Source: Anaerolineales bacterium (GTDB taxonomy: Bacteria > Chloroflexota > Anaerolineae > Anaerolineales > UBA4823). Taken from it: a DNA stretch of 64,000 nt. Location: the NCBI GenBank assembly GCA_041736465.1, contig JBGSTO010000706.1, positions 6,588 through 70,587 of the forward strand, written 5' to 3'. Positions 1 through 64,000 of this stretch are shown here, piece after piece. The first letter of the stretch is position 1. The number at the start of each line of letters is the position of its first letter. The notes below the pieces were generated by a model. It was not told the origin of the DNA. It searched no databases and saw only the letters and a program-made list of their open reading frames with translations. The position numbers were made by a program, and so were the translations under genes.

Positions 1-798
1 ACGCAGCACATCTTCAGTAGTGACCGCCGCCACCAGTCCGCCATCGGCAGTGGCGGCAACCGCCTCGAACCACTCATCATCCGGGTGTTGAATCTGCGCC
101 ATCAATTGCCCATCCGCGCCGCGGTACTTCCAGAGACCCCCCCGGTAAACCATAAAGACGTTGCCAGCCTGGTCGGCAGCCATACTTTTAACATACTGCT
201 CTGCCCCGATGTTCCACAGGAGATAGTAGTTGCCGGAAAGATCGAATTTCTGCACGCGCCCGTCTGAGTAATTGGCAATGAAAAGATTGCCCGCCGGGTC
301 GATGGATATGCCGCGAGGGTCGTCGAAAAGCCCCGCTCCGCTGCCTTCTTCACCAAACGAAAACTCCACCCTGGCAAAGGCAAGCGGATTGACGCGCGCC
401 CCAAGCATCTCCAACGGCCCGCCCGGGGAGAACAGTGCAAACAAGATAGGAATAATGGCGGCGCCCAGGAAGACAACCAGCACAATGAGGCTGACACAGG
501 AAATGCCGCCGGCTGTGGCAGCAGTCACGCCTGCCGCCGCTTTGACTGCCTTTCGACCGTCAATGACCACCGGGCTGGATTGATTAGTCATCGTGCGCGG
601 CGTCTGCACGCTGACCGCCCCGGATGATCCGTGGGTGGACGCAGAGCGGGGCTCCCGGTTTGCTTCAGGCGGTCTTGCACGCAGGGTTTCTGGCACGATG
701 ATCGCAGATTGGCAGTACGGGCACGGGATCACCGGGTCGGCGCTGGCGTCGAGATCCACGGGAGCGCCGCAATTTGGGCACTGGAAGGTTTGGGGCAC
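1..798 (-). CDS. Membrane-anchored NHL-repeat protein with an N-terminal zinc ribbon. Its 3' end lies outside the window.
   Basis: I translated the minus strand myself; the ORF track omits it because no stop is reached. GTG at 798-796 follows AGGAGG (811-806) with a 7-nt spacer. The product reads MPQTFQCPNCGAPVDLDASADPVIPCPYCQSAII (CxxC...CxxC), then a hydrophobic helix ISCVSLIVLVVFLGAAIIPILFALF, then NHL-like repeats (GLFDDPRGISIDPAGNLFIANYSDGRVQKFD). An alternative ATG at 591 would remove the zinc ribbon. Confidence 0.6.
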   Translation of the reverse strand, partial: MPQTFQCPNCGAPVDLDASADPVIPCPYCQSAIIVPETLRARPPEANREPRSASTHGSSGAVSVQTPRTMTNQSSPVVIDGRKAVKAAAGVTAATAGGISCVSLIVLVVFLGAAIIPILFALFSPGGPLEMLGARVNPLAFARVEFSFGEEGSGAGLFDDPRGISIDPAGNLFIANYSDGRVQKFDLSGNYYLLWNIGAEQYVKSMAADQAGNVFMVYRGGLWKYRGADGQLMAQIQHPDDEWFEAVAATADGGLVAAVTTEDVLR

Positions 799-889
799 TG
801 GGCAGCCTCCTGGCTGGAGTATGTAAAATCCCCACGAATTCTATCCGATAAAGCAATTATTGTGAATTGCTGGCGGTGCTCTTTCTCGC

Positions 890-926
890 CCAATTGCCGG
901 GCTTCCCACCAATTGTCATCTATAAT
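890..926 (+). promoter_or_regulatory. Candidate promoter for a leaderless mRNA, with paired direct repeats
   Basis: A perfect TATAAT at 921-926 lies only 7 nt before ATG 934, and there is no Shine-Dalgarno in between. Direct repeats CCAATTGCC (890-898) and CCAATTGTC (909-917) are spaced 19 bp start to start. A further inverted repeat GCAATT-N6-AATTGC is at 853-870. No recognisable -35 is present. Confidence 0.35.
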
Positions 927-933
927 ATGACTG

Positions 934-1926
934 ATGATTGAACTCACTCACCTGCAGAAAATTATCGATCAGCGCACTGCGGTTGACATCGACTCGCTCA
1001 ACGTCGCCGCCGGCGAGATCGCCGCCCTGGTTGGACCGCCAGGCAGCGGCGTGGAAGTGCTGTTTAATTTGCTCATGGGAAAAACGATGCCATCCGCCGG
1101 ATCGGTGCGAATTGCAGGCATCGATCCGGGGAGCGAACGATCCCGCTTAAGCAGATCGGTTGGGGTGATGTTCCAGGAGGATGCTCTTTTCCAGCGGTTA
1201 TCTCCCATCGACAACCTGCTGTTCGCCTGCCGGCTTTACGGGCTGCCCCGCCTGAGAGCGGCGCAGGTGCTCGAACAAATCGGACTGGCAGACCAGGAAC
1301 GCGCCAACCTGGAGAAAATGCCCGGTGGGCTGCTGCGCCGCCTGGCATTTGGACGGGCAATTGTGCACCAGCCGCCCGCGCTGCTGCTGTACGATCCTTT
1401 TGCCCGCTGCGACGAAGCCTCCATTACGCTCCTGTCAGATCAGATCCAGAAAGCCGCGGCAGAGGGTACCTGCACGCTGATCCTGGCGAACGACGAAGCG
1501 CACCTGGCGCCGGTCTGCGATAAAGTTCACACCTTGCAGCAAGGGCGAATTACCAGCATTCGCATTCCCAGGGAAGAAGGCGCATCTGCCCTGCCGTTCA
1601 AGATCCCTGTAAAGGTTGACGAGAAGGTGGTGCTGGTCAACCCGGCAGACATCCTCTTTGCCGATGCCATCGGCGGGCGATCCACGCTGCATACCAGTCA
1701 AGGCCCGCTGTTGAGCCAGTTTACCATCGGCGAGCTGGAAGAGCGCCTGGGGCGCAGCGGCTTCTTCCGCGCCCACCGCTCTTACCTGGTCAACCTGCAG
1801 CACGTGAAAGAAGTCATCCCCTACACCCGCAACAGCTTCTCGCTGCGCCTGGACGACGCCGGAGCAACCGAGATCCCGCTCAGCAAATCCGCAGCCGGCG
1901 AGCTGAGATCGCTGCTGGGCTATTGA
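934..1926 (+). CDS. Degenerate (probably non-catalytic) ABC ATPase-like domain fused to a C-terminal LytTR DNA-binding domain
   Basis: 330 aa. The N-terminal half has the ABC NBD layout but broken motifs. Walker A is GPPGSGVEV (no Lys, no Ser/Thr). The signature is MPGGLLRR instead of LSGGQ. Walker B is LLLYDPF (no catalytic Glu). The H-loop position reads ILANDEAH. The C-terminal part (KIPVKVDEKVVLVNPADILF...FFRAHRSYLVNLQHVKEV...IPLSKS) is a canonical LytTR pattern. Confidence 0.8.
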   Translation: MIELTHLQKIIDQRTAVDIDSLNVAAGEIAALVGPPGSGVEVLFNLLMGKTMPSAGSVRIAGIDPGSERSRLSRSVGVMFQEDALFQRLSPIDNLLFACRLYGLPRLRAAQVLEQIGLADQERANLEKMPGGLLRRLAFGRAIVHQPPALLLYDPFARCDEASITLLSDQIQKAAAEGTCTLILANDEAHLAPVCDKVHTLQQGRITSIRIPREEGASALPFKIPVKVDEKVVLVNPADILFADAIGGRSTLHTSQGPLLSQFTIGELEERLGRSGFFRAHRSYLVNLQHVKEVIPYTRNSFSLRLDDAGATEIPLSKSAAGELRSLLGY

Positions 1927-1970
1927 TTTTTTGACCCATTCAACCCTCCAAAATCGCCATTCACCTCAAC

Positions 1971-1994
1971 AGAGCGCCTTTCGGCGCTTTTTTG
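1971..1994 (+). terminator. Rho-independent terminator-like hairpin
   Basis: AGCGCC (1973-1978), loop TTTC, GGCGCT (1983-1988), followed by TTTTTT (1989-1994). It may only attenuate, because the next genes look functionally linked. Confidence 0.55.
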
Positions 1995-2039
1995 TTGCAC
2001 CGGTTTCCGTTATTTGGAATACTCATAGCGAGGTGTACA

Positions 2040-2798
2040 ATGAATATGGAAATTGATGTTCAAGATCTGGTTCGGACGTACCAAGGGCTGCGTGCTCTGG
2101 ATGGCATTACCTTCTCCGTAGCCCATGGCGAGATCTTTGGCTTTTTGGGGCCGAACGGCGCCGGCAAGACAACCACTATCAAGATCCTGACCGGGCAGCT
2201 GCGCCCTACATCTGGGGTTGCGCGTGTGTGTGGGTTTGACGTCGTCAGCCAGCGCCAGGCGCTGAAGCCCAGGATTGGGGTGGTCTTCGAGACCCAGAAC
2301 CTGTACGAGCGCCTATCTGCTCGGGAAAACCTGGCTTTCACTGCCCGGCTGTATGGCGCTCCGGCACGGCGTGTGGATGAGGTGCTGGAGCTGGTCGGCC
2401 TGCAGGGTCGGGAGCGTGAGCCGCTGAAAAAATACTCCAACGGCATGAAGCAGCGTTTGTTGATCGCCCGCGCTCTGGTGCACCAGCCGTCTGTCCTCTT
2501 CCTGGATGAGCCTACCCGCGGGCTGGACCCTAACGTGGCGCGTGAAATCCGCTCCTTTGTTGCCAATTTATCCCGCCAGGGGGTGACGGTATTCTTGACC
2601 ACGCATTACATGGAAGAAGCCGACCAGCTGTGCCACCGCGTGGCAATCCTGGATCACGGGCGCATCGTGGCGCTGGACGCGCCGCAGCAGTTGAAATCTG
2701 CTTTCAGCCAGGGCAGCGGCACCAGCCTGGAGGATGTATTCGTTCACCTGACCGGACACGCCCTGGAAGCAGAAACGCAGCAGGCAGGTGTGTTATGA
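2040..2798 (+). CDS. ABC transporter ATP-binding protein (ABC-2 / NatA-DrrA type)
   Basis: All motifs are intact: Walker A GPNGAGKTTT, signature YSNGMKQRL, Walker B VLFLDEPTRGLD, H-loop TTHYMEEA. I chose the start at ATG 2040 (MNMEIDVQDL) after GAGGTG. The track ORF starts earlier, at 1992. Confidence 0.9.
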   Translation: MNMEIDVQDLVRTYQGLRALDGITFSVAHGEIFGFLGPNGAGKTTTIKILTGQLRPTSGVARVCGFDVVSQRQALKPRIGVVFETQNLYERLSARENLAFTARLYGAPARRVDEVLELVGLQGREREPLKKYSNGMKQRLLIARALVHQPSVLFLDEPTRGLDPNVAREIRSFVANLSRQGVTVFLTTHYMEEADQLCHRVAILDHGRIVALDAPQQLKSAFSQGSGTSLEDVFVHLTGHALEAETQQAGVL

Positions 2799-5176
2799 AT
2801 GCGGCCCACACGAACCAACCCCAATCGATGAGCTTGCTCGACAGCCTCAGGATTGTCTGGGCGATCACCGCCAAGGACATCCTGGAGGGATTCAAGAACA
2901 AGAATTTGCTCGCCGTGCTCATTTCCGCTCTGTTCATGGTGATCTTCTACCGGTATATGGGCGTGTTCTTGCGGGAAGCAGAACCACCCAATATTCTCAT
3001 CTACGATGCCGGGGAGAGCGCCGGCGCACCATCTGCCCTGGTAGCTTTCCTGCAAAACAGCGACGCAGTGTCTGCCTACACCTACAAATCCGAAGCCGTG
3101 ATGAAGGAAACGCTGACACACGGCGACCTGCCAGAACTGGGCCTCGTCATCCCTCCAGGATTCGATCAATCGCTGCAAACCGGCGCTCCGCTGGAGCTTC
3201 AAGGATATGTGCTGCGCTGGGTGAAACCGGCGGATGCCATCACTCTGCAGCGCAGCGTAGAGGCTGAGGTTTCCAACCTGCTCGGCAAACCCGTGCCGGT
3301 TAACATCGCAGGTAATACCGTCCAGCTCAATCCCGACTCTCACGGGCTTGGCGTTCAGGCCGGCATGGCGATGGTCTTCAGCATCGTGATGATCAGCATC
3401 AGCCTGCTGGGCAACCTGATGCTGGACGAGAAACAGGCGCATACGCTGGATGCTTTGCGCGTCTCTCCGGCAAGCGCCGCTCACCTGGTGCTCTCCAAAG
3501 CGCTCACCGGCATTTTTTACTGTCTGCTGATGGCTGCGGTTGCCGCCTTTCTCAACAGGGAGCTGATCGTTCACTGGTGGCTGCTGTTCCTGGGAGTGCT
3601 TGCCGGGTCGCTGTTTACCGTCTCCCTGGGGCTGCTGCTGGGCATGTCGATTGAGAATCGCGGGCAGATGACTCTTCTCGCCTGGGTGATGATTCTGCCT
3701 CTGTTTCTGCCGCTCATATTCGTGATGATTGAAGAGCTTCTGCCCGCGTGGCTGGTAAAAGTCTCGACACTGATTCCGACGACAGGGTTGTTCAATTTGA
3801 TCCTGGCATCCTTCGCCGGCGAAATCGCCTGGCAGCCAACACTGCTGAGGATTGGCTGGAATCTGGCCTGCGCGGCTGTTGTGATGCTGGTGGTTATCTG
3901 GCAGGTGAAGCGCCAGGATGCCGGAGAGCAGGTAGATCTCGTTCCTGGGTGGCTGCGAAGATTTTTCCACACCCTGCGGCAAGAGACCCATCCGCCGGCA
4001 CACCTCCCGGAAACAGCTTCCGTAAAACCCAAATTACCGCGGGCAGCCTTAATCCCCGAACCGCAGGCAGCCAGACCGGTGCTGCAGAGCGGTCTGCCGG
4101 CAAACCTGCGCATCATCTGGGCAATCGCTGCTAAAGATATGCGCGATGCCTTCCATAACAAGCTGATCCTGTCCATCTTCCTGGCAAGCATGTTCATCCT
4201 GCTGTCCAATTCGGCGCTGCCTCTGCTGATCGAGCGCAGCAGTGATCCAACCGTAATCGTGTACGATGAAGGGCAGTCAACCATACTGCGGGCGTGGGCC
4301 ATCGGCGAAGGCTTCCGGGTGCGCACAACCGACAGCCGGGAGGAGATGGAGTCTATCCTGACCAGCTCTCCGGTTACCTACCTGGGGATGGTACTGCCCT
4401 CAGATTTTGATGCCCGCGCCGGCAGCAGCCAACCAGTCGAGCTGCAGGGCTATGCCGCTCACTGGGCAGATAAAGAAAAAATAGCCGGATGGGTGACCTT
4501 CTTTGAGGGGGAACTGAGCCAGGCATCCTGGAGCACAGTGCGGATTCAGTTAGCGGCTGAGCCGGTCTATCCTCCCTCCCAGTCTTCGGGACAGAACGCT
4601 TTGCTCACGCTCTCGGTGGTCATCGTTCTGATCACAGTTGGGCTGGCGCTGGTGCCCATCCTGCTGGTCGAGGAAAAAGAAAGTCACACCCTGGCTGCCA
4701 TGCTGGTTTCCCCTGCAAATATCTCCCTGGTGATCGCTGGAAAGGCATTGGCCGGGATGCTGTATTGTATGACGGCCGCGCTGGCAGGCATGATCTTAAA
4801 CCGGGCAGTCTTCATCCACTGGGGGGTTGTTTTCCTGGTGGCTTTGGTCTGCGCCATATTCGTCGTCGCCACCGGCTTGCTGATCGGGATGCTTGCTAAC
4901 AGCCCGACAGCGGCTGCTTCCATCGCCGGACCGCTGATCTTCTTGCTGTTGGTGCCGACCATGACCCGGGCTTTCAGACCTGAAGGCTGGCCCCGGTTGG
5001 TAAAAACCATCCTGGAGTGGCAGCCTGGCTCGCTGATGATCAACCTCTTCTCATTGCCCATGACACGCGATGTGCCGCTGAGCATCTTGTGGAGCAATGC
5101 AGCCGCTTTGCTGGCAATGGCTGGTGGGCTCTTTCTCGCCGTGTATCTGGTTGCCCGGCGCAGTATGTACCGGTAA
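2795..5176 (+). CDS. Tandem-fused (internally duplicated) ABC-2 / NatB-like permease
   Basis: ATG 2795 overlaps the upstream stop (ATGA). The two halves are homologous: SLRIVWAITAKDILEGFKNKN matches NLRIIWAIAAKDMRDAFHNK, and DEKQAHTLDALRVSPAS matches EEKESHTLAAMLVSPAN. Each half has one N-terminal TM helix, a large extracytoplasmic loop and a C-terminal TM bundle. Confidence 0.85.
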   Translation: MNAAHTNQPQSMSLLDSLRIVWAITAKDILEGFKNKNLLAVLISALFMVIFYRYMGVFLREAEPPNILIYDAGESAGAPSALVAFLQNSDAVSAYTYKSEAVMKETLTHGDLPELGLVIPPGFDQSLQTGAPLELQGYVLRWVKPADAITLQRSVEAEVSNLLGKPVPVNIAGNTVQLNPDSHGLGVQAGMAMVFSIVMISISLLGNLMLDEKQAHTLDALRVSPASAAHLVLSKALTGIFYCLLMAAVAAFLNRELIVHWWLLFLGVLAGSLFTVSLGLLLGMSIENRGQMTLLAWVMILPLFLPLIFVMIEELLPAWLVKVSTLIPTTGLFNLILASFAGEIAWQPTLLRIGWNLACAAVVMLVVIWQVKRQDAGEQVDLVPGWLRRFFHTLRQETHPPAHLPETASVKPKLPRAALIPEPQAARPVLQSGLPANLRIIWAIAAKDMRDAFHNKLILSIFLASMFILLSNSALPLLIERSSDPTVIVYDEGQSTILRAWAIGEGFRVRTTDSREEMESILTSSPVTYLGMVLPSDFDARAGSSQPVELQGYAAHWADKEKIAGWVTFFEGELSQASWSTVRIQLAAEPVYPPSQSSGQNALLTLSVVIVLITVGLALVPILLVEEKESHTLAAMLVSPANISLVIAGKALAGMLYCMTAALAGMILNRAVFIHWGVVFLVALVCAIFVVATGLLIGMLANSPTAAASIAGPLIFLLLVPTMTRAFRPEGWPRLVKTILEWQPGSLMINLFSLPMTRDVPLSILWSNAAALLAMAGGLFLAVYLVARRSMYR

Positions 5177-6774
5177 TGAACCTGTTCAGGCTTATCCTGC
5201 TTGTTCTGTTCGTCCCGAGCCTGGCGTCGTGTGGATCGACGTCGCCGGCCCAGACCGGCGAAACGGCAGGAACCAGCCCTGCGGCGGAAACCGCACCCAT
5301 GGCGCCTGCCATCCTGCCCCCTCCGCAGACTCCGGGCGAGTACCTGCCTGCCGCCTGCCGCTTCACCCTGCCGCAGGACCTGGTCGAGGGCGTGGATGTG
5401 GAATGCGGCTATCTTACAGTTCCCGAGCAGCGCAGTACCACCAGCGTGCATACCGGAAGGCTCATTCGCCTGGCGGTGGCGATCTTCCACCCACCGGGAG
5501 GCGCAGTCTACCCCGATCCGGTCATCTTCCTTACCGGCGGGCCAGGATTTAGCGCCATGGAAGCCATGTACTACCAGTTCGAGGCGCTCTCTGAAGCGCC
5601 TCACGCCGCGGGGCGCGATCTGCTGGTCTTCGACCAGCGCGGCATTGGCTTATCCCAACCTGCGCTCGATTGCCCGGGCTACGATCATTTCGCTCTGGAG
5701 AGCCTGCGCCTCCAGGCCGAAGGGCAGGCGCTCGATGATCAGCAAATGCTGGAAATTACCCTCGAGCAGCTATCCCTCTGCCGCGACGCCCTTGCAGGCA
5801 TCGCCGATCTCTCCGCTTATCACACGGCTGCCAGCGCCGCAGATGTAAACGATCTGCGCCTGGCGCTCGGGTATGAGCAAATCAACCTGTGGGGCGGATC
5901 CTACGGCAGCCGCCTTGCTCTGGAAGTCATGCGCCGATATCCGCAAACCTTGCGCAGTGTGATCCTGGATGCCATTTACCCTCCGGACGTTGACCTTTAT
6001 GTATCGGCGCCGGCAAATTTCCACCGCTCGCTCGAGCGCATGTTCGCCAGCTGCGCGGAGAACCCGGTATGCGACCAGTCTCACCCGAACCTACGCCAGG
6101 TTTTTTATGATACCGTCGCCAGGTTGAATACGCAGCCGGTTGTAAGAGAGATCTGGGAACCAAACAGCGGCGAGGAAATCCAGGTGAAGCTGGATGGAAA
6201 TACCCTGATTGGGTTAACTTTTCAACTGCTCTACGACAGTAAAATCCGCTACCTGCTGCCCAAGTACATCGCCGCCGCAAACCAGGGAGATTTCACCGCT
6301 TTCGACCGCATCCGCGAGGCAATCCTGATCCGGCAGAAATATTCCAGCCGGGGGATGATGTTTTCGGTGCAGTGCCACGAAGAGATCGCCTTCAGCAGCC
6401 TGGATGATTTCCAAAAGGAAGCGGCGAAATATCCGGAGTTGGCGAGCTTCTACCAGCAATCCATATTGGGAATGCTTACCTACCGCGTTTGCGAGAGTTG
6501 GGGCGCAGGCGCAGCAGATGAAAGCGCCAACCAGCCGGTGTACAGCGATATTCCCACATTGCTGTTCAGCGGTGAGTTCGATCCCATCACGCCGCCTTCC
6601 TGGGGGGCGCATACCGCCAGCACGCTGGAGAACGCCTACCATTACGAGTTCCCCGGCGTTGGGCATGGCGCCAGCGCCCTATCCGGCTGCCCGCGCCAGA
6701 TGATGGTGGAATTTTTAGGCAATCCAGGCAGACCGCCGGATGACGCCTGCATCGCCAGCCTTCTCGATCCCTGA
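5176..6774 (+). CDS. Lipoprotein alpha/beta hydrolase, peptidase S33 / tripeptidyl-aminopeptidase (TAP)-like
   Basis: ATG 5176 overlaps stop TAA 5174-5176. The lipobox is LVLFVPSLASCGS. The oxyanion motif is LTGGPGFS and the nucleophile elbow is GGSYGS. The C-terminal TAP-like segment reads LLFSGEFDPITP...FPGVGHGA. Confidence 0.8.
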   Translation: MNLFRLILLVLFVPSLASCGSTSPAQTGETAGTSPAAETAPMAPAILPPPQTPGEYLPAACRFTLPQDLVEGVDVECGYLTVPEQRSTTSVHTGRLIRLAVAIFHPPGGAVYPDPVIFLTGGPGFSAMEAMYYQFEALSEAPHAAGRDLLVFDQRGIGLSQPALDCPGYDHFALESLRLQAEGQALDDQQMLEITLEQLSLCRDALAGIADLSAYHTAASAADVNDLRLALGYEQINLWGGSYGSRLALEVMRRYPQTLRSVILDAIYPPDVDLYVSAPANFHRSLERMFASCAENPVCDQSHPNLRQVFYDTVARLNTQPVVREIWEPNSGEEIQVKLDGNTLIGLTFQLLYDSKIRYLLPKYIAAANQGDFTAFDRIREAILIRQKYSSRGMMFSVQCHEEIAFSSLDDFQKEAAKYPELASFYQQSILGMLTYRVCESWGAGAADESANQPVYSDIPTLLFSGEFDPITPPSWGAHTASTLENAYHYEFPGVGHGASALSGCPRQMMVEFLGNPGRPPDDACIASLLDP

Positions 6775-6786
6775 ACAAATAAAAAA

Positions 6787-6816
6787 GAGCCTGATCTGCC
6801 AGGCAAATCAGGCTCT
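6787..6816. terminator. Bidirectional hairpin terminator between convergent genes
   Basis: GAGCCTGAT (6787-6795) pairs with ATCAGGCTC (6808-6816). An A-run lies upstream and a T-containing tail downstream. It sits between the S33 hydrolase (+) and rpsA (-). Confidence 0.6.
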
Positions 6817-6838
6817 TAATGTTCAGATTGAAGGGCTG

Positions 6839-8092
6839 CTACTCGACGATTGTCTCGTCTTCGCCGCTCTTCGTCTCGTCCACTTCTTCAGCCATAAACG
6901 TTTTGTAGTCGAGATCGGCATAATGGGGTGAATCCACTTTGCGCAGGCTCAGGCCGATGCGGCGCCGTTCGGCATCAATTTTAATGACTCGCAGCGTCAG
7001 CGTATCGCCTTCTTTGACCACCTCTTTAGGGTGACCGATGCGCTGCTCGCTCAGCTCTGAGACGTGAATCAGGCCTTCCAGATCTTCGCCCAGGCTGGCA
7101 AATGCGCCGAACTTGGTCAGGTGGGTGATCTTGCCTTCGATGAGCTGGCCTTCCTTGATGTGACCGACGCGCCGCACCCAGGGATCGTCCAGAAGCTGGC
7201 GGATGGATAAACCGATGCGTTTGCGGTCACGATCCACGCTGATGACTTTTACATCGACTTCCTGGCCCACTTTGAGCACCTCGTTCGGGTGCTGAATACG
7301 ATCCCAGGAGATCTCAGAAAGATGTACCAGGCCATCAGCGCCGTCGATATTCACAAATGCGCCGAAATCAGCCACGCTGGTCACTCGCCCTTTGCGAATG
7401 TCTCCCGGGTTCAGCTCATCCAGCAAGCGGTCTTTCAACGACTCGCGCGTTTCTTGCAGGGCAGAGCGTTCGGAAAGAATCAAACGGCGGCGCTCGCGAT
7501 CCACCTCGATGATTTTCACGCTGATCTTATCACCGACCATCTTGCCCCAGCGCTGGTCTGGCGTATCTCCCGACATAGTGGCACGGCGCACCATGCTGAT
7601 TTGAGACGCAGGCACAAAACCACGCAGACGCCCGATTGGCACCAACAACCCGCCCTTGTTGAAGCCGATGATCTTGCTGTCGTACACGTCGTTCGATTCC
7701 AGCAGCGCTTCGGCTTCTTCCCAATCTCGCTCTTCGCGAGCGCGAGCATAGGACAATACTACATTGCCGTTTGCATCTTCTGGAACCAGCACGTAAACGG
7801 GAATCTCATCTCCCACGCGGAGGCTGGCGCGCTCCTCAGCGGGGATAGATTCCAGTTCACGACCGGAAATCACACCTTCCGATTTGGTTCCAACACTCAC
7901 CAGGATTTCATTCTCTCCCAGGGTGGCGACGATACCCGTACGGATTTCACCTTGTTTGGGGAAATCCAGGCCCAGTCCTTCCGCTTCCAACAGGGACTCC
8001 ATCGAAGCTGAATCTGGTTGTGGCTGTAGGACTTCTGCTTGCTCGCTTGCGGGCTGTCCCCCTTGCCCGATGATGACGTCTTTCTCTTCCAT
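6839..8092 (-). CDS. rpsA: 30S ribosomal protein S1 (four S1 domains)
   Basis: 417 aa with repeated S1 OB-fold modules (GEIRTGIV..., IIGFNKGGLLVPIGRLRGFVPASQIS, GDIRKGRVTSVADFGAFVNIDGADGLVHLSEIS, GQLIEGKITHLTKFGAFASL...GLIHVSELS). Confidence 0.9.
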   Translation of the reverse strand: MEEKDVIIGQGGQPASEQAEVLQPQPDSASMESLLEAEGLGLDFPKQGEIRTGIVATLGENEILVSVGTKSEGVISGRELESIPAEERASLRVGDEIPVYVLVPEDANGNVVLSYARAREERDWEEAEALLESNDVYDSKIIGFNKGGLLVPIGRLRGFVPASQISMVRRATMSGDTPDQRWGKMVGDKISVKIIEVDRERRRLILSERSALQETRESLKDRLLDELNPGDIRKGRVTSVADFGAFVNIDGADGLVHLSEISWDRIQHPNEVLKVGQEVDVKVISVDRDRKRIGLSIRQLLDDPWVRRVGHIKEGQLIEGKITHLTKFGAFASLGEDLEGLIHVSELSEQRIGHPKEVVKEGDTLTLRVIKIDAERRRIGLSLRKVDSPHYADLDYKTFMAEEVDETKSGEDETIVE

Positions 8093-8216
8093 AATAAAAA
8101 GCTTGCTCCAGGGGTGGATAGGATGTACATACCATTATAATTCGGAGCATTGAACTTGGCAACCTTCGCGAAAAATATCATTAGAGTGGGTTATAATGCC
8201 TGCTTGAGAGGCGATA

Positions 8217-9320
8217 ATGCCGTATATCTATCCGTTTACTGCAATTGTTGCGCAGGAGCGCATGAAACGCGCCCTGGTACTGAATGCCGTTGATCCACGC
8301 ATCGGCGGAGTTCTGATCCGCGGCGAGCGGGGTACCGCCAAATCTACGGCAGCCAGAGCCTTAGCGGCATTGCTGCCGAAAGTTGCCCTGGTAGCAGACT
8401 GCCGTTTCGGTTGTGACCCAGATCGCCCGACCACCTGGTGCACTGAATGCCGTGAGAGAGCTGAGCGCGGCCAGATGCTGCCGGTAGAACTGCGCACAAC
8501 GCCTTTCGTCAATTTACCCGTTTCGGCAACCGAAGACCGCGTGGTAGGCACCCTCGACATCGAAAAGGCTATCCAAAAAGGCGAGCGCCACTTCGAACCC
8601 GGCGTACTGGCAGCCGCCAATCGTGGGCTGCTGTATATCGATGAGGTCAACCTTTTGGATGACCATGTCGTTGATCTTCTGCTTGACTCTGCAGCCATGG
8701 GCATGAACATCGTCGAGCGGGAAGGCATCTCTTTCTCACACCCGGCGCGCTTCATCCTGGTCGGGACGATGAATCCCGAAGAAGGCGATCTGCGCCCGCA
8801 GCTGCTGGACCGGTTTGCGCTCTCGGTGGAAATTCACGGCATTCGCGATGCCCGTGAACGCGTACTCATCATGGAGCGAAACCTGGCCTTCGAAAGCAGC
8901 CCTGAAGATTTCCGCAAACAGTGGCTGCACTCTGAAGATGATCTGTCCCAACAGATTGACCAAGCGCGCCTGCTGGTGGATCAGGTTACCTACAGCCGCC
9001 GCGACCTGCTCTCCATTGCAGCGCTGAGCGCTTCGCTGAATGTTGATGGACATCGCGCCGACCTCGTTATCCTCAAGACGGCTCGCGCTCACGCAGCTTT
9101 CGAAGGGCGCAAAGCCATCACCGATCGTGATATCGCCCTGGCTGCCGAACTGGCGCTGCCCCACCGCATCAAGCGCGGCCCCTTCCACCAGGCTGAGATC
9201 AGCATGGAAGACCTGCAGGAGCGCATCGAGCAGCTCCAGGGGCAGACCTTTTCTTCCGGCGAACCTGAACCGGTCCCGGATGAGAACCCTCAGCAAAACC
9301 CCGAAAAAAAAAAGGGGTGA
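8217..9320 (+). CDS. Magnesium-chelatase subunit I (ChlI/BchI)-like AAA+ ATPase
   Basis: YPFTAIVAQERMKRALVLNAVDPRIGGVLIRGERGTAKST (Walker A), LYIDEVNLLDDHVVDLLLD (Walker B), GTMNPEEGDLRPQLLDRF. It is collinear with BchI as I remember it. There is a Cys-rich insert CRFGCDPDRPTTWCTEC. The C-terminal tail is Pro/Glu-rich and ends EKKKG. Confidence 0.85.
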   Translation: MPYIYPFTAIVAQERMKRALVLNAVDPRIGGVLIRGERGTAKSTAARALAALLPKVALVADCRFGCDPDRPTTWCTECRERAERGQMLPVELRTTPFVNLPVSATEDRVVGTLDIEKAIQKGERHFEPGVLAAANRGLLYIDEVNLLDDHVVDLLLDSAAMGMNIVEREGISFSHPARFILVGTMNPEEGDLRPQLLDRFALSVEIHGIRDARERVLIMERNLAFESSPEDFRKQWLHSEDDLSQQIDQARLLVDQVTYSRRDLLSIAALSASLNVDGHRADLVILKTARAHAAFEGRKAITDRDIALAAELALPHRIKRGPFHQAEISMEDLQERIEQLQGQTFSSGEPEPVPDENPQQNPEKKKG

Positions 9321-9348
9321 GTCCGGAGATTTTACCGGAAGAGGACTC
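9304..9348 (+). other. A10 homopolymer containing the heptamer A_AAA_AAG, followed by a small hairpin, at the ChlI-like/vWA gene junction
   Basis: Positions 9304-9313 are ten A residues followed by GGGG. In the ChlI frame the codons are GAA AAA AAA AAG GGG TGA. GAGTCC (9319-9324) can pair with GGACTC (9343-9348), or alternatively TCCGG (9322-9326) with CCGGA (9335-9339). Confidence 0.9.
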
Positions 9349-10267
9349 TAACCGACATCCCGCCGAGCCTGCGCCGCAGCAAGTCTTCGACACAGGCAGG
9401 GCAAACTGGTGGGAAGGCGGCGAAAAGGTTAAGATCGGGCAGTCTTTCATCCCCCGAAAAATCGAAAACCCTCTCGACCGGACGAGCCGCCGCCAGAGCG
9501 GTCGCCGGTCGCGCACCCGTACGGATCGAAAACGCGGCCGCTACATTCAAGCGCGCCCTTCTCCTGGCAAACCATACGACCTGGCTTTCGATGCCACCCT
9601 GCGCGCCGCTGCCCCATTTCAACGACAGCGCAGCGAACTGCGCAAACGTGTGGCTTTTGCGGTGCGCTCGTCCGATTACCAGCGCAAGATTCGCATCAAG
9701 AAAGCTTCTAACCTGGTTTTGTTCGTGGTGGATGCCTCCTGGTCGATGGCAGTGGCTGAGCGCATGGCAGCTACCAAGGGCGCGATCCTGTCGCTGCTCA
9801 CCGATGCATACCAACGCCGCGACCGGGTAGGACTGGTTGTTTTCCAGAAAGATCGCGCCACACTGGTGCTGCCGCCTACCAACTCGGTGCACCTGGCGCA
9901 GCGCTCCCTGGCAGACATCCCGGTTGGCGGTAAGACGCCGCTCTCCGCAGGCCTGATCATGGCGCACGAAGTCATCCGTAAAGAACGCATCGTGCATCCG
10001 GACATCAATCCATTGATCATACTGCTGACCGATGGCGCCGGGAATGTATCGCTTACCAGCCTGCCGCCGCAGGAAGAAGCTCACCGTATCGCCGCTCAAG
10101 TTGCCGAGGATGAAATCCGCAGCGTGGTGATCAATATGGAACACGCCGCTTTTGACCAGGGATTGGCTCAATCTCTGGCTGAGCAGCTCCAGGCGCCCTG
10201 CTATACGCTCAACGAACTAAAGGCTGAAGCCCTGTATCAAAAGGTGCGCGCAGAGATGGCTGCGTAG
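9317..10267 (+). CDS. von Willebrand factor A (vWA) domain protein resembling the C-terminal half of ChlD/BchD
   Basis: GTG 9317 overlaps stop TGA 9318-9320 (GTGA). An acidic/Pro-rich and then basic N-terminal linker precedes the vWA domain. The MIDAS-like motif is VLFVVDASWSM. Other vWA-type segments are GGKTPLSAGL and IILLTDGAGNV. Confidence 0.8.
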   Translation: MSPEILPEEDSNRHPAEPAPQQVFDTGRANWWEGGEKVKIGQSFIPRKIENPLDRTSRRQSGRRSRTRTDRKRGRYIQARPSPGKPYDLAFDATLRAAAPFQRQRSELRKRVAFAVRSSDYQRKIRIKKASNLVLFVVDASWSMAVAERMAATKGAILSLLTDAYQRRDRVGLVVFQKDRATLVLPPTNSVHLAQRSLADIPVGGKTPLSAGLIMAHEVIRKERIVHPDINPLIILLTDGAGNVSLTSLPPQEEAHRIAAQVAEDEIRSVVINMEHAAFDQGLAQSLAEQLQAPCYTLNELKAEALYQKVRAEMAA

Positions 10268-10276
10268 GCGAAACAC

Positions 10277-11881
10277 GTGTCTCATCCTGCTCCCCAAGAC
10301 AGATCGCTTTTGCTGTCCGTCAATGCCGGAATACAGCTGCGCAGATGGATTTTTATCCTGATGCTGAGCTTCGGGCTGGCTGCCTGCCAGGGCACGCTCG
10401 AACCTGCCTCTGGTGTGCAAACGCCCCCTCCTTCTACGACTGCTGCCTCCTTACCCGAAAAAACTCCGACTACGGAACCTGGCTCGTCGCCCACAATGAG
10501 CCCAACGGCATCTATTGATGCTTCCCCCTCCGGGTTAGAGACTGCAACGCCGCCGGCAGATGCGTTCCCCGGCATTCAGGGGCCGAGTGCGCAGTACACG
10601 CTGACCGCAGTTCTGAATTACTCCGCTCATTACATTACCGTCGACCAGCAAATCGCCTATACCAATCGATCCAGCGATGTGCTGACAGACCTGCGCTTGA
10701 TGGTCGAGCCGGCTTATTACCCGGGATCATTTCGCCTCAATGGCATCACCGTTCGGTCCGGACCGCAAATTGGAGAACCGGTCTGGGATACTGGTCAAAT
10801 CTCGCTGTCGCTGCTATCTCCATTGTCGCCAGGTGAAAGTATAACGCTGGCATTGTCGTATGAAATCAACCTGCCGAAGCCGTCGCCATCCGAAGAAACG
10901 CGCCCGGTCCCATTCGGATACACCGAACGCCAGACCAACCTGGTCGACTGGTACCCATTCATCCCTCCGTACCGGGATGGAAGCGGCTGGTTGGCCAACA
11001 AAGCCTATTTTTTTGGCGAGCACCTGGCATATGAAGCCGCGAATTTCACCGTCAATCTACGCATATCGGATGAGAATTCTTTCCACGTCGTCGCTGCCAG
11101 TTCCCAGGCGCAAGTAGACGGCGAGTGGCGAAGATATCAGATCAACGATGCGCGTGGCTTTGCTTTTTCGGTGAGCACGCAGTACCAGGTAGAAAGCCTG
11201 CAAGTAGGAGCCGTTCAGGTCACCAGCTATACCTTTCCCTTTAATCCAACTGCCGGGGAAGCCGTTTTGGATACCACAGCCAAAGCGGTGGCTTTGTACA
11301 GCGAGCTTTTTGGCCCTTACCCGCATGACACTCTGGCGGTGGTCGAAGCAAACTTCCTGGATGGGATGGAATACGACGGGCTGTACTTTCTGAGTAATGG
11401 CTTCTACAATCTCTACCAGGGCACGCCGGCAGAATACCTGATCGCCATCGCTGCGCACGAGACCGCTCACCAGTGGTTTTACGGGCTGGTGGGCAACGAT
11501 CAGGGAAATGAACCCTGGTTGGATGAGGCCTTATGCACCTACAGCGAACGCCTGTTTTTTGAGCGCTACTACCCGGAAGCCCTGGACTGGTGGTGGACTT
11601 ACCGCATAAACTACTACCAACCGCGCGGCAGCGTGGATGGTAGCATCTATAATCCGGGGGGGTACCGGTCTTACCGGGATGCAGTCTATCTCAATGGGGC
11701 TGTCTTCATGGAAGAGCTGCGGAAGACCATTGGCGAGCAGGCATTCCGTTCTTTTTTACGCGACTACGTAGATCAGAATCGAAATAAGATTGCTACCGGT
11801 GAAGATTTTTTTGACCTGTTGAAGCAGTACACAACGGTAGACCTGAGCGAGATCAAAGCGCGCTTCTTTTCAGCGCCTTAA
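10277..11881 (+). CDS. Lipoprotein M1-family (gluzincin) zinc metallopeptidase
   Basis: The lipobox is FILMLSFGLAACQG, followed by a Pro/Thr/Ser-rich linker. HETAH plus 18 residues plus E (HETAHQWFYGLVGNDQGNEPWLDEAL) equals the M1 HEXXH-X18-E signature. The gene starts 10 nt after the vWA stop. The start codon (GTG 10277) is uncertain. Confidence 0.8.
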   Translation: MSHPAPQDRSLLLSVNAGIQLRRWIFILMLSFGLAACQGTLEPASGVQTPPPSTTAASLPEKTPTTEPGSSPTMSPTASIDASPSGLETATPPADAFPGIQGPSAQYTLTAVLNYSAHYITVDQQIAYTNRSSDVLTDLRLMVEPAYYPGSFRLNGITVRSGPQIGEPVWDTGQISLSLLSPLSPGESITLALSYEINLPKPSPSEETRPVPFGYTERQTNLVDWYPFIPPYRDGSGWLANKAYFFGEHLAYEAANFTVNLRISDENSFHVVAASSQAQVDGEWRRYQINDARGFAFSVSTQYQVESLQVGAVQVTSYTFPFNPTAGEAVLDTTAKAVALYSELFGPYPHDTLAVVEANFLDGMEYDGLYFLSNGFYNLYQGTPAEYLIAIAAHETAHQWFYGLVGNDQGNEPWLDEALCTYSERLFFERYYPEALDWWWTYRINYYQPRGSVDGSIYNPGGYRSYRDAVYLNGAVFMEELRKTIGEQAFRSFLRDYVDQNRNKIATGEDFFDLLKQYTTVDLSEIKARFFSAP

Positions 11882-11955
11882 GGGCTGCACTTAATGATGG
11901 TTTATTTAACTCATTGATATTTAAAGAGTTAATATATCGTAGTATTCGTAGGGGG

Positions 11956-12253
11956 TGTGGATATGTGGAGAACCTTGTTTTCAGTCAAATTCACCCTCAG
12001 TGATATGGGAAGCAGCAGCAGTACACCCCACATTTACGGTTAAGGAGGTGTGTTTTTATCCCCAGGCGGAACGGGATGAAACGCGAGAAAGATTGGTGAG
12101 AATCGCCATCCCACACAGGAGCGCGGCTATATCGGGGAAGGGAAAAAAGACCCCCCATATATGGGGGTGGGCGGGCAGGTCATTTTTAGCACAAAATAGC
12201 CAGTTTTCCCCAGATTAGAGGATTTATCCACAGTTTTTCGCGAGTTATCCACA
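11956..12253. promoter_or_regulatory. Cluster of DnaA-box motifs in a 550-bp non-coding region
   Basis: There are two perfect TTATCCACA boxes, at 12224-12232 and 12245-12253, in direct orientation and 21 bp apart. There are three one-mismatch boxes: TGTGGATAT 11956-11964, TGTGGAGAA 11964-11972 (both on the opposite strand) and TTATCCCCA 12056-12064. Confidence 0.6.
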
Positions 12254-12357
12254 TCTGGCGGTGTGCGGGGGGACTTTCGGGTGTTTTTCTTAACCCTATA
12301 TATGGGGGTATCCTTGTCACATATAGATCGCCTATCGATAGTGTATGTGTTCAATTC

Positions 12358-12386
12358 TTGACGAGATTATTTTTCCGGTTTATGAT
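12358..12386 (+). promoter_or_regulatory. Sigma-70-type promoter for the ArsR-like gene
   Basis: TTGACG (12358-12363), a 17-nt spacer, then TATGAT (12381-12386), about 45 nt upstream of ATG 12432. Confidence 0.5.
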
Positions 12387-12417
12387 TAGATAATTGTCTA
12401 ATTAGATATATATCTAA
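12386..12417 (+). promoter_or_regulatory. Two abutting 16-bp palindromes (candidate ArsR-type operators)
   Basis: TTAGATAATTGTCTAA (12386-12401, arms TTAGA/TCTAA) is immediately followed by TTAGATATATATCTAA (12402-12417, a perfect palindrome). Both lie between the -10 and the start codon. Confidence 0.45.
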
Positions 12418-12431
12418 CCGATCGAGGTCGC

Positions 12432-13502
12432 ATGCGAGACGTAGAGATAAAGAAAACCTGGGATACAGGCAGCGCATATGATTTCTTTGCCAGCTTGCTC
12501 GTGCTGCATGACCCTGGCTTATTCGGCCTGCGCGCCTCGTGGGCTGCTGGCGTCCGGTCGCGTTTGCAGCTGGATGAGCGCCAGTTACTGGACGATTTGA
12601 TTCCAACGATCGGAGTACCGATAGCGTGGATTCTGTCGCTCCCAAATTCGCGCGACGCTTCTGCTGCTCTTTCGGCGTTGCAGCAAATCTCACCTTCGGA
12701 ACGCATGTTCAAACTCAGCAATCTTCTTCGCCTGGATAGCCGGCTAACCCAGCGGTTAAACGCCATAGCAGCGGCAGGAAAGTGGCAGGCAGAAGACCTG
12801 GATGCCCTGAAAGACGCCTTTGGCACGCATAAGGCGCCTAAAGAACGGTATCTAAAAACCTATTTGCAAGCCTGCGTGCACCCAGAAATCACCGGCGAAC
12901 GCCTGCTTGGCGCTTTGCAGTCTTACTATCAAAATTTCTTTACGGAAGAGGAAAGACATCTTCTGCCGCTTCTGGAACAAGGGCTGGCGCAGGCGCAGTC
13001 AAAAGCCGAGCAGATGAACGTTCAAGATTTGATGGTTGACCTATCCCAGGGCGTTCACCCGGCGCTGCCCGCAAAGGTATCCACCGTGATCTTCATCCCC
13101 TCGGTCTGGATCACGCCCTACGTCATCATTCACGAATTCCCGGACAGCCGCCTGGGGTTCCTGTTTGGAGCACGCCCCGACCATGTCTCCCTGGTACCGG
13201 GTGATGCAATCCCGGATGCTACACTGCGGGTGCTTAAAGCTCTGGCGGATCCGACGCGGCTAAGGATGCTGCGCTACCTGGGGGAGCAGTCTTTCACGGT
13301 AGCGGAGCTGTCGCGAAAACTGCGCCTGCGCCCACCGACCGTTGTTCACCATTTCAACATTCTGCGCCTGGCTGGTTTGGTGCACATTGCTTTGCAAGAG
13401 AGCAGTGAGCGGCGCTACAGCCTGCGCCGCGAAGGGATCCCCGTGGCATTCGAAAGCCTGGAGCAGTTCCTGCAGCCAGGAGAACCCGGGAAAGGGACTT
13501 AA
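12432..13502 (+). CDS. ArsR-family winged-helix regulator with a long N-terminal domain of unknown function
   Basis: The C-terminal LKALADPTRLRMLRYLGEQSFTVAELSRKLRLRPPTVVHHFNILRLAGLV is a typical ArsR/SmtB HTH. The preceding ~260 aa have no motif I recognise. Confidence 0.8.
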   Translation: MRDVEIKKTWDTGSAYDFFASLLVLHDPGLFGLRASWAAGVRSRLQLDERQLLDDLIPTIGVPIAWILSLPNSRDASAALSALQQISPSERMFKLSNLLRLDSRLTQRLNAIAAAGKWQAEDLDALKDAFGTHKAPKERYLKTYLQACVHPEITGERLLGALQSYYQNFFTEEERHLLPLLEQGLAQAQSKAEQMNVQDLMVDLSQGVHPALPAKVSTVIFIPSVWITPYVIIHEFPDSRLGFLFGARPDHVSLVPGDAIPDATLRVLKALADPTRLRMLRYLGEQSFTVAELSRKLRLRPPTVVHHFNILRLAGLVHIALQESSERRYSLRREGIPVAFESLEQFLQPGEPGKGT

Positions 13503-13507
13503 CTACT

Positions 13508-14794
13508 ATGGCTTTTTCTGTGCTGGAATCTACGCAGCGGGTGGCCTGCAATTATGCTGCCCAGGTGCGTGCATTTAAGCCCAACGCCCGGCTCTACCTG
13601 GTCAATGTAATCATTGCAGGGGCAGCCATGGGTGTCTTCCGCTTATTGTTTAATTTTTATGTCCTCAGCCTGGGTTTTGATCAGGCACTGCTGGGTAATC
13701 TGATTACCGCAAGCAGCCTGACGGCGCTGCTAGCGGCCTTACCCATGGGCTACCTGGCAGATGTCATCGGGCGCAAGCGATCCCTGCTGATTTCGGCCGG
13801 GCTGGTCAGCGCGTCTATCCTGGCAATGGTTATCTGGCCCTTCGCCTGGATGTTCCTGGCGATGAATGTTGTATCCGGCCTGGCGCAGAGCCTGGCTGCC
13901 GTATCCATGGCGCCATTCTTGATGGAAAACAGCGACGAGCGCGAGCGCACCTACCTGTTCAGCTTCAGCTCGGGACTGCAAATGGCAATGGCATCCCTGG
14001 GCAACTGGGTGGGCGGGTACCTGCCCGGATGGGCTGCCGCGGCGAAGAATGTCTCCCCCACCAGCAGCGGTGCGTATGCTGGCGCTTTATGGGTCATCGC
14101 CGTGGTGTACATCGCCAGCATGCTGCCGCTCGTGTTTTTGCGCTCCTCCGACCGGCGAGGCGCCGACAGCTCGATCTTTGCTCCATTGAGCTATGCCAGG
14201 AATCAACCCGTCCTGCTTGGCAAGCTCATTTTGCCGATGCTGGTGACATCGATCGGCGCCGGGTTGATCATGCCCTTTATGAACGTTTTTTTTCGTGTGG
14301 TATATCACCAACCGGACCCTGTCATCGGCGGTTTGTTCGCCTGGGGATCGCTGGCGATGGGGTTGGGGCTGTTGGCTGCCCCTCCACTGGCGGAGAGAAT
14401 GGGCAAGATCCAGCTGGTGGTGATCACCCAGGGGTTATCCATTCCGTTTCTCATCCTGTTGGGTTTTGCCCCCTGGTTTTGGGTTAGCGCTGCGGCATAT
14501 TATATCCGGGTGGCATTGATGAATATGAGCGGGCCGGTTTACCAGACTTTTGTGATGGAGCATGTCGAGCCGGAGTCGCGCGCGATGGTTGCCAGCCTGG
14601 TGAGCATGGCGTGGAACTTCGGCTGGGCCTTCACCCCAACCATCAGCGGCTGGATGCAGGTGCAGTATGGTTTCGGGCTGCCATTCTTGGGCACGATTAT
14701 CCTGTATATTATCTCCGTCGGACTGTACTGGGGCTTCTTCTGGCGCAAGCGCAAACAACCCCTGGCGGCTGTAATGCCCGGTGTTGGGGTCTAA
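13508..14794 (+). CDS. MFS transporter
   Basis: 428 aa with about 12 hydrophobic helices. The MFS loop motif is GYLADVIGRKRSL. It lies 5 nt downstream of the ArsR-like gene. Confidence 0.85.
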   Translation: MAFSVLESTQRVACNYAAQVRAFKPNARLYLVNVIIAGAAMGVFRLLFNFYVLSLGFDQALLGNLITASSLTALLAALPMGYLADVIGRKRSLLISAGLVSASILAMVIWPFAWMFLAMNVVSGLAQSLAAVSMAPFLMENSDERERTYLFSFSSGLQMAMASLGNWVGGYLPGWAAAAKNVSPTSSGAYAGALWVIAVVYIASMLPLVFLRSSDRRGADSSIFAPLSYARNQPVLLGKLILPMLVTSIGAGLIMPFMNVFFRVVYHQPDPVIGGLFAWGSLAMGLGLLAAPPLAERMGKIQLVVITQGLSIPFLILLGFAPWFWVSAAAYYIRVALMNMSGPVYQTFVMEHVEPESRAMVASLVSMAWNFGWAFTPTISGWMQVQYGFGLPFLGTIILYIISVGLYWGFFWRKRKQPLAAVMPGVGV

Positions 14795-14825
14795 AAAGCA
14801 AATCTCAATTTCCCCTCCTTGATTG

Positions 14826-14863
14826 GTGCGCCTATCCCGATGGAAACACAGGGATAGGCGCAC
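14826..14863 (+). terminator. Strong 13-bp hairpin downstream of the MFS gene
   Basis: GTGCGCCTATCCC (14826-14838) pairs perfectly with GGGATAGGCGCAC (14851-14863). Only a weak T tail follows (GCATTTG). Confidence 0.45.
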
Positions 14864-14945
14864 GCATTTGTGCAACCATTGATGCGTTTGTGCATCTAAT
14901 AGCTTGTATTAGCAATCAATACCATCGTTCGGAGGTAATTTACCC

Positions 14946-15347
14946 ATGGATATGATCATCGATTTCCCCGGCGGAGCACGCGTAGATGCGCATTTCGGCC
15001 CGTTCACCGTCCAAACAGACCAGCCGCCAGCGGCGACCGCCCCAACGCCATTTGCCACGTTTTTGGCTTCCATCGGCACCTGCGCCGGCATCTACGTGCT
15101 CGGTTTCTGCCAGCAGCGCGGCCTGCCAGCGGAGGGCATTCGCATCGTCCAGCGCATGCACAGCAATATGCTCACCGGAATGATCGGCAAGATAGAGTTG
15201 GAAATCCAGGCGCCCGCAACCTTTCCTGAAAAGTACCTGCCGGCGCTGATTCGTGCGGCTGAATTGTGCGCAGTGAAGAAGCACTTCGAGCAGCCGCCGC
15301 AGTTTGAAATCACCACTCAGGTGATGGACAAGATCGCTGTACGCTAA
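14946..15347 (+). CDS. OsmC/Ohr-family protein
   Basis: 133 aa. The paired Cys contexts (ASIGTCAGIY and AAELCAVKKH) and the size are typical of the OsmC family. GGAGG lies upstream. Confidence 0.75.
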   Translation: MDMIIDFPGGARVDAHFGPFTVQTDQPPAATAPTPFATFLASIGTCAGIYVLGFCQQRGLPAEGIRIVQRMHSNMLTGMIGKIELEIQAPATFPEKYLPALIRAAELCAVKKHFEQPPQFEITTQVMDKIAVR

Positions 15348-15370
15348 AAATCGCGGTTCGTTAAAACAAA

Positions 15371-15396
15371 AGAGGCTGGTGCAAATGCCAGCCTCT
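15371..15396. terminator. Bidirectional hairpin terminator
   Basis: AGAGGCTGG (15371-15379) pairs with CCAGCCTCT (15388-15396). It is flanked by an A-run and a T-run, between convergent OsmC (+) and glgC (-). Confidence 0.65.
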
Positions 15397-15403
15397 TTCA
15401 GGT

Positions 15404-16663
15404 TTAATCCGGACCGATGTAGGTGCCGGGGTGAAGCAGCGTGCTCTTCGGCACCACCACGATCCCATCCTGGACAGCCCAGCTGCCGGTATCCAGCTCT
15501 GTTCCCTGGGGGAATGGCTTGATGACCACGCCTTCGCCGATGCGAACGTTCTTATCAATAATTGCGCCTTCGATCACGCAGTTTTTCCCGACCCCTATGG
15601 GGATTCCGGAGGCGTGCAAGGTCTGCGGGGTGTCGTAGTAATCTGCGCCCATCAGGTAGGTTTTGCTCATGCGCACGTCGTCGGCGATCTGGCTGCGCAG
15701 GCCAATCACGCAGTCGCTGATCTCGGCGCGGTGGATTTTGCAGCCATCTGCCAGGAGCACATTGTGGAGCGTGGCGCCATCGATAACGGATCCGGGCAGG
15801 TAGCGGGGGCGAGTGTAGATCGGGCGCACCGGATCGTAGAAATTGAAGGGTGAGTCTGGTTGAGCCAGGCGTAAATTGGTCTCGTAAAAAGAGCGCATGG
15901 TCCCAATGTCTTCCCAATAGCCATCGAAATCGAAACCGGCAACGTTATGGGTGTGAATTGCGTTGGGGATGATCTGCCCGCCGAAGTCCTCCTGGGTAGT
16001 TTCTTCCAGTAAGTCGATCAGCACATCGGTATTGAAGATGTAGATGCCCATAGATCCCAGGTAGGGGAACTCTGGATCTTCCCGGCTTACAAACTGCGCC
16101 AGCACATCGGGATCGCGGGGTTTTTCGACAAAGGCAGCAATGCGGTAGTCGGGATTGCGCTTGAGCAGCCCGAAGCGGAAAGCCTCCTGTGCAGCTACCG
16201 GTTGAACTGCCACGGTGATATCCGCATGATGCTCCCAGTGGAATTCTGCCATCAATCCGTAATCCATACGGTATAGATGGTCGCCGGCCAGGATGAGCAC
16301 ATATGGCGCCCCGGTTGCTTTGATCTCGAACAGCTGCTTGCGCACCGCATCTGCCGTGCCCTGGTACCAGTCTGCGCTGCGAGGGGTTTGCTCAGCTGCC
16401 AGGATCTGCACCCAGCCGCGGTGGAAATCGTCGAAGGTATAGGTCTGAGTGATGTGGCGGTGCAGCGACACCGAGTTGAACTGCGTCAATACCGCAATGC
16501 GGTTGATGCTGGAATTGATGCAGTTGCTGATAGGTACATCGATCAGGCGGTATTTCCCGGCGATGGGCACTGCCGGTTTTGCTCGTTGGCGGGTAAGCGG
16601 GTACAGGCGTTTTCCAACCCCACCTCCCAGGATGACAGCCAGAACTTCATTCAGCGATGGCAT
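15404..16663 (-). CDS. glgC: Glucose-1-phosphate adenylyltransferase
   Basis: AVILGGGVGKRLYPLTRQRAKPAVPIAGKYRLIDVPISNCINS plus a C-terminal left-handed beta-helix repeat region. 419 aa. Confidence 0.92.
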   Translation of the reverse strand: MPSLNEVLAVILGGGVGKRLYPLTRQRAKPAVPIAGKYRLIDVPISNCINSSINRIAVLTQFNSVSLHRHITQTYTFDDFHRGWVQILAAEQTPRSADWYQGTADAVRKQLFEIKATGAPYVLILAGDHLYRMDYGLMAEFHWEHHADITVAVQPVAAQEAFRFGLLKRNPDYRIAAFVEKPRDPDVLAQFVSREDPEFPYLGSMGIYIFNTDVLIDLLEETTQEDFGGQIIPNAIHTHNVAGFDFDGYWEDIGTMRSFYETNLRLAQPDSPFNFYDPVRPIYTRPRYLPGSVIDGATLHNVLLADGCKIHRAEISDCVIGLRSQIADDVRMSKTYLMGADYYDTPQTLHASGIPIGVGKNCVIEGAIIDKNVRIGEGVVIKPFPQGTELDTGSWAVQDGIVVVPKSTLLHPGTYIGPD

Positions 16664-16744
16664 AGCTTACCTCCGGATGAACATATCGTGAAAGAGCAGC
16701 GTTTCAGATAATGATGGATTCAGCAATCACGGCAAAATAAGACA

Positions 16745-16768
16745 CTCTCCGGGAATAGCCCCGGAGAG
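16745..16768 (-). terminator. Terminator for tRNA-Leu
   Basis: CTCTCCGGG pairs with CCCGGAGAG. On the minus strand it is followed by TCTTATTTT (complement of 16733-16741). Confidence 0.55.
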
Positions 16769-16810
16769 CGTGTGCTATAATCCCTTTTTGCCGATGATTG
16801 GGACTGTCTG

Positions 16811-16892
16811 TGCCGAAGGTGGGAATCGAACCCACACTCCCGAAGGAACACGATTTTGAGTCGTGCGCGTCTGCCTATTCCGCCACTCCGGC
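16811..16892 (-). tRNA. tRNA-Leu (anticodon CAA)
   Basis: The minus-strand sequence is GCCGGAGTGGCGGAATAGGCAGACGCGCACGACTCAAAATCGTGTTCCTTCGGGAGTGTGGGTTCGATTCCCACCTTCGGCA. The acceptor pairs GCCGGAG with CTTCGGC. The anticodon stem is CACGA/TCGTG with loop CTCAAAA. It has a long variable arm and a GTGGG-TTCGATT-CCCAC T arm. CCA is not encoded. Confidence 0.9.
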
Positions 16893-16916
16893 TCACTGGG
16901 CGATTGCCTCCACTCA

Positions 16917-16945
16917 AGTATAACGAAAGTTAGTAGCAGGGTCAA
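16917..16945 (-). promoter_or_regulatory. Promoter for tRNA-Leu
   Basis: On the minus strand: TTGACC (16945-16940), a 17-nt spacer, then TATACT (16922-16917), about 25 nt upstream of the tRNA 5' end. Confidence 0.5.
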
Positions 16946-16995
16946 GATCATGGTCGATACCAAAATATTCAAGCTCAGGGCCTGGGGAGAATAGC

Positions 16996-18066
16996 ATGCG
17001 ATTAGGCATTATAGGGTTACCACAATCAGGGAAAACGACCGTCTTTAACGCCCTTACTCGGGGAGATCAGCCTGTCAACATGAGCGGCGGGCGCATCGAA
17101 GTCCACACAGCCGTTGTGGATGTGCCGGACGGGCGCGTCGACCAGCTCTCGAACCTGTTCAAGCCCAAGAAGACCATCTATGCCAAGGTCACCTATGCCG
17201 ATATCGCTGGTCTGGAAGGGAGCGCCAGCAAGAGCGGAATCTCCGGACAGTTGTTGAACCAGCTCTCCCAGATGGATGGCTTTGTGCACGTGGTGCGCTG
17301 TTTCGAAAATCCAAATGTATCCCATCCTGCAGGCAGCGTCGACCCGCGGCGCGATATTGCCGCCATGGATGCGGAGCTGCTGCTCAACGATCTGATCGCC
17401 GTGGAACGGAAACTGGAAAAGCTGGGAGAAGAGCGCAAGAAGGGCGCCGGGCGCGATCGCGCCCTGATCGAGCGGGAGCTGGATCTCTTCAACCGGTTTC
17501 ACACGCACCTGGCAGCCGATCACCTGCTGCGTGAGATGGAGATTTCTGCAGATGAATGGAAAGTGATCTCCGGTTTTGGATTCCTCTCGCAAAAACCCAT
17601 GCTGCTGCTGCTCAACCTTTCTGATGGGCAGCCCGCTCCTGCGATTGACTATCCTCACCGGCACAGTGCGGTGATTGGTCTGCAGGGACGCCTGGAAATG
17701 GAATTGGCCCAGTTGTCCACTGCAGATGCCGAGATGTTCATGGCAGAATACGGCATCGAGGAACTGGGGTTATCCAAGGTGATCGGTTTATCGTATGATT
17801 TGCTTGGACTGCAATCTTTTTTCACCGTTGGGGCAGATGAGGTGCGCGCCTGGACAATTCAGCGCGGTACTCCCGCCCTGGAAGCCGCAGGCGTCATCCA
17901 TACCGACCTGCAGAAAGGCTTCATTCGCGCAGAAGTGGTTACCTACGAAGACTTGCTCAGCCTGGGAGGCTTGAACGAAGCGCGCTCCAAAGGCAAACTA
18001 CGCCTGGAAGGAAAAGAATATATCCTCCGCGACGGCGAGATCATGCACGTCCGATTTAACCTGTAG
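16996..18066 (+). CDS. ychF: Redox-regulated ATPase YchF (Obg-like GTPase family)
   Basis: The P-loop is MRLGIIGLPQSGKTTVFNALT. The C-terminal TGS-like segment reads FFTVGADEVRAWTIQRGTPALEAAGVIHTDLQKGFIRAEV. Confidence 0.9.
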   Translation: MRLGIIGLPQSGKTTVFNALTRGDQPVNMSGGRIEVHTAVVDVPDGRVDQLSNLFKPKKTIYAKVTYADIAGLEGSASKSGISGQLLNQLSQMDGFVHVVRCFENPNVSHPAGSVDPRRDIAAMDAELLLNDLIAVERKLEKLGEERKKGAGRDRALIERELDLFNRFHTHLAADHLLREMEISADEWKVISGFGFLSQKPMLLLLNLSDGQPAPAIDYPHRHSAVIGLQGRLEMELAQLSTADAEMFMAEYGIEELGLSKVIGLSYDLLGLQSFFTVGADEVRAWTIQRGTPALEAAGVIHTDLQKGFIRAEVVTYEDLLSLGGLNEARSKGKLRLEGKEYILRDGEIMHVRFNL

Positions 18067-18128
18067 CGGCATCAGGTATAATTTCCAAACACATAATTCC
18101 CCTGCCGGAGAAAGACGAGATACCCACT

Positions 18129-19910
18129 ATGACTCTCCCTTATACGCAGACCCAATGGAACCTGGCTCCGCTGTTTCCTGCGGTCGAATCGCCTGAGGTG
18201 CGCCAGGCGGTTGACGAACTGAAAGCACAGGTCAATGCATTCGAAGCCAACCGCAGCAGACTAAGCCAGGAGATCTCAGCTTCAGACTTCTTCGAGATCG
18301 TGCATACCCAGGAAAAGATCAGCCACCTGGCCTACCGGCTGTACGGCTTTGCCGGGCTCAGTTTTACCGCCAACACCCAGGACCAGGCAGCCATGGCTTT
18401 CTTGGGGCAGGTAGAGCAGCTCATGGCGGAGCTGCAAAACCGTATCCTGTTTTTCAGCCTGTGGTGGAAAGATTTGGATGACGATAATGCCAACCGGCTG
18501 ATGGCTGAAGCAGGTGATTATCGCTACTGGCTGGAAGAGATGCGTCACTTCAAGCCGCATACGCTGTCAGAGGCGGAAGAGAAAGTTATCAATCTTAAAA
18601 ATGTTACCGGGTCGAGCGCGCTGAGCAACCTGTACGATACCATTACCAACCGCTACGTTTTCAAGCTGGAGGTGGATGGCGAGATTAAAGAGTTAACCCG
18701 CGGTGAATTGAGCATGTATGTGCGCGGCAGTGACCCGGATCTGCGCGCCCGCGCTTACCAGGAGTTATACCGGGTATATGGGGAAGAAGGTTCGATCCTG
18801 GGACAGGTATATCAAACTTTAGTGCGAGATTGGAAAAACGAGCAAATAGAATTGAGGAACTTTGCCAGCCCAATCTCTGCCCGCAACCTGGCGAATGACA
18901 TCCCGGATCAGGTAGTGGAGACCCTGCTGGAGGTATGCGAGCGCAATGCCCCCCTCTTCCAGCGCTATTTCCGCTTGAAAGCTCGCTGGTTGGGGCTGCC
19001 TCGCCTGCGCCGCTATGACATTTATGCGCCTGTGGCAGCTTCTGAAAAGACCTATGCGTATGGTGATGCCGCCGAGATGGTTCTCGAGTCTTTCCAGGAT
19101 TTCGATCCGCGGGTCGCCAGCCTGGCGCGCCGCTTATTCGATGAACAGCGGCTTGACAGCGAAGTGCGCAAGGGCAAGCGCGGCGGGGCTTTTTGCAGCA
19201 CGGTTGTACCGGATCTGACTCCCTGGGTGATGCTCAACTACCAGGGTCGTGCAGACGATGTTGCTGCCATGGCGCACGAGCTGGGTCATGCCGTTCACTC
19301 GATGCTGGCAGCGCACCACAGCCTGTTCACCTTCCATCCCTCTTTGCCCATGGCAGAAACGGCCTCCACATTTGCTGAGATGCTTCTCGTCGACAAGCTG
19401 CTTTCTAATGAACAGGACGAATCCGTGCGCCGCGACCTGCTTTTCCGGCAGATGGATGATGCCTACGCGACGATCATGCGCCAGTCCTTCTTCGCCATGT
19501 TCGAACGCCAGGCGCACGAGATGGTGCAGCAGGGCGCTGCCGTGGATGATCTGTCGAAAGCGTACATGGATAACCTTGCTCGGCAGTTTGGGGATGCGGT
19601 TGAGGTCAGCGAGGAATTTCGTTGGGAATGGGTCTCTATCCCGCATATCTACCAGGTGCCTTTCTACGTCTATGCGTACACATTTGGGCAGCTGCTGGTG
19701 CTGTCGCTCTACCAACAGTACAAGGCCGAGGGTGAATCCTTCAAACCAAGGTATCTGAAGATCCTGGCGGCGGGCGGCTCCGATGCCCCCGGGCGGGTGT
19801 TGAGAGAAGCCGGCATCGATATCTCCAGGTCCGAGTTCTGGCAGGGGGGCTTCGATGTGCTGGCAGCAACCCTGGACCAGCTTGAGAAGCTGCCTGTTGC
19901 CAATGCCTGA
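18129..19910 (+). CDS. pepF: Oligoendopeptidase F (M3B family)
   Basis: 593 aa. The zinc site is HELGHAVH with a downstream ETASTFAE. The overall layout is typical of PepF. Confidence 0.88.
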   Translation: MTLPYTQTQWNLAPLFPAVESPEVRQAVDELKAQVNAFEANRSRLSQEISASDFFEIVHTQEKISHLAYRLYGFAGLSFTANTQDQAAMAFLGQVEQLMAELQNRILFFSLWWKDLDDDNANRLMAEAGDYRYWLEEMRHFKPHTLSEAEEKVINLKNVTGSSALSNLYDTITNRYVFKLEVDGEIKELTRGELSMYVRGSDPDLRARAYQELYRVYGEEGSILGQVYQTLVRDWKNEQIELRNFASPISARNLANDIPDQVVETLLEVCERNAPLFQRYFRLKARWLGLPRLRRYDIYAPVAASEKTYAYGDAAEMVLESFQDFDPRVASLARRLFDEQRLDSEVRKGKRGGAFCSTVVPDLTPWVMLNYQGRADDVAAMAHELGHAVHSMLAAHHSLFTFHPSLPMAETASTFAEMLLVDKLLSNEQDESVRRDLLFRQMDDAYATIMRQSFFAMFERQAHEMVQQGAAVDDLSKAYMDNLARQFGDAVEVSEEFRWEWVSIPHIYQVPFYVYAYTFGQLLVLSLYQQYKAEGESFKPRYLKILAAGGSDAPGRVLREAGIDISRSEFWQGGFDVLAATLDQLEKLPVANA

Positions 19911-19982
19911 TTGCGCAGGCCCTCTAATCCAACCGGACCCAGCCACTCAACTGCCTCCGGGATCACGCCGGTATGGAATGAT

Positions 19983-20693
19983 ATGATAGAGCAACCATCT
20001 CTCGACATGATTGAACTCTTCTCCGGCGCTCTGCAGGCGTTGAAAGACCAGAGGGAGCGGTTAAATCAAGCCGATGCCACCAACGGCAATCATGGAGATC
20101 ATATGGTTGCTATCTTTGAGGTGGCAGTTCAGGCTGCCCGTGCTGAGCAGGCAGCCTTGACCGGGCAGAGATCCGGCGTTCAAGGTGTTGGCATCTCGGC
20201 TGCCATGCTGCAAGCCAGCCGGCAATTGGAGAATTTGGAAAATAATGACTCGGCCCGGCTGTATGGGCGAGGACTGGCGCTGCTGGCACAGCGGCTCCAG
20301 GAACGCACGCTTGAGCTCGACGATTTAGCAGCTTACGCCAGCTCTCTTTTGAGCGCCAAAGAGGACCAAACGGAGACCAAACCACCTGCTTCCGAGCGGG
20401 AATTGGATGTTGTCAAAGCGCTGTTGGACGCGCTGTCCGATTGGGAGCGGCACGAAACCAACCGGTTGAAAACTCCTGCGGAGCAGCAGACGCAATCGGG
20501 CACGGACCTGGGATATTTGTTTGGAGCAGGTATGGCATATCTGCAGGCCAAAGCAAAAGGCGGCGATCGCCTGGACATCCTTGCAGAGACAGCGGTGAAT
20601 GCCTCCCCTCTGGGCCGCGCTGCTCACCGGGCCGAGTCAGGCAGGCTGGTGCTCCGTACGCTGCTGCAATCCCTTGCTGGAGGCAGTCGCTGA
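19983..20693 (+). CDS. DAK2/DhaL-like domain protein with degenerate nucleotide-binding motifs
   Basis: LNQADATNGNHGDHMVAIFE resembles the DhaL LDxxxGDGDHGxNM motif with Asp changed to Asn. NNDSARLYG aligns with GGxSGxLYG. The start is uncertain; the track ORF begins at 19911. Confidence 0.45.
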   Translation: MIEQPSLDMIELFSGALQALKDQRERLNQADATNGNHGDHMVAIFEVAVQAARAEQAALTGQRSGVQGVGISAAMLQASRQLENLENNDSARLYGRGLALLAQRLQERTLELDDLAAYASSLLSAKEDQTETKPPASERELDVVKALLDALSDWERHETNRLKTPAEQQTQSGTDLGYLFGAGMAYLQAKAKGGDRLDILAETAVNASPLGRAAHRAESGRLVLRTLLQSLAGGSR

Positions 20694-20775
20694 CGATACT
20701 TGCAGGCGACTGGACAGACTCTGCCGTGAGGTTTGCAGATAAGAGCAACCTTGACGGCACACAGGATGGAGCTTT

Positions 20776-21438
20776 ATGTACATTGCGATCGAGGGCGTAA
20801 TCGGCGTTGGTAAAACCACACTGGCGCGGCTCCTGCAGCCTGCGTTTCAGGCGGAATTGCTGCTGGAAGTCTTTGAGGAAAACCCATTCCTGTCTGATTT
20901 TTATGCGGACCGCGATCGATACGCCTTCCAAACTCAGATATTCTTCTTATTGAGCCGTTATCACCAGCAGCGGCGCTCTGTGCCCGATGCACTGCAGCGC
21001 AGCGGGAACCTGATCTCTGATTACACTTTTGAAAAAGATACGCTGTTTGCGCGCATCAACCTGTACGGCGATGAACTGGAAATGTATTTCCGCGTGCACG
21101 AAGCCCTGGCAGAAAAGATAACCTTGCCAGACTTGATCATCTATCTGCGGGCTGATACGGACGTACTCATGCAGCGCATTGCACAGCGAGACCGCACATA
21201 CGAGCGGAACATGGAGCGCGCCTATATCGACCAGTTGAATCAGACTTATGAGCAGGTATACTTAAATCCGGAACGCGCCAGGTCCCAGGGCGTTCCCATC
21301 CTTGCGATTGACACCAATGCGCTGGATTTTGTCCGCAGCCTGGACAATCTGGCTCAGGTAGAAAATCGCATCCGCCAGGCCTTACACCTGTCGCCTTTCC
21401 AGGCAGAGCTGCCGTTGGATGCCGCTCACGAGATGTGA
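20776..21438 (+). CDS. Deoxynucleoside kinase
   Basis: The P-loop is MYIAIEGVIGVGKTTLARLL. The ENPFL, DRY..FQTQIFFLLSRY and RDR motifs are typical of the dAK/dGK family. Confidence 0.85.
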   Translation: MYIAIEGVIGVGKTTLARLLQPAFQAELLLEVFEENPFLSDFYADRDRYAFQTQIFFLLSRYHQQRRSVPDALQRSGNLISDYTFEKDTLFARINLYGDELEMYFRVHEALAEKITLPDLIIYLRADTDVLMQRIAQRDRTYERNMERAYIDQLNQTYEQVYLNPERARSQGVPILAIDTNALDFVRSLDNLAQVENRIRQALHLSPFQAELPLDAAHEM

Positions 21439-21479
21439 TGCTCCGATCGTAGTTGAGAAATGGGAGCGAGAGGGATAGA

Positions 21480-22496
21480 ATGCGCATCAACCGAGACACG
21501 CTACTCAAAATAACCGCGGACACTGTCCGGCAGCGAACTCGCGCCGGCAGCGATGTGATATCTGCATATCTGAGCGGATCGCTGTTAGGGGACGATTTCA
21601 TGCTAGGCGGCTCTGCCGACGTAGACATCACCTTCATTCACCTGCAAACGCCGCAAGCCGATCGAGAAATTGTGCCGGTTACGGAAGATGTGCACCTGGA
21701 CATTGCGCACTACGTGCAAAAAGATTTTCGTGATACCCGCACGCTGCGCTTGCATCCCTGGATGGGCCCTACCTTGTTTGCTTGCAAACCATTGTATGAT
21801 CCCCAGCATTTCCTGGATTTCACCCAGGCGAGCGTGCGCGGTCAATTCGACCGCCCCGATTATATATTGCAGCGCTCGCGACAGCAGTACGAGCACTCTC
21901 GCCAGATGTGGATGTCTTTTCATACTTCTCGGGAAGAACATACCTCCACCGGCGACCTGCTGCGCTACCTGCGCTCCGTGGAGCATGCCGTCAACGCCGC
22001 TGCCAGCTTGAGCGGGCTTCCGCTGACTGAACGGCGGCTCGTGCTGGCATTCGGTGAGCGGGCGAACGCATTGGGACGCCCGGGGCTGCTTCCTGGGTTG
22101 ATCGGTCTGCTGGGCGGGGCGAATGCTGGAGGACTCGGTGATCTGCAGCATCTCCTGGCAGCATGGCGAGATACGTGGAATGCCGCAATCGAAGAAAACT
22201 CGGTGGTGCTGCCGGCGCGCTTGCAGCCCGCAAGGATGGGCTATTACGCCAGGGCTTTCGATGCAATTCTGAAAGGGGATACGCCCCAGGCGATACTTTG
22301 GCCCTTGCTGCGCACCTGGACTCAAGCGGCTGGCTTGCTGCCGGAGGGACACACCCAGCGGCAAGTATGGCAGAAATCGGTTGCTGGGCTGGGCCTGGTG
22401 GGCGAGGCGCTCGCCGAACGAGTGCAGGCCCTCGACAGCTACCTGGATATGATTGACGAAGCGCTGGATGACTGGGGGCGGGCAAACGGGGTTTGA
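21480..22496 (+). CDS. Hypothetical protein, possibly with a nucleotidyltransferase fold
   Basis: ATG 21480 follows GAGAGGGA. LSGSLLGDDFMLGGSADVDITFIH resembles the GS...DxD pattern of the Pol-beta NTase fold. The rest is unassigned. Confidence 0.5.
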   Translation: MRINRDTLLKITADTVRQRTRAGSDVISAYLSGSLLGDDFMLGGSADVDITFIHLQTPQADREIVPVTEDVHLDIAHYVQKDFRDTRTLRLHPWMGPTLFACKPLYDPQHFLDFTQASVRGQFDRPDYILQRSRQQYEHSRQMWMSFHTSREEHTSTGDLLRYLRSVEHAVNAAASLSGLPLTERRLVLAFGERANALGRPGLLPGLIGLLGGANAGGLGDLQHLLAAWRDTWNAAIEENSVVLPARLQPARMGYYARAFDAILKGDTPQAILWPLLRTWTQAAGLLPEGHTQRQVWQKSVAGLGLVGEALAERVQALDSYLDMIDEALDDWGRANGV

Positions 22497-22504
22497 AGCT
22501 GGAC

Positions 22505-22559
22505 GTTTCACGTGAAACCTGATCGCCTCATCGCGCCGGACTGTTTCACGTGAAACCTG
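22505..22559. promoter_or_regulatory. Two identical 17-bp elements, each containing the perfect palindrome GTTTCACGTGAAAC
   Basis: GTTTCACGTGAAACCTG occurs at 22505-22521 and again at 22543-22559, 38 bp apart. The pair starts 9 nt after the stop of the upstream gene and about 390 bp upstream of pdxS. Confidence 0.4.
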
Positions 22560-22878
22560 CCGGGGGTTAGTGCCCTTTTTAACGCAGCGGCTGCACTGTG
22601 CGCTGCCCAGGATCAAGCTCAACACTACTTACGCTACGGATCTGCCAGAGATTAAGAATTTTACTCGGCAGCGTGTGTTCATTTTTAGACTTGGCTCAAG
22701 AGTGATTTCCTTTGGAATAAATAGTTCAATGATCGTTGAACTATTTCGGCGGGTTGCTTGTCGCCGGTGAGGGAACCCGTTGGATCAGGTTTACCGGAGC
22801 ATCAGAGCGGATCGACCAGGGGAGGATTAAGCGCGGGTTAGAGCTGATCGATTATTTATTGCACGAGCAGGCTCTGGA

Positions 22879-22907
22879 TTGTCACGCAATCCCCTGCGTG
22901 GTAGAAT
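22879..22907 (+). promoter_or_regulatory. Promoter for pdxS-pdxT
   Basis: TTGTCA (22879-22884), a 17-nt spacer, then TGgTAGAAT (extended -10, TAGAAT at 22902-22907). The imperfect hairpin CTGGGGTCTA/TAGACCCAG abuts the AGGAGG RBS. Confidence 0.5.
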
Positions 22908-22950
22908 GATTAAAAACTGGGGTCTAATTTAGACCCAGGAGGTAGATTTT

Positions 22951-23838
22951 ATGGAACAGCAGATAGCGACTTTTGCAGTAAAAAAGGGCCTGGCTCAAAT
23001 GCTCAAGGGCGGGGTGATCATGGATGTTGTCACGCCAGAGCATGCCCGCATCGCCGAAGATGCCGGTGCGGTAGCCGTGATGGCCCTGGAGCGTGTTCCT
23101 GCGGATATTCGCGCCGACGGCGGCGTGGCGCGCATGAGCGATCCTGAGCTGATCTTGAAGATCATGGATGCGGTTTCGATTCCGGTGATGGCAAAGTGCC
23201 GCATTGGGCATTTTGTGGAGGCCCAAATCCTGGAAGCGATCGGCGTCGATTACATTGACGAATCCGAGGTGTTAACACCGGCTGATGAAGCCCACCACAT
23301 TAACAAGCACCCCTTCAAGGTGCCCTTCGTTTGTGGGTGCCGCAATCTGGGTGAGGCCCTGCGCCGCACCGGTGAGGGCGCAGCCATGATCCGTACCAAG
23401 GGCGAAGCGGGCACCGGTGATGTGGTCGAGGCGGTTCGCCATGCGCGTGCCGTATTGGGCGCCATCCGCCGGATCCAGAGCATGCCCGAAGAAGAGTTAA
23501 TGGCTTATGCTAAGGAAATTGGCGCACCGTATGAGCTTGTGCTCGAGACCCGCAGCCTGGGACGCTTGCCGGTGGTCAATTTTGCTGCCGGCGGCATTGC
23601 TACCCCGGCAGATGCGGCGCTGATGATGCAGTTGGGCGTGGATGGTGTGTTCGTTGGCTCCGGCATCTTTAAATCGGGCGACCCATCCCGGCGCGGTGCA
23701 GCCATCGTGAAAGCTGTTACCCACTACAACGACCCCTATATCTTGGCAGAAGTCAGCCGCAACCTGGGTGAACCGATGGTGGGACGCCAGATTACGAGCA
23801 TTCCGGAAGCAGAACTGATCGCCGGTCGCGGCTGGTAA
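22951..23838 (+). CDS. pdxS: Pyridoxal 5'-phosphate synthase, synthase subunit
   Basis: [42 protein letters not shown]...[10 protein letters not shown]...[10 protein letters not shown] is highly characteristic of PdxS. Confidence 0.95.
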
Positions 23839-23935
23839 ATTTGCGTCCATCTTTTCCGTACAAACAGGACGCTCGGACTGCCTGCCGCGAGGATCAAGGA
23901 CAGGTAGTTTGGCTGTGGGTTATGCGGGTGCTTTC

Positions 23936-24544
23936 ATGCGAATAGGTGTGCTTGCTTTACAAGGCGATTTCGCCGAACACATCGCCATGCTGCAGCGGTT
24001 GAATGTGGAAACTGTGCAGGTGCGTTTGCCAGAACATCTGGCAGATCTGGACGGCTTGATTATCCCTGGCGGAGAGTCTACCACCATCGGAAAACTGGCT
24101 GTGGATTTTGGCTTGATGGAGCCGCTGCGCCAATTTGGCGCCAGTAAGGCTATCTGGGGAACCTGCGCCGGGGCTATCTTTCTCTCCGGCGATGCTCGCC
24201 GCCCACAACCGCTGCTCGGTCTGATGGATATCACCGTAGAGCGCAACGCTTTTGGACGGCAGATAGCCAGCTTTGAGGTAGATCTGGATGTGCCTGAGCT
24301 GCAGCTCGTGGATTCCAGCGCCCAACCTTACCACGCCGTGTTCATCCGCGCTCCGCTGATCGAAGCGGTGCAGGGCGATGCGCGTGTGTTGGCGCGCCTG
24401 GAGAATGGTCGCATTGTAGCCGCACGCCAGGGGCGCCTGTTGGCGACTTCTTTCCATCCCGAATTGACCCGTGATGACCGCTTTCACCGTCTGTTCTTGC
24501 TCATAGCTTCAGGGGTTCAGGAGAGCAGAGTAGCTTCTGTATAA
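23936..24544 (+). CDS. pdxT: Pyridoxal 5'-phosphate synthase, glutaminase subunit
   Basis: MRIGVLALQGDFAEH..., GLIIPGGESTT, GTCAGAIFL (nucleophile Cys), FHPELT. I chose the start at ATG 23936, in frame with the track ORF at 23909. Confidence 0.9.
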   Translation: MRIGVLALQGDFAEHIAMLQRLNVETVQVRLPEHLADLDGLIIPGGESTTIGKLAVDFGLMEPLRQFGASKAIWGTCAGAIFLSGDARRPQPLLGLMDITVERNAFGRQIASFEVDLDVPELQLVDSSAQPYHAVFIRAPLIEAVQGDARVLARLENGRIVAARQGRLLATSFHPELTRDDRFHRLFLLIASGVQESRVASV

Positions 24545-24552
24545 AGATCTGG

Positions 24553-25536
24553 ATGAGCGTTCGATCCTTCGACTGGCGTGATCTTCCGGCTTTGTACCGC
24601 CTCCGCAAAGAGAGCGTCTATCTTCACAACGCGCTTGTGTTGACGCGCGGCCCCATGCTGCTCTCGGGAGCAGTGTTTTCTTCATTGATGCCCGGCGGCG
24701 GCCTCTACACGGCAATTTGCGATGGCAATGATGGAACAGGCGATCTTGTGATCGGGCAGATCATCCATATGAGCGGCTCTCAGGTCGCACAGCTTACCTT
24801 TCTTGCTCCGGAGCCAGACCCTGCCGGGACCAATCTGTCAGGCTTGCTTGAGTTTTTTGCTTCCCAAGTGGTGGTGCGCGGCGCTTTCCGCCTGCTCGCA
24901 GATGTGGACGAGCATAGCTTTGTGTTTGAATCGCTGCGCCAGGCGGGTTTTGCCATCTACGCGCGCCAACGCGTCTGGCAGTTGAACCAGCATGGGGCCG
25001 GGCAGGTGCAGGCTCCTGGATGGGATACCGCCGTTGATCGAGATCTGATCTCGGTGCGCTCGCTGTACAACAACCTGGTCCCGGGGTTGGTGCAGCAGGT
25101 CGAGCCTTTCCCGGCTGAGCGGCTGCACGGGCTGGTTTACCGCCACGGGGATGACGTGCTGGCTTACGTAGAGTTGAAATATGGACATCGCGGCATTTGG
25201 GCGCAGCCTTTCGTCCATCCGGATGCCGAGGAAGCCATTGACCGGTTGGTAGATCTGCTGCAAGAGTTGTCTTATCGCCGCTCTCGTCCGATCTACCTGT
25301 GCATTCGCTCCTATGAATCCTGGTTAGAGCCGGCTGTAGAGGCTCTCGGCGCCCAGCCGGGTCCGCGCCAGGCGGTGATGGTACGCCACCTGGCTGTACC
25401 TCAAAAAGCATTACGACCCTATGCACTGCCAGCTTTGGAAGGTGGTTCACCAGAAATGACCGCACCCATCGCTCGTGTGCAAAATGTTATTGCGGAGAAG
25501 ACAGGATCTTATGTCACAAAAGCGGATAACAGATGA
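24553..25536 (+). CDS. Hypothetical protein, possibly with tandem GNAT-like folds
   Basis: 327 aa. Segments such as RLLADVDEHSFVFESLRQAGFAIYARQRVW resemble the C-terminal strands of acetyltransferase folds. No acetyl-CoA motif is seen clearly. Confidence 0.45.
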   Translation: MSVRSFDWRDLPALYRLRKESVYLHNALVLTRGPMLLSGAVFSSLMPGGGLYTAICDGNDGTGDLVIGQIIHMSGSQVAQLTFLAPEPDPAGTNLSGLLEFFASQVVVRGAFRLLADVDEHSFVFESLRQAGFAIYARQRVWQLNQHGAGQVQAPGWDTAVDRDLISVRSLYNNLVPGLVQQVEPFPAERLHGLVYRHGDDVLAYVELKYGHRGIWAQPFVHPDAEEAIDRLVDLLQELSYRRSRPIYLCIRSYESWLEPAVEALGAQPGPRQAVMVRHLAVPQKALRPYALPALEGGSPEMTAPIARVQNVIAEKTGSYVTKADNR

Positions 25537-27211
25537 TTTGCAGGCGCTGTTTGATGTTCTACCGCCAGATGTTCAAAAATCGGTGCGCAAGGCAAACGAT
25601 GAAGCCAATTTGCTGGAAGTAATCCTCGACCTTGGGCGTGTGCCGACGGCGCGATTTGTCGATCGTGAGATTGTGCTGTTATCTACAGAGGTAACTCGAG
25701 CAGAAATCGATTACGTTGTCGAGCGCATTGGCGAGTTCGATGCCGACAATCGTGCCGGCATGGAGCGCACGCTGCACCGCATCTCAGCCATCCGCAACCG
25801 GCGCGGGCATATCGTGGGGCTTACCTGCCGGGTAGGCCGCGCGGTTTATGGCACTACGGATGTCATCAAAGATTTGATCGAGAGCGGAAAGAGCCTGCTT
25901 CTTTTGGGCCGTCCGGGCGTCGGCAAAACCACGATGCTGCGGGAAGCGGCGCGCATGCTGGCGGAATCTAAACGTGTGGTGATTGTGGATACGTCCAACG
26001 AGATTGGCGGCGACGGCGATGTTCCGCACCCGGCAGTCGGTCGTGCCCGGCGTATGCAAGTCGCCAAGCCTTCGCTCCAACACGAAGTCATGATTGAAGC
26101 GGTAGAAAACCACAACCCAGAGGCCATCGTGATCGACGAGATCGGCCGCGAGCTCGAAGCCGCAGCAGCCCGCACGATTGGTGAGCGCGGCGTACAATTA
26201 ATCGGAACAGCGCATGGAAATTCGCTGGAGAATTTGCTGATCAATCCGACATTATCTGACCTGGTAGGAGGAATCGAATCGGTGACGCTCTCGGACGAAG
26301 AGGCGCGCCGGCGCGGCACCCAAAAAACAGTTTTGGAGCGGCGCTCTCCCCCTACCTTTGATGTGCTCATCGAAATTCAAAATCGGGATACATTTGCTGT
26401 GCACACCGATGTAGCCGAGGCGGTTGATTCCGTACTGCGCGGCTACCCGCAGCCCCCTGAAATTCGCATTCGCGATGACAGCGGCGGTTTCCATGTGGAA
26501 AAAGCGCCCATCGCGCCGGGCATTTTTGCCACCCAGGGACGTCCAGGCAGCAGCCGCCGCCAGGGCAACGGCGGGAACTACGACCGTGGCGGAAACTACG
26601 ACCGCGGCGGCAGCTATGAACGCGGCGGGCAGGAGCGCAGCGAGTCCGATCGAGGCGGTTACACTCGCGAGGAAGTAAGTGGGCACGGGAATGAGCGCAG
26701 CTCACGCTTTTCGCAGGAAGCCGCCCCTGCTGGGCGCTCATCGCTGCAAACCATCCGCATTTATCCTTACGGCGTTGCCCGCAATCGCCTGATTCAGGCA
26801 GCCAAGCGTCTGGGGGTGCCGGCATTGATCGTCAATGAACCGGCTGAAGCCGAAGTGCTGGTCACGCTGCGTTCTTACTACCGCAACCGGCAGCGCACAA
26901 TCATGGATGCTGAGAACCGGGGCATGCCGATCTACGTGCTGCGCGCCAACACGGTCAACCAGATGCAGCAGTTCTTGAGCGACCTTTTCAACCTGACTAC
27001 AGTGGCGATGGACGACCGCGGCGAAGATGGTGTGCGCAACGAAACTCAGGCTGCCATCGAAGCTGTAATGAATGGAGAACGTTGGGTCGAACTGCAGCCG
27101 GCTTCGGCTTCCATCCGCCGCCTGCAGCACCAGATGGCCCGGCAGGCAAACCTTCATTCGCACTCCTACGGCAAGGAACCGCGCCGCAGGGTGCGTATTT
27201 TTCGTGAATGA
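25511..27211 (+). CDS. Ycf45/SpoIIIAA-like AAA ATPase with a C-terminal R3H nucleic-acid-binding domain
   Basis: Walker A is LLLLGRPGVGKTTMLRE and Walker B is IVIDEIG. The GTAHG motif is present. A Gly/Arg/Tyr-rich repeat linker is followed by a C-terminal R3H-like LHSHSYGKEPRRRVRIF. ATG 25511 overlaps the upstream gene by 26 nt. Confidence 0.8.
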   Translation: MSQKRITDDLQALFDVLPPDVQKSVRKANDEANLLEVILDLGRVPTARFVDREIVLLSTEVTRAEIDYVVERIGEFDADNRAGMERTLHRISAIRNRRGHIVGLTCRVGRAVYGTTDVIKDLIESGKSLLLLGRPGVGKTTMLREAARMLAESKRVVIVDTSNEIGGDGDVPHPAVGRARRMQVAKPSLQHEVMIEAVENHNPEAIVIDEIGRELEAAAARTIGERGVQLIGTAHGNSLENLLINPTLSDLVGGIESVTLSDEEARRRGTQKTVLERRSPPTFDVLIEIQNRDTFAVHTDVAEAVDSVLRGYPQPPEIRIRDDSGGFHVEKAPIAPGIFATQGRPGSSRRQGNGGNYDRGGNYDRGGSYERGGQERSESDRGGYTREEVSGHGNERSSRFSQEAAPAGRSSLQTIRIYPYGVARNRLIQAAKRLGVPALIVNEPAEAEVLVTLRSYYRNRQRTIMDAENRGMPIYVLRANTVNQMQQFLSDLFNLTTVAMDDRGEDGVRNETQAAIEAVMNGERWVELQPASASIRRLQHQMARQANLHSHSYGKEPRRRVRIFRE

Positions 27212-27235
27212 CCCGGGGAGCAGGCGCGCCTGATC

Positions 27236-27883
27236 ATGTTTATTACTTTCGAAGGCCCTGAAGGCAGCGGTAAAACGACCCAGATCTGCAATCTGGCAGA
27301 ATATTTGCGCCAGAAGGGATTTAACGTCCTGCACACGCGCGAGCCGGGCGGAACAGGTATCGGCGACCAGATACGCTCGGTCTTGTTCGACATGCAGAAC
27401 AAAGCCATGCACCCGCGCGCCGAGATCCTGCTCTTTCAGGCCTCCCGGGCACAGCTCGTGGAGCAAGTCATTCGCCCGTATTTGCAATCGGGGGGGGTGG
27501 TGCTGTGCGATCGCTACGCCGACTCAACCCTGGCTTACCAGGGATATGGGCACCAGTTCGATCTGGACACCCTGGCTGAAATTGTCAGTTTTGCCACGGG
27601 AGGCTTGAAACCCGACCTGACCTTACTTCTCGATCTGGATGTGGAAGAGGGCCTGGGACGGCGCGCTCAGGGAGGCGGCTGGAACCGCCTGGATGCTTAC
27701 GAATTGGAATTTCACCGGCGGGTGCGGCAAGGCTTTTTAGCCCTGGCCCGGCAGGAACCCCATCGCTGGGTCAGGATCGATGCTGCGCAGCCGCCCGATA
27801 GCGTGCAGGCGGCAGTGCGCGCCGTCGTGCTGGATCGCCTGGCTGTGGCAGGATACCCGCCAGGCGTAGAGAGCCGGCTATAG
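27236..27883 (+). CDS. tmk: Thymidylate kinase
   Basis: MFITFEGPEGSGKTTQ, TREPGGT, DRYADSTLAYQG. Confidence 0.92.
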   Translation: MFITFEGPEGSGKTTQICNLAEYLRQKGFNVLHTREPGGTGIGDQIRSVLFDMQNKAMHPRAEILLFQASRAQLVEQVIRPYLQSGGVVLCDRYADSTLAYQGYGHQFDLDTLAEIVSFATGGLKPDLTLLLDLDVEEGLGRRAQGGGWNRLDAYELEFHRRVRQGFLALARQEPHRWVRIDAAQPPDSVQAAVRAVVLDRLAVAGYPPGVESRL

Positions 27884-28264
27884 ATCATCCCCGCCGCCAG
27901 CATCCCCCCCCAGGTCCGGGATGGCTTGTTCGATTTCGTCCGGTGACTGTCCGGATTCCAAACGGCCAACCACCTCGTCGAATTCTGGCCCCAGCTCTTC
28001 CCCCATCTCGCGGCTCATCTCGCGCATCATTCGCCCCATTGCCTTGGGATCGTCTTCCAGCCCATCTAACATCGATGGATCTGACAGCGATTCCATGCGG
28101 CTGTCTTCGGACCGGGCGACGCGCACACGCGTGATTCTGCGCTGCACCTGATCGCTCTGGCAGTGTGGGCAGTGCACGCGGCGTGTGCCGTACTCACAGA
28201 AAGTCATGAAAACATCAAAACGTTTGCGGCATTTCAAGCAGGTGTAAGGATAGGTTGGCATCAT
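27878..28264 (-). CDS. FmdB-family zinc-ribbon protein with an acidic tail
   Basis: MPTYPYTCLKCRKRFDV...VHCPHCQSDQVQR is the CxxC...CxxC pattern typical of FmdB/CxxC_CxxC_SSSS. Its stop codon abuts the tmk stop (CTATAG). Confidence 0.75.
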   Translation of the reverse strand: MMPTYPYTCLKCRKRFDVFMTFCEYGTRRVHCPHCQSDQVQRRITRVRVARSEDSRMESLSDPSMLDGLEDDPKAMGRMMREMSREMGEELGPEFDEVVGRLESGQSPDEIEQAIPDLGGDAGGGDDL

Positions 28265-28331
28265 TTACCTCCAGACGTAGGTACTTTCGAATTATAATCA
28301 GTGGGCATAATTTTTGGGAGCTTAGATATCT

Positions 28332-28955
28332 ATGAGTGAAACTGGTGAATTCAAACCGGATCGTTTCGAGCCATTGCTGATCGTGATTTCAGGTCCTTCA
28401 GGGGCGGGCAAGGACAGTGTCATCGCGCGGATGAAAGAGTGCGGGCTGCCCTTTCACTTTGTAGTCACAGCTACTACTCGCCCGAAGCGCGAGAACGAGC
28501 GCCACGGCGTGGACTATTTGTTCTACTCGCGCAGCGAATTTGCCGAAATGATCGACCGGGATGAGCTGCTGGAATATGCCATTGTGTATGAGGATTATAA
28601 AGGCATACCGAGGGCACAGGTGCGGGAAGCGCTGCAGAGCGGGCAGGATGTGATCATGCGCGTGGATGTGCAGGGGGCGGCAACCATCCGTGAGAAGGCG
28701 CCGCAGGCGGTGCTGATATTTCTGACCACAGTGAGCGAGGATGCACTCGTACGGCGCCTGGTCGAAAGACGCACCGATCCGCCGGACCAATTGAAGCTGC
28801 GCATCGCCATGGCTCGCCAGGAAATGAAGCGTATTGAAGAATTCGATTACGTGGTGATCAACCATGATAGCCACCTGAAAGAAACGGTGGACGTGATCGC
28901 TGCGATTATCCAGGCAGAACACCACAAGGTCCACCACCGGCAGGTGCAGTTATAA
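28332..28955 (+). CDS. gmk: Guanylate kinase
   Basis: LLIVISGPSGAGKDS, TTRPKRENERHGVDYLF, YAIVYEDYKGIP. Confidence 0.92.
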   Translation: MSETGEFKPDRFEPLLIVISGPSGAGKDSVIARMKECGLPFHFVVTATTRPKRENERHGVDYLFYSRSEFAEMIDRDELLEYAIVYEDYKGIPRAQVREALQSGQDVIMRVDVQGAATIREKAPQAVLIFLTTVSEDALVRRLVERRTDPPDQLKLRIAMARQEMKRIEEFDYVVINHDSHLKETVDVIAAIIQAEHHKVHHRQVQL

Positions 28956-28956
28956 A

Positions 28957-29070
28957 CTGGTCGCGCTTCATGGGCCACGCACATGGATGTCACCCTGAGG
29001 GAGCGTACTGTGCGACCGAAGGGTCTACCCGGCTGGCGGGCAAGATTCTTCGCTACGCTCAGAATGACAT
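28957..29070 (-). repeat. REP/MITE-like palindromic repeat, copy A (inverted relative to copies B and C)
   Basis: CTGGTCGCGCTTCATGGGCCACGCACATGGATGTCACCCTGAGGGAGCG...CGCTACGCTCAGAATGACA aligns base for base, with a few substitutions and a longer centre, to the reverse complement of 40561-40652. Confidence 0.75.
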
Positions 29071-29089
29071 ATCAATATAGGAGTATAGA

Positions 29090-30100
29090 ATGCGCATCCT
29101 GGTCACCGGAGGGGCGGGTTATATCGGCAGCCATACCTGCATAGAGCTGCTCAATGCAGGATTTGATGTCGTGGTTGTAGACAACCTGGCTAACAGTAAG
29201 GAAGAATCCATCCGCCGCGTACAGGCCATTGCCGGCAGATCGGTAGAATTTCACAAAGTCGATCTGCTGGATGAGGCCGCCCTGGAAGCAGTGTTTCAAA
29301 GCTCTGCGATCGATGCTGTCATTCACTTCGCCGGTCTGAAGGCAGTGGGAGAGTCGGTGGCGCAGCCGCTGCGCTACTACCACAACAACCTGACCGGTAC
29401 GCTGGTATTGTGGCGGGTGATGGAACGGGCGGGTGTAAAAGACATCGTGTTTAGCTCATCCTGCACCGTGTACGGCGAACCGCAGCGCGTGCCGGTGACT
29501 GAAGACTTCCCTCGTTCGTTCACCAACCCCTACGGGCACACCAAGTTGGTGATCGAGGATATGTTCTTCAGCCTGTACAAAGCCGATCCCTCCTGGAATG
29601 CCATCTTGCTGCGCTACTTCAATCCGGTCGGCGCGCATCCCAGCGGGCGCATCGGCGAAGACCCGCAGGGCATCCCCAACAATTTGCTGCCCTACATCTC
29701 GCAGGTGGCAGTGGGACGCTTGCGCGAGCTGTCGGTCTTTGGCGGTGATTATCCGACCCGGGACGGTACCGGGGTGCGAGATTATATCCATGTGGTCGAC
29801 CTGGCGCAGGGGCACCTGAAAGCGCTGGCGAAACTGCCGCAGAAACCGGGGGTAATTGCTTACAACCTGGGCACCGGCAGCGGCTATACTGTCCTGGAAG
29901 TCATTCAGGCTTTCGAAGAAGCCAGCGGGATCAAAATCCCCTACCGGATCGTGAATCGCCGGCCCGGTGATGTCGCTGAATCCTATGCCGACCCCAGCCT
30001 GGCAGAACGAGAGTTGGGGTGGAAGGCCAATCTGGACATCAACGCCATGTGCACGGATGTCTGGCGCTGGCAGTCGACAAATCCGCAGGGGTACGAGTAG
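29090..30100 (+). CDS. galE: UDP-glucose 4-epimerase
   Basis: [15 protein letters not shown], the SSS.TVYG and YGHTK (YxxxK) motifs, and a length of 336 aa. Confidence 0.92.
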
Positions 30101-30128
30101 CCCTGCCGCTTCGATTTTGAGAAACGGC

Positions 30129-30156
30129 TTGACGCCTGGGAATCCTGTTCTATAAT
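30129..30156 (+). promoter_or_regulatory. Near-consensus promoter for the acyl-CoA ligase gene
   Basis: TTGACG (30129-30134), a 16-nt spacer, then TATAAT (30151-30156). This leaves a leader of about 130 nt before ATG 30291. Confidence 0.55.
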
Positions 30157-30290
30157 CATACCAATCCCATCAATTTAGTATCTATCCGAAATTAGAGTTG
30201 GGTGCGTGTGCAGCCCGCAGCCAAAGCCCCAACACCCTCAAAAATTCCGGATAGGCTCTTCCTCTATACCCTGCGTCAGGAGGTCTTTGT

Positions 30291-31916
30291 ATGCAGTCGC
30301 TGATGATGGATTACCCACTCGTCCTGACACCCCTGCTTCATCGTGCAAAACGCTTGTTCGGCTCGAAAACGATCGTCACCAAGGCTGGCCCGGGCATGGA
30401 GAGGTACACCTATGCCGACATGGTAGAACGGGTTGGGCGTCTGGCAAATGCCCTGGAGAGGCTGGGCGTTCGCCGCACCGACCGCGTGGCAACGTTTGCC
30501 TTTAACAACTCGCGCCATATGGAGCTGTACTTTGCCGCGCCGTGCATGGGCGCCGTGCTGCACCCATTGAACCTGCGCCTGCCTCCCGAACAGTTGATTT
30601 ATATCGTCAACCATGCTGAGGATAAGGTGCTGTTTCTGGATCCCCAGCTTCTGCCCGCAATCGAGAAACTGGCGCCCCATTTTCGTACGGTGAAACATTT
30701 CGTGGTGATGGGCGCCAGCGTGCCCCCAACCAGCCTCAGCCCGGTCAGCGCGTACGAGGATCTATTGAGCGAGGTCGGCCCGGAATATCCCTGGCCCAAT
30801 TTAGACGAGCGGGATGCGGCTGCCATGTGCTATACCTCGGGAACTACCGGCAATCCCAAAGGGGTGGTGTATTCGCACCGCTCGATTTTCTTGCACAGCC
30901 TGGGTTTGAGCATGACCGACTCGTTTGGGCTTTCTGAGCGGGACATTTTTATGCCGGTTGTGCCGATGTTCCACGTGCTGGCCTGGGGCACGCCCTTCGC
31001 CGCCGCGATGCTTGGAACCAACCTGGTATTTCCTGGCGCGCACATGACGCCGCGCGATCTGGCGGAATTGATCCAGTCGGAACGGGTTACCTTGACGGCA
31101 GGCGTGCCCACATTGTGGTTAGGGCTTCTGCACCTGCTGGAAAATGAGCGCTATGATCTGAGCAGTTTGCGCGGCATGATTGTAGGGGGCGCGGCTGCCC
31201 CGCAGTGGATGATCGAGGCCTACGAGAAGAAGCACGGACTGACCGTCATGCATGCCTGGGGCATGACAGAGCTTTCACCTTTAGGCACGGTCAGCCGTTT
31301 GAAGAGCTATCAAATGGATCAGCCGGAGGAAGAACGGTTCAAGCTGCGCGCCAAGCAGGGCATGCCTGTGCCGGGAGTTGAAATTCGCGGCATGGATGAA
31401 GCCGGACAGGAAATCCCCTGGGACGGCGAGGCCTATGGCGAGCTGGAAGTGCGCGGCCCCTGGGTCATCAGCAGCTACTACAACGATGATCGCTCGCCCG
31501 AGTCGTTTCATGATGGCTGGTTCCGCACCGGCGATGTGGTCACGATTGATCCGGATGGCTTTATCCAGATCGTCGATCGCACCAAGGATTTGATTAAGAG
31601 CGGCGGGGAATGGATTTCCAGTCAGGAGCTGGAGAATGCCATTATGTCTCACCCCAAAGTGTTGGAGGCGGCGGTTATCGCCGTGTACCATCCGAAATGG
31701 CAGGAGCGGCCTCTTGCCTGCGTGGTGCCCAAATCGGACTTCAAAGACAGCCTGGGCAGGGAGGAGCTGTACGAATATCTGCGCCCGCTCCTTCCAGGCA
31801 TGTATTTGCCGGACGATATCATATTCATCGAGGCTGTACCGAAGACCAGCGTGGGCAAGTTCGACAAAAAAGTCTTGAGAGCACAGTATAAAGAATACAT
31901 CCTCCCCCAGAGCTGA
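30291..31916 (+). CDS. Fatty-acid--CoA ligase (AMP-dependent synthetase/ligase family)
   Basis: The AMP-binding motif is [18 protein letters not shown]. Also present are [13 protein letters not shown] and a C-terminal [11 protein letters not shown]. Confidence 0.9.
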
Positions 31917-31933
31917 TTTTTATTGAATAACAC

Positions 31934-31969
31934 CGCCGGGCGGCTGCCCCAAAGGGCAGCCGCCCGGCG
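31934..31969. terminator. Bidirectional GC-rich hairpin terminator
   Basis: CGCCGGGCGGCTGCCC (31934-31949) pairs perfectly with GGGCAGCCGCCCGGCG (31954-31969). It lies between convergent genes. Confidence 0.7.
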
Positions 31970-31993
31970 TGTATTTAACGGTTTTCCAGCTCC

Positions 31994-32785
31994 TCACGCT
32001 GAATGAGGGCGGAATTCTGGTGTGCGCTTCTCCATGAAAGCAGCCACTCCCTCCTGGTGCTCAGGACGGCGCGCGGCGATATCCTGCAGGTGGGCTTCGT
32101 AGTCCAATACGTCTTCCAGGTTGGGCAGCACGGCCCGGTTGAAAGCCCGCTTGGCAAGCCCAAATGCGCCTGCAGGGCCCAGGCTCAGCGCCTGGGCGTA
32201 TACCCTTGCCTGGGATTCTAACTCGGCGGCAGGCACCACCCGGTTCACCATTCCCCACGCAAGCGCCTGCTCTGCGCTGATCGGCAGATTGGAAAAAGCA
32301 AACTCGGTTGCCCGCCCCAATCCAATCAAAGCCGGCAAGAGCAGCGATACGGCTGAGTCTGGCGCCAGGCCGATCCCCAGGAACCCGACCACGAAGCGGG
32401 CGCTGCCGGCTGCAATGCGCAGATCGCATGCCAGCGCGATCCCCAGCGCCGCGCCGGATACCGACCCATGGATTGCTGCAACCACTGGTTTCTCGATCTG
32501 GCGCAGCTGCAGGATCAACGGGTTATAGGTGCGCTGCAGATGCTCGCGGAAAGATGTGCCCTGCGCCTGCTGAATTTCAAACAGGTCCTGCCCGGCGCTG
32601 AATGCCGGCCCACGCGCCGCCAGCAGCACGCAGCGCACCTGAGGGTTGCCGGCGGCCTGGCGGAGCGCCTTTTGCAGCGCCTGGGTCAAGGCGGCGTTGA
32701 ACGCATTCACTTTAGGCCGGTTGAGGGTCAGGGTTAACACCCCATCGTTTAAATCGGAGAGTAAGATCGATTCGCTATCTGTCAT
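31994..32785 (-). CDS. Enoyl-CoA hydratase/isomerase (crotonase family)
   Basis: LTLNRPKVNAFN, FSAGQDL, AAIHGSVSGAALGIALACD. I placed the start at ATG 32785 (MTDSES), preceded by GGAGG. The track ORF extends to 32899. Confidence 0.85.
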   Translation of the reverse strand: MTDSESILLSDLNDGVLTLTLNRPKVNAFNAALTQALQKALRQAAGNPQVRCVLLAARGPAFSAGQDLFEIQQAQGTSFREHLQRTYNPLILQLRQIEKPVVAAIHGSVSGAALGIALACDLRIAAGSARFVVGFLGIGLAPDSAVSLLLPALIGLGRATEFAFSNLPISAEQALAWGMVNRVVPAAELESQARVYAQALSLGPAGAFGLAKRAFNRAVLPNLEDVLDYEAHLQDIAARRPEHQEGVAAFMEKRTPEFRPHSA

Positions 32786-32908
32786 CGGACCTCCACTGCT
32801 TGTCTGCTGAAACGAGTCTAGCATAAAATCCTGCGCCTGCGCAGCCAGGGTTAAAAAAGACGTCCCGAGCGGTTGGCTCGGGACGTTGTTGTTTACCATT
32901 CACGGGCA

Positions 32909-33292
32909 CTAGAAAGGATTTGCATGCCCGTCATCATAGTCGACGTCGTCTGCCTCGTCGTCTTCGTAATCCAGCTCTAGCTCAACCTCTTCGTCATCCA
33001 GCCGCAGCCAAAGGATAAGAATCTGCCCTTCATCCACGTCCAGGGTACGAGCAGCTACAATCGGCGCCTCCTGCTGCAAACCATCTTCGGTGCGGTATTC
33101 CAGGTGGATCGGCTGGTGATTGCGCCAGGCGCGATGGCAGCGCTCGACTAAAGAGGGGCCGTTATACGTGCGTAAACGGGTTACGGCGATATCATTAAGG
33201 ATTGGCCCTTCACTCAGACCCAGCGCCCAGCCGTCTGGTACAGCTTCGAAGGTGGGCGGAGGCCCCTCGATAATTGTAATTTTATCTTCCAT
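32909..33292 (-). CDS. Small, strongly acidic hypothetical protein
   Basis: ATG 33292 is preceded by GGAGG with a 6-nt spacer. It is 127 aa. The C-terminus is LDDEEVELELDYEDDEADDVDYDDGHANPF. I recognise no domain. Confidence 0.55.
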   Translation of the reverse strand: MEDKITIIEGPPPTFEAVPDGWALGLSEGPILNDIAVTRLRTYNGPSLVERCHRAWRNHQPIHLEYRTEDGLQQEAPIVAARTLDVDEGQILILWLRLDDEEVELELDYEDDEADDVDYDDGHANPF

Positions 33293-33326
33293 AGCAACCT
33301 CCAAGTTAGACAAATCATACCATGAA

Positions 33327-33860
33327 TCATACAGAGTAACACCTGATGCTTATGATAGGTTCGTTAAGAAGTGCCGCTGTGGGAGAAACTTCGCCTGAAG
33401 GATAGAGCCGTTCGCATGCGGCAGCACCTACCACGGCGCCTCCCGGTGAACCAATCCCACCTGCAGCTCCTGAAATCGTCCCTGATCCATGGCCATGCGC
33501 CACCTCCCCTGGCTGGTCGACAGACATCGCCTGTACCATCCTGGCCAGATTCAGCAGCTCTGTCACCCCTGCCAACAGGGTTTCGCTGTCGCTTTCGAGC
33601 GCAATTCCCTGCTCAGTTGTATAATTTTCTATAGGAACAGCCCAGGACCAGGGAATGCCGCCTGGTTGCCCATACGGAGGCATCACGATCCAGCGCCGCT
33701 CTGAATAAGCTGCATGCCCGGCCTGGCGCAGCACCTTTACAATTTGCCCATTCAGGGGATGGTGGGCGTGGATGACCCGCACGAATCCGATAGGCCGCGA
33801 CTCGTTGGGTGTTTTTTTGTTGATTGCAACCCGATCAGATACATTGATCCTTCTGGGCAT
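33327..33860 (-). CDS. DUF5372 (Y4bD/Y4pK)-like protein, a possible remnant of a recombinase-associated mobile element
   Basis: VRVIHAHHPLNGQIVKVLRQ...ERRWIVMPPYGQPGGIPWSWAVP matches my recollection of the DUF5372 pattern (HPxHPLxGQ...RRW...G...IPxxW). Its 5' end overlaps the toxin-tip motif on the other strand, so the true start is unclear. Confidence 0.4.
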   Translation of the reverse strand: MPRRINVSDRVAINKKTPNESRPIGFVRVIHAHHPLNGQIVKVLRQAGHAAYSERRWIVMPPYGQPGGIPWSWAVPIENYTTEQGIALESDSETLLAGVTELLNLARMVQAMSVDQPGEVAHGHGSGTISGAAGGIGSPGGAVVGAAACERLYPSGEVSPTAALLNEPIISIRCYSV

Positions 33861-34472
33861 TGTTGGGGAGCGTTCAGTTGGGTTCGCAACATCCCAAGTT
33901 ATAACACGACCTGTAATAACCTGGATATGGCATATGAGATCTTATATCATCCAAAAGCCAGTTCACGTGATTAAGTATTGGCAGGCGCATATATTGCCGC
34001 TGAGGTGGCTGCGCGTGCTACTCCCGTAGTGACTGCAGTTGTTGTAGGTTGTATCGAATTTGCTCCTGGGTGTGACGACGTGGTAATTGCGGCGGGAGAT
34101 GCAGTAATAAATCTGGCAGATGCTGCCAAAGGCCATGAGCAAGCACCTGAAGAAGGCTTACCTTCGCCGCCTGCACCTACGATGCCAGGGCCACCCTCAT
34201 ATCCATCTGCACCTCCAGGTTCTACAGGCGAATATGTGTCTCCCTATGGTTATCCAAACGATCCAACAAAATCTCCTGCTGATGGATTCAATTGGGAAGG
34301 ACGCGAAGACTCAACTCCTGGGAGTAGGCAATGAAATTGGTATAACAAAGAAACCGAAGAGTGGCTAAATTATGAACCTGATTCTCCATCTCACGGGTCC
34401 CACTTCGATTATGGAGATCCTTGGCACAGAAGATACCGTATATTCCCTGATGGGAGCATGGAACCAAAATGA
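33801..34472 (+). pseudogene. Orphan RHS/YD-type polymorphic-toxin C-terminal cassette with two in-frame stops
   Basis: A single reading frame carries ...FVDCNPIRYIDPSGH (the RHS core-end motif), a linker, a Pro-rich stretch, and then NWYNKETEEWLNYEPDSPSHGSHFDYGDPWHRRYRIFPDGSMEPK. The frame is interrupted by TAA at 33972-33974 and TGA at 34332-34334. No RHS/YD core lies upstream. The terminal TGA overlaps the ATG of the next ORF (ATGA). Confidence 0.55.
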
Positions 34473-35110
34473 GTCTTAGAATGAAGCCCTTTCATTTGGT
34501 GCAAAAAGAGGCAATTGAGTATATACAACAAGAGCTTTCGCTAGGGTGGAGCTTTTCCCAAAAGCTCCTTTGGGAGTTGGATTTTAGTAAAGGAGATGTG
34601 ATCACTTTTCTGCCAAGCTTCCTATCTGAATCCGACATATTGAACTTAAGAATCAGCGTTTTTAAAACCGCACAAATGAATTTTCGAGAAGACATTGAAA
34701 ATTTTATAGCTAAACGCGTGTATACATATTTAGCAAACATTCCTAACAGTTTTTTCATAACAGAAACTTTAATGTCAAAAGAGCCAGTTCCACCTAAAAG
34801 GCCGTTGAGAAACTATTTCTTACATGCCGCTCGCATCTACCTCTTTGCGGACAAATCTGGAAATACAGATGAGATAAAGTCGGTATTAATCCGTAGCCGA
34901 GACTACCCATTAATTACATGCCTAACGTCACTGTTGGATACAAAGTTACTGCTCAGGCCTGGAGATACCGTGAGCGATCAGCTTTTGCAAGAATTAGCAA
35001 AACGAACAGAGGCATTAATTATTGGGGCATATGATGCTGAAGCATTCATTATTTGGCGAAAGACGCACAGTGTCATCTCAGACTACCATATAAAAGGCGA
35101 ATCGAACTAA
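34469..35110 (+). CDS. Putative cognate immunity protein
   Basis: 213 aa, visibly AT-rich compared with its flanks. Its ATG 34469 overlaps the toxin-frame stop (ATGA). No recognisable domain. The assignment rests on position only. Confidence 0.5.
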   Translation: MSLRMKPFHLVQKEAIEYIQQELSLGWSFSQKLLWELDFSKGDVITFLPSFLSESDILNLRISVFKTAQMNFREDIENFIAKRVYTYLANIPNSFFITETLMSKEPVPPKRPLRNYFLHAARIYLFADKSGNTDEIKSVLIRSRDYPLITCLTSLLDTKLLLRPGDTVSDQLLQELAKRTEALIIGAYDAEAFIIWRKTHSVISDYHIKGESN

Positions 35111-35114
35111 GAAC

Positions 35115-35470
35115 TCATCCGAAACTAGCGATGTCGGCCAAGAAGCTGACACAAGCGAAAAGAACAAGGGAGAGCCAGTTGGATGATTTCTCGCACCAGC
35201 GGGTACGGATACTTCGTCTTCCAGCCAGCCAACCCAAGGTGCGCTCGACGACCCACCGTCTGGCCGGGAACTGGGTTTCGCACTGGATTGGGCAAGGGTC
35301 CGGTGGTTCGCCCCGCACCCCACCTTCCTACCACGCCTTTCGCTACTCACACGGGCCCTTCCCGAATGACATACATCATGATTCCGGTTGTAACCACCAA
35401 GTTGACACTACAGCCAAAGCGGGCTGCAGCGGCGCCGGCGCCATGGTCGCCAGCCCGAACAACGACAGTG
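35115..35470 (-). mobile_element. Degraded IS4/IS5-family (DDE_Tnp_1) transposase remnant
   Basis: The C-terminal motif ARRWVVERTLGWLAGRRSIRTRWCEKSSNWLSLVLFA is typical of IS5-family transposases. The upstream pieces (ERRGRKVG; TTGIMMYVI) lie in two other frames, so at least two frameshifts are present. The N-terminal catalytic part is absent. Confidence 0.6.
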
Positions 35471-35589
35471 CGTACGACCTTCACGCGAATAAGCCACCAG
35501 TCGAATGTATTTTTACGTACTGCTATGCAATCTTCGATAAGCATGAACATTTTCACGACGAAGGTATAATTGGTGCTGGAGAGGTAACG

Positions 35590-35973
35590 ATGCACAAACT
35601 GGTCATCCTGATCGAATCACTGCCGGATCAATCCGCCTTCGATGAATCCTGGCCTCAATTTTTACACGCCGCGGAGGGTATGCCCGGCTTGCTGAGCGAG
35701 TCCACCAGCCGGGTGGACACTTTTCTGTTTGGCAGTTATGCGGTGAGCATGGTGCATGAGTTGCATTTTGCCTCTGTTGAGGAGGCCAGGCAGGCGATGG
35801 CCTCACCGCAGGGCCGGTTGGCGGGACGCCTGCTGCAAGCGATGACCGGCGGCAAGGTTACCCTGTTCCTGGCGGATCATAAAGAAGATAACCTGGAAAA
35901 TATCCTTAAACACGGCGCCTCGACCCAGCCCGATACGCCCGCCGGCACAGATGCAGCCGAGGCCAGCGGCTAA
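35590..35973 (+). CDS. EthD-family (TIGR02118-like) protein
   Basis: ATG 35590 follows GGAGAGG. MHKLVILIESLPDQSAFDESWPQFLH...PGL...HELHFASVEEARQAMASPQG fits the EthD pattern. It is the only credible part of track ORF 35053..35973. Confidence 0.6.
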   Translation: MHKLVILIESLPDQSAFDESWPQFLHAAEGMPGLLSESTSRVDTFLFGSYAVSMVHELHFASVEEARQAMASPQGRLAGRLLQAMTGGKVTLFLADHKEDNLENILKHGASTQPDTPAGTDAAEASG

Positions 35974-35977
35974 CGGT

Positions 35978-36733
35978 ATGCGCTCCGGATGCTTACGCCT
36001 GGCTGCGGCAGGCCTGTTTGTGCTGCTGCTGGTGGGCGCCTATTGGTTCTATCGCGGCTTTCGCCCGGGGATGGCTGGTGGAGGGTTGGCAGGCGGCCTG
36101 ACGCGTTCAGGCAGGGTGGTTGCCTTCCTGCGTAGCCCCAATGAGCATGCAGATTGGAGTTGGCAGGCTGGCAGACGCTGCGCGTCTGCCCCGAACGGCG
36201 CGCCGGCGCCTTTCGTTCTGCCAACCAGCGGCTTTGCCGGCTATCTGTGGGATGATTCCTTCCGCCCAGGGCACCGCCACCAGGGGATCGATATCTTTGG
36301 CGGCAGCGATGTGGGCGTGACGCCCGTGCTGGCGGCGTATGCCGGGTACCTGACTCGCCTGGCAGACTGGAAATCCACCGTCATCATCCGCATCCCCGAC
36401 GATCCGCTGCAGCCGGGTCGCCAGATCTGGACGTATTACACCCATATGGCCGGTGCCCAGGGCAGTTCCACAATCGATGCCCGTTTTCCGCCGGGAACGA
36501 TCGAGCAATACGTGGAAGCCGGTACATTGCTGGGCTATCAAGGTAATTATTCCGGCGACCCCGGCAGCCCGGTTGGCGTGCACCTGCACTTTTCGATCGT
36601 GTTGGACGACGGCGCCGGGCGTTTCCGCAACGAGCTGGAGATCGCCAACACGCTCGATCCTTCCCCGTATTTGGGTCTGCCGCTGAACGCCGGCACCAAC
36701 CAGGATCAAATCCCCGTCTGCCCGGCTGAGTGA
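35978..36733 (+). CDS. M23-family (LytM-type) peptidoglycan endopeptidase
   Basis: HQGIDIFG, YYTHMAG and GVHLHFSI match the HxxxD...HxH motifs of M23. There is an N-terminal TM or signal helix. Confidence 0.8.
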   Translation: MRSGCLRLAAAGLFVLLLVGAYWFYRGFRPGMAGGGLAGGLTRSGRVVAFLRSPNEHADWSWQAGRRCASAPNGAPAPFVLPTSGFAGYLWDDSFRPGHRHQGIDIFGGSDVGVTPVLAAYAGYLTRLADWKSTVIIRIPDDPLQPGRQIWTYYTHMAGAQGSSTIDARFPPGTIEQYVEAGTLLGYQGNYSGDPGSPVGVHLHFSIVLDDGAGRFRNELEIANTLDPSPYLGLPLNAGTNQDQIPVCPAE

Positions 36734-36769
36734 AGGTCATATGACTGAGCTATCAAAGGCTGCGGCTGA

Positions 36770-36824
36770 CCTAACCCCCCATCCCCCTTCCCGATTCGGG
36801 AAGGGGGAGTAGAGGGGGTTAGGT
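36770..36824. terminator. Nested GC-rich palindrome between convergent genes (terminator or dispersed-repeat type)
   Basis: CCTAACCCCCC...GGGGGTTAGG forms the outer arms and CCCCTTCCC-GATTC-GGGAAGGGG the inner arms. Confidence 0.4.
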
Positions 36825-36833
36825 GGTGAACAA

Positions 36834-39113
36834 CTAGCCTTGCTGCAAACGCCAGTCCAGTGCGGTATGTCGCTGGGCGACGCGGTCGTTGCTAATCGCG
36901 ATGTGAACGGCCTTGCGGCTGCCGACCAGCACGCACAGCTTTTTGGCGCGGGTAACTGCGGTGTACAGCAGATTGCGCTGCAGCATCATGTAATGTGCGG
37001 TCACCAGGGGGATGACCACCGCCGGAAATTCCGAGCCCTGCGCTTTGTGCACAGAAACGGCGTAGGCGAGCACCAGTTGGTCGGCTTCGTTCCAGTCATA
37101 AACAGCATGGTGGTCGTCGAAACCGACTGTCATGGTGTGGTTGATGGGGTCAAAGCCGGTGACCGACCCGATATCCCCGTTGAAGACATCTTTATCGTAA
37201 TTGTTTTGTACCTGCATGACTTTATCGCCCAGGCGCAAGATCTGCCCGAACAGTTTTTTCTCTGCCTTGAGGGGAGAGGCCGGGTTGAGAACCGCCTGCA
37301 GGCGTTCGTTCAGTGCGGTGACGCCGGCAGGGCCGCGGTACATGGGCGCCAGCACCTGCACGTCCCGGCTTGGGTTTAACCCAAAGCGTTCCGGGATGCG
37401 CCGGCAAACCACTTCTTCGACCCACTCAGCCGCCTGCTCGGCTGCTTCGGCGGGGAACAAGAAAAAATCCAGGCTGTCTTTGGGAAACTCGGGCATTGCT
37501 CCGTGGTTGATGCGGTGGGCGTTATCGATGATATGCGAGCCGGCAGCCTGGCGGAAGATGGTGCTCAGGCGGATTACCGGCGCGACCTGGCTGCGGATGA
37601 TATCCCGGAGCACGTCGCCAGGCCCTACGGAGGGGAGCTGGTCTACGTCGCCGACCAGCAGCAGGTGCATCCCGGGCTGCAGGGCTTTTAGCAAATGGTA
37701 GAAAAGGCTCAGGTCCAGCATCGAAGTCTCGTCTACCACCAGGAAGTCTATCGCCAGCGGGTTTTCGGCATTGTGCTTGAAGCCTTCACCGGGAGAAAAG
37801 CCCAGCAGGCGGTGCAGCGTGCTGGCTGGATGCCCGGTGGCTTCGGAGAGGCGCTTGGCAGCCCGCCCGGTAGGAGACGCCAGGGCATAGCGCTTGCGCG
37901 CTTCCTCCAGCACCTGGATCAGCGCTTTGATGCAGGTGGTCTTGCCGGTGCCAGGTCCGCCGGTGAGAACGCTCACCGGGCTGCCTAAGGCGGTGCGGAT
38001 GGCTTGCTGCTGCTCAGGAGATAGGCTTGAATCTAACGGCAGCAGCGCGGGCGGCACATCGCTCAACCGGGAGGGGAAGGCGGCTGCCATAGCCCCCAGT
38101 TTTTCGGCTGCGCCGACCTCACTGTAGTACAGCGGGGTAAGGTATACGGCTGGGATTCCATACAGCGAGGCCGGTTCACCCACCGCTCCGGGCCGGGGTT
38201 CTGCAGGCTGATCTGCCAGCCCGCCTGCAGCATCGGACCTGGTTTGGGAAGCTTGATCTGCCGGCACGGCTTCTCGCCGTATGCGCTGCTGGTTTTCCAG
38301 CCGCGCCAGTGCGGGCGGGATCAGACCGGCCTCCACGCCCAACAAGGTCACTGCTTGCTCGGTCAGCGCTTCCGCCGGGGCGTACACATTGCCCTGCTCG
38401 CTGGTTTCATTGAGGCTGAAAACCAGCCCGGCTTCGATGCGCGATGGGTGGTCGTGCGGCAGACCCAATGCCTGTGCAATCCGATCTGCGGTCTTGAACC
38501 CGATCCCGTAAATATCGCGCGCCAGGCGGTAGGGGTCGCTTTGTACAATCGCCAGCGCCTGATCGCCGTACTGCTTGTAAATCTTCACTGCCAGGTTGGT
38601 GCTGATAGCGTGCCCATGCAGGAAGAGCATGATCTCTTTGACCTGGTGCTGTTCTTCCCAGGCTGCCGCGATCAAAGCGGCGCGATGCGGGCCGATATCC
38701 GGCACTTCCTCCAGCCGCTCCGGCTGCAGCTCGATCATCTGCAGCGTCTGTGCGCCAAAAAAGTCCACAATGCGCTCTGCCAGCTTGGGGCCAATCCCCT
38801 TGACCAGCCCAGATCCCAGGTAGCGACGAATGCCTGCCACCGTGGCGGGCAGGGTTTGCTCGCAGAATTCGACCTGAAACTGCTGTCCGTGCTTGGGATG
38901 GCTGAGCCAGTGGCCCTGAAGGCGCAGGTTTTCTCCCGGCGAAAGCTCCGGCAGGTTGCCGACTACTGTGACGAGGCCATCCCGGTTTTGTCCCGGGATG
39001 CGCAGGTTTCGCTCTGGGCCTGAGCGACCTTCGGGGCGCACGCGCAGCACGCTGTACCCATTTTCGGGGTTGTAGAAGGTGACGCGTTCTACTGAGCCGG
39101 ACAGCTCATCCAT
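36834..39113 (-). CDS. recD2: RecD2-type SF1 ATP-dependent DNA helicase
   Basis: N-terminal VERVTFYNPENGYSVLRV, helix-hairpin-helix region, Walker A LTGGPGTGKTT, Walker B FLVVDETSM, C-terminal YAVSVHKAQGSEF and LLYTAVTRAK. Confidence 0.9.
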   Translation of the reverse strand: MDELSGSVERVTFYNPENGYSVLRVRPEGRSGPERNLRIPGQNRDGLVTVVGNLPELSPGENLRLQGHWLSHPKHGQQFQVEFCEQTLPATVAGIRRYLGSGLVKGIGPKLAERIVDFFGAQTLQMIELQPERLEEVPDIGPHRAALIAAAWEEQHQVKEIMLFLHGHAISTNLAVKIYKQYGDQALAIVQSDPYRLARDIYGIGFKTADRIAQALGLPHDHPSRIEAGLVFSLNETSEQGNVYAPAEALTEQAVTLLGVEAGLIPPALARLENQQRIRREAVPADQASQTRSDAAGGLADQPAEPRPGAVGEPASLYGIPAVYLTPLYYSEVGAAEKLGAMAAAFPSRLSDVPPALLPLDSSLSPEQQQAIRTALGSPVSVLTGGPGTGKTTCIKALIQVLEEARKRYALASPTGRAAKRLSEATGHPASTLHRLLGFSPGEGFKHNAENPLAIDFLVVDETSMLDLSLFYHLLKALQPGMHLLLVGDVDQLPSVGPGDVLRDIIRSQVAPVIRLSTIFRQAAGSHIIDNAHRINHGAMPEFPKDSLDFFLFPAEAAEQAAEWVEEVVCRRIPERFGLNPSRDVQVLAPMYRGPAGVTALNERLQAVLNPASPLKAEKKLFGQILRLGDKVMQVQNNYDKDVFNGDIGSVTGFDPINHTMTVGFDDHHAVYDWNEADQLVLAYAVSVHKAQGSEFPAVVIPLVTAHYMMLQRNLLYTAVTRAKKLCVLVGSRKAVHIAISNDRVAQRHTALDWRLQQG

Positions 39114-39125
39114 TTCCTTGCAGTT

Positions 39126-40541
39126 CTAGGGCATTGGGTTAGAGGCAGCCCAATCGGTCCCCAAGATGATCACCACGTCGACCTGGCTGGTGGGATCATA
39201 ACGGCTGAACAGGCGTGTTGGCTGGATGCTCATCAATTCCATCAGGAACTTGAGCGTGTAGGGCTTGCCGGTGTAGTCGAAGATCGTGGTATTGGTATAC
39301 AGCTGCTCGGCGTTGCCAGCCTCCCCAACGGTCAGGCCCTGGCTCTGCAGGTACTCGCTGGTTCGGGCGGCAAGCCCGGCGGTGGATGATCCATTCAGGA
39401 TGGACAGGCGCGGCGCTTCCGCTTTTGCCAGATCAAGCGGGGGTTGGCTGCCTGCCAGCGGGCTGATCGGCTCGGAACCAAAGAAAACCTTATCCCGCGT
39501 CTCACGAATTTTGTCGGCGATTGGCTTCAGCACCTCGTCGCCTTCCACGGTGGTGACCAGCAGAACCTGATCCGGCGGGGCGATGACGCCGCGTTGGATA
39601 TTCTCTTCCGGAATTTGCTGTGCCAGCCAGGCGAGTTGGATGGCTTGTTCCAGCGATAGGTTGGTATTCACTCCGGAAGAAAGCTCCTGGTAGAGCTGCG
39701 GCGCCCTGGAAATCAAGACGGGCAGCATATCCAGGCTGACCAGGCGGTCGCGGATTGCCAGGATCACCTGCTGCTGGCGCTGGGCGCGATCGAAGTCGCC
39801 GCCTTCGGTCTTGCGCGCCCGGGCATACGCCAGGGCGAGGTCGCCGGGCAGCGTCTGCCGTCCGGGCTTGAGAGTTTTGGTGTTGTTGTCGCCCAGCGGG
39901 TCGACGGTGATGCTTTCGGGAATATCGAGCTTGACCCCATCGATCTCATCGATAAAGCGCACAAAAGCGCTGAAATCGATCTGGGCGTAGTAATCAATCG
40001 GCACGCCCAACAGCTCTTCGACGGTTACCATCGCCAGGCCTGGCCCGCCGCCTGGAACTTCATAGGCGACGCCAAGGCTGTAGGCGGTGTTGATGCGCCC
40101 ATATTCGAACCCCGGAACGTTTACCCACAGATCGCGCGGGATAGACAGCATTCCTGCTGTGCGTGACAGCGGATCCAAGGTCAAGAGGATCATTGTATCG
40201 GTGCGCGGCGCGCCGGTGCCTGCTTCCCAATCGCGGTAATCCAATCCCATCACCAGCACAGTCACCCGGCTGGCGCCGTCCCATGCTTCTGGTGTGGGCC
40301 CGCTGGGAGGCTGCAGCGGTGTCTGGGGGTTTTCGACAATCACTGCTCCTTCGGGCGTCGGTGTGGGTTCGACAATTGCAATACCGGGAAGTGAGGTAAG
40401 TTCCCACGATACCACCAGATCGCGTACCAGGATAAAAGTCAGCACACCGGCGATCACGGTGGCGATCAGGAAAGCGATGACTACTGCCAGCGTGAGCCGG
40501 CGGGTAGTCGGATTCTTAATTTCAGGTGTCATACGATCCAT
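39126..40541 (-). CDS. LCP (LytR-CpsA-Psr) family protein with a LytR_C-like C-terminal domain
   Basis: An N-terminal TM helix, then VLVMGLDYR...RTDTMILLTLDP...SIPRDLWV, the core LCP pattern. 13 nt separate it from recD2 downstream. Confidence 0.85.
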   Translation of the reverse strand: MDRMTPEIKNPTTRRLTLAVVIAFLIATVIAGVLTFILVRDLVVSWELTSLPGIAIVEPTPTPEGAVIVENPQTPLQPPSGPTPEAWDGASRVTVLVMGLDYRDWEAGTGAPRTDTMILLTLDPLSRTAGMLSIPRDLWVNVPGFEYGRINTAYSLGVAYEVPGGGPGLAMVTVEELLGVPIDYYAQIDFSAFVRFIDEIDGVKLDIPESITVDPLGDNNTKTLKPGRQTLPGDLALAYARARKTEGGDFDRAQRQQQVILAIRDRLVSLDMLPVLISRAPQLYQELSSGVNTNLSLEQAIQLAWLAQQIPEENIQRGVIAPPDQVLLVTTVEGDEVLKPIADKIRETRDKVFFGSEPISPLAGSQPPLDLAKAEAPRLSILNGSSTAGLAARTSEYLQSQGLTVGEAGNAEQLYTNTTIFDYTGKPYTLKFLMELMSIQPTRLFSRYDPTSQVDVVIILGTDWAASNPMP

Positions 40542-40560
40542 TTTCTAAGCCTTTTTGATT

Positions 40561-40652
40561 TGTCATTCTGAGGAGCGCAGCGACCGAAGAATCTAGATCC
40601 TTCGCTTCGCTCAGGATGACATCCTTGTGCGTGGCCAACGAAGTGCGACCAG
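40561..40652 (+). repeat. REP/MITE-like palindromic repeat, copy B
   Basis: TGTCATTCTGAGGAGCGCAGCGACCGAAGAATCTAGATCCTTCGCTTCGCTCAGGATGACATCCTTGTGCGTGGCCAACGAAGTGCGACCAG. It has an internal long inverted repeat plus a tail shared with copies A and C. Confidence 0.8.
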
Positions 40653-40790
40653 ATTATGGCAGCAGATTGCCTCCGCGGCCGGAATCTCCCCTTCGATAGG
40701 GGGTAAGGGGATTATAATGTCCGAGAGCGCCTCTGGCAAGCGAATAAGCCGCCAGCCATGGGCGCCCGCATTCGTGTTTTGAGCTGGATT

Positions 40791-42803
40791 ATGTCCTTAA
40801 TTACTGCTTCCAACCTGTCTCGTTCCTTCGGTGCAGTCGATATCTTCTCAGGCATCTCGCTGAGCATTCCCCACGGGGCCAGGATTGCCATCGTTGGGCC
40901 GAACGGCATCGGTAAAACCACGCTGATCCGCATACTGATCGCATTGGATGAACCCACGACCGGCAGCGTGCAGCGCGCACGAGGTCTGGGCATCGGCTAT
41001 CTACCTCAAGAGGCCGCTCTGCACGGCAGCCACAGCGTCTGGCAGGAGTGCCTTAATGCTGTGCAGGATCTTCTGGAGATGGAGACCGAGCTGTACGCTT
41101 TGGAAGCCGTCATGGGCAATCCGGGGCAAGCCGGTGAGGCGCTGGTGCGGTACAGCGGCTTGCAGGCAGAGTTTGAGCGGCGCGGCGGCTATACCTATGA
41201 AACGCGTATCCGCCAGGTGCTGACCGGTCTGGGTTTCGACGACAGCGACTATCAACGGCCAATTTCACAGCTATCCGGAGGGCAGCGCACCCGCCTGGTG
41301 CTGGCGCGCCTGCTGCTCTCCAATCCAGACCTTTTGGTGCTGGACGAGCCGACCAACCATTTGGATATCCAGGCGGTGGAGTGGCTGGAAGGATATCTCT
41401 CACAGTGGGCAGGGGCCGTGCTGATCGTCTCGCACGACCGCTACTTCCTTGACCAGGTCGTGGACCGGGTGTGGGAGATGCGCTCCGATGGATTGGAGGA
41501 ATACCGCGGTAATTATACCGCCTATGTCCAGCAGCGGCAGGAACGCTGGAGTCTGCGGCAGAAGCTGTTCGACTCGGAAAAAGAGCGGCTGCTCAAAGAG
41601 ATTGAGTATGTCAAGCGCAACATCTCGGGGCAGCGCACCCTGCAGGCCAAGGGCAAGCTGCGCCGCTTGAGCCGCGAAGTTGAGGCGATCGAGAGCCTGG
41701 GAATCGAAGGTGTGCATGGTCGCAGATGGCTGGAAATCAGCCAGGAGGCAGATATCTCTGCTCACACCTTGAGCGTGGCTGAGGTTGAACGGCGCATTCG
41801 CTCCCTGCGCCAGCCGTCGAACCGGCTGCCCCAGTTGAACTTGCACTTGAGAACATCGAACCGCTCGGGCGATCTGGTGCTGCGCACCTACGACCTTCAA
41901 ATTGGCTACCCGGATGAAGGCCAGCCGCTTTTTTATGTGCCCGACCTGGTGTTCAAGCGCGGCGAGTGCGCTGCGATTATTGGTCCCAACGGCGCCGGCA
42001 AAACCACCTTTTTGAAAACCCTGCTGGGCATGATGGAGCCGCTCGAGGGTAAGATTGCATTAGGCGCCAGCCTGGATGTGGCTTATTTTGCCCAGGCCCA
42101 CGAAGACCTTCACCCCGAGCGCACCCTGGTGCAGGAGATCGAGGTGGCGAGACCGAATATGCTGCTGGCGGAGATCCGCGATTACCTGGCGCGCTTCCTG
42201 TTCAGCGGAGAGCAAGTCTTCAAACCGGTGAGCACCTTGTCGGGCGGCGAGCGCGGCCGACTGGCGCTGGCCAAGCTCACCCTGAGCAATGCCAATTTGC
42301 TGCTGCTGGACGAGCCAACCAACCACCTGGATATCCCCTCACAGGAAATCTTGCAAGAAGCTATGGATGCCTACCAGGGCACGATTTTGCTGGTATCCCA
42401 CGACCGCTACCTGATCGATGCGCTGGCGACCCAGGTGTGGGCTATTGAGCCAGATGAAACCTTCATGCAGGTCTTCGAAGGCGATTACAGCCAGTATCGC
42501 GCCCTTAAAGAGGCCCAACGCGCCGCTGAGGTCAATGCTCGCCAGCAGCAAACCGTGCAGGCTGCTCGCCAGAAAACCCGGCCAAACGGCACCGCAGAAC
42601 AAAAGCGCCGGAAGGCTCGCCTGGCGCAGGTGGAGAGGCAGATTGCTGATCTGGAAGTGCGCCTGTCCGATCTGTCGACCAGATTGGAAAGCCCGCCGCC
42701 GGATTCCTTAAAAGTGCAGCAGTGGGGGGAAGACTACGTGCAGATCCAGAATGAAATCAATGCCCTGCTGGCTGAGTGGGAAACCCTGCATGAGCATAAC
42801 TGA
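40791..42803 (+). CDS. ABC-F family ATPase (two NBDs, no TMD, C-terminal coiled coil)
   Basis: There are two Walker A motifs (GPNGIGKTT, GPNGAGKTT), two signatures (LSGGQRTRL, LSGGERGRL) and two Walker B motifs (LLVLDEPTNHLD, LLLLDEPTNHLD). An inter-domain linker and a Lys/Arg/Gln-rich tail are present. I placed the start at ATG 40791. Confidence 0.9.
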   Translation: MSLITASNLSRSFGAVDIFSGISLSIPHGARIAIVGPNGIGKTTLIRILIALDEPTTGSVQRARGLGIGYLPQEAALHGSHSVWQECLNAVQDLLEMETELYALEAVMGNPGQAGEALVRYSGLQAEFERRGGYTYETRIRQVLTGLGFDDSDYQRPISQLSGGQRTRLVLARLLLSNPDLLVLDEPTNHLDIQAVEWLEGYLSQWAGAVLIVSHDRYFLDQVVDRVWEMRSDGLEEYRGNYTAYVQQRQERWSLRQKLFDSEKERLLKEIEYVKRNISGQRTLQAKGKLRRLSREVEAIESLGIEGVHGRRWLEISQEADISAHTLSVAEVERRIRSLRQPSNRLPQLNLHLRTSNRSGDLVLRTYDLQIGYPDEGQPLFYVPDLVFKRGECAAIIGPNGAGKTTFLKTLLGMMEPLEGKIALGASLDVAYFAQAHEDLHPERTLVQEIEVARPNMLLAEIRDYLARFLFSGEQVFKPVSTLSGGERGRLALAKLTLSNANLLLLDEPTNHLDIPSQEILQEAMDAYQGTILLVSHDRYLIDALATQVWAIEPDETFMQVFEGDYSQYRALKEAQRAAEVNARQQQTVQAARQKTRPNGTAEQKRRKARLAQVERQIADLEVRLSDLSTRLESPPPDSLKVQQWGEDYVQIQNEINALLAEWETLHEHN

Positions 42804-42847
42804 CCCGTGGATATGCCGTGATGTGCCGTGTAATCCTTATTTGATCA

Positions 42848-42961
42848 GTCATCCTGAGCGGAGCGAAGGATCTAGATCCTTCACTTCGTTCAGGATGACA
42901 TCCTTGTGCGTGGCCCACTACGTGCGAGCAGCTTTTGCGTGGCCCACGAAGCGCGAGGAGC
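42848..42961 (+). repeat. REP/MITE-like palindromic repeat, copy C (with duplicated tail)
   Basis: GTCATCCTGAGCGGAGCGAAGGATCTAGATCCTTCACTTCGTTCAGGATGACATCCTTGTGCGTGGCCCACTACGTGCGAGCAG, plus a second GCGTGGCCCACGAAGCGCGAGGAGC tail. Confidence 0.8.
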
Positions 42962-43065
42962 TTGTCCGCCTGCAATAGCTTCCGGCGGTTTGGCTGTCTT
43001 TCCGTAAACTTTACCCACCGCGGCGCTTAATTTTCCTCCAATCTTCTTCTGTTACAATCATTGCC

Positions 43066-44322
43066 ATGCGAAAATTTTCCTGGTTAAGAATTGTGCTGGT
43101 TTTCGCCGGGTTGGCCCTGCTGGCTGCCCTGGTTTACCAGCTTCCGGCGGTGCAGCAGCGTTTGGGTTGGCGCGTGGATTTCGCCATGGCATACGTGCGC
43201 GGCGTCATCTCGCCGGTTGGCGAGCTGCCTACCCCTTTGCCGCCGCCTGCCGTTAAAGTTACAGCACGTCCATCGCCTACCCCCACAGCCTCACCCACGC
43301 CAGAGGCGACGAGCTCGCCGACGCCTGGCGCAACGCCTACGCCCACGCTTACCCCCACGCCAATCCCGGCGGCGATATCGCTCACACCCCCCAAGTGGGA
43401 AAAGCAGGATGCCAATGCCTGCGGCCCTACCACCCTGGCCCTGGGACTGCGCTATTGGGGTTGGGAGGGCGACCAGTTCACCATCTCCGAGCTGCTGAAG
43501 CCGAAGCGCGAAGATCGCAACGTCAACGTGGAAGAGCTGATCTACTACACCCGCACCCGCGCCGGCTGGCTGCATGCCGAGTACCGGGTGGGCGGCGATC
43601 TGGAGACGCTGAAGCGCTTGATCGCCGCGGGCATTCCCGTAATCGTTGAAGAGGCTTTTCTGCTCGAAACCACCTACTGGCCTAACGATGACCGCTGGGC
43701 AGCGCATTACAACTTGCTGACCGGCTACGATGACGTTGCCGGCGTGTTCACCGGGCAGGATACCTACATCGGCGCCGACCAGCGCCTGCCATACGCCAGG
43801 CTGGATCGCGACTGGCAGGCATTCAACCGGGTGTACATCCTGGTTTACCCGCCGGAAAAAGAAGAGCTGGTAAAGTCGATTCTGGGTCCCAATTGGGATG
43901 TGGACTACAACCGGCAGCAGGCGCTGCAAACGGCGCAGGCAGAGGCAGAAACCGACCCGCAGAATGCCTTTACCTGGTTCAACCAGGGCACGAACCTGGT
44001 GTACTTCGAGCGCTATGGCGAAGCCGCCGCCGCATTCGACCGGGCGCGCCAGATTGGGCTGCCGCAGCGTATGCTGCGCTACCAGTTCACCCCCTTCTTC
44101 GCCTATTTCCATTCTCGCCGTATGGAGGACCTGCAGGCGCTGGTGGATTATTCGCTGCGCATTACCAAGAACAGCGAGGAAGCGCTGCTGTGGCGCGGCT
44201 GGTATAAGTACCGGGAGGGGGATACATTGGGAGCGGTAGAGGATTTCCGCCAGGCTCTGCTCGAGAATCCCAATTACGAGGATGCCAAGCTGGCAATTGC
44301 GTTCGTGACCAACCGGCAGTGA
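43066..44322 (+). CDS. Membrane-anchored C39-like cysteine peptidase domain protein with C-terminal TPR repeats
   Basis: An N-terminal TM helix, a Pro/Thr/Ser linker, QDANACGPTTLALGLRYWGW (the papain-like Cys context of Peptidase_C39_2-type domains), then TPR-like repeats (AFTWFNQGTNLVYFERYGEAAAAFDRA...). Confidence 0.65.
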   Translation: MRKFSWLRIVLVFAGLALLAALVYQLPAVQQRLGWRVDFAMAYVRGVISPVGELPTPLPPPAVKVTARPSPTPTASPTPEATSSPTPGATPTPTLTPTPIPAAISLTPPKWEKQDANACGPTTLALGLRYWGWEGDQFTISELLKPKREDRNVNVEELIYYTRTRAGWLHAEYRVGGDLETLKRLIAAGIPVIVEEAFLLETTYWPNDDRWAAHYNLLTGYDDVAGVFTGQDTYIGADQRLPYARLDRDWQAFNRVYILVYPPEKEELVKSILGPNWDVDYNRQQALQTAQAEAETDPQNAFTWFNQGTNLVYFERYGEAAAAFDRARQIGLPQRMLRYQFTPFFAYFHSRRMEDLQALVDYSLRITKNSEEALLWRGWYKYREGDTLGAVEDFRQALLENPNYEDAKLAIAFVTNRQ

Positions 44323-44337
44323 TCTGGCTGTACCGGA

Positions 44338-44739
44338 TCAATCAGGTGCCTGCCGGCTGCCCGTAATTTTTGCGCCGATCAGGCGCCAGATCAGCAGCCC
44401 CAATATTCCCCCAGCCAGGTCTATCCCCAGGTCGAATAAAACCCCGGGCAGCCAGAAAATTTGCTGGCTTAAGGTCTGCAGGGCTTCCTGCAAAATGCCT
44501 ACGCCGAGCGCCGCCAGCAGCACGCCGGCAGCCCTTGCCGGGGAAAGCGCGATGCGATAGTTCCAGGAAAGCAGCAGCGTAAAACCGGCGAACAGGATGA
44601 TGTGCACCAGCACATGTATCCAGTCCGGGTAGAAGATGGCGTCGAACTGGCGGCGAAAAGCAGGCCAAAATTGGCGGAACATGGCCACCGGGAAGAGGAT
44701 GGCAAACAGCCACACCACAAGCATCCAACGCAGGCGCAT
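44338..44739 (-). CDS. Small polytopic membrane protein (VanZ-like?)
   Basis: 133 aa with four hydrophobic helices. It lies 64 nt downstream of the 1427-aa gene on the same strand. The family assignment is weak. Confidence 0.4.
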   Translation of the reverse strand: MRLRWMLVVWLFAILFPVAMFRQFWPAFRRQFDAIFYPDWIHVLVHIILFAGFTLLLSWNYRIALSPARAAGVLLAALGVGILQEALQTLSQQIFWLPGVLFDLGIDLAGGILGLLIWRLIGAKITGSRQAPD

Positions 44740-44803
44740 GCTCCCGATGATAACATACCAGCCGCCGCGAACGCGGCGGCTGGCTCACTCACTCGTACAG
44801 GGA

Positions 44804-47800
44804 TCAGCGGTAGATCAAGCGGTACAGGCTATTGATGAACAGCTTTTGCCCGGTTTCATTCATGATGCTCGGATTGCCATTGAAGCCCCACAGCATGTAG
44901 ATGCGGTTCTCCATCAGCAGATTGGCGTATGTGCTGTCAGCGTCATTCAGGCCAAAGATCTCCACGCCGGAAGGTTCGGCTCCCACGTAGATATCCACCC
45001 GGGGGTTGAGCGTGCGGTACAGCACCAGCGGATCTTTGGGCAATGGGATGAGGAAATACGGCTGACTCCAGATCAAGTCGCCGCCGTCCAACCAACTGAT
45101 GGCGGTTCCGGCGCCGTGTGCGCCCTGGGGATAGCCGATTTGCAGCTTAATCTGTCCGAAAAAGGCGTAGCCGCCTTCTCCTATGCCAAGCACGCCCCGC
45201 TGGCTGTTCACCACTGCGCTGACCGCCTCCGGTGTGCCCCAGCTGCTCAGGGATCCCGTGTCCGGGCCGATTACGATCACATCATAAGGGAAGAACGACG
45301 TTTTCTCGACCTCACCCATATGCACCGTATCCACCAGCATGCCGGCCTGCGAAATCAGCTTCTCGAAAGCCAGGCGGCTGTCCAGATCGGTCTTCCAGAT
45401 GTAAGCTGCCCGGCGCAGCACGTTGAATCCGGTGCTGGCGTAGCGCAGGAAGGTCTCGCCGCTGTTATTTACCCCTGAAGCAACTACCTTCACCATGTAG
45501 CTTCCGGGTACCGATACGCTGTACAGGGTATCGGCATACCAGCCGTCTCCAGCTTTGCCATCCCCATGGGCGCCGTCGTCGTACAGGCGCATGATCAGGC
45601 TGCCATTGACGCTCTCCTCGCCCGGCACGACGCCCGTCCCCGCCACCAGGGCGAATACATCTGCCCCGGGAATCGGTTTGTAGTCGCTCAGCACACCGTA
45701 GATTGGCACTGGCGTGCCTACCACGCGCTCATCTGGATCGCCTCCCACAGCAGCGATGAGCGTGGTGTTCGAGCGCCCGGACAGCGTGAAATGGTATTCC
45801 AGGCTGGGCTTGAGCATACTGATCGCCACCTGCCAGGTGCCTGCTTTCGGGTTAAGCACCCGCAGTTGGTGGTGGGTATCGCTGCGGTATTCAGCATCCG
45901 GCTTGACCGCCGCCCCGCCTGGATCTATCAGCCTCAGGGTGAGGTAGCCCGCCGGGTCATTCCAGTTGATGGCGAAGACGGCTTCCGGCACGCCATCCGG
46001 CACTGCCACCTGCAGCACGGTGGGTTCTTGAGCTGGCCCTTGCAGCGCTGCCAGGCGCTGGTAACCGTGGGTCAATTCACCAACCGAGAGATAAGCATCT
46101 GCCAGGCGGTTGGGCAGCGTATCGGGCATGTCCAGGGGCGGGCCAGCTTCGGGCAGGCCGCCCAGGCTGGCGACCGGAGCGATCACGTCCACGAAGAAAT
46201 AGTTGCCGTGGCGCGCCCCGGCAATGCTCTGCAGCAGGGCTGTGTCGGCGTCCTCGCCTAAAGCCACGGTGTGGATCACCACATCGGTGACGGTGGGGGC
46301 AATGTCAGCCCAGTAAGGGGGCACGTTTTCCCAGCCATCGCTGAGCAGCACCAGGGACCAATCGTGATCGGGGATGCCGCTGCCAGTCAGCAGGCTGTGG
46401 CCTGTCTGCACCCCTTGCCCCAATGCAGTTGACCCGCCGGCAGACAGCCCATCGATGGCAGCAATGGCATCCTGGCGGGTGGTTGTATCGGGAGCGATTT
46501 CAGTCAGACCGAAGTCGGTGCTGGCGCTGTTGGCAAAGCTGGTGACTCCGACATAATCGCCGTCGCTCAAGAAGTCGACAAAGGCGCTGGCGGCATTTTG
46601 GGCGGCGCCGATCTTGTCATCCGACAGCATGCTGCCGGAGCGATCCAGTACAATGACCTCGTCTTTGGGCGTCTTGGGCAGGTAATAAACCGCGCTCATC
46701 TCCAGGTCGCTGCCGGATCCGCTTAATTCTACCTGCAGGTCGTAGTAATCGGCGCTGGATTGAGCTGGCGGATTGACGACCAGGAAGGTGGTGTCGCTGG
46801 CGGTGTACAGGGAAAGCACATCGCCGCTGTTGGCGCCCACCTGCACGCTGAAATCTCCCGGCGCCAGGGAAAGTGTCCATCCGGCGGGTGCAGCCGTGCT
46901 GACCTGCACCAGGATTTTGTCCGGAGAGCTATGCTCGCCGGCGTTCTCCGGTACGGTCTTGAGCGGGTAAAGGATGTCGAACACCGGCACACAAGCCTGC
47001 TGGCTGCTGGCATTCAGGTTGTCTGTCTCACCCAGCCCCGCTTCGAAGATGCCATTATAGTTGGTGTCTTCGCAGCCCTCGGGTGAACCGTCGTTGTCGT
47101 TGTCGAAATCCAGCTCTTTGCGCAGCCCGTCGCCATCCCAATCGGAGCCGCGGTGATTGTAATTGCCGGCCGCGTCGAAGACATACTCGCGCATGTCCTG
47201 TTTGTCCAGCACCCAGTCGTTATCGCTGTCGCTGTCGTAAACGCCGGTGAAGAAGCGCCTGGCCTCATCGAAATCCATGATACCATCGCCGTCGCTGTCG
47301 GTCGATACGCTGGCTTCGTCATGGCGGGAAGTGCCGCTGGCAGGGCCAACCCAGTAGCCGTCGATCGTTTGTGTGTCGTAATCCTGCCAGCGCTCCAGAT
47401 CGGGCGGCTGGTCAGGATCGAGCACGTGCAGGAACTGGTCGCCAGAATCGGTCTGGCGGTAGCCATCGATCACCATCATGTGCCCCGGTCTGCGGAACAT
47501 GATCGGGCGGTCAGCGTCGATCCAGATGATGATATCGGCAAAGGCGGGCTTGCCGCCGAGGGTCGAATAAGTGCCCAGGTTGAGCGCCCAGGCAAAGATC
47601 TCATCCTCCTCACCCGGATACCACATGCCGCGGTTGTAGCCCAGGTCATTGTCGGGATTGGAGTCATTTGATCCGGGGTTGGTGTTGCCGGTCCATTCCT
47701 CGAGGATGTAATAGCTCAGGCGGTCCATGCTGAGCACATCTCCCGGTGAGGTGTTGTACCAGCTTGCCACCATGCGGGCGGAGGCGCGCACACAGTACAT

Positions 47801-49087
47801 ATTGCCGTGCACGAACTTGGTGTAATCGGCGCACGGCGGGTTGACGCAGGGGGCGGGCGAGTCCCAGGCGTCCTCGGGCGTATCGGTAGCAGAGTTGCCC
47901 TCTGGAGCGCCATCCAGACCCAGCAGGTAGCTGTCTTTGTTTTGGCGGAGTTTGGCGATGCCCAGCACCTTCTCCAGGTCGGCTTCTCCGTAAAATGCAG
48001 AGCTGACCGCCTCGATGGTGAACGGTCCGATCCACCCCGCTGGAAAACCGGCGTATTCTGGGTTGATGCGCCAGTAGTAGACGCCCGCCGCCAGGCTGGG
48101 TGAAGGTTTAAAATAGGTGCTGGTCAGGAACTGGTCGAACAGAGGTGTGGCAAAATCGGCGGCGTCATCAAGCTGGAAGCGATAGCGGCTCGCTCCTGCT
48201 GAAGCCCTCCAGCTCAGTGACAGGGTGCTGGTTTCGACGCGCGCGCCGCTCTCGGGTGTGATGTAGGTAGAAGGCTGGACGGGATTGGGTGTGCCAGGGG
48301 TCAGGTGGCTGGCGGGGTAGTTGGCCCACACCTGTAAGCCGAACCCCGGCGCTCCGGGGTAGCGCCCCAGCGACTCATTCGGCTCGAGAATATCGCTCTC
48401 GCTGATGTCGCCGAGCCCGTTCTCAAAACTGGCAGCCTGTCCGGATCCCCACAGCCCGGCGCTGACTGCATTAGCCCCGGCAGAATCTGAGAAGCCTCCC
48501 CAGGCAAGGAAATCGGCGATGTGCGCCGGATCCAGCCCGCCGCTGCGGTAAAGAGCTGTCTGCCCGGCTGCATCGGGAAAGATATCGGTCATGCCGGCAG
48601 GGGTGTGCAGGTGGATGACGCCGTCCGAAGGATCGTATTCGTCTGCCCCGGCGCCGGCGCCGTCAAAGTGGATCAATAGAAAAGTACCCTTCGGCACGGC
48701 AGTCAGTGCGGCTGGCAGGGTGTAAACTTGCCCAAGCTCATTGGTGACTTTCCAGCCTGCCATATTGAGCGTTGGCAGGGCACCTGGTGCGAGCGGCTGC
48801 TCAGCCGCCGGGGCGGACTGGCTGCTGCTTGCGGCCCGCACCACCACCGGCAGGTACAGGTGCTGCATCTGCTGGTCGACGTACAGCTCTACCCAGGCGT
48901 AGCCATCGACAGAGGGCTTGGGCATGACCTCGTTCAGCACAGCGAACAGCTCTCCCACGCTGAATTGGGCTGCTTCTACCCGCACGGGTACGGCTGTTTG
49001 CCGGGCAGCCTCTCCGCTGCCAGAGAACAGCAAGATCACCCCCAGGCAGAAGCCCAGGAGTACGTGCTTGATCCATTGGATTTTCAT
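44804..49087 (-). CDS. 1427-aa secreted multidomain protein with lamin-tail-like, FN3-like, papain/C39-like peptidase, TSP3-type Ca-binding repeat and vWA domains plus an unknown C-terminal domain
   Basis: Signal peptide MKIQWIKHVLLGFCLGVILLFSGSGEA. LTD-like LNEVMPKPSVDGYAWVELYV. Cys/His/Asp peptidase contexts MYCVRASARMV, GHMMVIDGY and HVLDPD. Asp-rich repeats DSDGDGIMDFDE, DSDSDNDWVLD and DWDGDGLRKELDFDNDNDG. vWA MIDAS VIVLDRSGSM ... GGSTALG ... LLSDGWEN. Confidence 0.8.
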   Translation of the reverse strand: MKIQWIKHVLLGFCLGVILLFSGSGEAARQTAVPVRVEAAQFSVGELFAVLNEVMPKPSVDGYAWVELYVDQQMQHLYLPVVVRAASSSQSAPAAEQPLAPGALPTLNMAGWKVTNELGQVYTLPAALTAVPKGTFLLIHFDGAGAGADEYDPSDGVIHLHTPAGMTDIFPDAAGQTALYRSGGLDPAHIADFLAWGGFSDSAGANAVSAGLWGSGQAASFENGLGDISESDILEPNESLGRYPGAPGFGLQVWANYPASHLTPGTPNPVQPSTYITPESGARVETSTLSLSWRASAGASRYRFQLDDAADFATPLFDQFLTSTYFKPSPSLAAGVYYWRINPEYAGFPAGWIGPFTIEAVSSAFYGEADLEKVLGIAKLRQNKDSYLLGLDGAPEGNSATDTPEDAWDSPAPCVNPPCADYTKFVHGNMYCVRASARMVASWYNTSPGDVLSMDRLSYYILEEWTGNTNPGSNDSNPDNDLGYNRGMWYPGEEDEIFAWALNLGTYSTLGGKPAFADIIIWIDADRPIMFRRPGHMMVIDGYRQTDSGDQFLHVLDPDQPPDLERWQDYDTQTIDGYWVGPASGTSRHDEASVSTDSDGDGIMDFDEARRFFTGVYDSDSDNDWVLDKQDMREYVFDAAGNYNHRGSDWDGDGLRKELDFDNDNDGSPEGCEDTNYNGIFEAGLGETDNLNASSQQACVPVFDILYPLKTVPENAGEHSSPDKILVQVSTAAPAGWTLSLAPGDFSVQVGANSGDVLSLYTASDTTFLVVNPPAQSSADYYDLQVELSGSGSDLEMSAVYYLPKTPKDEVIVLDRSGSMLSDDKIGAAQNAASAFVDFLSDGDYVGVTSFANSASTDFGLTEIAPDTTTRQDAIAAIDGLSAGGSTALGQGVQTGHSLLTGSGIPDHDWSLVLLSDGWENVPPYWADIAPTVTDVVIHTVALGEDADTALLQSIAGARHGNYFFVDVIAPVASLGGLPEAGPPLDMPDTLPNRLADAYLSVGELTHGYQRLAALQGPAQEPTVLQVAVPDGVPEAVFAINWNDPAGYLTLRLIDPGGAAVKPDAEYRSDTHHQLRVLNPKAGTWQVAISMLKPSLEYHFTLSGRSNTTLIAAVGGDPDERVVGTPVPIYGVLSDYKPIPGADVFALVAGTGVVPGEESVNGSLIMRLYDDGAHGDGKAGDGWYADTLYSVSVPGSYMVKVVASGVNNSGETFLRYASTGFNVLRRAAYIWKTDLDSRLAFEKLISQAGMLVDTVHMGEVEKTSFFPYDVIVIGPDTGSLSSWGTPEAVSAVVNSQRGVLGIGEGGYAFFGQIKLQIGYPQGAHGAGTAISWLDGGDLIWSQPYFLIPLPKDPLVLYRTLNPRVDIYVGAEPSGVEIFGLNDADSTYANLLMENRIYMLWGFNGNPSIMNETGQKLFINSLYRLIYR

Positions 49088-49428
49088 CGCCCACTCCTTT
49101 ACTTAGGTGACAGGCGCATGCAAAGGCCGCCTGCCTGAGTTTTACGCCCTGCCCCTAATTGGGCAGCTGAGGCGCTTTAATGGTCATATTGGCGGTTGGA
49201 TATCGCTATACGATTGCAGCAGACGCACCGGCTAAATTACCAACATTTAGAAATGCGTTTAATCAATCACATCCCCCATGTAAGAGTGAAACAGTTCTAC
49301 TTATGATTATATAGAAAGATTCGAAGGAATCAATGATCTGTTTCGCCTATTACTGCTTAAAAAAACAGGGCCTGCAGATGGCAGTTCGATCGCCATTCGC
49401 AGACCCTCGCTTGGAGAGCGGTTTCGGG

Positions 49429-50832
49429 CTAATGCGTACCAGAGCCGCGCGCCAGACCGGCTGGCAGCGCTTCTTCCTTTCCGGGTTTGATATAAATCAG
49501 GCTGATCACCAGCAGAACTGCCATGAGCAGACCCCCTAGCAGGAACGGCGCGGTGGAGCCCAGCCCCTGGAAGATTGCCCCGCCGATCAACGGAGCGATG
49601 GCATTGGCGCCACTCAAGAATGCGGCGGAGATACCCAGCATGCCGCCTACCTCGCTGCGACCGATGCGCTTGGTAATCAGGCTGTTGATGCTGGGCTGCA
49701 GGACGCCGCCGCCGATGGCTGCCGGGATCATGGCGACCAGTATCCATGCCAGCCCCAGCCAACCTTTTTCATCATCGGGCGGCAGTTCCACCGCCAGGTT
49801 TTGGGTGGTTGGGTTTTCGTGCGTGCGGAAATCGCCGCTGGCGTTCAGCTCTGCTTCCAGTGCGGCGCGCGAATAGGATGGCAGCGGCTGGCGCGGCGTG
49901 AGCGCGGCCATGCTCAGCCCAATTGTCAGGGCTGCCAGACCGGTGTAAATCAACCGACGGTCGCCAAACCTGCGGCTCCAGGGGCCGATAAAGCCGCCCT
50001 GCACGGCAACCACCAAGATCCCCACGAACACAAAAATGATGGCGTTGCCGGAAGCGTTCATCCCCATGCGGTTGAGGGTGAACAGCGCCAGCAGCTGCTC
50101 GAAGCCGCCGAACGCGACCTGTTGGGAGAACATCAGCACCAGCAGTAAACCTACTGCAGGATGGCGCAGCGCCTGAAGCATGGCGTCGATAGAAAAGGCC
50201 TTCCGGCTGCTGGCGCCACGCTGCTCGGCAGGCAGCGACTCTTCCAGCCAAAACCAGGTAAGCAGCACCGAAAGCAGGGAAAAGCCGGCGGCTACGAATG
50301 CCGGTACGCGGTAATCGTTGCCGCTCAATGCCAGCGAAAGGAAGGCAATCACCGGACCGACGACGAAGCCCAGGCCAAATGCAGCGCCCACCAGGCCCAG
50401 GCCCTGGGTGCGGGTCTTCTCGGAGGTATTGTCGGTGATGACTGCTTGCGCGGTGGAGATATTCGCGCCAGAAATGCCGTCGATGATGCGCGCCGCAAAC
50501 AGCAGCCACAATGAATTGGCAAAACCCAGCAGGAGAAAGCCCAGGAAAGTGCCGATCTGGCTGATCACCAGCACCGGTTTGCGCCCGTAGCGGTCTGAAA
50601 GGCGACCCAGCAGCGGCGCGCCGATGAACTGCATCACCGGGTAAGCTGCCCCTAACAGCCCGATCGTTATGGCATTGGCTCCGAAAGATGTCGCATACAG
50701 CGGCATCAAGGGGATGATGATCGTCAGGCCTAACAGGTCTACCAGTATGATCACAAATACCGGCAGAATTTTTTTGAAATCCAGGCGCTCCTCGGATGGG
50801 GAGGCAATGTTAGATTGTGTAGGATTTGACAT
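49429..50832 (-). CDS. MFS transporter (drug:H+ antiporter-like) with a long central loop insertion
   Basis: 467 aa. The MFS motif A is GRLSDRYGRKPVL, with about 12 TM helices. The insertion reads PRQPLPSYSRAALEAELNASGDFRTHENPTTQNLAVELPPDDEKG. Confidence 0.85.
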   Translation of the reverse strand: MSNPTQSNIASPSEERLDFKKILPVFVIILVDLLGLTIIIPLMPLYATSFGANAITIGLLGAAYPVMQFIGAPLLGRLSDRYGRKPVLVISQIGTFLGFLLLGFANSLWLLFAARIIDGISGANISTAQAVITDNTSEKTRTQGLGLVGAAFGLGFVVGPVIAFLSLALSGNDYRVPAFVAAGFSLLSVLLTWFWLEESLPAEQRGASSRKAFSIDAMLQALRHPAVGLLLVLMFSQQVAFGGFEQLLALFTLNRMGMNASGNAIIFVFVGILVVAVQGGFIGPWSRRFGDRRLIYTGLAALTIGLSMAALTPRQPLPSYSRAALEAELNASGDFRTHENPTTQNLAVELPPDDEKGWLGLAWILVAMIPAAIGGGVLQPSINSLITKRIGRSEVGGMLGISAAFLSGANAIAPLIGGAIFQGLGSTAPFLLGGLLMAVLLVISLIYIKPGKEEALPAGLARGSGTH

Positions 50833-50849
50833 GCGAATCAGTGTTAAAT

Positions 50850-50863
50850 AGTCAATATTGACT
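50850..50863. promoter_or_regulatory. Perfect 14-bp palindrome AGTCAATATTGACT (candidate repressor operator)
   Basis: It lies between the predicted -10 (50874-50879) and the MFS start codon (50832), overlapping the expected early transcribed region. Confidence 0.45.
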
Positions 50864-50873
50864 GCGGGGCGGG

Positions 50874-50902
50874 ATTATACTGCCCCGAAAGATGCCTGTC
50901 AA
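50874..50902 (-). promoter_or_regulatory. Consensus sigma-70 promoter for the MFS gene
   Basis: On the minus strand: TTGACA (50902-50897, overlapping the patatin stop codon), a 17-nt spacer, then TATAAT (50879-50874). Confidence 0.6.
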
Positions 50903-51828
50903 GCTGGCCCGCTGCCCAGGCGTTTCATGCCTCCCAATATTTCGCGGGCGCGATCCACGCCTGCCTGCAGCGAGCGCTGGATAGCTGCCTGTGAAAAGTC
51001 CAGCGTATCCCCTAACGCTTCCTGGGGCGAGATGATCTTGCATTCGTAATACTTGTACGGGCGACCGGAGGGGTGATAAAGGGTCACCCCCTGCGCCTCT
51101 GCCTGTTTCACCAGGTGGTTGATGCGCAGGAATTCGCGCACATCGCTGGCGAACAGCTCGTCCAGCAGGATATCCAGGGTGCGCAGACCAATTTTGGCGA
51201 TGTCTTTAGGGGAGACAGGCAGTGCGCTGAACTGCTCAGGATTGCAGTTGATGATCACGATCTCACTGGGACCGGCATCCAGCACATCGCCGATAGGGCT
51301 GATATTGCGCACACCGCCATCCACCATGCTCAGGTGCTGTTCGGAGATATCCACCGGTTCCCAGATGATGGGCATCACTGTGGAAGCCAGGATGGCTTTT
51401 TCCAGGTTGGGATCGTGGGCGCGAAATTCAACGTACTCGCCGCTGACCAGCGATACCGTCCCCACCCGCAGATCGGCGCGGATGCGCTGCGGTTCGAACT
51501 CCTGGTGCAGCAGGCGCTGCAGGGGCTGGTTGCCGTAGAAGGATTTTGCGCCGAGCAGCAGCCGGATCACGGAGATCAAATTGAAACCGCCGGTGTAGAC
51601 CTGGTCGTTGGTTATCGTGTTCCAGATCTCCATCAGGCGGGCATACTTTTCCATCGCCAGCATGGCGCCGTTCAGGGCGCCGACCGAGACGCCGGCGATG
51701 ATATCCCAGCGGTAGCCCTTGACTTCGCGGGCATAGCGTTCTGCCCCTGCCTGAAAGGCGCCTTTAGCGCCGCCGCCGCTGAGCACAAGTGCAGTCTTTT
51801 TCACAACAGCTCCTCCATCCGCTGGCAA
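50899..51828 (-). CDS. Patatin-like phospholipase
   Basis: LVLSGGGAKGAFQAGA (oxyanion GGGxKG), GVSVGALNG (GxSxG nucleophile) and a downstream DGG catalytic Asp context (MVDGGVRN). Confidence 0.85.
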   Translation of the reverse strand: MPADGGAVVKKTALVLSGGGAKGAFQAGAERYAREVKGYRWDIIAGVSVGALNGAMLAMEKYARLMEIWNTITNDQVYTGGFNLISVIRLLLGAKSFYGNQPLQRLLHQEFEPQRIRADLRVGTVSLVSGEYVEFRAHDPNLEKAILASTVMPIIWEPVDISEQHLSMVDGGVRNISPIGDVLDAGPSEIVIINCNPEQFSALPVSPKDIAKIGLRTLDILLDELFASDVREFLRINHLVKQAEAQGVTLYHPSGRPYKYYECKIISPQEALGDTLDFSQAAIQRSLQAGVDRAREILGGMKRLGSGPA

Positions 51829-52005
51829 ACTTCAAAACAGCCCTGCGGCAGGACTGCCCTCAGACCTGGTCGATTGCCCGACCAGACAGTGAGGCTGGTC
51901 GGGCAACACTTGTGCCGGCATCCATGCCCACCAGTCTGCTGGCAGGTTCATACCGCAGGGCTGTTTGCAGTTAATGCAAGAGCCGTGCCGCCTGCGTGCT
52001 GCTCG

Positions 52006-54528
52006 TTACCTGGGTTCCAGGGTCAAGATGTCATGCGGGCCGCCCTCCACCTGCTGCCGTTCCCAGTTGGAAGCGTGGTAGCGGAAGTTGCGCCAGTCGT
52101 CGATGAAGTGATCGTAAGTGGGGTGCAGCGGGTGACCGCTCTGACCCAGGCTGTGGATCATGCGCGAGTTGCCCAAATTGCCCAGGTCGATCACCTGGCG
52201 CAGCGCCGGTATGCAGGTCACCTCGTAGCCGCGGGTCGCGTTCCAGCAGGTTTTCTGCGGCACCGACTCGCTGCCGTTGGTGGGGAAAGGCCCGCGATTG
52301 AAGATATCCTCGATCAGTTTGATGCCCGATCTGCCCAGGGTGGCGTGGCGGTAAAAGATGGTGTGCAAATCGCCCCACCGCCATTGGTTCAGATCGGCAC
52401 CAAAGCGCTCCAGCCCCTCGGCATAGGCGGCTTCGAACGAACTCTTAAGGACATCGTCGCGCGTCTCGAGCGCTTCGTTGCTGTCCAGCTGATCCCACCA
52501 GGCCTTTCCGGGCTGCTGCAGTAGGAAGTACATGGCGTCCGAGATTTCGTGGCTGCCGCTGGGGCGGAAAACCGCCGGCACCTGGTCGGTATAGGTGTCT
52601 GCCAGCAGGTGCTTCCAGAAGATGTTGAACAGCGCCGCCTCGGGGCTGTCCATTTTCATCTGCGCGTCCCAGCCCAGCAGGCGGTCGCGCCCTGCGGCGA
52701 CTGCGGGGTCGTCGAAGGACAGCTCCTTCAGGTAGGGAATGATCTCCAGCGCCGATAGGCTCTGGTTGTCTGTCTGGATCGCTATCATGTCGTCTACGGT
52801 GATGCCGTCGCCGTCGCCTTCGATCAGGCTGGTGATGCGCTGCGCCCGCTGCCCGCGGTCGTGGCTGGTGTTCAGCAGGTAAGGATACTCATCGTAGCGC
52901 ACCTGCGGGTTGTTGGCGGTGGCAATGAAGCCGCGCTCCGGATTGAAAGCCTTGGGCATCTCTTCGTAAGGGATAAACCCGTCCCAGATGTAATCGTCGT
53001 TCCAGCCCGGCACCGGCAGCGAGCCATCGCCTCCCGCCCGGACGGGCACCTTGCCGGGCAGCACGTAGCCGATATTGCCATCCACGTCGGCGTACAGCCA
53101 GTTCTGCTTGCCGGCGTCGAAATAGCTCAGGGCGTTAACGAAATCGTCCCAGTTCTGCGCCCGGTTGACCATCTGTAAAGCGCGTACCGACTGCACCGGC
53201 TCCAGCGCCGTCCAGGCAAAGGATAGGGCATACAACTGGGCTTCTTCGCCATCATAAGAGAACGGTTTCTGGCTGACCATGTAGTCGCTGGCGATCACGC
53301 CGTTGCGCGTGCTGCGCACGAAGAACACGGTAGGCTCAGCCTGCCCCTGCACCCGGATCTCTTCACGCCGGATGTCCATATCCACCCACTCGCCGTTGAC
53401 TTCATACTGGTTGGGATTCTCGGGGTTGATGCGCTCGATGAACACGTCCTCGGCATCGAATGCGGCGTTGGTCAGCCCCCAGGCAATGCGGTCGTTGTGA
53501 CCGATCAGGATGCCCGGCACTCCGGGCAGGGAGAAGCCGCGGAAGTTATACGGGCAGGTCTGGGTCTTCTCCTTGCAGTGCATGCCGATCTCGTACCACA
53601 GCGCCGGGGCGTTGACCGACATGTGAGGATCGTTGGCAAGCAAGGGCTCGCCGGTGGTGGTGCGCTCCCCGGAGACCACGAAGCTGTTCGAGCCGCCGTT
53701 CAAGCCGAAACCCAATTCAGCCAGCATTGCCGGTTCTTTGGATAGTGCCTGGATATCCTGCCATAAGCCGGCGATCGTTTGCATCTCAGCCTGGCTGAAG
53801 GCGGGCTTCTGGCTGGCAGCGCCCTGCTCGATCAGCTCTTCGCTTTCCAGGATTGTGGGGCGGTCATCGCGGTATGCCGGGTTCAGGTCGTTGTAGCGAT
53901 CCTGACCCACGGCTGCCAGCAGCTCGATGTTGCGGATGTCGTCGATGGGCTGCGATCCCTGATCGTAGATCATCATCTCGGCCCAAATCATCGCATCCAC
54001 CGGCGTCCATGGTTCAACCTCGAATTTGACCCCCTGCACCCCCAGCAGGGCAAACTCCAATCCGAGCTGGGCCGGTTTGCGGTTGGAGATGTAGGCATTG
54101 ACGCCTGCGGTATAGGCATCGATCACGCCGCGGGTTTCTTCGTCCAGCATCTGGTAGGAGCGTGAGGTTACACCGTAGAAGTTGAAGTGCCGCAGGTAGC
54201 GGTCGGTTTCCAGTGTGTTGGCGCCGAAGACCTCTGAGAGCCGGCCGGCAGCCGTGCGCCGCTGGAATTCCATCTGCCAGAAGCGTTCCTGAGCGTGGAC
54301 ATAGCCCTGGGCGAAGAACAGGTCTTCGGAGGTGCTGGCATAGATGTGCGCCACCCCGTACTGGTCCCTGACGATCTCCACCTGCTGGCCGAGTCCCTGC
54401 AGGCGAACAGTGCCGCTGGTCTTCGGCATAGCCTGGCGGGTAAACCAGTACAAATAGCCGCCCACGGCAGAGGCCAGGACGGCGACGACTAAAACCAGTA
54501 TCCCAATGACGCGAACAGTTCTGGACAT
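52006..54528 (-). CDS. Penicillin acylase-family Ntn hydrolase (penicillin amidase / acyl-homoserine-lactone acylase-like)
   Basis: An N-terminal TM/signal helix, then RDQYGVAHIYA. GLNGGSNSFVVSG carries the autoprocessing Ser nucleophile context. 841 aa from ATG 54528, which is preceded by GGGAGGGAG. Confidence 0.85.
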   Translation of the reverse strand: MSRTVRVIGILVLVVAVLASAVGGYLYWFTRQAMPKTSGTVRLQGLGQQVEIVRDQYGVAHIYASTSEDLFFAQGYVHAQERFWQMEFQRRTAAGRLSEVFGANTLETDRYLRHFNFYGVTSRSYQMLDEETRGVIDAYTAGVNAYISNRKPAQLGLEFALLGVQGVKFEVEPWTPVDAMIWAEMMIYDQGSQPIDDIRNIELLAAVGQDRYNDLNPAYRDDRPTILESEELIEQGAASQKPAFSQAEMQTIAGLWQDIQALSKEPAMLAELGFGLNGGSNSFVVSGERTTTGEPLLANDPHMSVNAPALWYEIGMHCKEKTQTCPYNFRGFSLPGVPGILIGHNDRIAWGLTNAAFDAEDVFIERINPENPNQYEVNGEWVDMDIRREEIRVQGQAEPTVFFVRSTRNGVIASDYMVSQKPFSYDGEEAQLYALSFAWTALEPVQSVRALQMVNRAQNWDDFVNALSYFDAGKQNWLYADVDGNIGYVLPGKVPVRAGGDGSLPVPGWNDDYIWDGFIPYEEMPKAFNPERGFIATANNPQVRYDEYPYLLNTSHDRGQRAQRITSLIEGDGDGITVDDMIAIQTDNQSLSALEIIPYLKELSFDDPAVAAGRDRLLGWDAQMKMDSPEAALFNIFWKHLLADTYTDQVPAVFRPSGSHEISDAMYFLLQQPGKAWWDQLDSNEALETRDDVLKSSFEAAYAEGLERFGADLNQWRWGDLHTIFYRHATLGRSGIKLIEDIFNRGPFPTNGSESVPQKTCWNATRGYEVTCIPALRQVIDLGNLGNSRMIHSLGQSGHPLHPTYDHFIDDWRNFRYHASNWERQQVEGGPHDILTLEPR

Positions 54529-54672
54529 AGTGCTGCTCCCTCCCAATTCTCCCTGTGAATTTACCGGGCGATGGCGAGTCGCCCGGTCTGGTAGATAGAG
54601 ATTCTATCAAATAAGCCCGGTAAATGGTCGCTTATTGCACTAATGAATTCCCACCAACCGCAAAGTTTGTTA

Positions 54673-56346
54673 TCACCGGCTCCCACGACCAGACCAGCGC
54701 GCCAGCCCGATTGCCAGCACCGAGAGCAAAATTCCGAGAGCGGCAGCCATCAAGATCTGGATCAGCGAGATGAATGCCATGAACAAGCTGGGAAAATGAG
54801 GCAGCGTCCAACCGGCGGCGAAGCCGTTCAACCAGAAGCTTACCCACACCGGCAGCGACAGCAGGTAAATCACAGCCAGGGCTACCTCCAGGGTGGAGAT
54901 GCCTGCCTGGATAGGCGGCTGGCGCAGGCTCTTCTGCCTCCAGGTATACACCAGCCAGGCGGCTGCCAGGGCCAGACCTGCCGTGATGGCGCTGTAGGCA
55001 ATGATATCCCCCGCACTGACGACCGAGCTGAGTGAGTAGGTGCGCCCGTCAATCAGGGCATAGCGCATATTGAAGCCTGCCAGGTAGATCAGGCCAGCCG
55101 CCAGCAGCCACAGGCTCTGCTGGCGAGGCCGGCGCAGCAGCCAGATCAGCGGCAGCAGTGCGCCTGCCAGCGCGGGCAGCAGCCGCAGCAGCCGCTCCCG
55201 GTTCAGCCGCGATTGGCGGGCGTCATCCAGCGCCGACTGGTACACGGCGACGATATCGCCAACCCCGCTCGTACCTGGATTGAGCGGCGGGCTGTTGTCG
55301 CCGATCCCTTGCCGGTAGGCTGCCAGCAGCGCCGCCTGCTGGCTTTCCAGTGCTCCCGGCAGCGCGGTTTGCACGCTTTCGGGCAGGGAAAGCATACCGT
55401 CGAGCACCCGCCCCTGGCTGGCTGCCGGCAGGTTAATGCCCAGCAGGGCTGCCAGCGTCGGAGCCACGTCCACCATGCGAATGTCATCGTGGTATCCGGG
55501 GCTAACCCCGGCGCCGGCAAGCACAAAAGGCTCGGTCAGCACCACGGTCTCTGTGCCGCCGTGCCCGCCGCGATCGATCTGCCCGTGATCGCTGAGTACC
55601 AGGAGCGTGTCCTGGCTCAAGTCCAGGGTGGTGGCAATTTCAGCGATCAGGCTGTCGGCACGGCGGGCGGCTTCGTTCCAATGCGGATCGCGCGGGCCGC
55701 CCTCGTGGTGCCCGGCATAGTCCACCTGGTCGATGTGAATGAGCACCAGTTGGTAATCGCCTGATTGCAGCCAGGACAGCGCTGCATCCACCACCTGGCG
55801 GTCAGCCTGCTGGTCTTCGCCCGGGGTGTAAAAACTGGCGCTCACTGCCTGCTGTGGTACCAGCTTCTCGAACCAGTAGTAGGCTGAAATGGCGGTTTTT
55901 AGACCAGCTCGGTGAGCGGCCGAGAACAGGTTGTCCTGTGTCCAGGTGGGGATATCGTCATACTCCAGGTTGAACGCCGGGCCATCGCTCACATCGGGCC
56001 AGGCGCCTGTAAAGAGCACCGAATACCCGGGGGCAGAGTAGGATGGGGGACGGCTGCGCATTTCTCCCCAGGCGGCTTGCTGGCGAAGCTGGTTTAGATA
56101 GGGCATAACCTGGGAGTCGGCGGCTGTATCGGCGCGCAGTGCGTCTACCAGGATGAATACCACCCGGCGCGAGGGCCTTTCAGCCGGGTCGTTGACCAGA
56201 GCGGCTCCGGCTGCGGGGGGCCTGTCTTTGAGCGGCGAGCGATAAGCATACAGCGAATCGATCAACCCTGTAGCCCAGAAATACGCACCGGCTGCCAGGG
56301 CAGCGCACACCAGCAGGCGAACGAGCAGAGCAGCTGAGTTTTTCAC
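54673..56346 (-). CDS. Membrane-bound alkaline-phosphatase-superfamily enzyme (type I phosphodiesterase / nucleotide pyrophosphatase-like)
   Basis: VVFILVDALRADT and LVLSDHGQIDRGGHGG are the metal-ligand motifs. There is an N-terminal TM helix and a C-terminal bundle of about 5 TM helices. The start is uncertain: GTG 56346 is chosen, while the track ORF extends to 56439 and would overlap the upstream gene. Confidence 0.7.
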   Translation of the reverse strand: MKNSAALLVRLLVCAALAAGAYFWATGLIDSLYAYRSPLKDRPPAAGAALVNDPAERPSRRVVFILVDALRADTAADSQVMPYLNQLRQQAAWGEMRSRPPSYSAPGYSVLFTGAWPDVSDGPAFNLEYDDIPTWTQDNLFSAAHRAGLKTAISAYYWFEKLVPQQAVSASFYTPGEDQQADRQVVDAALSWLQSGDYQLVLIHIDQVDYAGHHEGGPRDPHWNEAARRADSLIAEIATTLDLSQDTLLVLSDHGQIDRGGHGGTETVVLTEPFVLAGAGVSPGYHDDIRMVDVAPTLAALLGINLPAASQGRVLDGMLSLPESVQTALPGALESQQAALLAAYRQGIGDNSPPLNPGTSGVGDIVAVYQSALDDARQSRLNRERLLRLLPALAGALLPLIWLLRRPRQQSLWLLAAGLIYLAGFNMRYALIDGRTYSLSSVVSAGDIIAYSAITAGLALAAAWLVYTWRQKSLRQPPIQAGISTLEVALAVIYLLSLPVWVSFWLNGFAAGWTLPHFPSLFMAFISLIQILMAAALGILLSVLAIGLARWSGRGSR

Positions 56347-56399
56347 TTGTACCCCACGATCCCCAATCTTCCTACGGGTATTCGATCTCTCCGGGCGGG

Positions 56400-57560
56400 T
56401 TACGCTTCCGCCGGCGCCAGGTCGTTCAGGAAGACCCACCCTTGCAGATATTTAAAACGCGGCACGGGCTGCAGTAATCCTATCATAGCCAGGTCTCCCT
56501 GCACGCTCAAGATGCGCACTGGAGTTTCTTCGGGAATGTATTCCACAGGGTGGCGCGGCGGCTCTGGACCCGGTACCACACCGATGTTCTTGTAAATCTC
56601 GGCATGTCTTGCCACCACACCGTTTTGCACCAGGTCGGCCTTCATCCAGCCCTGCATGTTGAACAGCCTGCCGATCAGTCCGGAAATGCGCACCAGCACC
56701 CACTGGTCCGAGGTCTTGACCACCTGCTTGTTTTTCTTTTTGGGGACGTCTTTCTTTTTCTTCTTCTTCCCGGGCATCTCGATGACCTCGACCTTGAAGG
56801 ATGTGACCGCCTTCGTCACTTTTACCTGGGTGCCGGGTTCCAAGGGGCTCTGTGCCAGGCGCGGCGGCAGGTGGGGCGGCAGCCCGCCTTCATCGAGGTA
56901 AACCCGCGATGGTCGCCGGGTGGAAAAGCGCTCTACGAAAGGAAGCTTGCGACCGAAGAGCTGTTCTCGGAAATGCTCCATGGGGAAAGCTGGTCCCGGG
57001 TCCACTTTGGCAACGTGAATATCATCGTGACCGAGGACTTCCTGCAGCTGGTAGTGTTCAACGATCAGGCGGGAAACTTCGAGCGCAGCGTCGAGCTGCG
57101 CCTGGGGGAAAAGCTGCCAGCCGTTTTTCTGAAAATTCTTCCAATGAGCCTCTACCAGCACTTCATTCTCTTGATAGGTGGCGCCGGATTTTGCCACCCA
57201 GCCATTGGGGCCTGGCTTCAAGGCGCCGTCATTGTCCAGCTCGATGCCGATGGAGCAGCGGTTGAGCAGCCGCCGCCCCTCCCAGAAGCTGAACCCGGCA
57301 TGCCAGGCGATGCGGTCGAATGGCACCAGCTGGGTGATCTGTCCATCGCGGCCGATGACCAGATGCGCTGAAACGCGCTTGTCAGGATTTCCCGACTGAG
57401 GGTCGGTCAGCCATTGGATCGCCCCCTCGGCGTTGGACCCGGCGGTGTAATGCATGATCAAAAAAACATGCTCAACTGCTCCTCCGATATTTGGGCTGGG
57501 GACAAACGGGTAGGGGGTGCCATCATCGTGATACAGCCTGTGATCCTCGTGAATTTTCAT
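56400..57560 (-). CDS. N-acetylmuramoyl-L-alanine amidase (Amidase_2/PGRP fold) with a Lys-rich linker and SH3-like C-terminal region
   Basis: FLIMHYTAGSNAEGAIQWL...VSAHLVIGRDGQITQLVPFDRIAWHAG is the Amidase_2 core. The linker reads MPGKKKKKKDVPKKKNK. ATG 57560 is preceded by GGAGGA. The track ORF extends to 57647. Confidence 0.8.
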   Translation of the reverse strand: MKIHEDHRLYHDDGTPYPFVPSPNIGGAVEHVFLIMHYTAGSNAEGAIQWLTDPQSGNPDKRVSAHLVIGRDGQITQLVPFDRIAWHAGFSFWEGRRLLNRCSIGIELDNDGALKPGPNGWVAKSGATYQENEVLVEAHWKNFQKNGWQLFPQAQLDAALEVSRLIVEHYQLQEVLGHDDIHVAKVDPGPAFPMEHFREQLFGRKLPFVERFSTRRPSRVYLDEGGLPPHLPPRLAQSPLEPGTQVKVTKAVTSFKVEVIEMPGKKKKKKDVPKKKNKQVVKTSDQWVLVRISGLIGRLFNMQGWMKADLVQNGVVARHAEIYKNIGVVPGPEPPRHPVEYIPEETPVRILSVQGDLAMIGLLQPVPRFKYLQGWVFLNDLAPAEA

Positions 57561-57801
57561 GTAAATCCTCCGATAAGCTGGCGAGACCGGGTAATATGAA
57601 TGCTCAATGGGAGCTGCAGCGGCGGGAAAGTTGGTGTCAAGAGCCAATTATAAGACATATTTGATCTGAATTAATCTGACTTCTCCTGCTGCTTAACGAG
57701 CACAAAATAATCGATGCTGCGGCAGGGCAATAAGCTGTTACAATAACAGGGGGTAATCGGATAAACCAAGTCTTAATCAGGTCTCGATTGGGAGGTAAAC
57801 C

Positions 57802-58338
57802 ATGGATACACTGGCTGCCACCATCCAGAAGCTCAAGGACGCCGGGCTGTCGCCCACGGTGCAGGTGAGCGTTCCCTTGTCCAAAAACGAGCTGGATGAG
57901 CTCAAGGAAATCAGGTCCCGCCTGGCGAAGCAGGGTATTACGTCACAGGTGCATTTAATCGTCAGCCTGGCGGAGCAGCCTGCCGGTCCAGGAGATGCAC
58001 CCGGCGAGGAGCAGCCGCCGGTGGATCCGGGTACGCAGGAGCCAATCGTAAAAGAAGGCTTCCTGGTGATGGTGCGCTCTGCCAAGGTCAACTGCATGAA
58101 TTTTACCCGCCGTGACAAAGCAGACAAGCCGATCATGGAGCCGGTAACGCCGCGCATCCAACTTTTTCAGGGCAGCACACTGCGCGTCTCAGCGCAGCAC
58201 AAGCTCAGCGACAAGGACGCTGGAGACGGCAATATCACCGCTACCGGCGGGCTGAAATTCTATTTCATCACCGACAGCCCGGATAACAGGCGTGCGGAAG
58301 GATTGTACATCCGCCAGGAAGAGGTCACGAAGGTGTAG
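57802..58338 (+). CDS. Hypothetical protein
   Basis: 178 aa. GGGAGG lies upstream of ATG 57802. It is divergent from the amidase gene. It has a Pro/Glu-rich middle segment and no recognisable domain. Confidence 0.55.
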   Translation: MDTLAATIQKLKDAGLSPTVQVSVPLSKNELDELKEIRSRLAKQGITSQVHLIVSLAEQPAGPGDAPGEEQPPVDPGTQEPIVKEGFLVMVRSAKVNCMNFTRRDKADKPIMEPVTPRIQLFQGSTLRVSAQHKLSDKDAGDGNITATGGLKFYFITDSPDNRRAEGLYIRQEEVTKV

Positions 58339-59443
58339 CTGCCTGCTCCGGGATGAGTAGCTTGCCGTTTTGAATGATCGCCAGGCCATCTACTTCCAGT
58401 GTGGCGTGCGGCAGGCTGTAACCAAGGATGCCGGTGGAGTTCACTGTGCCGCCAAAGTCCTGGTTGTCGCCAATGTTTATCATCACGGTACCGCGCATCA
58501 GCATATCCAGGTAAACGAATCCCACCGGCGTGGCATGCGGGTTCAAGCCGATCGACAGCAGCCCGAAGCGGTCATAGTCGCCGCCTGCGGAGGAGATCGC
58601 ATCCTCGAATATCTTGCCGTGCTCTTCGGCATCCCAGCTGACCAGGCGCCCGTTCTTGAAAGTCCAGCTCAGGTTGCGCACCAGCTTGCCCCATAACGGC
58701 ACGCGCGGGAAGACGATCGTGCCGTTGGCGCTGTCTTCATCGGGAGCGACGCTCACCTGACCGGCGGGAAACTCGCTGTAGCGCCCGCCCCTGGCCAGGT
58801 CATCCTGGTCGATAATGCCGTCATCCACCACAGCTTTTCTTCCCAATAGGCGGAATTCCAGGTGAGTCTGGTCACCGGCGGTCAGGCGCACCTGCTGCCC
58901 CTTCTCCAGTATAGCGGCGACCTGTTTTCCGGCGGCGGCGATCTCATCGTAATCGGCCTGCATGGCATTTGCCAGCGACGAGCGCCAGGCGGCGTAATCC
59001 ACCCCGTACTGGCGGGCGCGCTGCGGCGTGCACAGGCTCCACCCCAGCCCAATTTCACGGATTCGGCGCTGGCGCGCCAGCTCGAACAGGGGTTTGTTGG
59101 CCCGGAGTAGGGCATTGGAAATGCTGATAGAACCCGCATCGAAGACATGTGGGTCTTCCACCTGGCTGATCTGAATTATAGCGTCGGTTTTCTCCAGGGC
59201 ACTGAGGAAATGGGTGGGGACCCTTTCCAGGTGTTCTTCGGGGATCTCGCTGCAGTAGGAACGGAACAAATTATCGGTATCATAGAGGATCATGGGCACG
59301 GCGCCAGCCTGGTAGCTGGCAACCGCCAGCGCCTCCGCCATTGAAATGGTGTGCTGGTGAGCGTTGATCAACACCATCTCGCCGGGCTGGATGCCCAGGC
59401 AGGAATGTACGATCCGTTTGGCAATATCGCGCTCGAATGACAT
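58325..59443 (-). CDS. M29-family (AmpS/PepS-like) aminopeptidase
   Basis: EFPAGQVSVAPDEDSANGTIVF ... WTFKNGRLVSWDAEEHG ... FGLLSIGLN follows the thermophilic metalloprotease (M29) pattern as I remember it. AAGGAGG lies upstream. Confidence 0.7.
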   Translation of the reverse strand: MSFERDIAKRIVHSCLGIQPGEMVLINAHQHTISMAEALAVASYQAGAVPMILYDTDNLFRSYCSEIPEEHLERVPTHFLSALEKTDAIIQISQVEDPHVFDAGSISISNALLRANKPLFELARQRRIREIGLGWSLCTPQRARQYGVDYAAWRSSLANAMQADYDEIAAAGKQVAAILEKGQQVRLTAGDQTHLEFRLLGRKAVVDDGIIDQDDLARGGRYSEFPAGQVSVAPDEDSANGTIVFPRVPLWGKLVRNLSWTFKNGRLVSWDAEEHGKIFEDAISSAGGDYDRFGLLSIGLNPHATPVGFVYLDMLMRGTVMINIGDNQDFGGTVNSTGILGYSLPHATLEVDGLAIIQNGKLLIPEQAATPS

Positions 59444-59470
59444 GGCAAACCTCCTTTGGCATGCTCGAAC

Positions 59471-59501
59471 AAAAAAAGCCAGTGGCAGACCGCCATTGGC
59501 T
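59471..59501 (-). terminator. Intrinsic-terminator-like hairpin plus U-tract immediately upstream of the aminopeptidase RBS
   Basis: The minus strand reads AAGCCAATGG-CGGTCTG-CCACTGGCTT followed by TTTTTTT (8 of 9 pairs). No annotated minus-strand gene lies upstream of it. Confidence 0.4.
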
Positions 59502-59613
59502 TTCGATATATACAGCGATGCAGGCTTGGGCCATCTGATCCGGTCCCACCTGTCAAATAGAAAATACGGCTCTTTCCCCTGTAATGATCTTATAATAAAA
59601 AAGAGTTTGGAGT

Positions 59614-59642
59614 CAATATCAGTTTGCGTAACACAATATCAG
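59614..59642 (+). promoter_or_regulatory. Direct repeat CAATATCAG x2 upstream of the DUF47-PiT operon
   Basis: CAATATCAG occurs at 59614-59622 and 59634-59642, exactly 20 bp apart. The extended match is CAATATCAGnTT. TATAAT at 59591-59596 lies just upstream. Confidence 0.35.
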
Positions 59643-59771
59643 GTTTCGATCTCGAAAAACGAAGTTTTGTGGTAAAACTTTTAGGAGAGTTGCCTGGTTT
59701 CAGAAGGAATGGGCGTGTGCGGGAGGGCTTAGCCCGCCCATACTCACCCATAAAATACTGGGAGAAGAGAT

Positions 59772-60392
59772 ATGTTCCGCTTTTTTAAGAAAAGGCAGGA
59801 TACCTTTTTGCGTCTGATCATCCAGCAGGCTGAGCTGACGGCGCAAGGCACCGACCTGCTGAAGAAGTACATGGACTCGCCTTCCGCCGAGGTGAGCGCA
59901 CAGATTACCGTCACCGAGAAAGAAGCCGACGAAGTCCGCCGCATCTTGATCGACGAGCTGAACCGCACTTTCATTACACCGATCGATCGCGAAGACATCC
60001 ATTCCCTGTCACGTGCCGTCGACGACATGCTGGATTACGCTTACTCGACGGTCAGCGAGATGGAAGTTCTCAAAGTGCGCCCCACTGCCCATATGGTGCG
60101 CATTGCCGGTCTGCTGCACGACGCTGCCGCGGAGATCCTCCTGGCGGTACAGCGGCTGGAACACCACCCCAACGTGGCAAACGACCACGCCCAGCGCGCC
60201 AAGGCGCTCGAAAACCGGGTGGAGAGCGTTTATCGCGAGGCGTTGGCGGAGCTGTTCAGCGGGCCGGAGGACGTGCAGCACATCGTCAAGATGCTCAAAA
60301 AGCGCGAGGTGTACCGGCACTTAAGCAACTCGGCAGACCGGGGGGATGAGGCTGCCAATGTGATTGCCGACATCGTGGTAAAGATTACCTAG
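59772..60392 (+). CDS. DUF47 (PhoU-like, TIGR00153) phosphate-transport regulator
   Basis: MFRFFKKRQDTFLRLIIQQAEL..., 206 aa, helical, immediately upstream of a PiT transporter. This is the classical pairing. Confidence 0.85.
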   Translation: MFRFFKKRQDTFLRLIIQQAELTAQGTDLLKKYMDSPSAEVSAQITVTEKEADEVRRILIDELNRTFITPIDREDIHSLSRAVDDMLDYAYSTVSEMEVLKVRPTAHMVRIAGLLHDAAAEILLAVQRLEHHPNVANDHAQRAKALENRVESVYREALAELFSGPEDVQHIVKMLKKREVYRHLSNSADRGDEAANVIADIVVKIT

Positions 60393-60404
60393 CCGGGGGG
60401 ATGC

Positions 60405-61379
60405 ATGCCTGAAGCTCTGATCATATTGATCGTCCTGGCAGTTTTTTTTGATTTCCTCAATGGGATTCACGATTCGTCCAACATCGTGGCGACGATGATC
60501 TCGTCGCGCGCCTTCGGGCCGCGTGCCGCTCTGGGAATGACCGCCGTGGCGCATTTCGTCGCCCCATTCATGTTCGGTGTGGCTGTGGCAAAGACCATCG
60601 GGCACGACATCGTCGCCGCAGATGCGATTACCCTGCAGGTGCTCATTGCCGCACTGATCTCCGCCATCCTGTGGAACCTGCTCACCTGGTTCTTCGGCAT
60701 CCCCTCCAGCTCCTCGCATGCCCTGATCGGCGGCATCCTGGGAGCAGTAGCAGTTTCTGCCGGGCTGGGCGTGGTGCATATGGACGGGTTGACAAAGGTG
60801 CTCAGCGCCTTGTTCGTCTCCCCGCTGCTCGGTCTGATCGGCGGCTTTCTCTTCGCCCGGCTGGTATTTGCCCTGGCGGCGAACGCCTCGCCGCGCATCA
60901 ACTGGTTCTTCAAACGCGCCCAACTGATCACCGCGATGGCGCTGGCCTTCAGCCACGGCACCAATGATGCCCAAAAGACGATGGGTGTGATCACCCTGGG
61001 GCTGGTAGTGACGGGCTCCTTGAGCAGCTTCGCCGTTCCGCTGTGGGTGGTGGCGATCAGCGCGGCGGCGATCGCCCTGGGCACCGCCCTGGGCGGCTGG
61101 CGCCTGATCCGGACGCTGGGCGGGAGGTTTTATAAGATCAAGCCGGTGGATGGTTTCAACGCCCAGGCAACCTCTACCCTTATCATTCTGGCGGCGTCAC
61201 TGTCCGGCGGGCCGGTGAGCACCACGCACGTGGTCAGCACCGCCATCATGGGCGCCGGCGCGGCTGAGCGCATCAACAAGGTGCGCTGGCGCGCCGCCGG
61301 TGAGATCCTGATTGCCTGGCTGATCACCATACCGATCACCGCCCTGGCAGCGGCGGGCATTTACCTGCTGCTCGGTTGA
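60405..61379 (+). CDS. Inorganic phosphate transporter, PiT (PHO4) family
   Basis: FDFLNGIHDSSNIVATMISS and FSHGTNDAQKTMGVI are the duplicated PiT signature GxNDxxNxxxxxx regions. The protein is polytopic. Confidence 0.9.
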   Translation: MPEALIILIVLAVFFDFLNGIHDSSNIVATMISSRAFGPRAALGMTAVAHFVAPFMFGVAVAKTIGHDIVAADAITLQVLIAALISAILWNLLTWFFGIPSSSSHALIGGILGAVAVSAGLGVVHMDGLTKVLSALFVSPLLGLIGGFLFARLVFALAANASPRINWFFKRAQLITAMALAFSHGTNDAQKTMGVITLGLVVTGSLSSFAVPLWVVAISAAAIALGTALGGWRLIRTLGGRFYKIKPVDGFNAQATSTLIILAASLSGGPVSTTHVVSTAIMGAGAAERINKVRWRAAGEILIAWLITIPITALAAAGIYLLLG

Positions 61380-61393
61380 GGAAGGTGAGAACG

Positions 61394-61903
61394 ATGGAAC
61401 TGGGACTGCTCTTTCAGATTGTTTCCACCACCATCATGGTCATTGGCGTCATCTTCGGGATTCAAAATATCCGCCAGTACCAGGCCAACCGCAAGCGTGA
61501 GAGCGCCATTCTGATGCTGAATTCGTTCCAGACTCCCGATTTCGTGCGCGGGCTGCTCTCGATTTTCAACCTGCCAGATCACGCTGGCAAGGATGTGGTG
61601 GACGGCTTGCCGGCGGAGGAGTTCATGGCGATATATATGGTCATGGGCGCCTGGGAGCGCCTGGGGGTGCTGATCTTCCGCGGCGAGATCCCGCTGCACC
61701 TGGTGGACGACGCCTTCAGCGGGCCAATCGTGCAGTCGTGGCAAAAGCTGGACGCCTACGTAAGCGAGTTCCGGGCGCAGATCGGGCGTGATACCTTTAT
61801 GGAATGGTACCAGTGGCTGGCGGAGCGTATGCTGGAAAGGGAGCAGGCTGCCGGTCCGGTGCCCGCTTACCTGGCGCACCGGGATTGGAAGGCGAGGAAG
61901 TAG
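61394..61903 (+). CDS. Hypothetical membrane-anchored protein
   Basis: ATG 61394 follows AAGGTGA. One N-terminal TM helix (LLFQIVSTTIMVIGVIFGI) precedes a soluble helical domain. It lies directly downstream of PiT. Confidence 0.5.
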   Translation: MELGLLFQIVSTTIMVIGVIFGIQNIRQYQANRKRESAILMLNSFQTPDFVRGLLSIFNLPDHAGKDVVDGLPAEEFMAIYMVMGAWERLGVLIFRGEIPLHLVDDAFSGPIVQSWQKLDAYVSEFRAQIGRDTFMEWYQWLAERMLEREQAAGPVPAYLAHRDWKARK

Positions 61904-61958
61904 GTAGCGCAGCGCCGCTGGTTATTATCGGGACAGCGAACGGCAATCAATACTCGAG

Positions 61959-61986
61959 CGACTGGCAAAGCCAGTCGTCTTTATTT
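61959..61986 (+). terminator. Rho-independent terminator of the DUF47-PiT operon
   Basis: CGACTGGC-AAA-GCCAGTCG followed by TCTTTATTT. Confidence 0.65.
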
Positions 61987-62000
61987 CCAAAATTCAGGTA

Positions 62001-62028
62001 TTGACAAGCGAAAAATATTCTGTATAAT
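62001..62028 (+). promoter_or_regulatory. Consensus promoter for the ROK regulator gene
   Basis: TTGACA (62001-62006), a 16-nt spacer, then TATAAT (62023-62028). Confidence 0.6.
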
Positions 62029-62035
62029 CTTATTG

Positions 62036-62056
62036 TTTGTTAATTTAACTAACAAA
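62036..62056 (+). promoter_or_regulatory. Inverted repeat TTTGTTA-N7-TAACAAA (candidate ROK/XylR-type operator)
   Basis: It lies between the -10 and ATG 62067. The TTTGTT/AACAAA arms are reminiscent of Bacillus XylR operators. Confidence 0.4.
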
Positions 62057-62066
62057 GTAGAGGCCC

Positions 62067-63242
62067 ATGCGCACCTTACCCACCAAAGCCACCCACCAGC
62101 AAACCAGGACCTATAACCAGCAGCTTGTCCTGCGCACCATCTTCGATCACGGCAAGATCAGCCGCGCAGACGTTGCCCGCCAGACAAAGCTCACGCGGGT
62201 TACCGTCTCCGAGATCGTCTCCGATCTGATCGATACCGGTCTGGTGGCTGAAGTTGGCATGGGCACTTCTGCCGGCGGTAAGACCCCCATTCTGCTCAGT
62301 GTGGTCGACGACTCCTACCACATGATCGGAGTCGACCTGGCCAATGATGAGATCCGCGGCGCGGTGGTCAACCTGCGCGGCGAGATACGCCACGCGCTGA
62401 GTCTGCCCCTGGAAAGCGTGGACAGCGAGGTCTCCCTGAACCAGGTGTACGAGCTGCTGGATGCCCTCATCGCTCAAACCGACCGGCCCCTGCTTGGGAT
62501 TGGCATTGGCACTCCGGGCCTGCTGGATACCACTAACGGGATCGTGCGCCACGCCGTCAACCTGGGTTGGGTAGATCTACCCCTTGGCAGCCTGCTCCAG
62601 GATCGCTATGCGGTGCCGGTCTATGTAGCCAACGACAGCCAGGTTTCAGCACTGGCGGAACACATCTTCGGCGCGGGGCGCCGCGAGTCCAGCCTGGTAG
62701 TCGTGCGCGTAGGGCGCGGCATCGGCGCCGGCGTCATCCTCGATCGGCAGCTTTTCCAGGGTGAGGGCTTCGGAGCCGGCGAAATTGGTCACATCGGGCT
62801 GCGTTCAGACGGCGACCGCTGCCGCTGCGGCAATGATGGCTGTATTGAGACGGTTGGCAGCACCCTGGCGATCGTACGCCGGGTGCAGGCTGTCGCCAGC
62901 CATCTGGGCGCCGCCCCGGACATGGAAGATATCCTGGCAGCCTTCGAGGCGGGCGACCCTGTAGTGCGCCAGATCATCCAGGAGGCCGGGCGAGCGGTAG
63001 GGTTTGGTGTCGCCTGCCTGACCAGCTCATTGAACATCCGCCATGTGCTGCTCGTCGGCAGCGTCACCCGCTTTGGCGAGTTCTGGCTGCAGGCGGTGCG
63101 GGAAGAAATGAACCGCTGCACACTGCCGGCCCTGGCTGCAGAAACCCGCCTGGCATTTGGAGAGATCGGCGCCAACGCCGTCATCTTGGGCGCCTGTGCA
63201 TTGTTAATGACCAGGGAGATCGGTCTGAACCTGGTGCGCTGA
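62067..63242 (+). CDS. ROK-family transcriptional repressor (NagC/XylR-like)
   Basis: An N-terminal winged HTH (ISRADVARQTKLTRVTVSEIVSDLI) plus a ROK sugar-kinase-like domain with the zinc motif GHIGLRSDGDRCRCGNDGCIE. Confidence 0.85.
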   Translation: MRTLPTKATHQQTRTYNQQLVLRTIFDHGKISRADVARQTKLTRVTVSEIVSDLIDTGLVAEVGMGTSAGGKTPILLSVVDDSYHMIGVDLANDEIRGAVVNLRGEIRHALSLPLESVDSEVSLNQVYELLDALIAQTDRPLLGIGIGTPGLLDTTNGIVRHAVNLGWVDLPLGSLLQDRYAVPVYVANDSQVSALAEHIFGAGRRESSLVVVRVGRGIGAGVILDRQLFQGEGFGAGEIGHIGLRSDGDRCRCGNDGCIETVGSTLAIVRRVQAVASHLGAAPDMEDILAAFEAGDPVVRQIIQEAGRAVGFGVACLTSSLNIRHVLLVGSVTRFGEFWLQAVREEMNRCTLPALAAETRLAFGEIGANAVILGACALLMTREIGLNLVR

Positions 63243-63376
63243 TGCACAGCGGATCAAAAGGAGAGAAACTGACCTTGAGAAAAAAACCGAAATTGTCTTG
63301 TGCTGTCCGCATCGCCGGTGCTCGCACCGCCTGCTACACGATTACGAAATCCAATTGATAAAGAGGAGAGATTAGC

Positions 63377-64000
63377 ATGAATAAGCATCACCTGTTCCGC
63401 GTATTAAGCCTGCTCGTTCTCGCCAGCTTGATCCTGGCATCTTGCGCAGCACCCACCCCTCAGACCATCATCCAGACGGTTGAGGTGGAGAAAACGGTCC
63501 GCGAAACCCAGATCGTTATTCAGACCTCTGTGGTTGAGGTGGAGAAATTGGTCGAGGTCACTCCGATGCCCGGGCCGCATCCGGAGGCCGTCATTCAGGG
63601 TGTGGAACCCAACGCCGAGATCACCCTGTGGACCTTCTGGCTCTCGCCCACCTTTGATGATTTCATCAAGAGCACCCTTGCCCGCTTCCAGGAAGCCTAC
63701 CCCGGCGTGACCGTCAACTGGGAAGATCACCAGGCTACCTTCCAGGACGACCTGCGCAACGCCTTCGCTGCCGGGAATGCCCCGGACGTGATCAACCTGT
63801 CCATTTCCGAGGGCTGGGTCAGCGATTATGCCACCCAGGGCTTGCTGCTGCCCCTGGACAGCGTGGTGCCCCAGGCGGTGGTGGATACCTACTTCCCCAA
63901 CCTGTGGGAACAGCAGGTTGTCGATGGGGCGCACTACCAGTTCCCCTGGTACCAGGGCATTATCGTCAACCTGGTCAACACCCAGATCCTCAGCGACGCC
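63377..64000 (+). CDS. ABC sugar transporter substrate-binding lipoprotein (SBP family 1). Its 3' end lies outside the window.
   Basis: I translated this myself; no stop is reached. MNKHHLFRVLSLLVLASLILASCAAP is the lipobox. A short repeated linker (QTVEVEKTVRETQIVIQTSVVEVEKLVEV) follows. ITLWTFWLSP...FQEAYPGVTVNWED...AGNAPDVINL is typical of family-1 SBPs. GAGGAGAG lies upstream. Confidence 0.8.
   Translation, partial: MNKHHLFRVLSLLVLASLILASCAAPTPQTIIQTVEVEKTVRETQIVIQTSVVEVEKLVEVTPMPGPHPEAVIQGVEPNAEITLWTFWLSPTFDDFIKSTLARFQEAYPGVTVNWEDHQATFQDDLRNAFAAGNAPDVINLSISEGWVSDYATQGLLLPLDSVVPQAVVDTYFPNLWEQQVVDGAHYQFPWYQGIIVNLVNTQILSDA

Follow-up and report, generated by a model that had tools for sequence, protein, structure and literature searches.

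How can a LytTR DNA-binding domain receive a signal when it has no phosphoreceiver, no kinase gene adjoins it, and the domain to which it is fused is an ABC ATPase with broken catalytic motifs? This question is raised by a locus of an Anaerolineales bacterium (assembly GCA_041736465.1, contig JBGSTO010000706.1, positions 6,588–70,587 of the forward strand). These 64,000 nt are the whole stretch of DNA that was analysed and are called the window below; the features discussed are collected in Table 1.

Table 1. Features of the fusion gene, the adjoining pump genes and the gap between them (positions in the window).
Feature	Position	Strand	Size, evidence or remark
Candidate −10 TATAAT of the regulator's own promoter	921–926	+	Read directly; 7 nt from ATG
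Pseudo-NBD–LytTR fusion gene	934–1926	+	ORF, 330 aa; PF00005 and PF04397
ABC nucleotide-binding domain (NBD), predicted catalytically dead	934–1578	+	aa 1–215; AlphaFold2, Foldseek, motif tallies
LytTR DNA-binding domain	1624–1917	+	aa 231–328; PF04397 78.2 bits, E = 5.9e-22
Direct repeat R1 (ACCCATTCAACC)	1934–1945	+	In register with R1 of 40 related loci
Direct repeat R2 (CGCCATTCACCT)	1955–1966	+	21 bp after R1
Weaker third repeat R3 (CGCCTTTCGGCG)	1975–1986	+	20 bp after R2, within the hairpin
GC hairpin (AGAGCGCC-TTTC-GGCGCTTT) and T-run	1971–1993	+	Terminator scan; intrinsic-terminator-like end of the regulator transcript
−35-like TTGCAC of the putative transporter operon promoter	1995–2000	+	Conserved intergenic block
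−10-like AATACT	2018–2023	+	17 nt after −35; consensus TATACT
Ribosome-binding site GAGGTG	2030–2035	+	Precedes ATG at 2040
Live DrrA/NatA-like ABC ATPase	2040–2798	+	252 aa; PF00005 116.9 bits, TIGR01188 288 bits
Fused two-half ABC-2 permease	2795–5176	+	793 aa; two ABC2_membrane_3 stretches
Lipoprotein alpha/beta hydrolase, TAP-like C-terminal domain	5176–6774	+	532 aa; PF00561, PF08386

The sequence-only reading of this locus had assigned an NBD architecture and a C-terminal LytTR domain to the fusion protein, and both assignments hold. A Pfam profile search found ABC_tran (PF00005) at residues 21–156 with 68.9 bits, and the LytTR match lies far above the gathering score of 22.6 and covers profile positions 2–97 of 98. 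Residues 1–210 were modelled by AlphaFold2 with pLDDT above 90, and the Foldseek matches of this part are the solved NBDs of TM_1403, LptB, FtsE and MalK (rmsd 2.2–2.8 Å over about 224 columns; target-normalised TM of about 0.8 for LptB, FtsE and TM_1403). The best NCBIfam match of the dead NBD falls into the same DrrA/ABC-2-type subfamily as that of its live partner. The LytTR domain, for which model confidence is modest (pLDDT 42–77), is conserved more strongly than any other part of the family, with the FFRAHRSYLVNLQHV block almost invariant. The profile search gave no Response_reg (phosphoreceiver) match in the fusion protein, the N-terminus of which is the NBD, and no histidine kinase gene adjoins the fusion gene among the neighbouring genes of the window, as had been stated. 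The genes around the module comprise a zinc-ribbon/NHL gene, the pump genes, an S1-domain gene and a Mg-chelatase-like AAA gene.

Motif positions were called from a gap-free alignment of the dead NBD to the neighbouring live NBD (199 aa, 34% identity) and from an alignment to ABCA3. Both agree with the breakage reported earlier: Walker A, GPPGSGVEV, is without Lys and without Ser/Thr, the signature reads MPGGL instead of LSGGQ (the family consensus being LPSGL), and Asn186/Asp187 stand at the H-loop His position. Walker B had likewise been called broken, and it is, with the refinement that Tyr153 occupies the Asp position and Asp154 that of the catalytic Glu; the Q-loop Gln position is taken by Asp83. 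Such a domain would be unable to hydrolyse ATP, and in the window protein it would also be unable to bind Mg-ATP in the canonical way.

The defects had been supposed not to be specific to one strain, and the relatives bear this out. In all 120 closest homologues the Q-loop Gln is replaced by Asp and the Walker B Asp is missing, while neither the H-loop His nor the final Gln of the signature is found in any of them; the signature Ser is present in 16 of the 120. Walker A is the partial exception, with GxxGxGK, and thus the Lys, kept in 81 of the 120 and a Ser/Thr after the Lys in only 26. The motifs are also lost in 41 further representatives of 50%-identity clusters (at least 30% identity; 42 sequences with the window protein), and in most of the distant members Walker A has disappeared altogether (e.g., CSKSVGKS, SSMNVRHT). 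Judged from these sequences, the degeneracy is a property of the whole family and not local decay. The Walker A Lys is nevertheless kept in 68% of the close homologues, and a phosphate-containing ligand may be the real signal.

Across the 42 diverse fusions the best-conserved NBD positions are Gly27, Gly56, Tyr86, Leu118, Leu129, Arg136, Pro155 and Asp160 of the D-loop, and the same residues occur in the live NBD except at position 129, where the latter has Tyr. The dead NBD retains its helical subdomain, along with the Asp of the D-loop and the aromatic residue that follows the Q-loop, and the consensus that it shares with the live NBD peaks in the Q-loop/helical subdomain and in the post-signature helix. 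It should be noted that the conserved residues also determine the fold, so their conservation is no proof of an interface.

The genes that follow were described earlier as an intact NBD, a permease of two diverged ABC-2 halves and a lipoprotein hydrolase, tied together by start/stop overlaps, and all of this was confirmed. The motifs of the live NBD are intact (GPNGAGKTT, Q-loop, LDEP, H-loop), and its identity across the Chloroflexota loci is 63–76%. We considered its signature, YSNGM, as a degenerate complement to the dead NBD and rejected this idea, given that the Bacillota partners have LSKGM or FSRGM; an S-x-G-M signature is normal for NatA/BcrA-type ATPases. The two permease halves share 30% of their residues over 268 aa (E = 2e-44), and in the Chloroflexota relatives the permease is encoded either by one fused gene or by two to three separate paralogous genes. 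An ATGA overlap at 2795–2798 couples the permease gene to the ATPase gene, and genes 2040–5176, translationally coupled and comprising an intact DrrA/NatA-type ATPase and an ABC-2 permease, fit an ABC-2 exporter. A TAATG overlap at 5174–5178 joins the permease and hydrolase genes; the hydrolase carries an N-terminal lipobox, LASC (MNLFRLILLVLFVPSLASC), and its gene follows the permease in at least eight Chloroflexota loci.

The module is widespread in two bacterial phyla, Chloroflexota and Bacillota. All 120 closest homologues, from many independent assemblies, share both domains and the same 330-aa architecture, and the fusion occurs in 49 species-level genomes, in cultured Bacillota and in no fewer than 51 of the 50%-identity clusters. 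The order of fusion gene, non-coding gap, intact NBD and ABC-2 permease(s) is found in about 44 Chloroflexota loci and, without exception, in the six distant ones examined (Tenuibacillus multivorans, Alkalicoccus urumqiensis, two more complete genomes and two metagenome contigs), four of which belong to named or complete Bacillota-type genomes. The three-gene unit, together with the repeat motif described below, is present in cultured Bacillaceae/Planococcaceae (Sporosarcina, Cytobacillus, Virgibacillus, Oceanobacillus, Tenuibacillus). The fusion adjoins an ABC-2 transporter in every locus examined, across phyla, a co-occurrence on which the earlier idea depended. The architecture had also been thought undescribed. 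Our search of the full-text literature, outside the scope of which lay the original 2002 LytTR description by Nikolskaya and Galperin, found no paper on an ABC_tran+LytTR protein; the architecture is, however, not rare, since hundreds to thousands of database proteins have it under generic names ([quoted passage not shown] or "ABC-2 type transport system ATP-binding protein").

According to the first reading, the fusion gene belonged to one operon with the pump; a terminator-like hairpin and a separate promoter between the first and second genes contradict this. In 43 loci the regulator and NBD genes lie 113–902 nt apart, in L009 the gap measures 3390 nt, and none of the 44 shows an overlap; a hairpin of −6 kcal/mol or lower lies at the equivalent place in 26 of 40 loci, its stem kept and its loop varying; the RNA fold of the window hairpin gives −12.4 kcal/mol. 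With a gap of 113 nt or more in each of the 44 loci and a hairpin with its T-run in 26 of 40, the regulator gene is, on the sequence, a transcription unit separate from the pump operon. The 113-nt gap of the window contains no ORF; small Gly-rich membrane ORFs are seen at the gap position in about 12 related loci. A search against Rfam found no known RNA element in the gap, the only match in the window being a tRNA at 16811–16892. Upstream of the regulator gene, its candidate −10 is so near the start codon that the transcript is possibly leaderless; this element is not conserved in position, and related loci show TGCTAAAAT or TGCTAAGAT 45–70 nt upstream.

The target of the LytTR domain had been sought at 850–933, a divergent promoter region shared with a minus-strand gene. 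No CCATTCA-type repeat pair occurs there or elsewhere upstream of the regulator gene in the window, and a scan for repeat pairs with a position weight matrix (PWM) over 540 kb of related loci gave nothing strong upstream of the regulator genes that would indicate autoregulation. The conserved repeats lie instead downstream of the fusion gene, at 1934–1986. R1 and R2 form the sole exact CCRTTCR-N14-CCRTTCR match in the 64-kb window, with PWM scores of 11.6 and 12.8 against 7.6 for R3, and in the same 540 kb 101 of 126 PWM pair hits fall into this one intergenic region, a share that involves some circularity, the PWM having been trained on this very region. The third element is a repeat-like 12-mer in 20 of 40 loci and a stable hairpin in 26 of 40, the window having both; loci without the hairpin (L039, L040, L022, L031) show a clear third repeat at the R3 position. 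In 40 of 44 loci both the repeats and the promoter are preserved in the same register. Conservation in the intergenic alignment (40 loci) peaks at the block TTTTT(G/A)TTGCA, and the −10 consensus TATACT stands 17–18 nt from the −35 across these loci. A promoter proposed by a scanner, TTGGAA-16-TACAAT at 2014–2041, was rejected in favour of the conserved TTGCA-17-TATACT, since it runs across the start codon and is itself unconserved.

The CTCCATTCA motif of R2 is found, likewise with 21-bp spacing, in the Bacillota loci L081 and L085, and repeats spaced by 20–21 bp recur in L081, L083, L085, L087 and L088; the variant repeat of L088, GCCAGTTGTC, resembles AlgR sites. The 21-bp-phased CCATTCA repeats at 1934–1986 are the likely candidate target of the LytTR domain. 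In the described LytTR promoters a pair of 9-bp repeats, separated by a 12-bp spacer, immediately precedes the −35 element, and LytTR factors bind such repeats as dimers (PMC2714321). The layout in the window, with R1 and R2 21 bp apart and R3 abutting the −35, matches this description (PMC2714321).

The explanation that we favour, and hold to be rather probable when taken as a whole, is that the fusion protein is a LytTR transcription factor that has no receiver, that its input domain is a pseudo-ATPase which has kept the fold and lost catalysis, and that it regulates the adjoining pump, a step that by itself is very probable, the dead NBD reporting the status of the transporter through protein contacts. 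Two or more LytTR domains, bound to the CCATTCA repeats along the same side of the helix, would control the pump operon, in which the promoter TTGCA-17-TATACT would drive the intact ATPase, the ABC-2 permease and, in the window, the lipoprotein hydrolase. By analogy with AgrA/PlnC-type promoters, where the sites likewise lie upstream of the −35, the factor is probably an activator of the pump operon rather than a repressor, a choice inferred only from the position of the sites. The Chloroflexota promoter has fair −35 and −10 hexamers, and an activator might not be required there.

For the input, the dead NBD would, most probably, engage its own transporter reversibly, either at a docking site on the permease or at the live NBD, and the occupancy or abundance of the transporter would set the amount of regulator free to dimerise on the promoter. 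The retained D-loop Asp, post-Q-loop aromatic residue and helical subdomain would correspond to the NBD surfaces that touch a partner NBD and the coupling helices of a permease. More specifically, and only tentatively, we suggest that the transporter acts as the sensor from Chloroflexota to Bacillota, the LytTR activator being set free onto the CCATTCA repeats when substrate drives cycling or when pump subunits run short. A transporter-coupled one-component switch withstands the three refuting conditions set for it earlier, as the N-terminal half has an NBD fold, the motif defects are shared by the family and an ABC-2 transporter is always adjacent; as a hypothesis it stays alive and appealing. 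An ordinary regulator beside its target would account for the synteny, taken alone, just as well.

This latter possibility can be put more precisely: the pseudo-NBD never touches the transporter and serves as an autonomous sensor or dimerisation domain, a head-to-tail NBD dimer, formed constitutively or through a cytoplasmic ligand in the remodelled nucleotide pocket, positions two LytTR domains on the direct repeats, and the adjoining pump is simply the regulated target. The invariant D-loop Asp is a dimer-interface residue, GxxGxGK survives in most close homologues, LytTR factors act as dimers, the regulator is transcribed separately, and regulators beside their target pumps are commonplace. 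We still consider this explanation unlikely. A common ligand is improbable because the residues of the nucleotide pocket are not conserved, and Walker A is wholly lost in most of the distant members; moreover, it leaves unexplained why a DrrA/ABC-2-type NBD was chosen as the input and why the likeness to the live NBD is greatest in the permease-facing helical subdomain.

The asymmetry of the window permease raises another possibility, that the dead NBD is an obligate subunit that fills one side of the permease opposite the live NBD and is essential for transport, the LytTR domain merely riding along. The earlier proposal of an asymmetric permease with a dead and a live NBD is compatible with the window, where a fused pseudo-heterodimer is accompanied by only one ATPase gene, and in the Chloroflexota relatives the permease is, without exception, heteromeric or fused; transporters in which one of the NBDs is degenerate are a familiar type (PMC7756269). 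It does not extend to the distant relatives, all six of which have a single permease gene of 232–346 aa, implying a homodimer. Translational coupling to the pump genes was seen for the fusion gene in no locus, and a terminator usually lies behind it. A dead/live heterodimer would, in addition, be without any canonical ATP site, because the signature of the dead NBD (MPGGL/LPSGL) is degenerate together with its Q-loop, Walker A, Walker B and H-loop. A single NBD gene for two different permease halves is itself normal, as in LptB2FG, and overall we regard an obligate subunit as quite improbable. Finally, that a dying ATPase gene was fused by accident to a LytTR gene, or that the assembly is chimeric, has nothing in its favour beyond the broken motifs themselves and is refuted by the conservation of the architecture (120 of 120 top matches, 49 species-level genomes, at least 51 clusters, cultured Bacillota), the reading frame being intact and the NBD fold modelled with high confidence, so its probability is practically negligible.

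If the dead ATPase does read its own pump, signalling would be compact, with no kinase and no small-molecule pocket and with a recycled transporter subunit as the input, and a role would be assigned to a pseudo-ATPase family labelled "ABC-2 ATP-binding protein" or "LytTR regulator" in databases. For annotation, it follows that such genes are not to be counted as transporter ATPases. Even the conservative reading provides a concrete, conserved candidate operator and promoter for an unstudied LytTR subfamily.

Among known systems, AgrA, ComE, PlnC/PlnD, AlgR and NatR have the C-terminal LytTR domain in common with the fusion protein, and NatR, of the NatK-NatR/NatAB system of B. subtilis, controls an ABC-2 pump, as is proposed for the module here. 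The promoter grammar is also alike, with direct repeats of 9–10 bp and a spacer of about 12 bp upstream of the −35 (PMC2714321). The fusion protein differs from these response regulators in having no receiver and no nearby histidine kinase, its input domain being a dead ABC ATPase, so that the signal cannot be phosphorylation.

Receiver-less LytTR regulators are known from the LytTR Regulatory Systems (HdrRM, BrsRM; Zou et al. 2018), in which a membrane protein controls the regulator, and some of these (SMU_433/434, SMU_1070c/1069c, lmo0984-0987) are linked to ABC transporter genes (PMC6193735). They consist of small stand-alone LytTR regulators co-transcribed with a dedicated small membrane inhibitor and are autoregulated (PMC6193735), whereas the fusion protein carries a pseudo-NBD, and the window has neither an inhibitor gene nor repeats upstream of the regulator.

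Selection has retained an NBD unable to hydrolyse ATP, as we predict for the fusion, also in heterodimeric ABC exporters with one degenerate ATP site (TM287/288, PatAB, TAP1/2, CFTR); there the degenerate NBD binds ATP, has a canonical signature, leaves one working site and is an integral subunit (PMC7756269). The fusion has all motifs degenerate, is transcribed separately and bears a DNA-binding domain.

The logic that we propose is that of another class, the "trigger transporters". When MalK acts on MalT, or BceAB on BceS in flux sensing, an ABC transporter determines through its state how active the regulator of its own genes is. In these systems the ATPase is active and the regulator separate, whereas here the DNA-binding domain is covalently joined to a paralogue of the ATPase that is predicted to be dead; if the proposal is true, a fused member joins the short list of transporter-coupled regulators.

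The four open reading frames proposed by the sequence-only reading are all present, with the expected start/stop overlaps (ATGA at 2795–2798, TAATG at 5174–5178). The 330-aa product of the regulator gene (934–1926, +) has an ABC nucleotide-binding domain (NBD) and a C-terminal LytTR domain, as that reading held: in profile searches ABC_tran matches aa 21–156 with 68.9 bits and LytTR aa 231–328 with 78.2 bits. The NBD fold of the N-terminal half is further confirmed by an AlphaFold2 model based on a 43-sequence alignment (pLDDT > 90 for aa 1–210, 42–77 for the LytTR part) and by Foldseek matches to the solved NBDs TM_1403, LptB, FtsE, and MalK (rmsd 2.2–2.8 Å, ~224 columns). No PDB sequence spans both domains. 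The live NBD (2040–2798) scores 116.9 bits with ABC_tran and 288 bits with the DrrA subfamily model, and the permease (2795–5176) is indeed a single polypeptide of two ABC-2 halves, with two ABC2_membrane_3 stretches; the halves share 30% identity over 268 aa (E = 2e-44). The last gene (5176–6774) encodes an alpha/beta hydrolase with a TAP-like C-terminal domain and an N-terminal lipobox (…VPSLASC).

The linkage of the fusion to ABC-2 permeases, which had been singled out as a check, is present both in Chloroflexota and in distant loci. A scan with one genome per species found a full-length relative at 49 Chloroflexota loci. On every contig that extends beyond it, the fusion gene is followed by a non-coding gap, the live NBD (63–76% identical across loci), and the ABC-2 permease, which is either fused as in the window or encoded by two or three separate paralogues. 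The gap measures 113–902 nt in 43 loci and 3390 nt in one, and in none do the genes overlap. The distant members examined (Tenuibacillus multivorans, Alkalicoccus urumqiensis, two further complete genomes, and two metagenome contigs) keep this order, with the permease as a single small gene (232–346 aa). With the Tenuibacillus protein as the query, the NBD-LytTR architecture was found in many cultured Bacillaceae and Planococcaceae, Sporosarcina, Cytobacillus, Virgibacillus, Oceanobacillus, Jeotgalibacillus, and Ornithinibacillus being among the matches, under the generic database names [quoted passage not shown] or "ABC-2 type transport system ATP-binding protein".

Many named Bacillota carriers belong to salt- or alkali-tolerant genera (Tenuibacillus, Alkalicoccus, Salibacterium, Natronobacillus, Virgibacillus, Oceanobacillus, Salsuginibacillus, Aquibacillus), a tentative hint that the pump role is possibly NatAB-like. 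The whole module occurs in two paralogous copies, each with its own pump genes, in the assemblies VRUJ01 (related loci L009 and L028) and JAHEEY01 (L035 and L042). Besides the window, at least eight Chloroflexota loci (L005, L006, L008, L011, L012, L014, L016, and L046) have a lipoprotein alpha/beta hydrolase after the pump. The distant locus L088 has a barely related alpha/beta hydrolase with the lipobox LLLLAAGC in the same place (4357–5523). This recurrence suggests that the exporter is functionally linked to a hydrolase acting outside the cytoplasm.

The main new finding of the analysis is a conserved, putatively regulatory region in the gap. Intergenic regions aligned on the conserved TTGTTGCA block give, in 40 of 44 loci, the consensus (C)TCCATTCA – N12 – (G)CCATTCA – N~12 – GCGCC-N4-GGCGC – TTTTTT(G/A)TTGCA – N17/18 – TATACT, and the corresponding elements of the window, including the direct repeats R1–R3, are listed in the table. 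R1–R2 is the only CCRTTCR-N14-CCRTTCR match within the 64-kb window, which is not significant by itself (0.6 matches expected with one mismatch allowed); its weight comes from conservation in register across loci. As the third element, 26 of the 40 loci have a stable hairpin (≤ −6 kcal/mol; −12.4 in the window) followed by a T-run, with a stem kept across loci and a variable loop (TTTC, GTTC, GCCT, GATT, and others), while loci lacking the hairpin, such as L039, L040, L022, and L031, have a clear third repeat instead. Direct repeats at 20–21 bp also occupy the same gap in Bacillota and other distant loci: CTCCACTCA/CTCCATTCA in L081, GCTCCATTCA/GCTCCAAACC/GCTCCTTTCA in L085, three copies in L087, and two copies of the variant GCCAGTTGTC in L088. 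Upstream of the regulator genes, in the window and in related loci, there is no comparable repeat pair.

Elements of the gap before the live NBD gene and state of the catalytic motifs in the dead NBD
Feature	Position, sequence, or residue	Located in
R1	1934–1945	window
R2	1955–1966	window
R3	1975–1986	window
Hairpin + T-run	1971–1993	window
TTGCAC (−35)	1995–2000	window
AATACT (−10)	2018–2023	window
GAGGTG (RBS)	2030–2035	window
ATG of live NBD gene	2040	window
Walker A	GPPGSGVEV	window protein
Q-loop Gln	Asp83	window protein
Signature	MPGGL	window protein
Walker B Asp	Tyr153	window protein
Catalytic Glu	Asp154	window protein
H-loop His	Asn186/Asp187	window protein
D-loop	ARCD, kept	window protein

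Where related loci have a long gap (L001, L006, L011, L013, L015, L018, L026, L031, L033, L034, L036, and L044), a small ORF (65–120 aa) that is absent from the window lies between the repeat promoter and the ATPase gene; it has no Pfam match and encodes a membrane protein that is Gly-rich and glycine-zipper-like. In its placement it resembles the small membrane inhibitors of LytTR Regulatory Systems. In the Chloroflexota locus L009 (9075–12384), ~3.4 kb separate the regulator gene from the repeat promoter, which still adjoins the pump genes; by eye, the inserted ORFs are ECF-type sigma factor-like, zinc-finger anti-sigma factor-like, and membrane proteins.

From its sequence context, the regulator gene appears to be transcribed from a promoter of its own and, in most loci, to end at a separate terminator, and the three following genes would form the regulated operon. 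Therefore, placing the regulator in one operon with the pump, as had been proposed, is unsupported, and the suggested footprint target (850–933) is probably the wrong place: it is the divergent promoter region common to the regulator gene and a minus-strand gene, and the repeats sit in the gap instead. The divergent gene (1–801, −) is cut off by the left end of the window and likely starts at a GTG near position 800 preceded by AGGAGG; in its product, a zinc-ribbon-like CxxC…CxxC N-terminus is followed by a hydrophobic stretch and then by NHL/beta-propeller repeats. The region also holds CCAATTG twice (890–896, 909–915) with further AATTG copies. Since TATAAT (921–926) lies only 7 nt from the ATG at 934, the regulator mRNA may be leaderless; in related loci an extended −10 (TGCTAAAAT or TGCTAAGAT) lies 45–70 nt upstream of the regulator gene. 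At the other end, a strong 15-bp hairpin with a T-run (6785–6817, −) between the hydrolase end (6774) and a convergent S1-domain gene (6839–8092, −) probably marks the end of both converging transcription units. The only Rfam match within the window is a tRNA gene (16811–16892, −).

A gap-free alignment between the dead and the live NBD covers 199 residues (34% identity) and, with a profile alignment to ABCA3, fixed the motif positions. Both support the earlier list of broken catalytic motifs, with one refinement: in Walker B the Asp is lost (Tyr153) and the Glu is replaced by Asp (Asp154). The best 120 database matches, from Anaerolineales/Chloroflexota metagenome bins (58–85% identity, ~330 aa, all PF00005 + PF04397), have Asp for the Q-loop Gln in every case and lack both the Walker B Asp (Val, Tyr, Phe, Ala, or others instead) and the H-loop His throughout. 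The signature Ser is found in 16 of the 120 and its Gln in none; 81 keep the Walker A Lys, only 26 with Ser/Thr after it, and all 120 share the D-loop Asp. When 1.84 billion cluster representatives were scanned in full with HMMER, 135 proteins reached E ≤ 1e-30, and at least 51 of the best 150 have both domains, down to ~30% identity. The 41 full-length representatives that were aligned also have degenerate motifs, in many cases much more strongly so (Walker A CSKSVGKS, SSMNVRHT); GSGKTT and LDEP survive in a few, yet without the H-loop His.

The architecture, loss of catalytic residues, conserved synteny, and conserved repeats and promoter are established. We infer that the LytTR domains very probably bind the repeats and control the pump operon. 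The placement of the sites, upstream of the −35 element, would favour activation over repression; in the Bacillota loci the −35 region is also poor by eye (e.g., ATGCTG).

More tentatively, the dead NBD may be a protein-interaction module contacting its own transporter. Its best family-level match is the DrrA/ABC-2 subfamily, the same as that of its live partner, and the dead and live consensus sequences agree most in the Q-loop/helical subdomain and post-signature helix and least in the C-terminal catalytic third. Among the NBD positions best kept across 42 diverse fusions, which have lost the catalytic residues, are the D-loop Asp160 and Tyr86, the aromatic residue after the Q-loop, which contacts coupling helices in LptB; these hints are suggestive only, because these residues also matter for folding. 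An autonomous sensor or dimeriser without transporter contact would fit the invariant D-loop and the partly kept P-loop but is weakened by a nucleotide pocket that varies across the family. Likewise weakened is the specific earlier idea of the dead NBD as an obligate transporter subunit, since the regulator is apparently transcribed separately, the permease is a single gene in the distant relatives examined, and a dead/live pair would be left without a canonical ATP site, the dead signature being degenerate too. Decay or artefact, including strain-specific decay beside intact orthologs, is excluded by the conservation of the fusion protein, degenerate in the 120 homologues and the 41 distant representatives alike.

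NBD-LytTR proteins are a real, conserved, and widespread regulator family with a concrete predicted operator. We found no open-access paper on this architecture, and in that literature the family is apparently unstudied so far; because the architecture itself is already visible in databases, what is new is the inferred function. The fusion protein is not a classical degenerate-site heterodimer and, unlike two-component response regulators, it lacks both a receiver domain and a kinase, neither being found in the protein or among nearby genes, as noted at first reading. Nor does it belong to the LytTR Regulatory Systems in the definition of Zou et al. 2018 (PMC6193735), which have a dedicated membrane inhibitor and autoregulation: the window has no such inhibitor and the fusion gene shows no sign of autoregulation. 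The protein would work like a LytTR activator at an AgrA/PlnC-type promoter, and it may operate in the manner of the "trigger transporter" circuits MalK-MalT and BceAB-BceS.

Follow-up and report, generated by a model that had tools for sequence, protein, structure and literature searches.

Recoding in the fs-chlD, or 'magnesium/cobalt chelatase', genes has been described in a number of publications (Antonov 2013, PMC3711429; Kuznetsov, Milenkin & Antonov 2022, PMC9227772; reviewed in Atkins et al. 2016, PMC5009743). Members of this family possess a ChlI-like ORF that overlaps a vWA ORF located in the -1 frame, with a conserved A_AAA_AAR or poly-A shift site in the linker overlap. [quoted passage not shown] Antonov 2020 (Mol Biol Evol 37:2268) is reportedly a further publication on the family. 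Purifying selection is reported to act on the A_AAA_AAR site (PMC5009743), and the literature refers to the family as PRF, 'usually' accompanied by a downstream structure (PMC9227772, PMC5009743), which is a usual but not an obligatory feature. In reporter assays, the frameshift product of Mg-chelatase fs-genes amounted to 63% with an A11 run, 40% with A9 and 10% with A7 (PMC3711429), values obtained with genes of other genera in E. coli by assays in which slippage by RNA polymerase and by the ribosome is not separable. Genes of the Anaerolineaceae are explicitly listed among the fs-chlD genes, in carriers that lack cobN or chlH (PMC9227772). In the accessible published descriptions, recoding is ascribed to the interrupted genes alone and is regarded as ribosomal frameshifting; the accessible literature contains no report of transcript heterogeneity for any chelatase gene, and for the locus described below such heterogeneity is proposed by analogy.

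The analogy is drawn from dnaX, for which two systems are pertinent. In E. coli, the long (tau) and short (gamma) AAA+ proteins arise from a single gene at an A_AAA_AAG heptamer, with a stop codon soon after the shift in one of the frames. The 0 frame encodes the long product, the shift generates the short one, and the process requires both a Shine-Dalgarno element (~10 nt upstream) and a stem-loop (5-9 nt downstream). In Thermus thermophilus, dnaX undergoes transcriptional slippage on an A9 run, the site consisting of a homopolymer of 9-10 A residues with no flanking stimulators. Both products are translated from a mixed mRNA population, the efficiency is dependent on run length and the system works in either genomic frame layout. 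Two-ORF dnaX genes with an A10 run have also been noted (PMC3711429).

The locus considered here lies within a 64-kb stretch of DNA, the whole of which is referred to as the window, and is a real further member of the published fs-chlD family, a good example rather than a discovery. In common with that family, a ChlI-like ORF overlaps a -1-frame vWA ORF, a poly-A shift site is found in the linker overlap, and both small and medium subunits are predicted to derive from the one gene; all features are on the + strand. The ChlI-like ORF (8217-9320) terminates with the 0-frame codons CCC GAA AAA AAA AAG GGG TGA, in which ten A residues (9304-9313), a candidate slippage site, form the sole run of nine or more identical bases in the window. 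At a G+C content of 58%, 0.19 runs of at least nine A would be expected in the window, and the two A9 matches found are overlaps of this same run. The A_AAA_AAG heptamer suited to -1 tandem slippage (9308-9314) is in phase with the 0 frame (codons AAA 9309-9311 and AAG 9312-9314) and identical to that of E. coli dnaX, and one codon (GGG) beyond it the 0-frame stop TGA (9318-9320) ends the short product. By itself the AAAAAAG heptamer is unremarkable, occurring 14 times in the window. Three-frame translation places a TGA (9281-9283) as the upstream boundary of the -1 frame. Open between 9284, 20 nt ahead of the run, and 10267, this frame codes for the vWA protein. A first-pass annotation of the sequence had already described the ten A residues and the codons that end the ORF, the dnaX-identical heptamer and the -1 frame open from 9284, all of which are confirmed; it had, however, placed four lysines at the junction, where the actual predicted fusion has three, ...NPEKKKGVSPEILPEEDSNR (...NPEKKK-GVSPE...), with GVSPEILPEEDSNR as the junction-spanning peptide.

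Standard decoding would halt at the TGA at 9318 to give a 367-aa protein with a complete ChlI/BchI-like AAA+ module, including Walker A (GERGTAKS) and Walker B (LLYIDE) motifs, followed by a Pro/Glu-rich tail. This ORF matches the Pfam families Mg_chelatase, AAA_5 and AAA_lid_2, and scores 419 bits against NCBIfam TIGR02030 (BchI-ChlI), under the cut-off, over profile positions 1-323 of 337. Its residues 4-327 match the PDB structures of ChlI (8osf, 6l8d) and BchI (1g8p) with E-values of 1e-92 to 1e-99. In the -1-frame continuation (9314-10267), a Pro/acidic linker bearing the motif AEPAPQQVF...WWEGG precedes a basic stretch and a vWA domain (Pfam VWA_2 and VWA) whose MIDAS sequence is DASWS. 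When 8217-9314 is conceptually joined to 9314-10267, base 9314 being read twice, a 683-aa ChlD-like protein results. This fusion matches NCBIfam TIGR02442 ("putative cobaltochelatase") over profile positions 1-640 of 641 with 792.2 bits against a cut-off of 779.45, whereas the separate halves score 505.9 and 276.7 bits, both under that value, and neither half alone reaches any NCBIfam cut-off. The BchD structure 2x31 matches fusion residues 498-631. Each of the best 120 database homologues is one fused ORF of ~680-690 aa, with a near-invariant KKK amid a hypervariable linker. The Pfam and PDB matches to both halves, together with the translation, establish the ChlD/BchD-type order of N-terminal AAA+ module, Pro/acidic linker and C-terminal vWA domain with a MIDAS DxSxS, as the first-pass annotation had proposed. 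This order is the same as that of canonical in-frame ChlD/BchD and TIGR02442 proteins, which are encoded in one uninterrupted frame, whereas the genomic frame is broken at this locus.

Of 159 related Anaerolineae/Chloroflexota loci, 151 have a run of at least nine A residues at the corresponding position, counts of non-independent events as these loci share phylogeny. Most runs are A9 or A10, with A7, A12 (L098) and A14 (L048) occurring rarely. The -1 layout is found at 51 loci of short-read GTDB genomes, that of the window included (31 with A9, 19 with A10 and one with A14), and at 62 loci on metagenome contigs, with a further 11 and 12 loci, respectively, in frame. All but one of these 113 -1-layout loci (the exception, L133, has A7) carry nine or more A residues. 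Among them the long run occurs in all three codon phases, an in-phase A_AAA_AAA or A_AAA_AAG is contained in every one, and a 0-frame stop lies 0-3 codons past the run in nearly all. For 107 non-redundant -1 loci this distance is nearly always 1-3 codons. The run positions have an information content of 2 bits, compared with <0.9 bit for the flanking positions, and the downstream protein is conserved from the first post-run codon onwards (KKK-x-V/L-S..., PQ-VF, WWEGG). Alignment of orthologous loci, suggested in the first-pass annotation, bears out conservation of the run (151/159) and of the -1 layout (~113 loci), but not of the downstream stem that it had also drawn. Within the chlD-like gene, the nanopore-derived 'MFD' MAGs contain extra frame breaks.

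These comparisons bear directly on the possibility that the broken frame reflects no programmed decoding, being either a sequencing or assembly error in the homopolymer (true length A11 or A8) or a formerly fused chlD whose junction has become phase-variable or pseudogenised. Homopolymers are both error-prone and mutable, close relatives do occur as single in-frame ORFs, run length varies occasionally (the A12 and A14 loci), and the 'MFD' MAGs have their additional frame breaks. However, an independent Logan contig matches the window with 100% identity and reproduces the A10 exactly, and the A9/A10 -1 layout is met again in ~113 short-read assemblies representing numerous species and samples, which disposes of the sequencing error that had been offered as one fallback. 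The second fallback, a decayed or phase-variable junction, is contradicted by a downstream frame that is intact for ~950 nt and protein-conserved in all ~113 loci, and by in-frame relatives that hold A9/A10 and change frame through linker indels, not through A11 or A8. A purely genomic frameshift is very hard to credit.

A second possibility is that the locus contains two ordinary genes, one chlI-like and one encoding a vWA/chlD-C-like protein, coupled through a GTGA overlap, the A-run being merely part of a Lys-rich tail. A GTG (9317-9319) does overlap the TGA at 9318-9320 and is immediately preceded by AAGGGG, such that, at this particular locus, translation of the vWA protein may to some degree start independently or by coupling, with MSPEILPEEDSNR as the predicted N-terminus if GTG 9317 were the start. 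The public gene calls for the identical contig also show two genes, and some internal initiation has been described in certain clusters (Antonov 2013, PMC3711429). Against this, most of the -1 loci offer the downstream ORF no usable start: just 5 of 63 loci (the window, L018, L019, L020 and L068) have a start codon no more than 6 nt from the run, there is no start within 200 nt in twelve -1 loci, and elsewhere the first start often lies past the conserved WWEGG, although conservation of the -1-frame peptide begins at the run. The spacing between AAGGGG and GTG is 0 nt, too close for a Shine-Dalgarno interaction. A Lys tail would not be bound to AAA, which accounts for 52% of Lys codons in the window, yet the run is unbroken in ~150 loci, and the NCBIfam cut-off is reached by the fusion and by neither half. 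In view of the unconserved start codon, two independent or coupled genes were rejected as a general explanation, less firmly for the window locus alone; as a reading of the locus this is improbable, if slightly less so than a genomic frameshift.

The A10 run is instead very probably a strongly conserved slippage site through which one gene yields two proteins, a short ATPase resembling ChlI and a long ATPase-vWA protein resembling ChlD. While standard decoding would produce the former, a net shift of -1 within the run would allow a fraction of products to continue into the vWA frame, giving the 683-aa protein, and the one gene would supply both partners of a two-ring I/D AAA+ motor at a fixed ratio. 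The anatomy of the site, its conservation, the want of an independent start in relatives and the full-length family membership of the fusion are observed; that both products are made at the window locus, and in what ratio, we infer from these observations. This had been the leading idea of the first-pass annotation, as a programmed -1 shift, and it is supported by the comparative data and by the family literature (PMC3711429, PMC5009743, PMC9227772). Two routes to the frame change can be envisaged: RNA polymerase would add one A to give an A11 mRNA, as at the A9 run of Thermus thermophilus dnaX, and -1 tandem slippage of the ribosome on A_AAA_AAG could contribute.

The ribosomal route in its pure form would be a dnaX-type -1 frameshift, with tandem slippage of tRNA-Lys on the heptamer at 9308-9314 stimulated by a hairpin at 9319-9348. 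It is consistent with the in-phase heptamer identical to that of E. coli dnaX, with the presence of an in-phase equivalent in every -1 locus, with the 0-frame stop commonly close behind the site and with the classification of the family as PRF. In addition, A7 in-frame relatives (the Thermoflexus-like L011-L013, L091 and L092) have a strong hairpin (-23 to -25 kcal/mol) ~10 nt downstream. At the window locus, however, the candidate stem-loop (GAGTCC/GGACTC, with TCCGG/CCGGA as an inner alternative; 9319-9348) is unsupported as a stimulator by folding and by pair counts. The 46-nt segment with the 6-bp stem folds at -11.5 kcal/mol, which corresponds to chance level (z = -0.02 against shuffles). 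When downstream folding z-scores were computed for 80 loci against control segments, the 50 nt downstream of the run in 62 -1 loci gave a mean z of -0.35, within the range of the controls (-0.08 and -0.51). RNAalifold detected no consensus pairs among 15 window-like loci, and explicit pair counts showed that the two proposed stems pair in 51% and 49% of cells, with no covariation signal. The first-pass annotation had regarded these stems as the stimulator and had them starting 5 nt downstream; the actual start is 4 nt past the heptamer, and the stimulatory role is not sustained by these results. A small, register-shifted hairpin (slide -1, 66% of cells paired) performed slightly better but was discounted, as it lies inside the conserved codons P-E-I/V-x-x-E-E, and a hairpin enclosing the run (CCCCG-A10-GGGG, z -1.5) has flanks that are unconserved across the family. 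A search of Rfam at the site returned no family matches, the dnaX element included.

An upstream Shine-Dalgarno stimulator was likewise rejected. SD-like motifs are enriched upstream of the run in relatives (50%, compared with 13% in control windows), an enrichment attributable to the GAG and GGA codons of the acidic (Glu/Gly) linker, but they lie at no consistent distance from the run, and in the window itself no SD-like motif occurs in the 22 nt that precede it. Neither of the two elements required by E. coli dnaX is supported here, and of the earlier 'dnaX-type' designation only the heptamer stands, the downstream stem being unconserved and no conserved upstream Shine-Dalgarno element having been found. 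Since the stem is at chance level and unconserved and a conserved Shine-Dalgarno is lacking, the site is not a dnaX-type cassette, and the A-run itself is the signal. In this respect, with no downstream structure detectable or conserved in the clade, the locus departs from what is usual in the fs-chlD family, though not in any essential way. Without such stimulators, low efficiency is predicted for a purely ribosomal mechanism. Two further observations weigh against that mechanism: the heptamer needs only seven A residues, yet at least nine are retained at all but L133, and the published efficiency rises with run length. If recoding occurs, a purely ribosomal, hairpin-stimulated frameshift is rather unlikely.

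Further discrimination comes from the in-frame relatives, for which the present analysis measured how far A9-A10 persists and how often the layout has switched. The nearest of these (L162, 81% identity) keeps both the A10 and the following GGGGTGA, its frame being set by an upstream linker indel, and more generally the in-frame relatives keep A9 or A10, not A11 or A8, with linker indels changing the frame. Among the relatives, the window subtype was never encountered as an in-frame A11 variant. In 22 of 23 in-frame loci a -1 stop lies no more than 26 nt after the run, as against 23% at random positions, and both alternative frames are stopped in 16 of the 23, as against 3.9%. A neighbour-joining tree requires at least seven switches between the in-frame and -1 layouts, with the run retained throughout. 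It is run length, not reading frame, that is retained by the relatives. The in-frame genes share the polarity of E. coli dnaX, in which the 0 frame specifies the long product and the shift the short one, whereas this polarity is reversed at the window locus. The site resembles the Thermus dnaX homopolymer, with the run kept in both layouts and alternative-frame stops nearby, albeit in a different gene family. It is possible, at somewhat short of an even chance, that the A9-A10 tract of this Anaerolineae clade is 'frame-agnostic', such that RNA polymerase and/or the ribosome would yield ChlI-like and ChlD-like products irrespective of the genomic frame. Slippage into the nearby stops would then provide in-frame genes with the short subunit as well, frame flips by linker indels would be costless and run length would be under selection.

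The retention of the run in in-frame relatives with nearby other-frame stops, coupled with at least seven layout switches, favours length-dependent slippage. Selection appears to act on a run length of nine or more A residues, in any codon phase and in -1 and in-frame relatives alike. As this selection appears to be on run length rather than on the heptamer, the slippage is probably performed largely by RNA polymerase. Given recoding, a mainly transcriptional slip has, in our estimation, roughly a little better than an even chance; a mainly ribosomal one is distinctly less likely, and a combination of both less likely again.

With regard to annotation, two called genes would become one recoded chlD-like gene with two products, a gene that automated pipelines and the public calls split. 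The site would represent a clean natural case in which the stoichiometry of a two-ring AAA+ motor is set by a single gene. The loci compared number approximately 160; they include both layouts, keep the run length constant and lack stimulators, and they provide a testable handle on transcriptional versus translational slippage in this family. A medium chelatase subunit of the ChlD/BchD type works with a large porphyrin-binding partner (ChlH, BchH or CobN), whereas the ChlI/ChlD pair would here belong to non-photosynthetic anaerobes without an obvious large subunit. Neither a gene of CobN/ChlH size nor a second chlI is found within the 64-kb window, in which the sole ORF above 850 aa (44804-49087, 1427 aa) has a vWA domain only.

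The chelatase-like locus at window positions 8217–10267 is, in all likelihood, a single chlD-like gene subject to programmed recoding. On the forward strand, the ChlI-like ORF (ORF1, 8217–9320; 367 aa) ends in CCC GAA AAA AAA AAG GGG TGA, where ten A residues (9304–9313) place the heptamer A_AAA_AAG (9308–9314) in phase with the ORF1 frame. The -1 frame, closed upstream by a TGA at 9281–9283, is open from 9284 to 10267 and encodes the vWA protein (ORF2), with a GTG at 9317 overlapping the ORF1 stop as GTGA. The window sequence and its frames bear out the first-pass annotation on these points and on a -1 slip leading into the vWA frame, although the junction (...NPEKKKGVSPEILPEEDSNR) carries three lysines, not the four proposed; it would arise from a -1 slip or from one added A in the mRNA. 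Fourteen copies of the bare heptamer occur in the window, so that it is unremarkable alone; the run is the sole instance of at least nine A in this 58% G+C sequence, where chance predicts about 0.19 A9 matches.

ORF1 encodes a complete ChlI/BchI-type AAA+ module, with Pfam matches to Mg_chelatase, AAA_5 and AAA_lid_2, and its residues 4–327 match PDB structures of ChlI (8osf and 6l8d) and BchI (1g8p). ORF2 contains a Pfam vWA domain with a MIDAS-type DASWS motif and matches the BchD integrin-I domain of PDB 2x31. The 683-aa fusion of the two scores 792.2 bits against NCBIfam TIGR02442 ('putative cobaltochelatase'; cut-off 779.45) and covers profile positions 1–640 of 641; on the same profile ORF1 alone scores 505.9 and ORF2 276.7, neither attaining any NCBIfam cut-off. 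Each of the 120 best database hits to the fusion is a single ORF of ~680–690 aa from Chloroflexota/Anaerolineales (65–81% identity), and in their alignment the Pro/Glu-rich linker is hypervariable save for a near-invariant K-K-K exactly at the window's A-run. Standard decoding would yield a ChlI-like ATPase of ~40 kDa, and a net shift of -1 in the A10 run a ChlD-like protein of ~75 kDa.

For comparison, 80 homologous loci were fetched from GTDB species representatives and 80 from metagenome contigs. At least nine A are present at the homologous position in 151 of the 159 loci spanning the site, mostly as A9 or A10 with one A12 and one A14; the rest have A7 or A8. Eighteen 'MFD' MAGs, probably Nanopore-derived, were set aside, several having additional frame breaks; those in L002, L003, L005, L010, L015, L016 and L022 (contig_ MAGs) lie elsewhere in the same chelatase-like gene and counsel caution in inferring from homopolymers in such MAGs. 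The remaining GTDB set comprises 51 loci with the window's -1 layout (window included) and 11 in frame, and the metagenome set 62 and 12, respectively, plus two in a +1 layout. All -1 loci except L133 have at least nine A, and in nearly all the 0-frame stop lies 1–3 codons past the run, with three recurrent junction types: GAA AAA AAA AAG NNN TGA/TAA (the window's), NNA AAA AAA AAG TAA and GAA AAA AAA ACT TAA. Positions flanking the run carry <0.9 bit of information. Comparison of orthologous loci, one of the checks suggested at first pass, finds the run conserved and the -1 arrangement recurrent. Occasional departures (A12 in L098 and A10 in L148, both with a +1 layout; A14 in L048; A7 with a stop immediately after in L133 and L075) could reflect genuine variation or faulty assembly, and show the tract to be mutable.

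The first-pass annotation had also considered a miscounted A-run and a decayed junction. A 3.7-kb contig from the Logan assembly of SRR28170474 is 100% identical to the window, A10 included. As the run and layout also recur among related loci, homopolymer sequencing error and recent decay of a fused gene are both excluded.

The run is also retained in relatives with an in-frame layout. L162, the closest of them at 81% identity, reads GC-A10-GGGGTGA; its frame difference stems from an indel in the upstream linker, and the window's TGA falls in its +1 frame, 4 nt past the run. A -1-frame stop lies within 26 nt of the run in 22 of 23 in-frame loci, compared with 23% at random same-gene positions, and close stops in both alternative frames occur in 16 of 23, compared with 3.9%. 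On a neighbour-joining tree of 137 loci the layout switched at least seven times with the run kept, and although AAA accounts for only 52% of Lys codons in the window, the run is unbroken in ~150 loci. Judged from these sequences, the selected trait looks like run length, not reading frame or the minimal heptamer, and selection on run length is the signature expected of length-dependent slippage.

Among the -1 loci, no start codon for the downstream frame is conserved: only the window and four relatives place a GTG 6 nt or less from the run, twelve loci lack ATG, GTG or TTG within 200 nt, and in many others the first candidate start appears only past the conserved PQ-VF...WWEGG motif. Despite this, the peptide coded directly 3' of the run is conserved, and independent initiation is therefore ruled out as a general route to ORF2. 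Its expression would generally require a frame change at the run. The leading hypothesis at first pass, a short ChlI-like and a long ChlD-like product from one gene via programmed frameshifting, is supported by the conserved run, the lack of a conserved ORF2 start and a fusion above the TIGR02442 cut-off.

The downstream stems proposed as a stimulator (GAGTCC/GGACTC or TCCGG/CCGGA) fared less well. The GAGTCC/GGACTC stem begins 4 nt, not 5 nt, past the heptamer; 9315–9360 folds at -11.5 kcal/mol (z = -0.02 vs dinucleotide shuffles), and RNAalifold gives zero consensus pairs across the 15 most window-like loci, with 51% and 49% of cells paired for the two stems and covariation signal absent. 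For the 50 nt past the run in 62 -1 loci, mean z is -0.35, against -0.08 and -0.51 in same-gene control segments. Upstream SD-like motifs are frequent in relatives, at scattered spacing, because of the acidic linker's codons; none precedes the window's run, and no Rfam family matches at the site. With neither stem, SD element nor Rfam match supported, the site is therefore not a dnaX-type cassette; the homopolymer is the signal. CCCCG-A10-GGGG (9299–9317) could pair into a 5-bp hairpin whose loop is the A-run (z -1.5 for 9290–9360); its CCCCG, coding Pro-Glu, is common to the closest relatives (L094–L096, L101) and lacks family-wide conservation.

A true dnaX-like layout is found in Thermoflexus-like in-frame chlD-like genes (L011 and L012, both at 5086–5150; L013, with its run ~992 nt from the start of the match; L091; L092), where a shift would yield the short product. 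Here the run is only A7 (in-phase A_AAA_AAA), a strong hairpin formed by CCGACGGGG...CCCGTCGG (-23 to -25 kcal/mol, z to -2.8) lies ~10 nt downstream and a -1-frame TGA 26 nt past the run, in contrast to the stimulator-free A9–A10 sites elsewhere in the family. RNA-polymerase realignment of the kind known from the A9 run of Thermus dnaX would account for the chelatase-gene pattern no less well than ribosomal frameshifting, and we lean slightly towards a mainly transcriptional slip over a ribosomal one.

The phenomenon is already published, as a magnesium-chelatase cluster of -1 frameshifted genes that includes the Chloroflexi genus Herpetosiphon, with frameshift product in E. coli of 63%, 40% and 10% for A11, A9 and A7 cassettes (Antonov et al. 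2013, PMC3711429). The A_AAA_AAR site is reported to be under purifying selection (reviewed in Atkins et al. 2016, PMC5009743), and carriers include Anaerolinea, Ornatilinea, Longilinea, Levilinea and Brevefilum, without cobN/chlH or the B12 and chlorophyll pathways (Kuznetsov, Milenkin & Antonov 2022, PMC9227772). The observation in the window is genuine, but probably one more case of this recoding.

No CobN/ChlH-size gene or second chlI is present in the 64-kb window; its largest ORF (1427 aa, 44804–49087, reverse strand) has vWA (residues 810–966) as its sole Pfam match and is not CobN/ChlH. Upstream of the chelatase-like gene, and likewise in relatives (L163–L165), lies a divergent multi-S1-domain protein gene (6839–8092, reverse strand), while the downstream gene varies, being an M1 peptidase in the window (10277–11881) and a CitMHS-type transporter in L164. 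Elsewhere, a G8 run (27490–27497) and a C8 run (27904–27911) are separated by ~400 nt in a region where no ORF reaches 250 aa, and a tRNA gene (16811–16892, reverse strand) is the window's sole Rfam match above the gathering threshold.

Follow-up and report, generated by a model that had tools for sequence, protein, structure and literature searches.

The window analysed here is a stretch of 64,000 nucleotides, positions 6588-70587 of contig C401 in an Anaerolineales assembly (phylum Chloroflexota, class Anaerolineae) of 733 contigs, 6.29 Mb and 58% GC. Within the window, a non-coding gap lies between the gene of an M1-family peptidase and that of an ArsR-like protein, and a gene for an MFS transporter comes next. 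The features of the gap and its two neighbours are listed below with their positions in the window.

10277-11881, plus strand: M1-family peptidase gene, left neighbour of the gap
11882-12431: non-coding gap of 550 bp that holds the DnaA-box cluster
11886-11936: AT-rich stretch (78% A+T), predicted DNA unwinding element (DUE)
11937-11951, plus strand: DnaA-trio-like 3-nt repeats TCG TAG TAT TCG TAG
11952-11955: GGGG spacer between trios and boxes, mostly GGGC in relatives
11956-11972, minus strand: abutting DnaA box pair of the unwinding module; the plus strand reads TGTGGATA-TGTGGAGAA
11956-11964, minus strand: one-mismatch DnaA box ATATCCACA
11964-11972, minus strand: one-mismatch DnaA box TTCTCCACA
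11993-12040: two degenerate palindrome copies, ACCCTCAGTGATATGGG and CCCCACATTTACGG in the window, with the consensus CCCCATATATGGGGG and CCCCAGATATAGGGG in relatives
12056-12064, plus strand: one-mismatch DnaA box TTATCCCCA
12152-12167: perfect 16-bp palindrome CCCCCATATATGGGGG
12204-12212, plus strand: weak two-mismatch DnaA box TTTTCCCCA, first of three direct boxes about 20-21 bp apart
12224-12232 and 12245-12253, plus strand: perfect DnaA boxes TTATCCACA, 21 bp from start to start
12294-12309: second intact palindrome CCCTATATATGGGGGT
12358-12417, plus strand: promoter-like TTGACG-17-TATGAT with two abutting 16-bp palindromes, before the ArsR-like gene
12432-13502, plus strand: ArsR-like gene (356 aa, C-terminal ArsR-type HTH), right neighbour of the gap

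The description of the gap in the first-pass annotation as non-coding and richer in A+T than its flanks is borne out by a GC content of 0.39-0.42 at both ends, compared with about 0.55-0.60 outside, and by the lack of a Pfam match for the sole ORF (87 aa, 11955-12218). Conservation in the gap consists of short motif blocks with spacers of variable length and is not codon-like; a protein-coding function was rejected on these two grounds. A known RNA was also rejected, as a Rfam scan of the gap returned no known RNA at E≤1. The segment at 12358-12417 had been named the most AT-rich stretch, and promoter and operator sequences of the ArsR-like gene had been preferred as its explanation. The latter reading agrees with the TTGACG-17-TATGAT motif and abutting palindromes found there, and the former does not hold because 11886-11936 is equally AT-rich (78%). 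The promoter feature is kept wherever the ArsR-like gene is the right-hand neighbour and is missing with other neighbours (G003, L117, L126). It is probably the promoter and operator of that gene, a neighbouring feature outside the origin proposed below.

All five DnaA boxes claimed for the gap in the first-pass annotation are present at the positions listed above. Counting boxes with no more than one mismatch, the 550-bp gap has five, ∼32 times the window mean of 0.156 per 550 bp, and the runner-up value in the window is 2. The Poisson probability of the cluster is ∼7e-7 per position and ∼8e-5 over the 64-kb window, in agreement with the earlier statement that the cluster is unlikely to have arisen by chance. 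Two perfect boxes within 600 bp are found at only three places in the 6.29-Mb assembly, and the gap holds the joint-best box cluster of the genome. The two perfect boxes, which are predicted to be high-affinity anchor sites, also occur in homologous loci of relatives that were found without the use of this motif, and the spacer between them (consensus GTTTTTCGCGAG) is conserved in the alignment as well. The counterpart of the weak box at 12204-12212 in relatives is TTTTCCACA or TTATCCACA, and its T and CC columns are invariant in alignment A2. The box at 12056-12064 corresponds to one half of a convergent pair in relatives, TTATCCACA-N7-TGTGGATAA, the other half of which has decayed in the window.

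A predicted unwinding module, overlooked in the first-pass annotation, occupies 11886-11972 at the left end of the gap and reads TCGTAGTATTCGTAG-GGGG-TGTGGATA-TGTGGAGAA. The least stable 45-mer of the 64-kb window, at 11901-11946, lies beside the left box pair, with a nearest-neighbour dG of -46.4 compared with a mean of -68.1 and an sd of 4.7 (4.6 sd off the mean). In 23 aligned relatives, the corresponding position is likewise AT-rich. The consensus of the trio region in relatives is TCG TAG TCG TAG TAG; across 21-23 loci, the GTAG next to the boxes does not vary and the 3-nt register is kept. The 4-nt G/C spacer is conserved in the alignment, and the columns of the box pair, which is TTCTCCACA + [A]TATCCACA on the minus strand, are nearly invariant across the order.

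Published rules for the basal unwinding system (BUS) allow a detailed comparison. The box rule specifies a box with at most two mismatches and an optional second, abutting box with at most four (PMC8287927); the window has TTCTCCACA and ATATCCACA, with one mismatch each, abutting with a start offset of 8 nt. The spacer rule specifies at most 16 bp from box to first trio, typically with a G/C cluster of ∼4 bp, and the tabulated spacers have a value of 12 for B. subtilis and a modal value of 13 (PMC8287927); in the window, GGGG follows the proximal box and the first trio lies 12 nt from the distal box. The trio rule specifies at least three consecutive 3'-NAN-5' trios with the consensus 3'-GAT-5' (PMC8287927). 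Read outward from the boxes, the trios of the window are TAG TCG TAT TAG TCG, with at most two such trios in succession. Three to five canonical trios are present in L144, L192, and G037; in most loci of the order, TCG interrupts at every second or third trio, as it does in the window. Deviant trios that lack the central A were anticipated by the authors of the rule (PMC8287927). The invariant box-proximal GTAG fits the published observation that 3'-GAT-5' is commonest at the trio position adjoining the box. One possible reading of the conserved TCG trios, with C in the central position, is that the DnaA of Anaerolineales recognises single strands by an altered code.

The G/C-clamped ATATAT palindromes form a further component of the gap. 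The pattern CCC.ATATATGGGG has two matches in the 6.29-Mb genome, both of which are inside the gap, and in G003 and G022 the sole palindrome copy in the 460-480 kb sampled sits at the homologous element. Palindromes of the CCCCATATATGGGG type number two to four per origin at fixed positions; two of the four in the window have decayed, and the one at 12152-12167 is at least 75% conserved in the 23-locus alignment. One family (G039, L148) has a box-like sequence instead of palindromes. A minus-strand terminator was considered for 12152-12167 because of the T-run that follows the palindrome in the window, and was rejected as the relatives lack this T-run. The palindromes may be candidate sites of a lineage-specific origin regulator or architectural protein, and the simplest idea for their partner is a dedicated origin-binding factor. 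It is conceivable, though doubtful, that these putative regulator sites and the altered DnaA trio code together constitute a distinct variant of the bacterial unwinding system. If regulator palindromes and an altered trio code are indeed features of these origins, the origins that databases call beside dnaA for Anaerolineales would be misplaced.

A DNA search of 40 relatives revealed three blocks of the gap that are 75-90% identical between genera and keep their order and, approximately, their spacing. Alignments of nine and then 23 loci defined a common layout of ∼420 bp, which is also present in five further complete or near-complete genomes. From left to right, the layout starts with the AT-rich stretch, TCGTAGTCGTAGTAG, GGGC, and TGTGGATA-TGTGGATAA, continues with one or two CCCCATATATGGGG-type palindromes, the convergent box pair, and another palindrome, and ends with three direct boxes ∼21 bp apart, of which the last two are perfect, and a final palindrome. 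The window carries every part of this layout, some of them in decayed form.

The copy number of the element was determined with a sequence-only model of the 61-nt left block. The model matches 201 of 251 Anaerolineales genomes, including 150 of the 173 of high quality, and 80 of 90 genera, with exactly one match in nearly all of the matched genomes. The single match in the source genome, C401:18504-18561, is window position 11917-11974. The genomes without a match cluster in a few families and may have diverged beyond the reach of the model or lost their match to the stricter filters applied in large searches. The neighbourhood of the element varies across the order. The arrangement common in the family is M1 peptidase, element, ArsR-like gene, and MFS gene; at other loci the directly adjacent gene is an MFS or vWA gene, a tRNA gene, or dnaA, and the element is kept beside unrelated neighbours in G003, L117, L126, G100/G177, and G037. 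As the flanking genes vary and the element stays, the element is independent of its neighbours. The boxes are kept in syntenic and non-syntenic relatives alike, contrary to the refuting condition named in the first-pass annotation, a lack of box conservation in syntenic regions of relatives.

In the source genome, dnaA lies on contig C148 and dnaN on contig C500, unlinked to each other and to the gap. No box with at most one mismatch occurs within 1.5 kb of either gene, and the statement that the cluster is far from dnaA and dnaN therefore stands. An origin beside dnaA or dnaN in this genome was rejected, as there are no boxes within 1.5 kb of these genes and the sole module match is the gap. 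The relatives display a range of arrangements. In the closed genome G037, the module is at 4,313,366-4,313,415 and dnaA, on the minus strand, ends at 4,313,827; three direct boxes lie between them, the last ∼130 bp beyond the point where dnaA ends. In L114, L187, L104, and L175, it is likewise this side of the element that dnaA adjoins with its 3' end. The order dnaA-element-dnaN, with the unwinding end toward dnaN as in B. subtilis, is found in L134 (Chloroflexota) and L149 (Thermus), and in L182, L089, and G039 dnaN is 4-7 kb from the unwinding end. In the other relatives, dnaA is 116 kb to 2.5 Mb from the element. Outside Chloroflexota, the box-pair pattern is found in Deinococcus, Thermus, Clostridia, Corynebacterium, and others, where it is mostly linked to dnaA and dnaN, which indicates that the pattern finds genuine origin regions. 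The dnaA-linked homologues, in turn, mark the element of the window as the ancestral origin, which stayed in place when dnaA and dnaN were relocated.

The prospect, raised in the first-pass annotation, that a GC-skew minimum elsewhere might refute an origin here led to a divided result. The switch is at or near the element on the contig of the window and in the 20-kb bin of the element in G017, and the minimum is 48-100 kb away in G003 and G022 and 316 kb away in G039. On the 74-kb contig of the window, the cumulative curve reaches its minimum at 16-18 kb, just before the element (18.5-19.0 kb), with a skew of -0.030 to the left of the element and +0.017 to the right; given the small size of the contig, this is weak evidence alone. 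For G003, G022, and G017, the skew was sampled within ∼200-400 kb on either side of the element. G017, a member of the same family, has six bins of -0.04 to -0.07 followed by one of -0.002, the 20-kb bin of the element at +0.053, three positive bins, and two slightly negative ones at the contig end. In G003, 48 kb separate the minimum (735 kb) from the element (783 kb); the curve is nearly flat over this interval and rises steeply from exactly 783 kb. In G022, the distance is 100 kb (minimum 1158 kb, element 1258 kb), and the slope approximately triples at the element. The zone of 48-100 kb to the left of the element is already weakly positive in both genomes. In the closed genome G067, sampled coarsely, the negative run ends at 235-430 kb, ahead of the element at 505 kb; no negative-to-positive switch is anywhere close to dnaA (3.07 Mb).

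The only complete genome sampled end to end and contiguously across the origin region is G039. Its global cumulative minimum is at ∼2.425 Mb, 316 kb before the element, which coincides with a sharp local minimum only, and its cumulative maximum (terminus) at 1.45-1.49 Mb is diametrically opposite the element. Low-GC islands lie between the skew minimum and the element. The element harbors four perfect and five one-mismatch boxes, by far the best cluster in a 470-kb region that includes the skew minimum, at which no box cluster was found. Combined, the five distances give P∼6e-4 for such proximity arising by chance. The variable left-hand offsets are the weakest part of the case and are read as rearrangements near the origin. 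The argument against an oriC that gene orientation does not flip at the gap carries little weight, as a crude count of long ORFs in relatives reveals almost no strand bias on either side of clear skew switches, and gene orientation was therefore set aside as a test in this lineage.

Three other readings of the cluster deserve consideration. The box cluster could be a DnaA-control locus that is not an origin, such as a site of the datA/DARS type or a DnaA-regulated promoter of the ArsR-like/MFS or M1 peptidase operon. The boxes are 105-200 bp upstream of a good promoter of the ArsR-like gene, and the ArsR-like/MFS pair is the right-hand neighbour in many family members, yet the element persists beside the unrelated neighbours named above and is single-copy throughout the order. 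It contains the full module of AT-rich stretch, trios, spacer, and boxes, for which control sites have no known need, lies at or near changes in GC-skew polarity, and in some relatives occupies the canonical place between or beside dnaA and dnaN; moreover, the genome has no stronger origin candidate. A fourth array in the genome that looks promoter-proximal, C269:12049-12111, lends the idea of a control locus some plausibility. This array immediately precedes a DUF92 membrane-protein gene, has a conserved counterpart in G003 (724.1 kb), and by its appearance is a DnaA-regulated promoter or minor titration site rather than an origin. A control function in place of an origin is, on balance, improbable for the gap. 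An integrated origin of a plasmid or mobile element, or a chance cluster, is scarcely credible. Plasmid origins also carry DnaA boxes, and perfect-box pairs are present at two other places in the genome (C467, C29), but the element is a single-copy, chromosomal sequence with ordinary cellular genes around it and is conserved across the order, and the probability of a chance cluster is, as given above, ∼8e-5 for the window. The C467 and C29 clusters sit within ATCTGCG/ATCTGTG repeat elements, have neither the module nor a match to the left-block model, and were rejected as origins.

The skew offsets bear on the remaining alternative, in which the element is the ancestral oriC and now a former or secondary origin, with initiation taking place mainly elsewhere, for example 50-300 kb to the left. 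The minima displaced by 48, 100, and 316 kb in G003, G022, and G039 would be consistent with such a shift, as would the G003 array at 724.1 kb, which has three perfect boxes and is near the 735-kb minimum. However, the offset differs per genome and is zero in G017 and in the contig of the window, the pattern expected of asymmetric rearrangements near the origin, and the curves of G003 and G022 become steeper precisely where the element lies. The 724-kb array of G003 lies in a gap of ∼50 bp between two membrane-protein genes and lacks an AT-rich element and trio module, and the minimum of G039 has no box cluster. The near-invariance of the unwinding module across 80 genera indicates continued selection. 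A displaced site of initiation is accordingly a very unlikely explanation.

The observed anatomy, conservation, single copy, GC-skew polarity, and linkage to dnaA in some relatives are most consistent with a chromosomal replication origin. The first-pass annotation had left the choice between a dnaA-unlinked origin and a DnaA-control locus; the former is strongly favoured by the module, the single copy, and the dnaA-adjacent homologues, and the latter is not. A box cluster beyond chance, an adjoining AT-rich element, and one conserved copy per chromosome are the expected traits of an oriC and are all found here; linkage to dnaA/dnaN, a usual but not required trait, is absent in the source genome. 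Searches of the source genome for box clusters and for the module returned no stronger candidate. On this basis, the 550-bp gap is very probably the oriC of this Anaerolineales bacterium, unlinked to dnaA. It descends from an ancestral dnaA-oriC-dnaN origin from which both genes were separated by rearrangement. DnaA binding, the site of unwinding, and origin firing at the gap are what we infer from these features.

As an oriC, the gap would be expected to work as follows. DnaA would occupy the two perfect boxes that start at 12224 and 12245 as well as the weaker ones at 12204 and 12056, and DnaA-ATP at 11956-11972 would oligomerise over GGGG onto the TAG/TCG trios of the plus strand (11937-11951). 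The oligomer would then open the AT-rich DNA at 11886-11936 for helicase loading. The distal right-hand boxes would probably assist by looping or cooperative oligomerisation, as in incC of B. subtilis, and the G/C-clamped ATATAT palindromes may serve as origin-specific accessory sites for a putative factor.

Anaerolineales are abundant in sludge, sediment, and the subsurface, are mostly known from metagenome bins, and have few genetic tools. No paper on the origins of Anaerolineales or Anaerolineae was found in the literature searched. The gap would be an oriC of an ordinary, DnaA-dependent type, of which no description at this location in this little-studied group was found; its variant features are the TCG trios and the origin-only palindromes. 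A single-copy, readily recognised origin motif provides a fixed reference for growth rates from read depth, for the orientation and checking of assemblies, and for replicating vectors. The relatives document a series of arrangements from dnaA-oriC-dnaN to dnaA-oriC and then to oriC alone, through which the unwinding module is almost unchanged, in support of the module as the ancestral core of bacterial origins. The TCG trios constitute a natural experiment on how stringent the requirement for a central adenine is, and the origin-only palindromes point to an accessory factor.

Displaced origins are well known; the oriC of E. coli is located between gidA/mnmG and mioC, far from dnaA. The gap resembles E. 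coli oriC in its displacement from dnaA/dnaN and in the combination of high-affinity and weaker boxes with an AT-rich DUE at one end. In contrast with E. coli oriC, it has another box arrangement, no 13-mer repeats or GATC clusters, and an intact ancestral module. DnaA-box clusters outside the dnaA region also include datA and DARS1/2 of E. coli, which are not known to have an unwinding module. A site of the datA/DARS class would lack the module and be located away from the origin. The gap differs in that the module is present and in that its location is at or close to the skew switch, which datA and DARS do not mark.

The basal unwinding system of B. subtilis (Richardson 2016) is a close parallel. 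It comprises boxes 6 and 7 of incC, a GC-rich spacer, trios, and an AT-rich DUE (PMC6669920, PMC8287927). The B. subtilis module is given 3' to 5' in four parts, AATAGGTGT, TTAGGTGT, CCGG, and GATGATAAT..., the fourth also as GATGATAATGAA... (PMC8287927), and the other strand reads ...TAGTAG-GGCC-TGTGGATT-TGTGGATAA. Both modules have a 9-nt box with an abutting 8-nt box (boxes 6 and 7 in B. subtilis), a 4-nt G/C spacer (CCGG/GGCC in B. subtilis), and 3-nt repeats on the same strand and in the same register that start with TAG (3'-GAT-5') and lead into an AT-rich stretch. The second box group of the window, ∼270 bp away, is comparable to the distal incC boxes that take part in looping, and the element lies downstream of dnaA in relatives, as incC does. 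The differences are that the element of the window has no dnaA/dnaN flank, that TCG (3'-GCT-5'), in which C replaces the central A, recurs at every second or third trio, and that two to four G/C-clamped ATATAT palindromes are present, which are not described for B. subtilis.

Within Anaerolineales, the DoriC/Ori-Finder entry ORI94030346 of Anaerolinea thermophila UNI-1 has a module assigned to positions 420-460 (PMC8287927 supplement). This entry, which we infer to lie beside dnaA, is weak, with a single two-mismatch box, a 16-nt spacer, and a trio score of 7 (PMC8287927). It resembles the element in that it belongs to the same order and was identified by computation alone from DnaA boxes plus trios. 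Compared with the UNI-1 entry, the module of the window-type element is far better, and the distance of this element from dnaA is usually 0.1-2.5 Mb.

The gap that holds the proposed origin also contains palindromic sequences, listed here by window position.

12140-12168, minus strand: palindrome CCCCCATATATGGGGG, followed by CTTTTTT on the minus strand; terminator-like
12386-12417: TTAGATAATTGTCTAA and TTAGATATATATCTAA, a pair of directly abutting palindromes, 16 bp each, that precede the ArsR-like gene

The T-run that follows CCCCCATATATGGGGG is present only in the window's own genome and is not conserved in the relatives. The paired palindromes at 12386-12417 are retained in several genera wherever the ArsR-like gene adjoins the origin. 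Many members of the family, though not all, have the ArsR-like gene and its neighboring MFS transporter gene beside the origin. In two loci of family f7 (L280 and L281, from the relatives G100 and G177), a minus-strand tRNA-like sequence (GCCGAAGGTGGGAATCGAACCCAC...) directly adjoins the box array of the origin, lying ∼60-140 bp to the right of the last box.

Perfect DnaA-box pairs are also found outside the window, on two other contigs of the same genome (C467:1650-1920 and C29:1624-1830). These pairs sit within a family of short repeats with the units ATCTGCG and ATCTGTG, exemplified by TTATCCGCAGATTTCGCAGATGAACGCAGATAA, which form inverted, intergenic arrays. A second conserved DnaA-box array, likewise outside the window, is located at C269:12049-12111 and has a homologue in the relative G003 (L238:1102-1152, corresponding to G003:C12:724102-724152), at a distance of 59 kb from the origin of that genome. 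Arrays of this type consist of three or four direct DnaA boxes with a spacing of 21 bp and occupy a gap of ∼50-80 bp immediately upstream of a gene for a DUF92 integral-membrane protein. They contain neither an AT-rich element nor trios, and may serve as a promoter under DnaA control or as a minor site of DnaA titration.

In the closed genome of the relative G039, low-GC islands (loci L019, L060, and L067-L069) are present on C1 at ∼100-150 kb and 2,490-2,510 kb, with a GC content of 0.40-0.43 compared with ∼0.52 for the genome. The islands separate the origin element from the global minimum of GC skew, and may be the reason why the skew around the G039 origin is disturbed.

The dnaA and dnaN genes of the window's genome are not adjacent to each other, being found on separate contigs (C148 and C500, respectively). 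None of the nine relatives checked has the two genes side by side, the closest pair being ∼8 kb apart (G037). Such a separation of dnaA from dnaN is unusual among bacteria.
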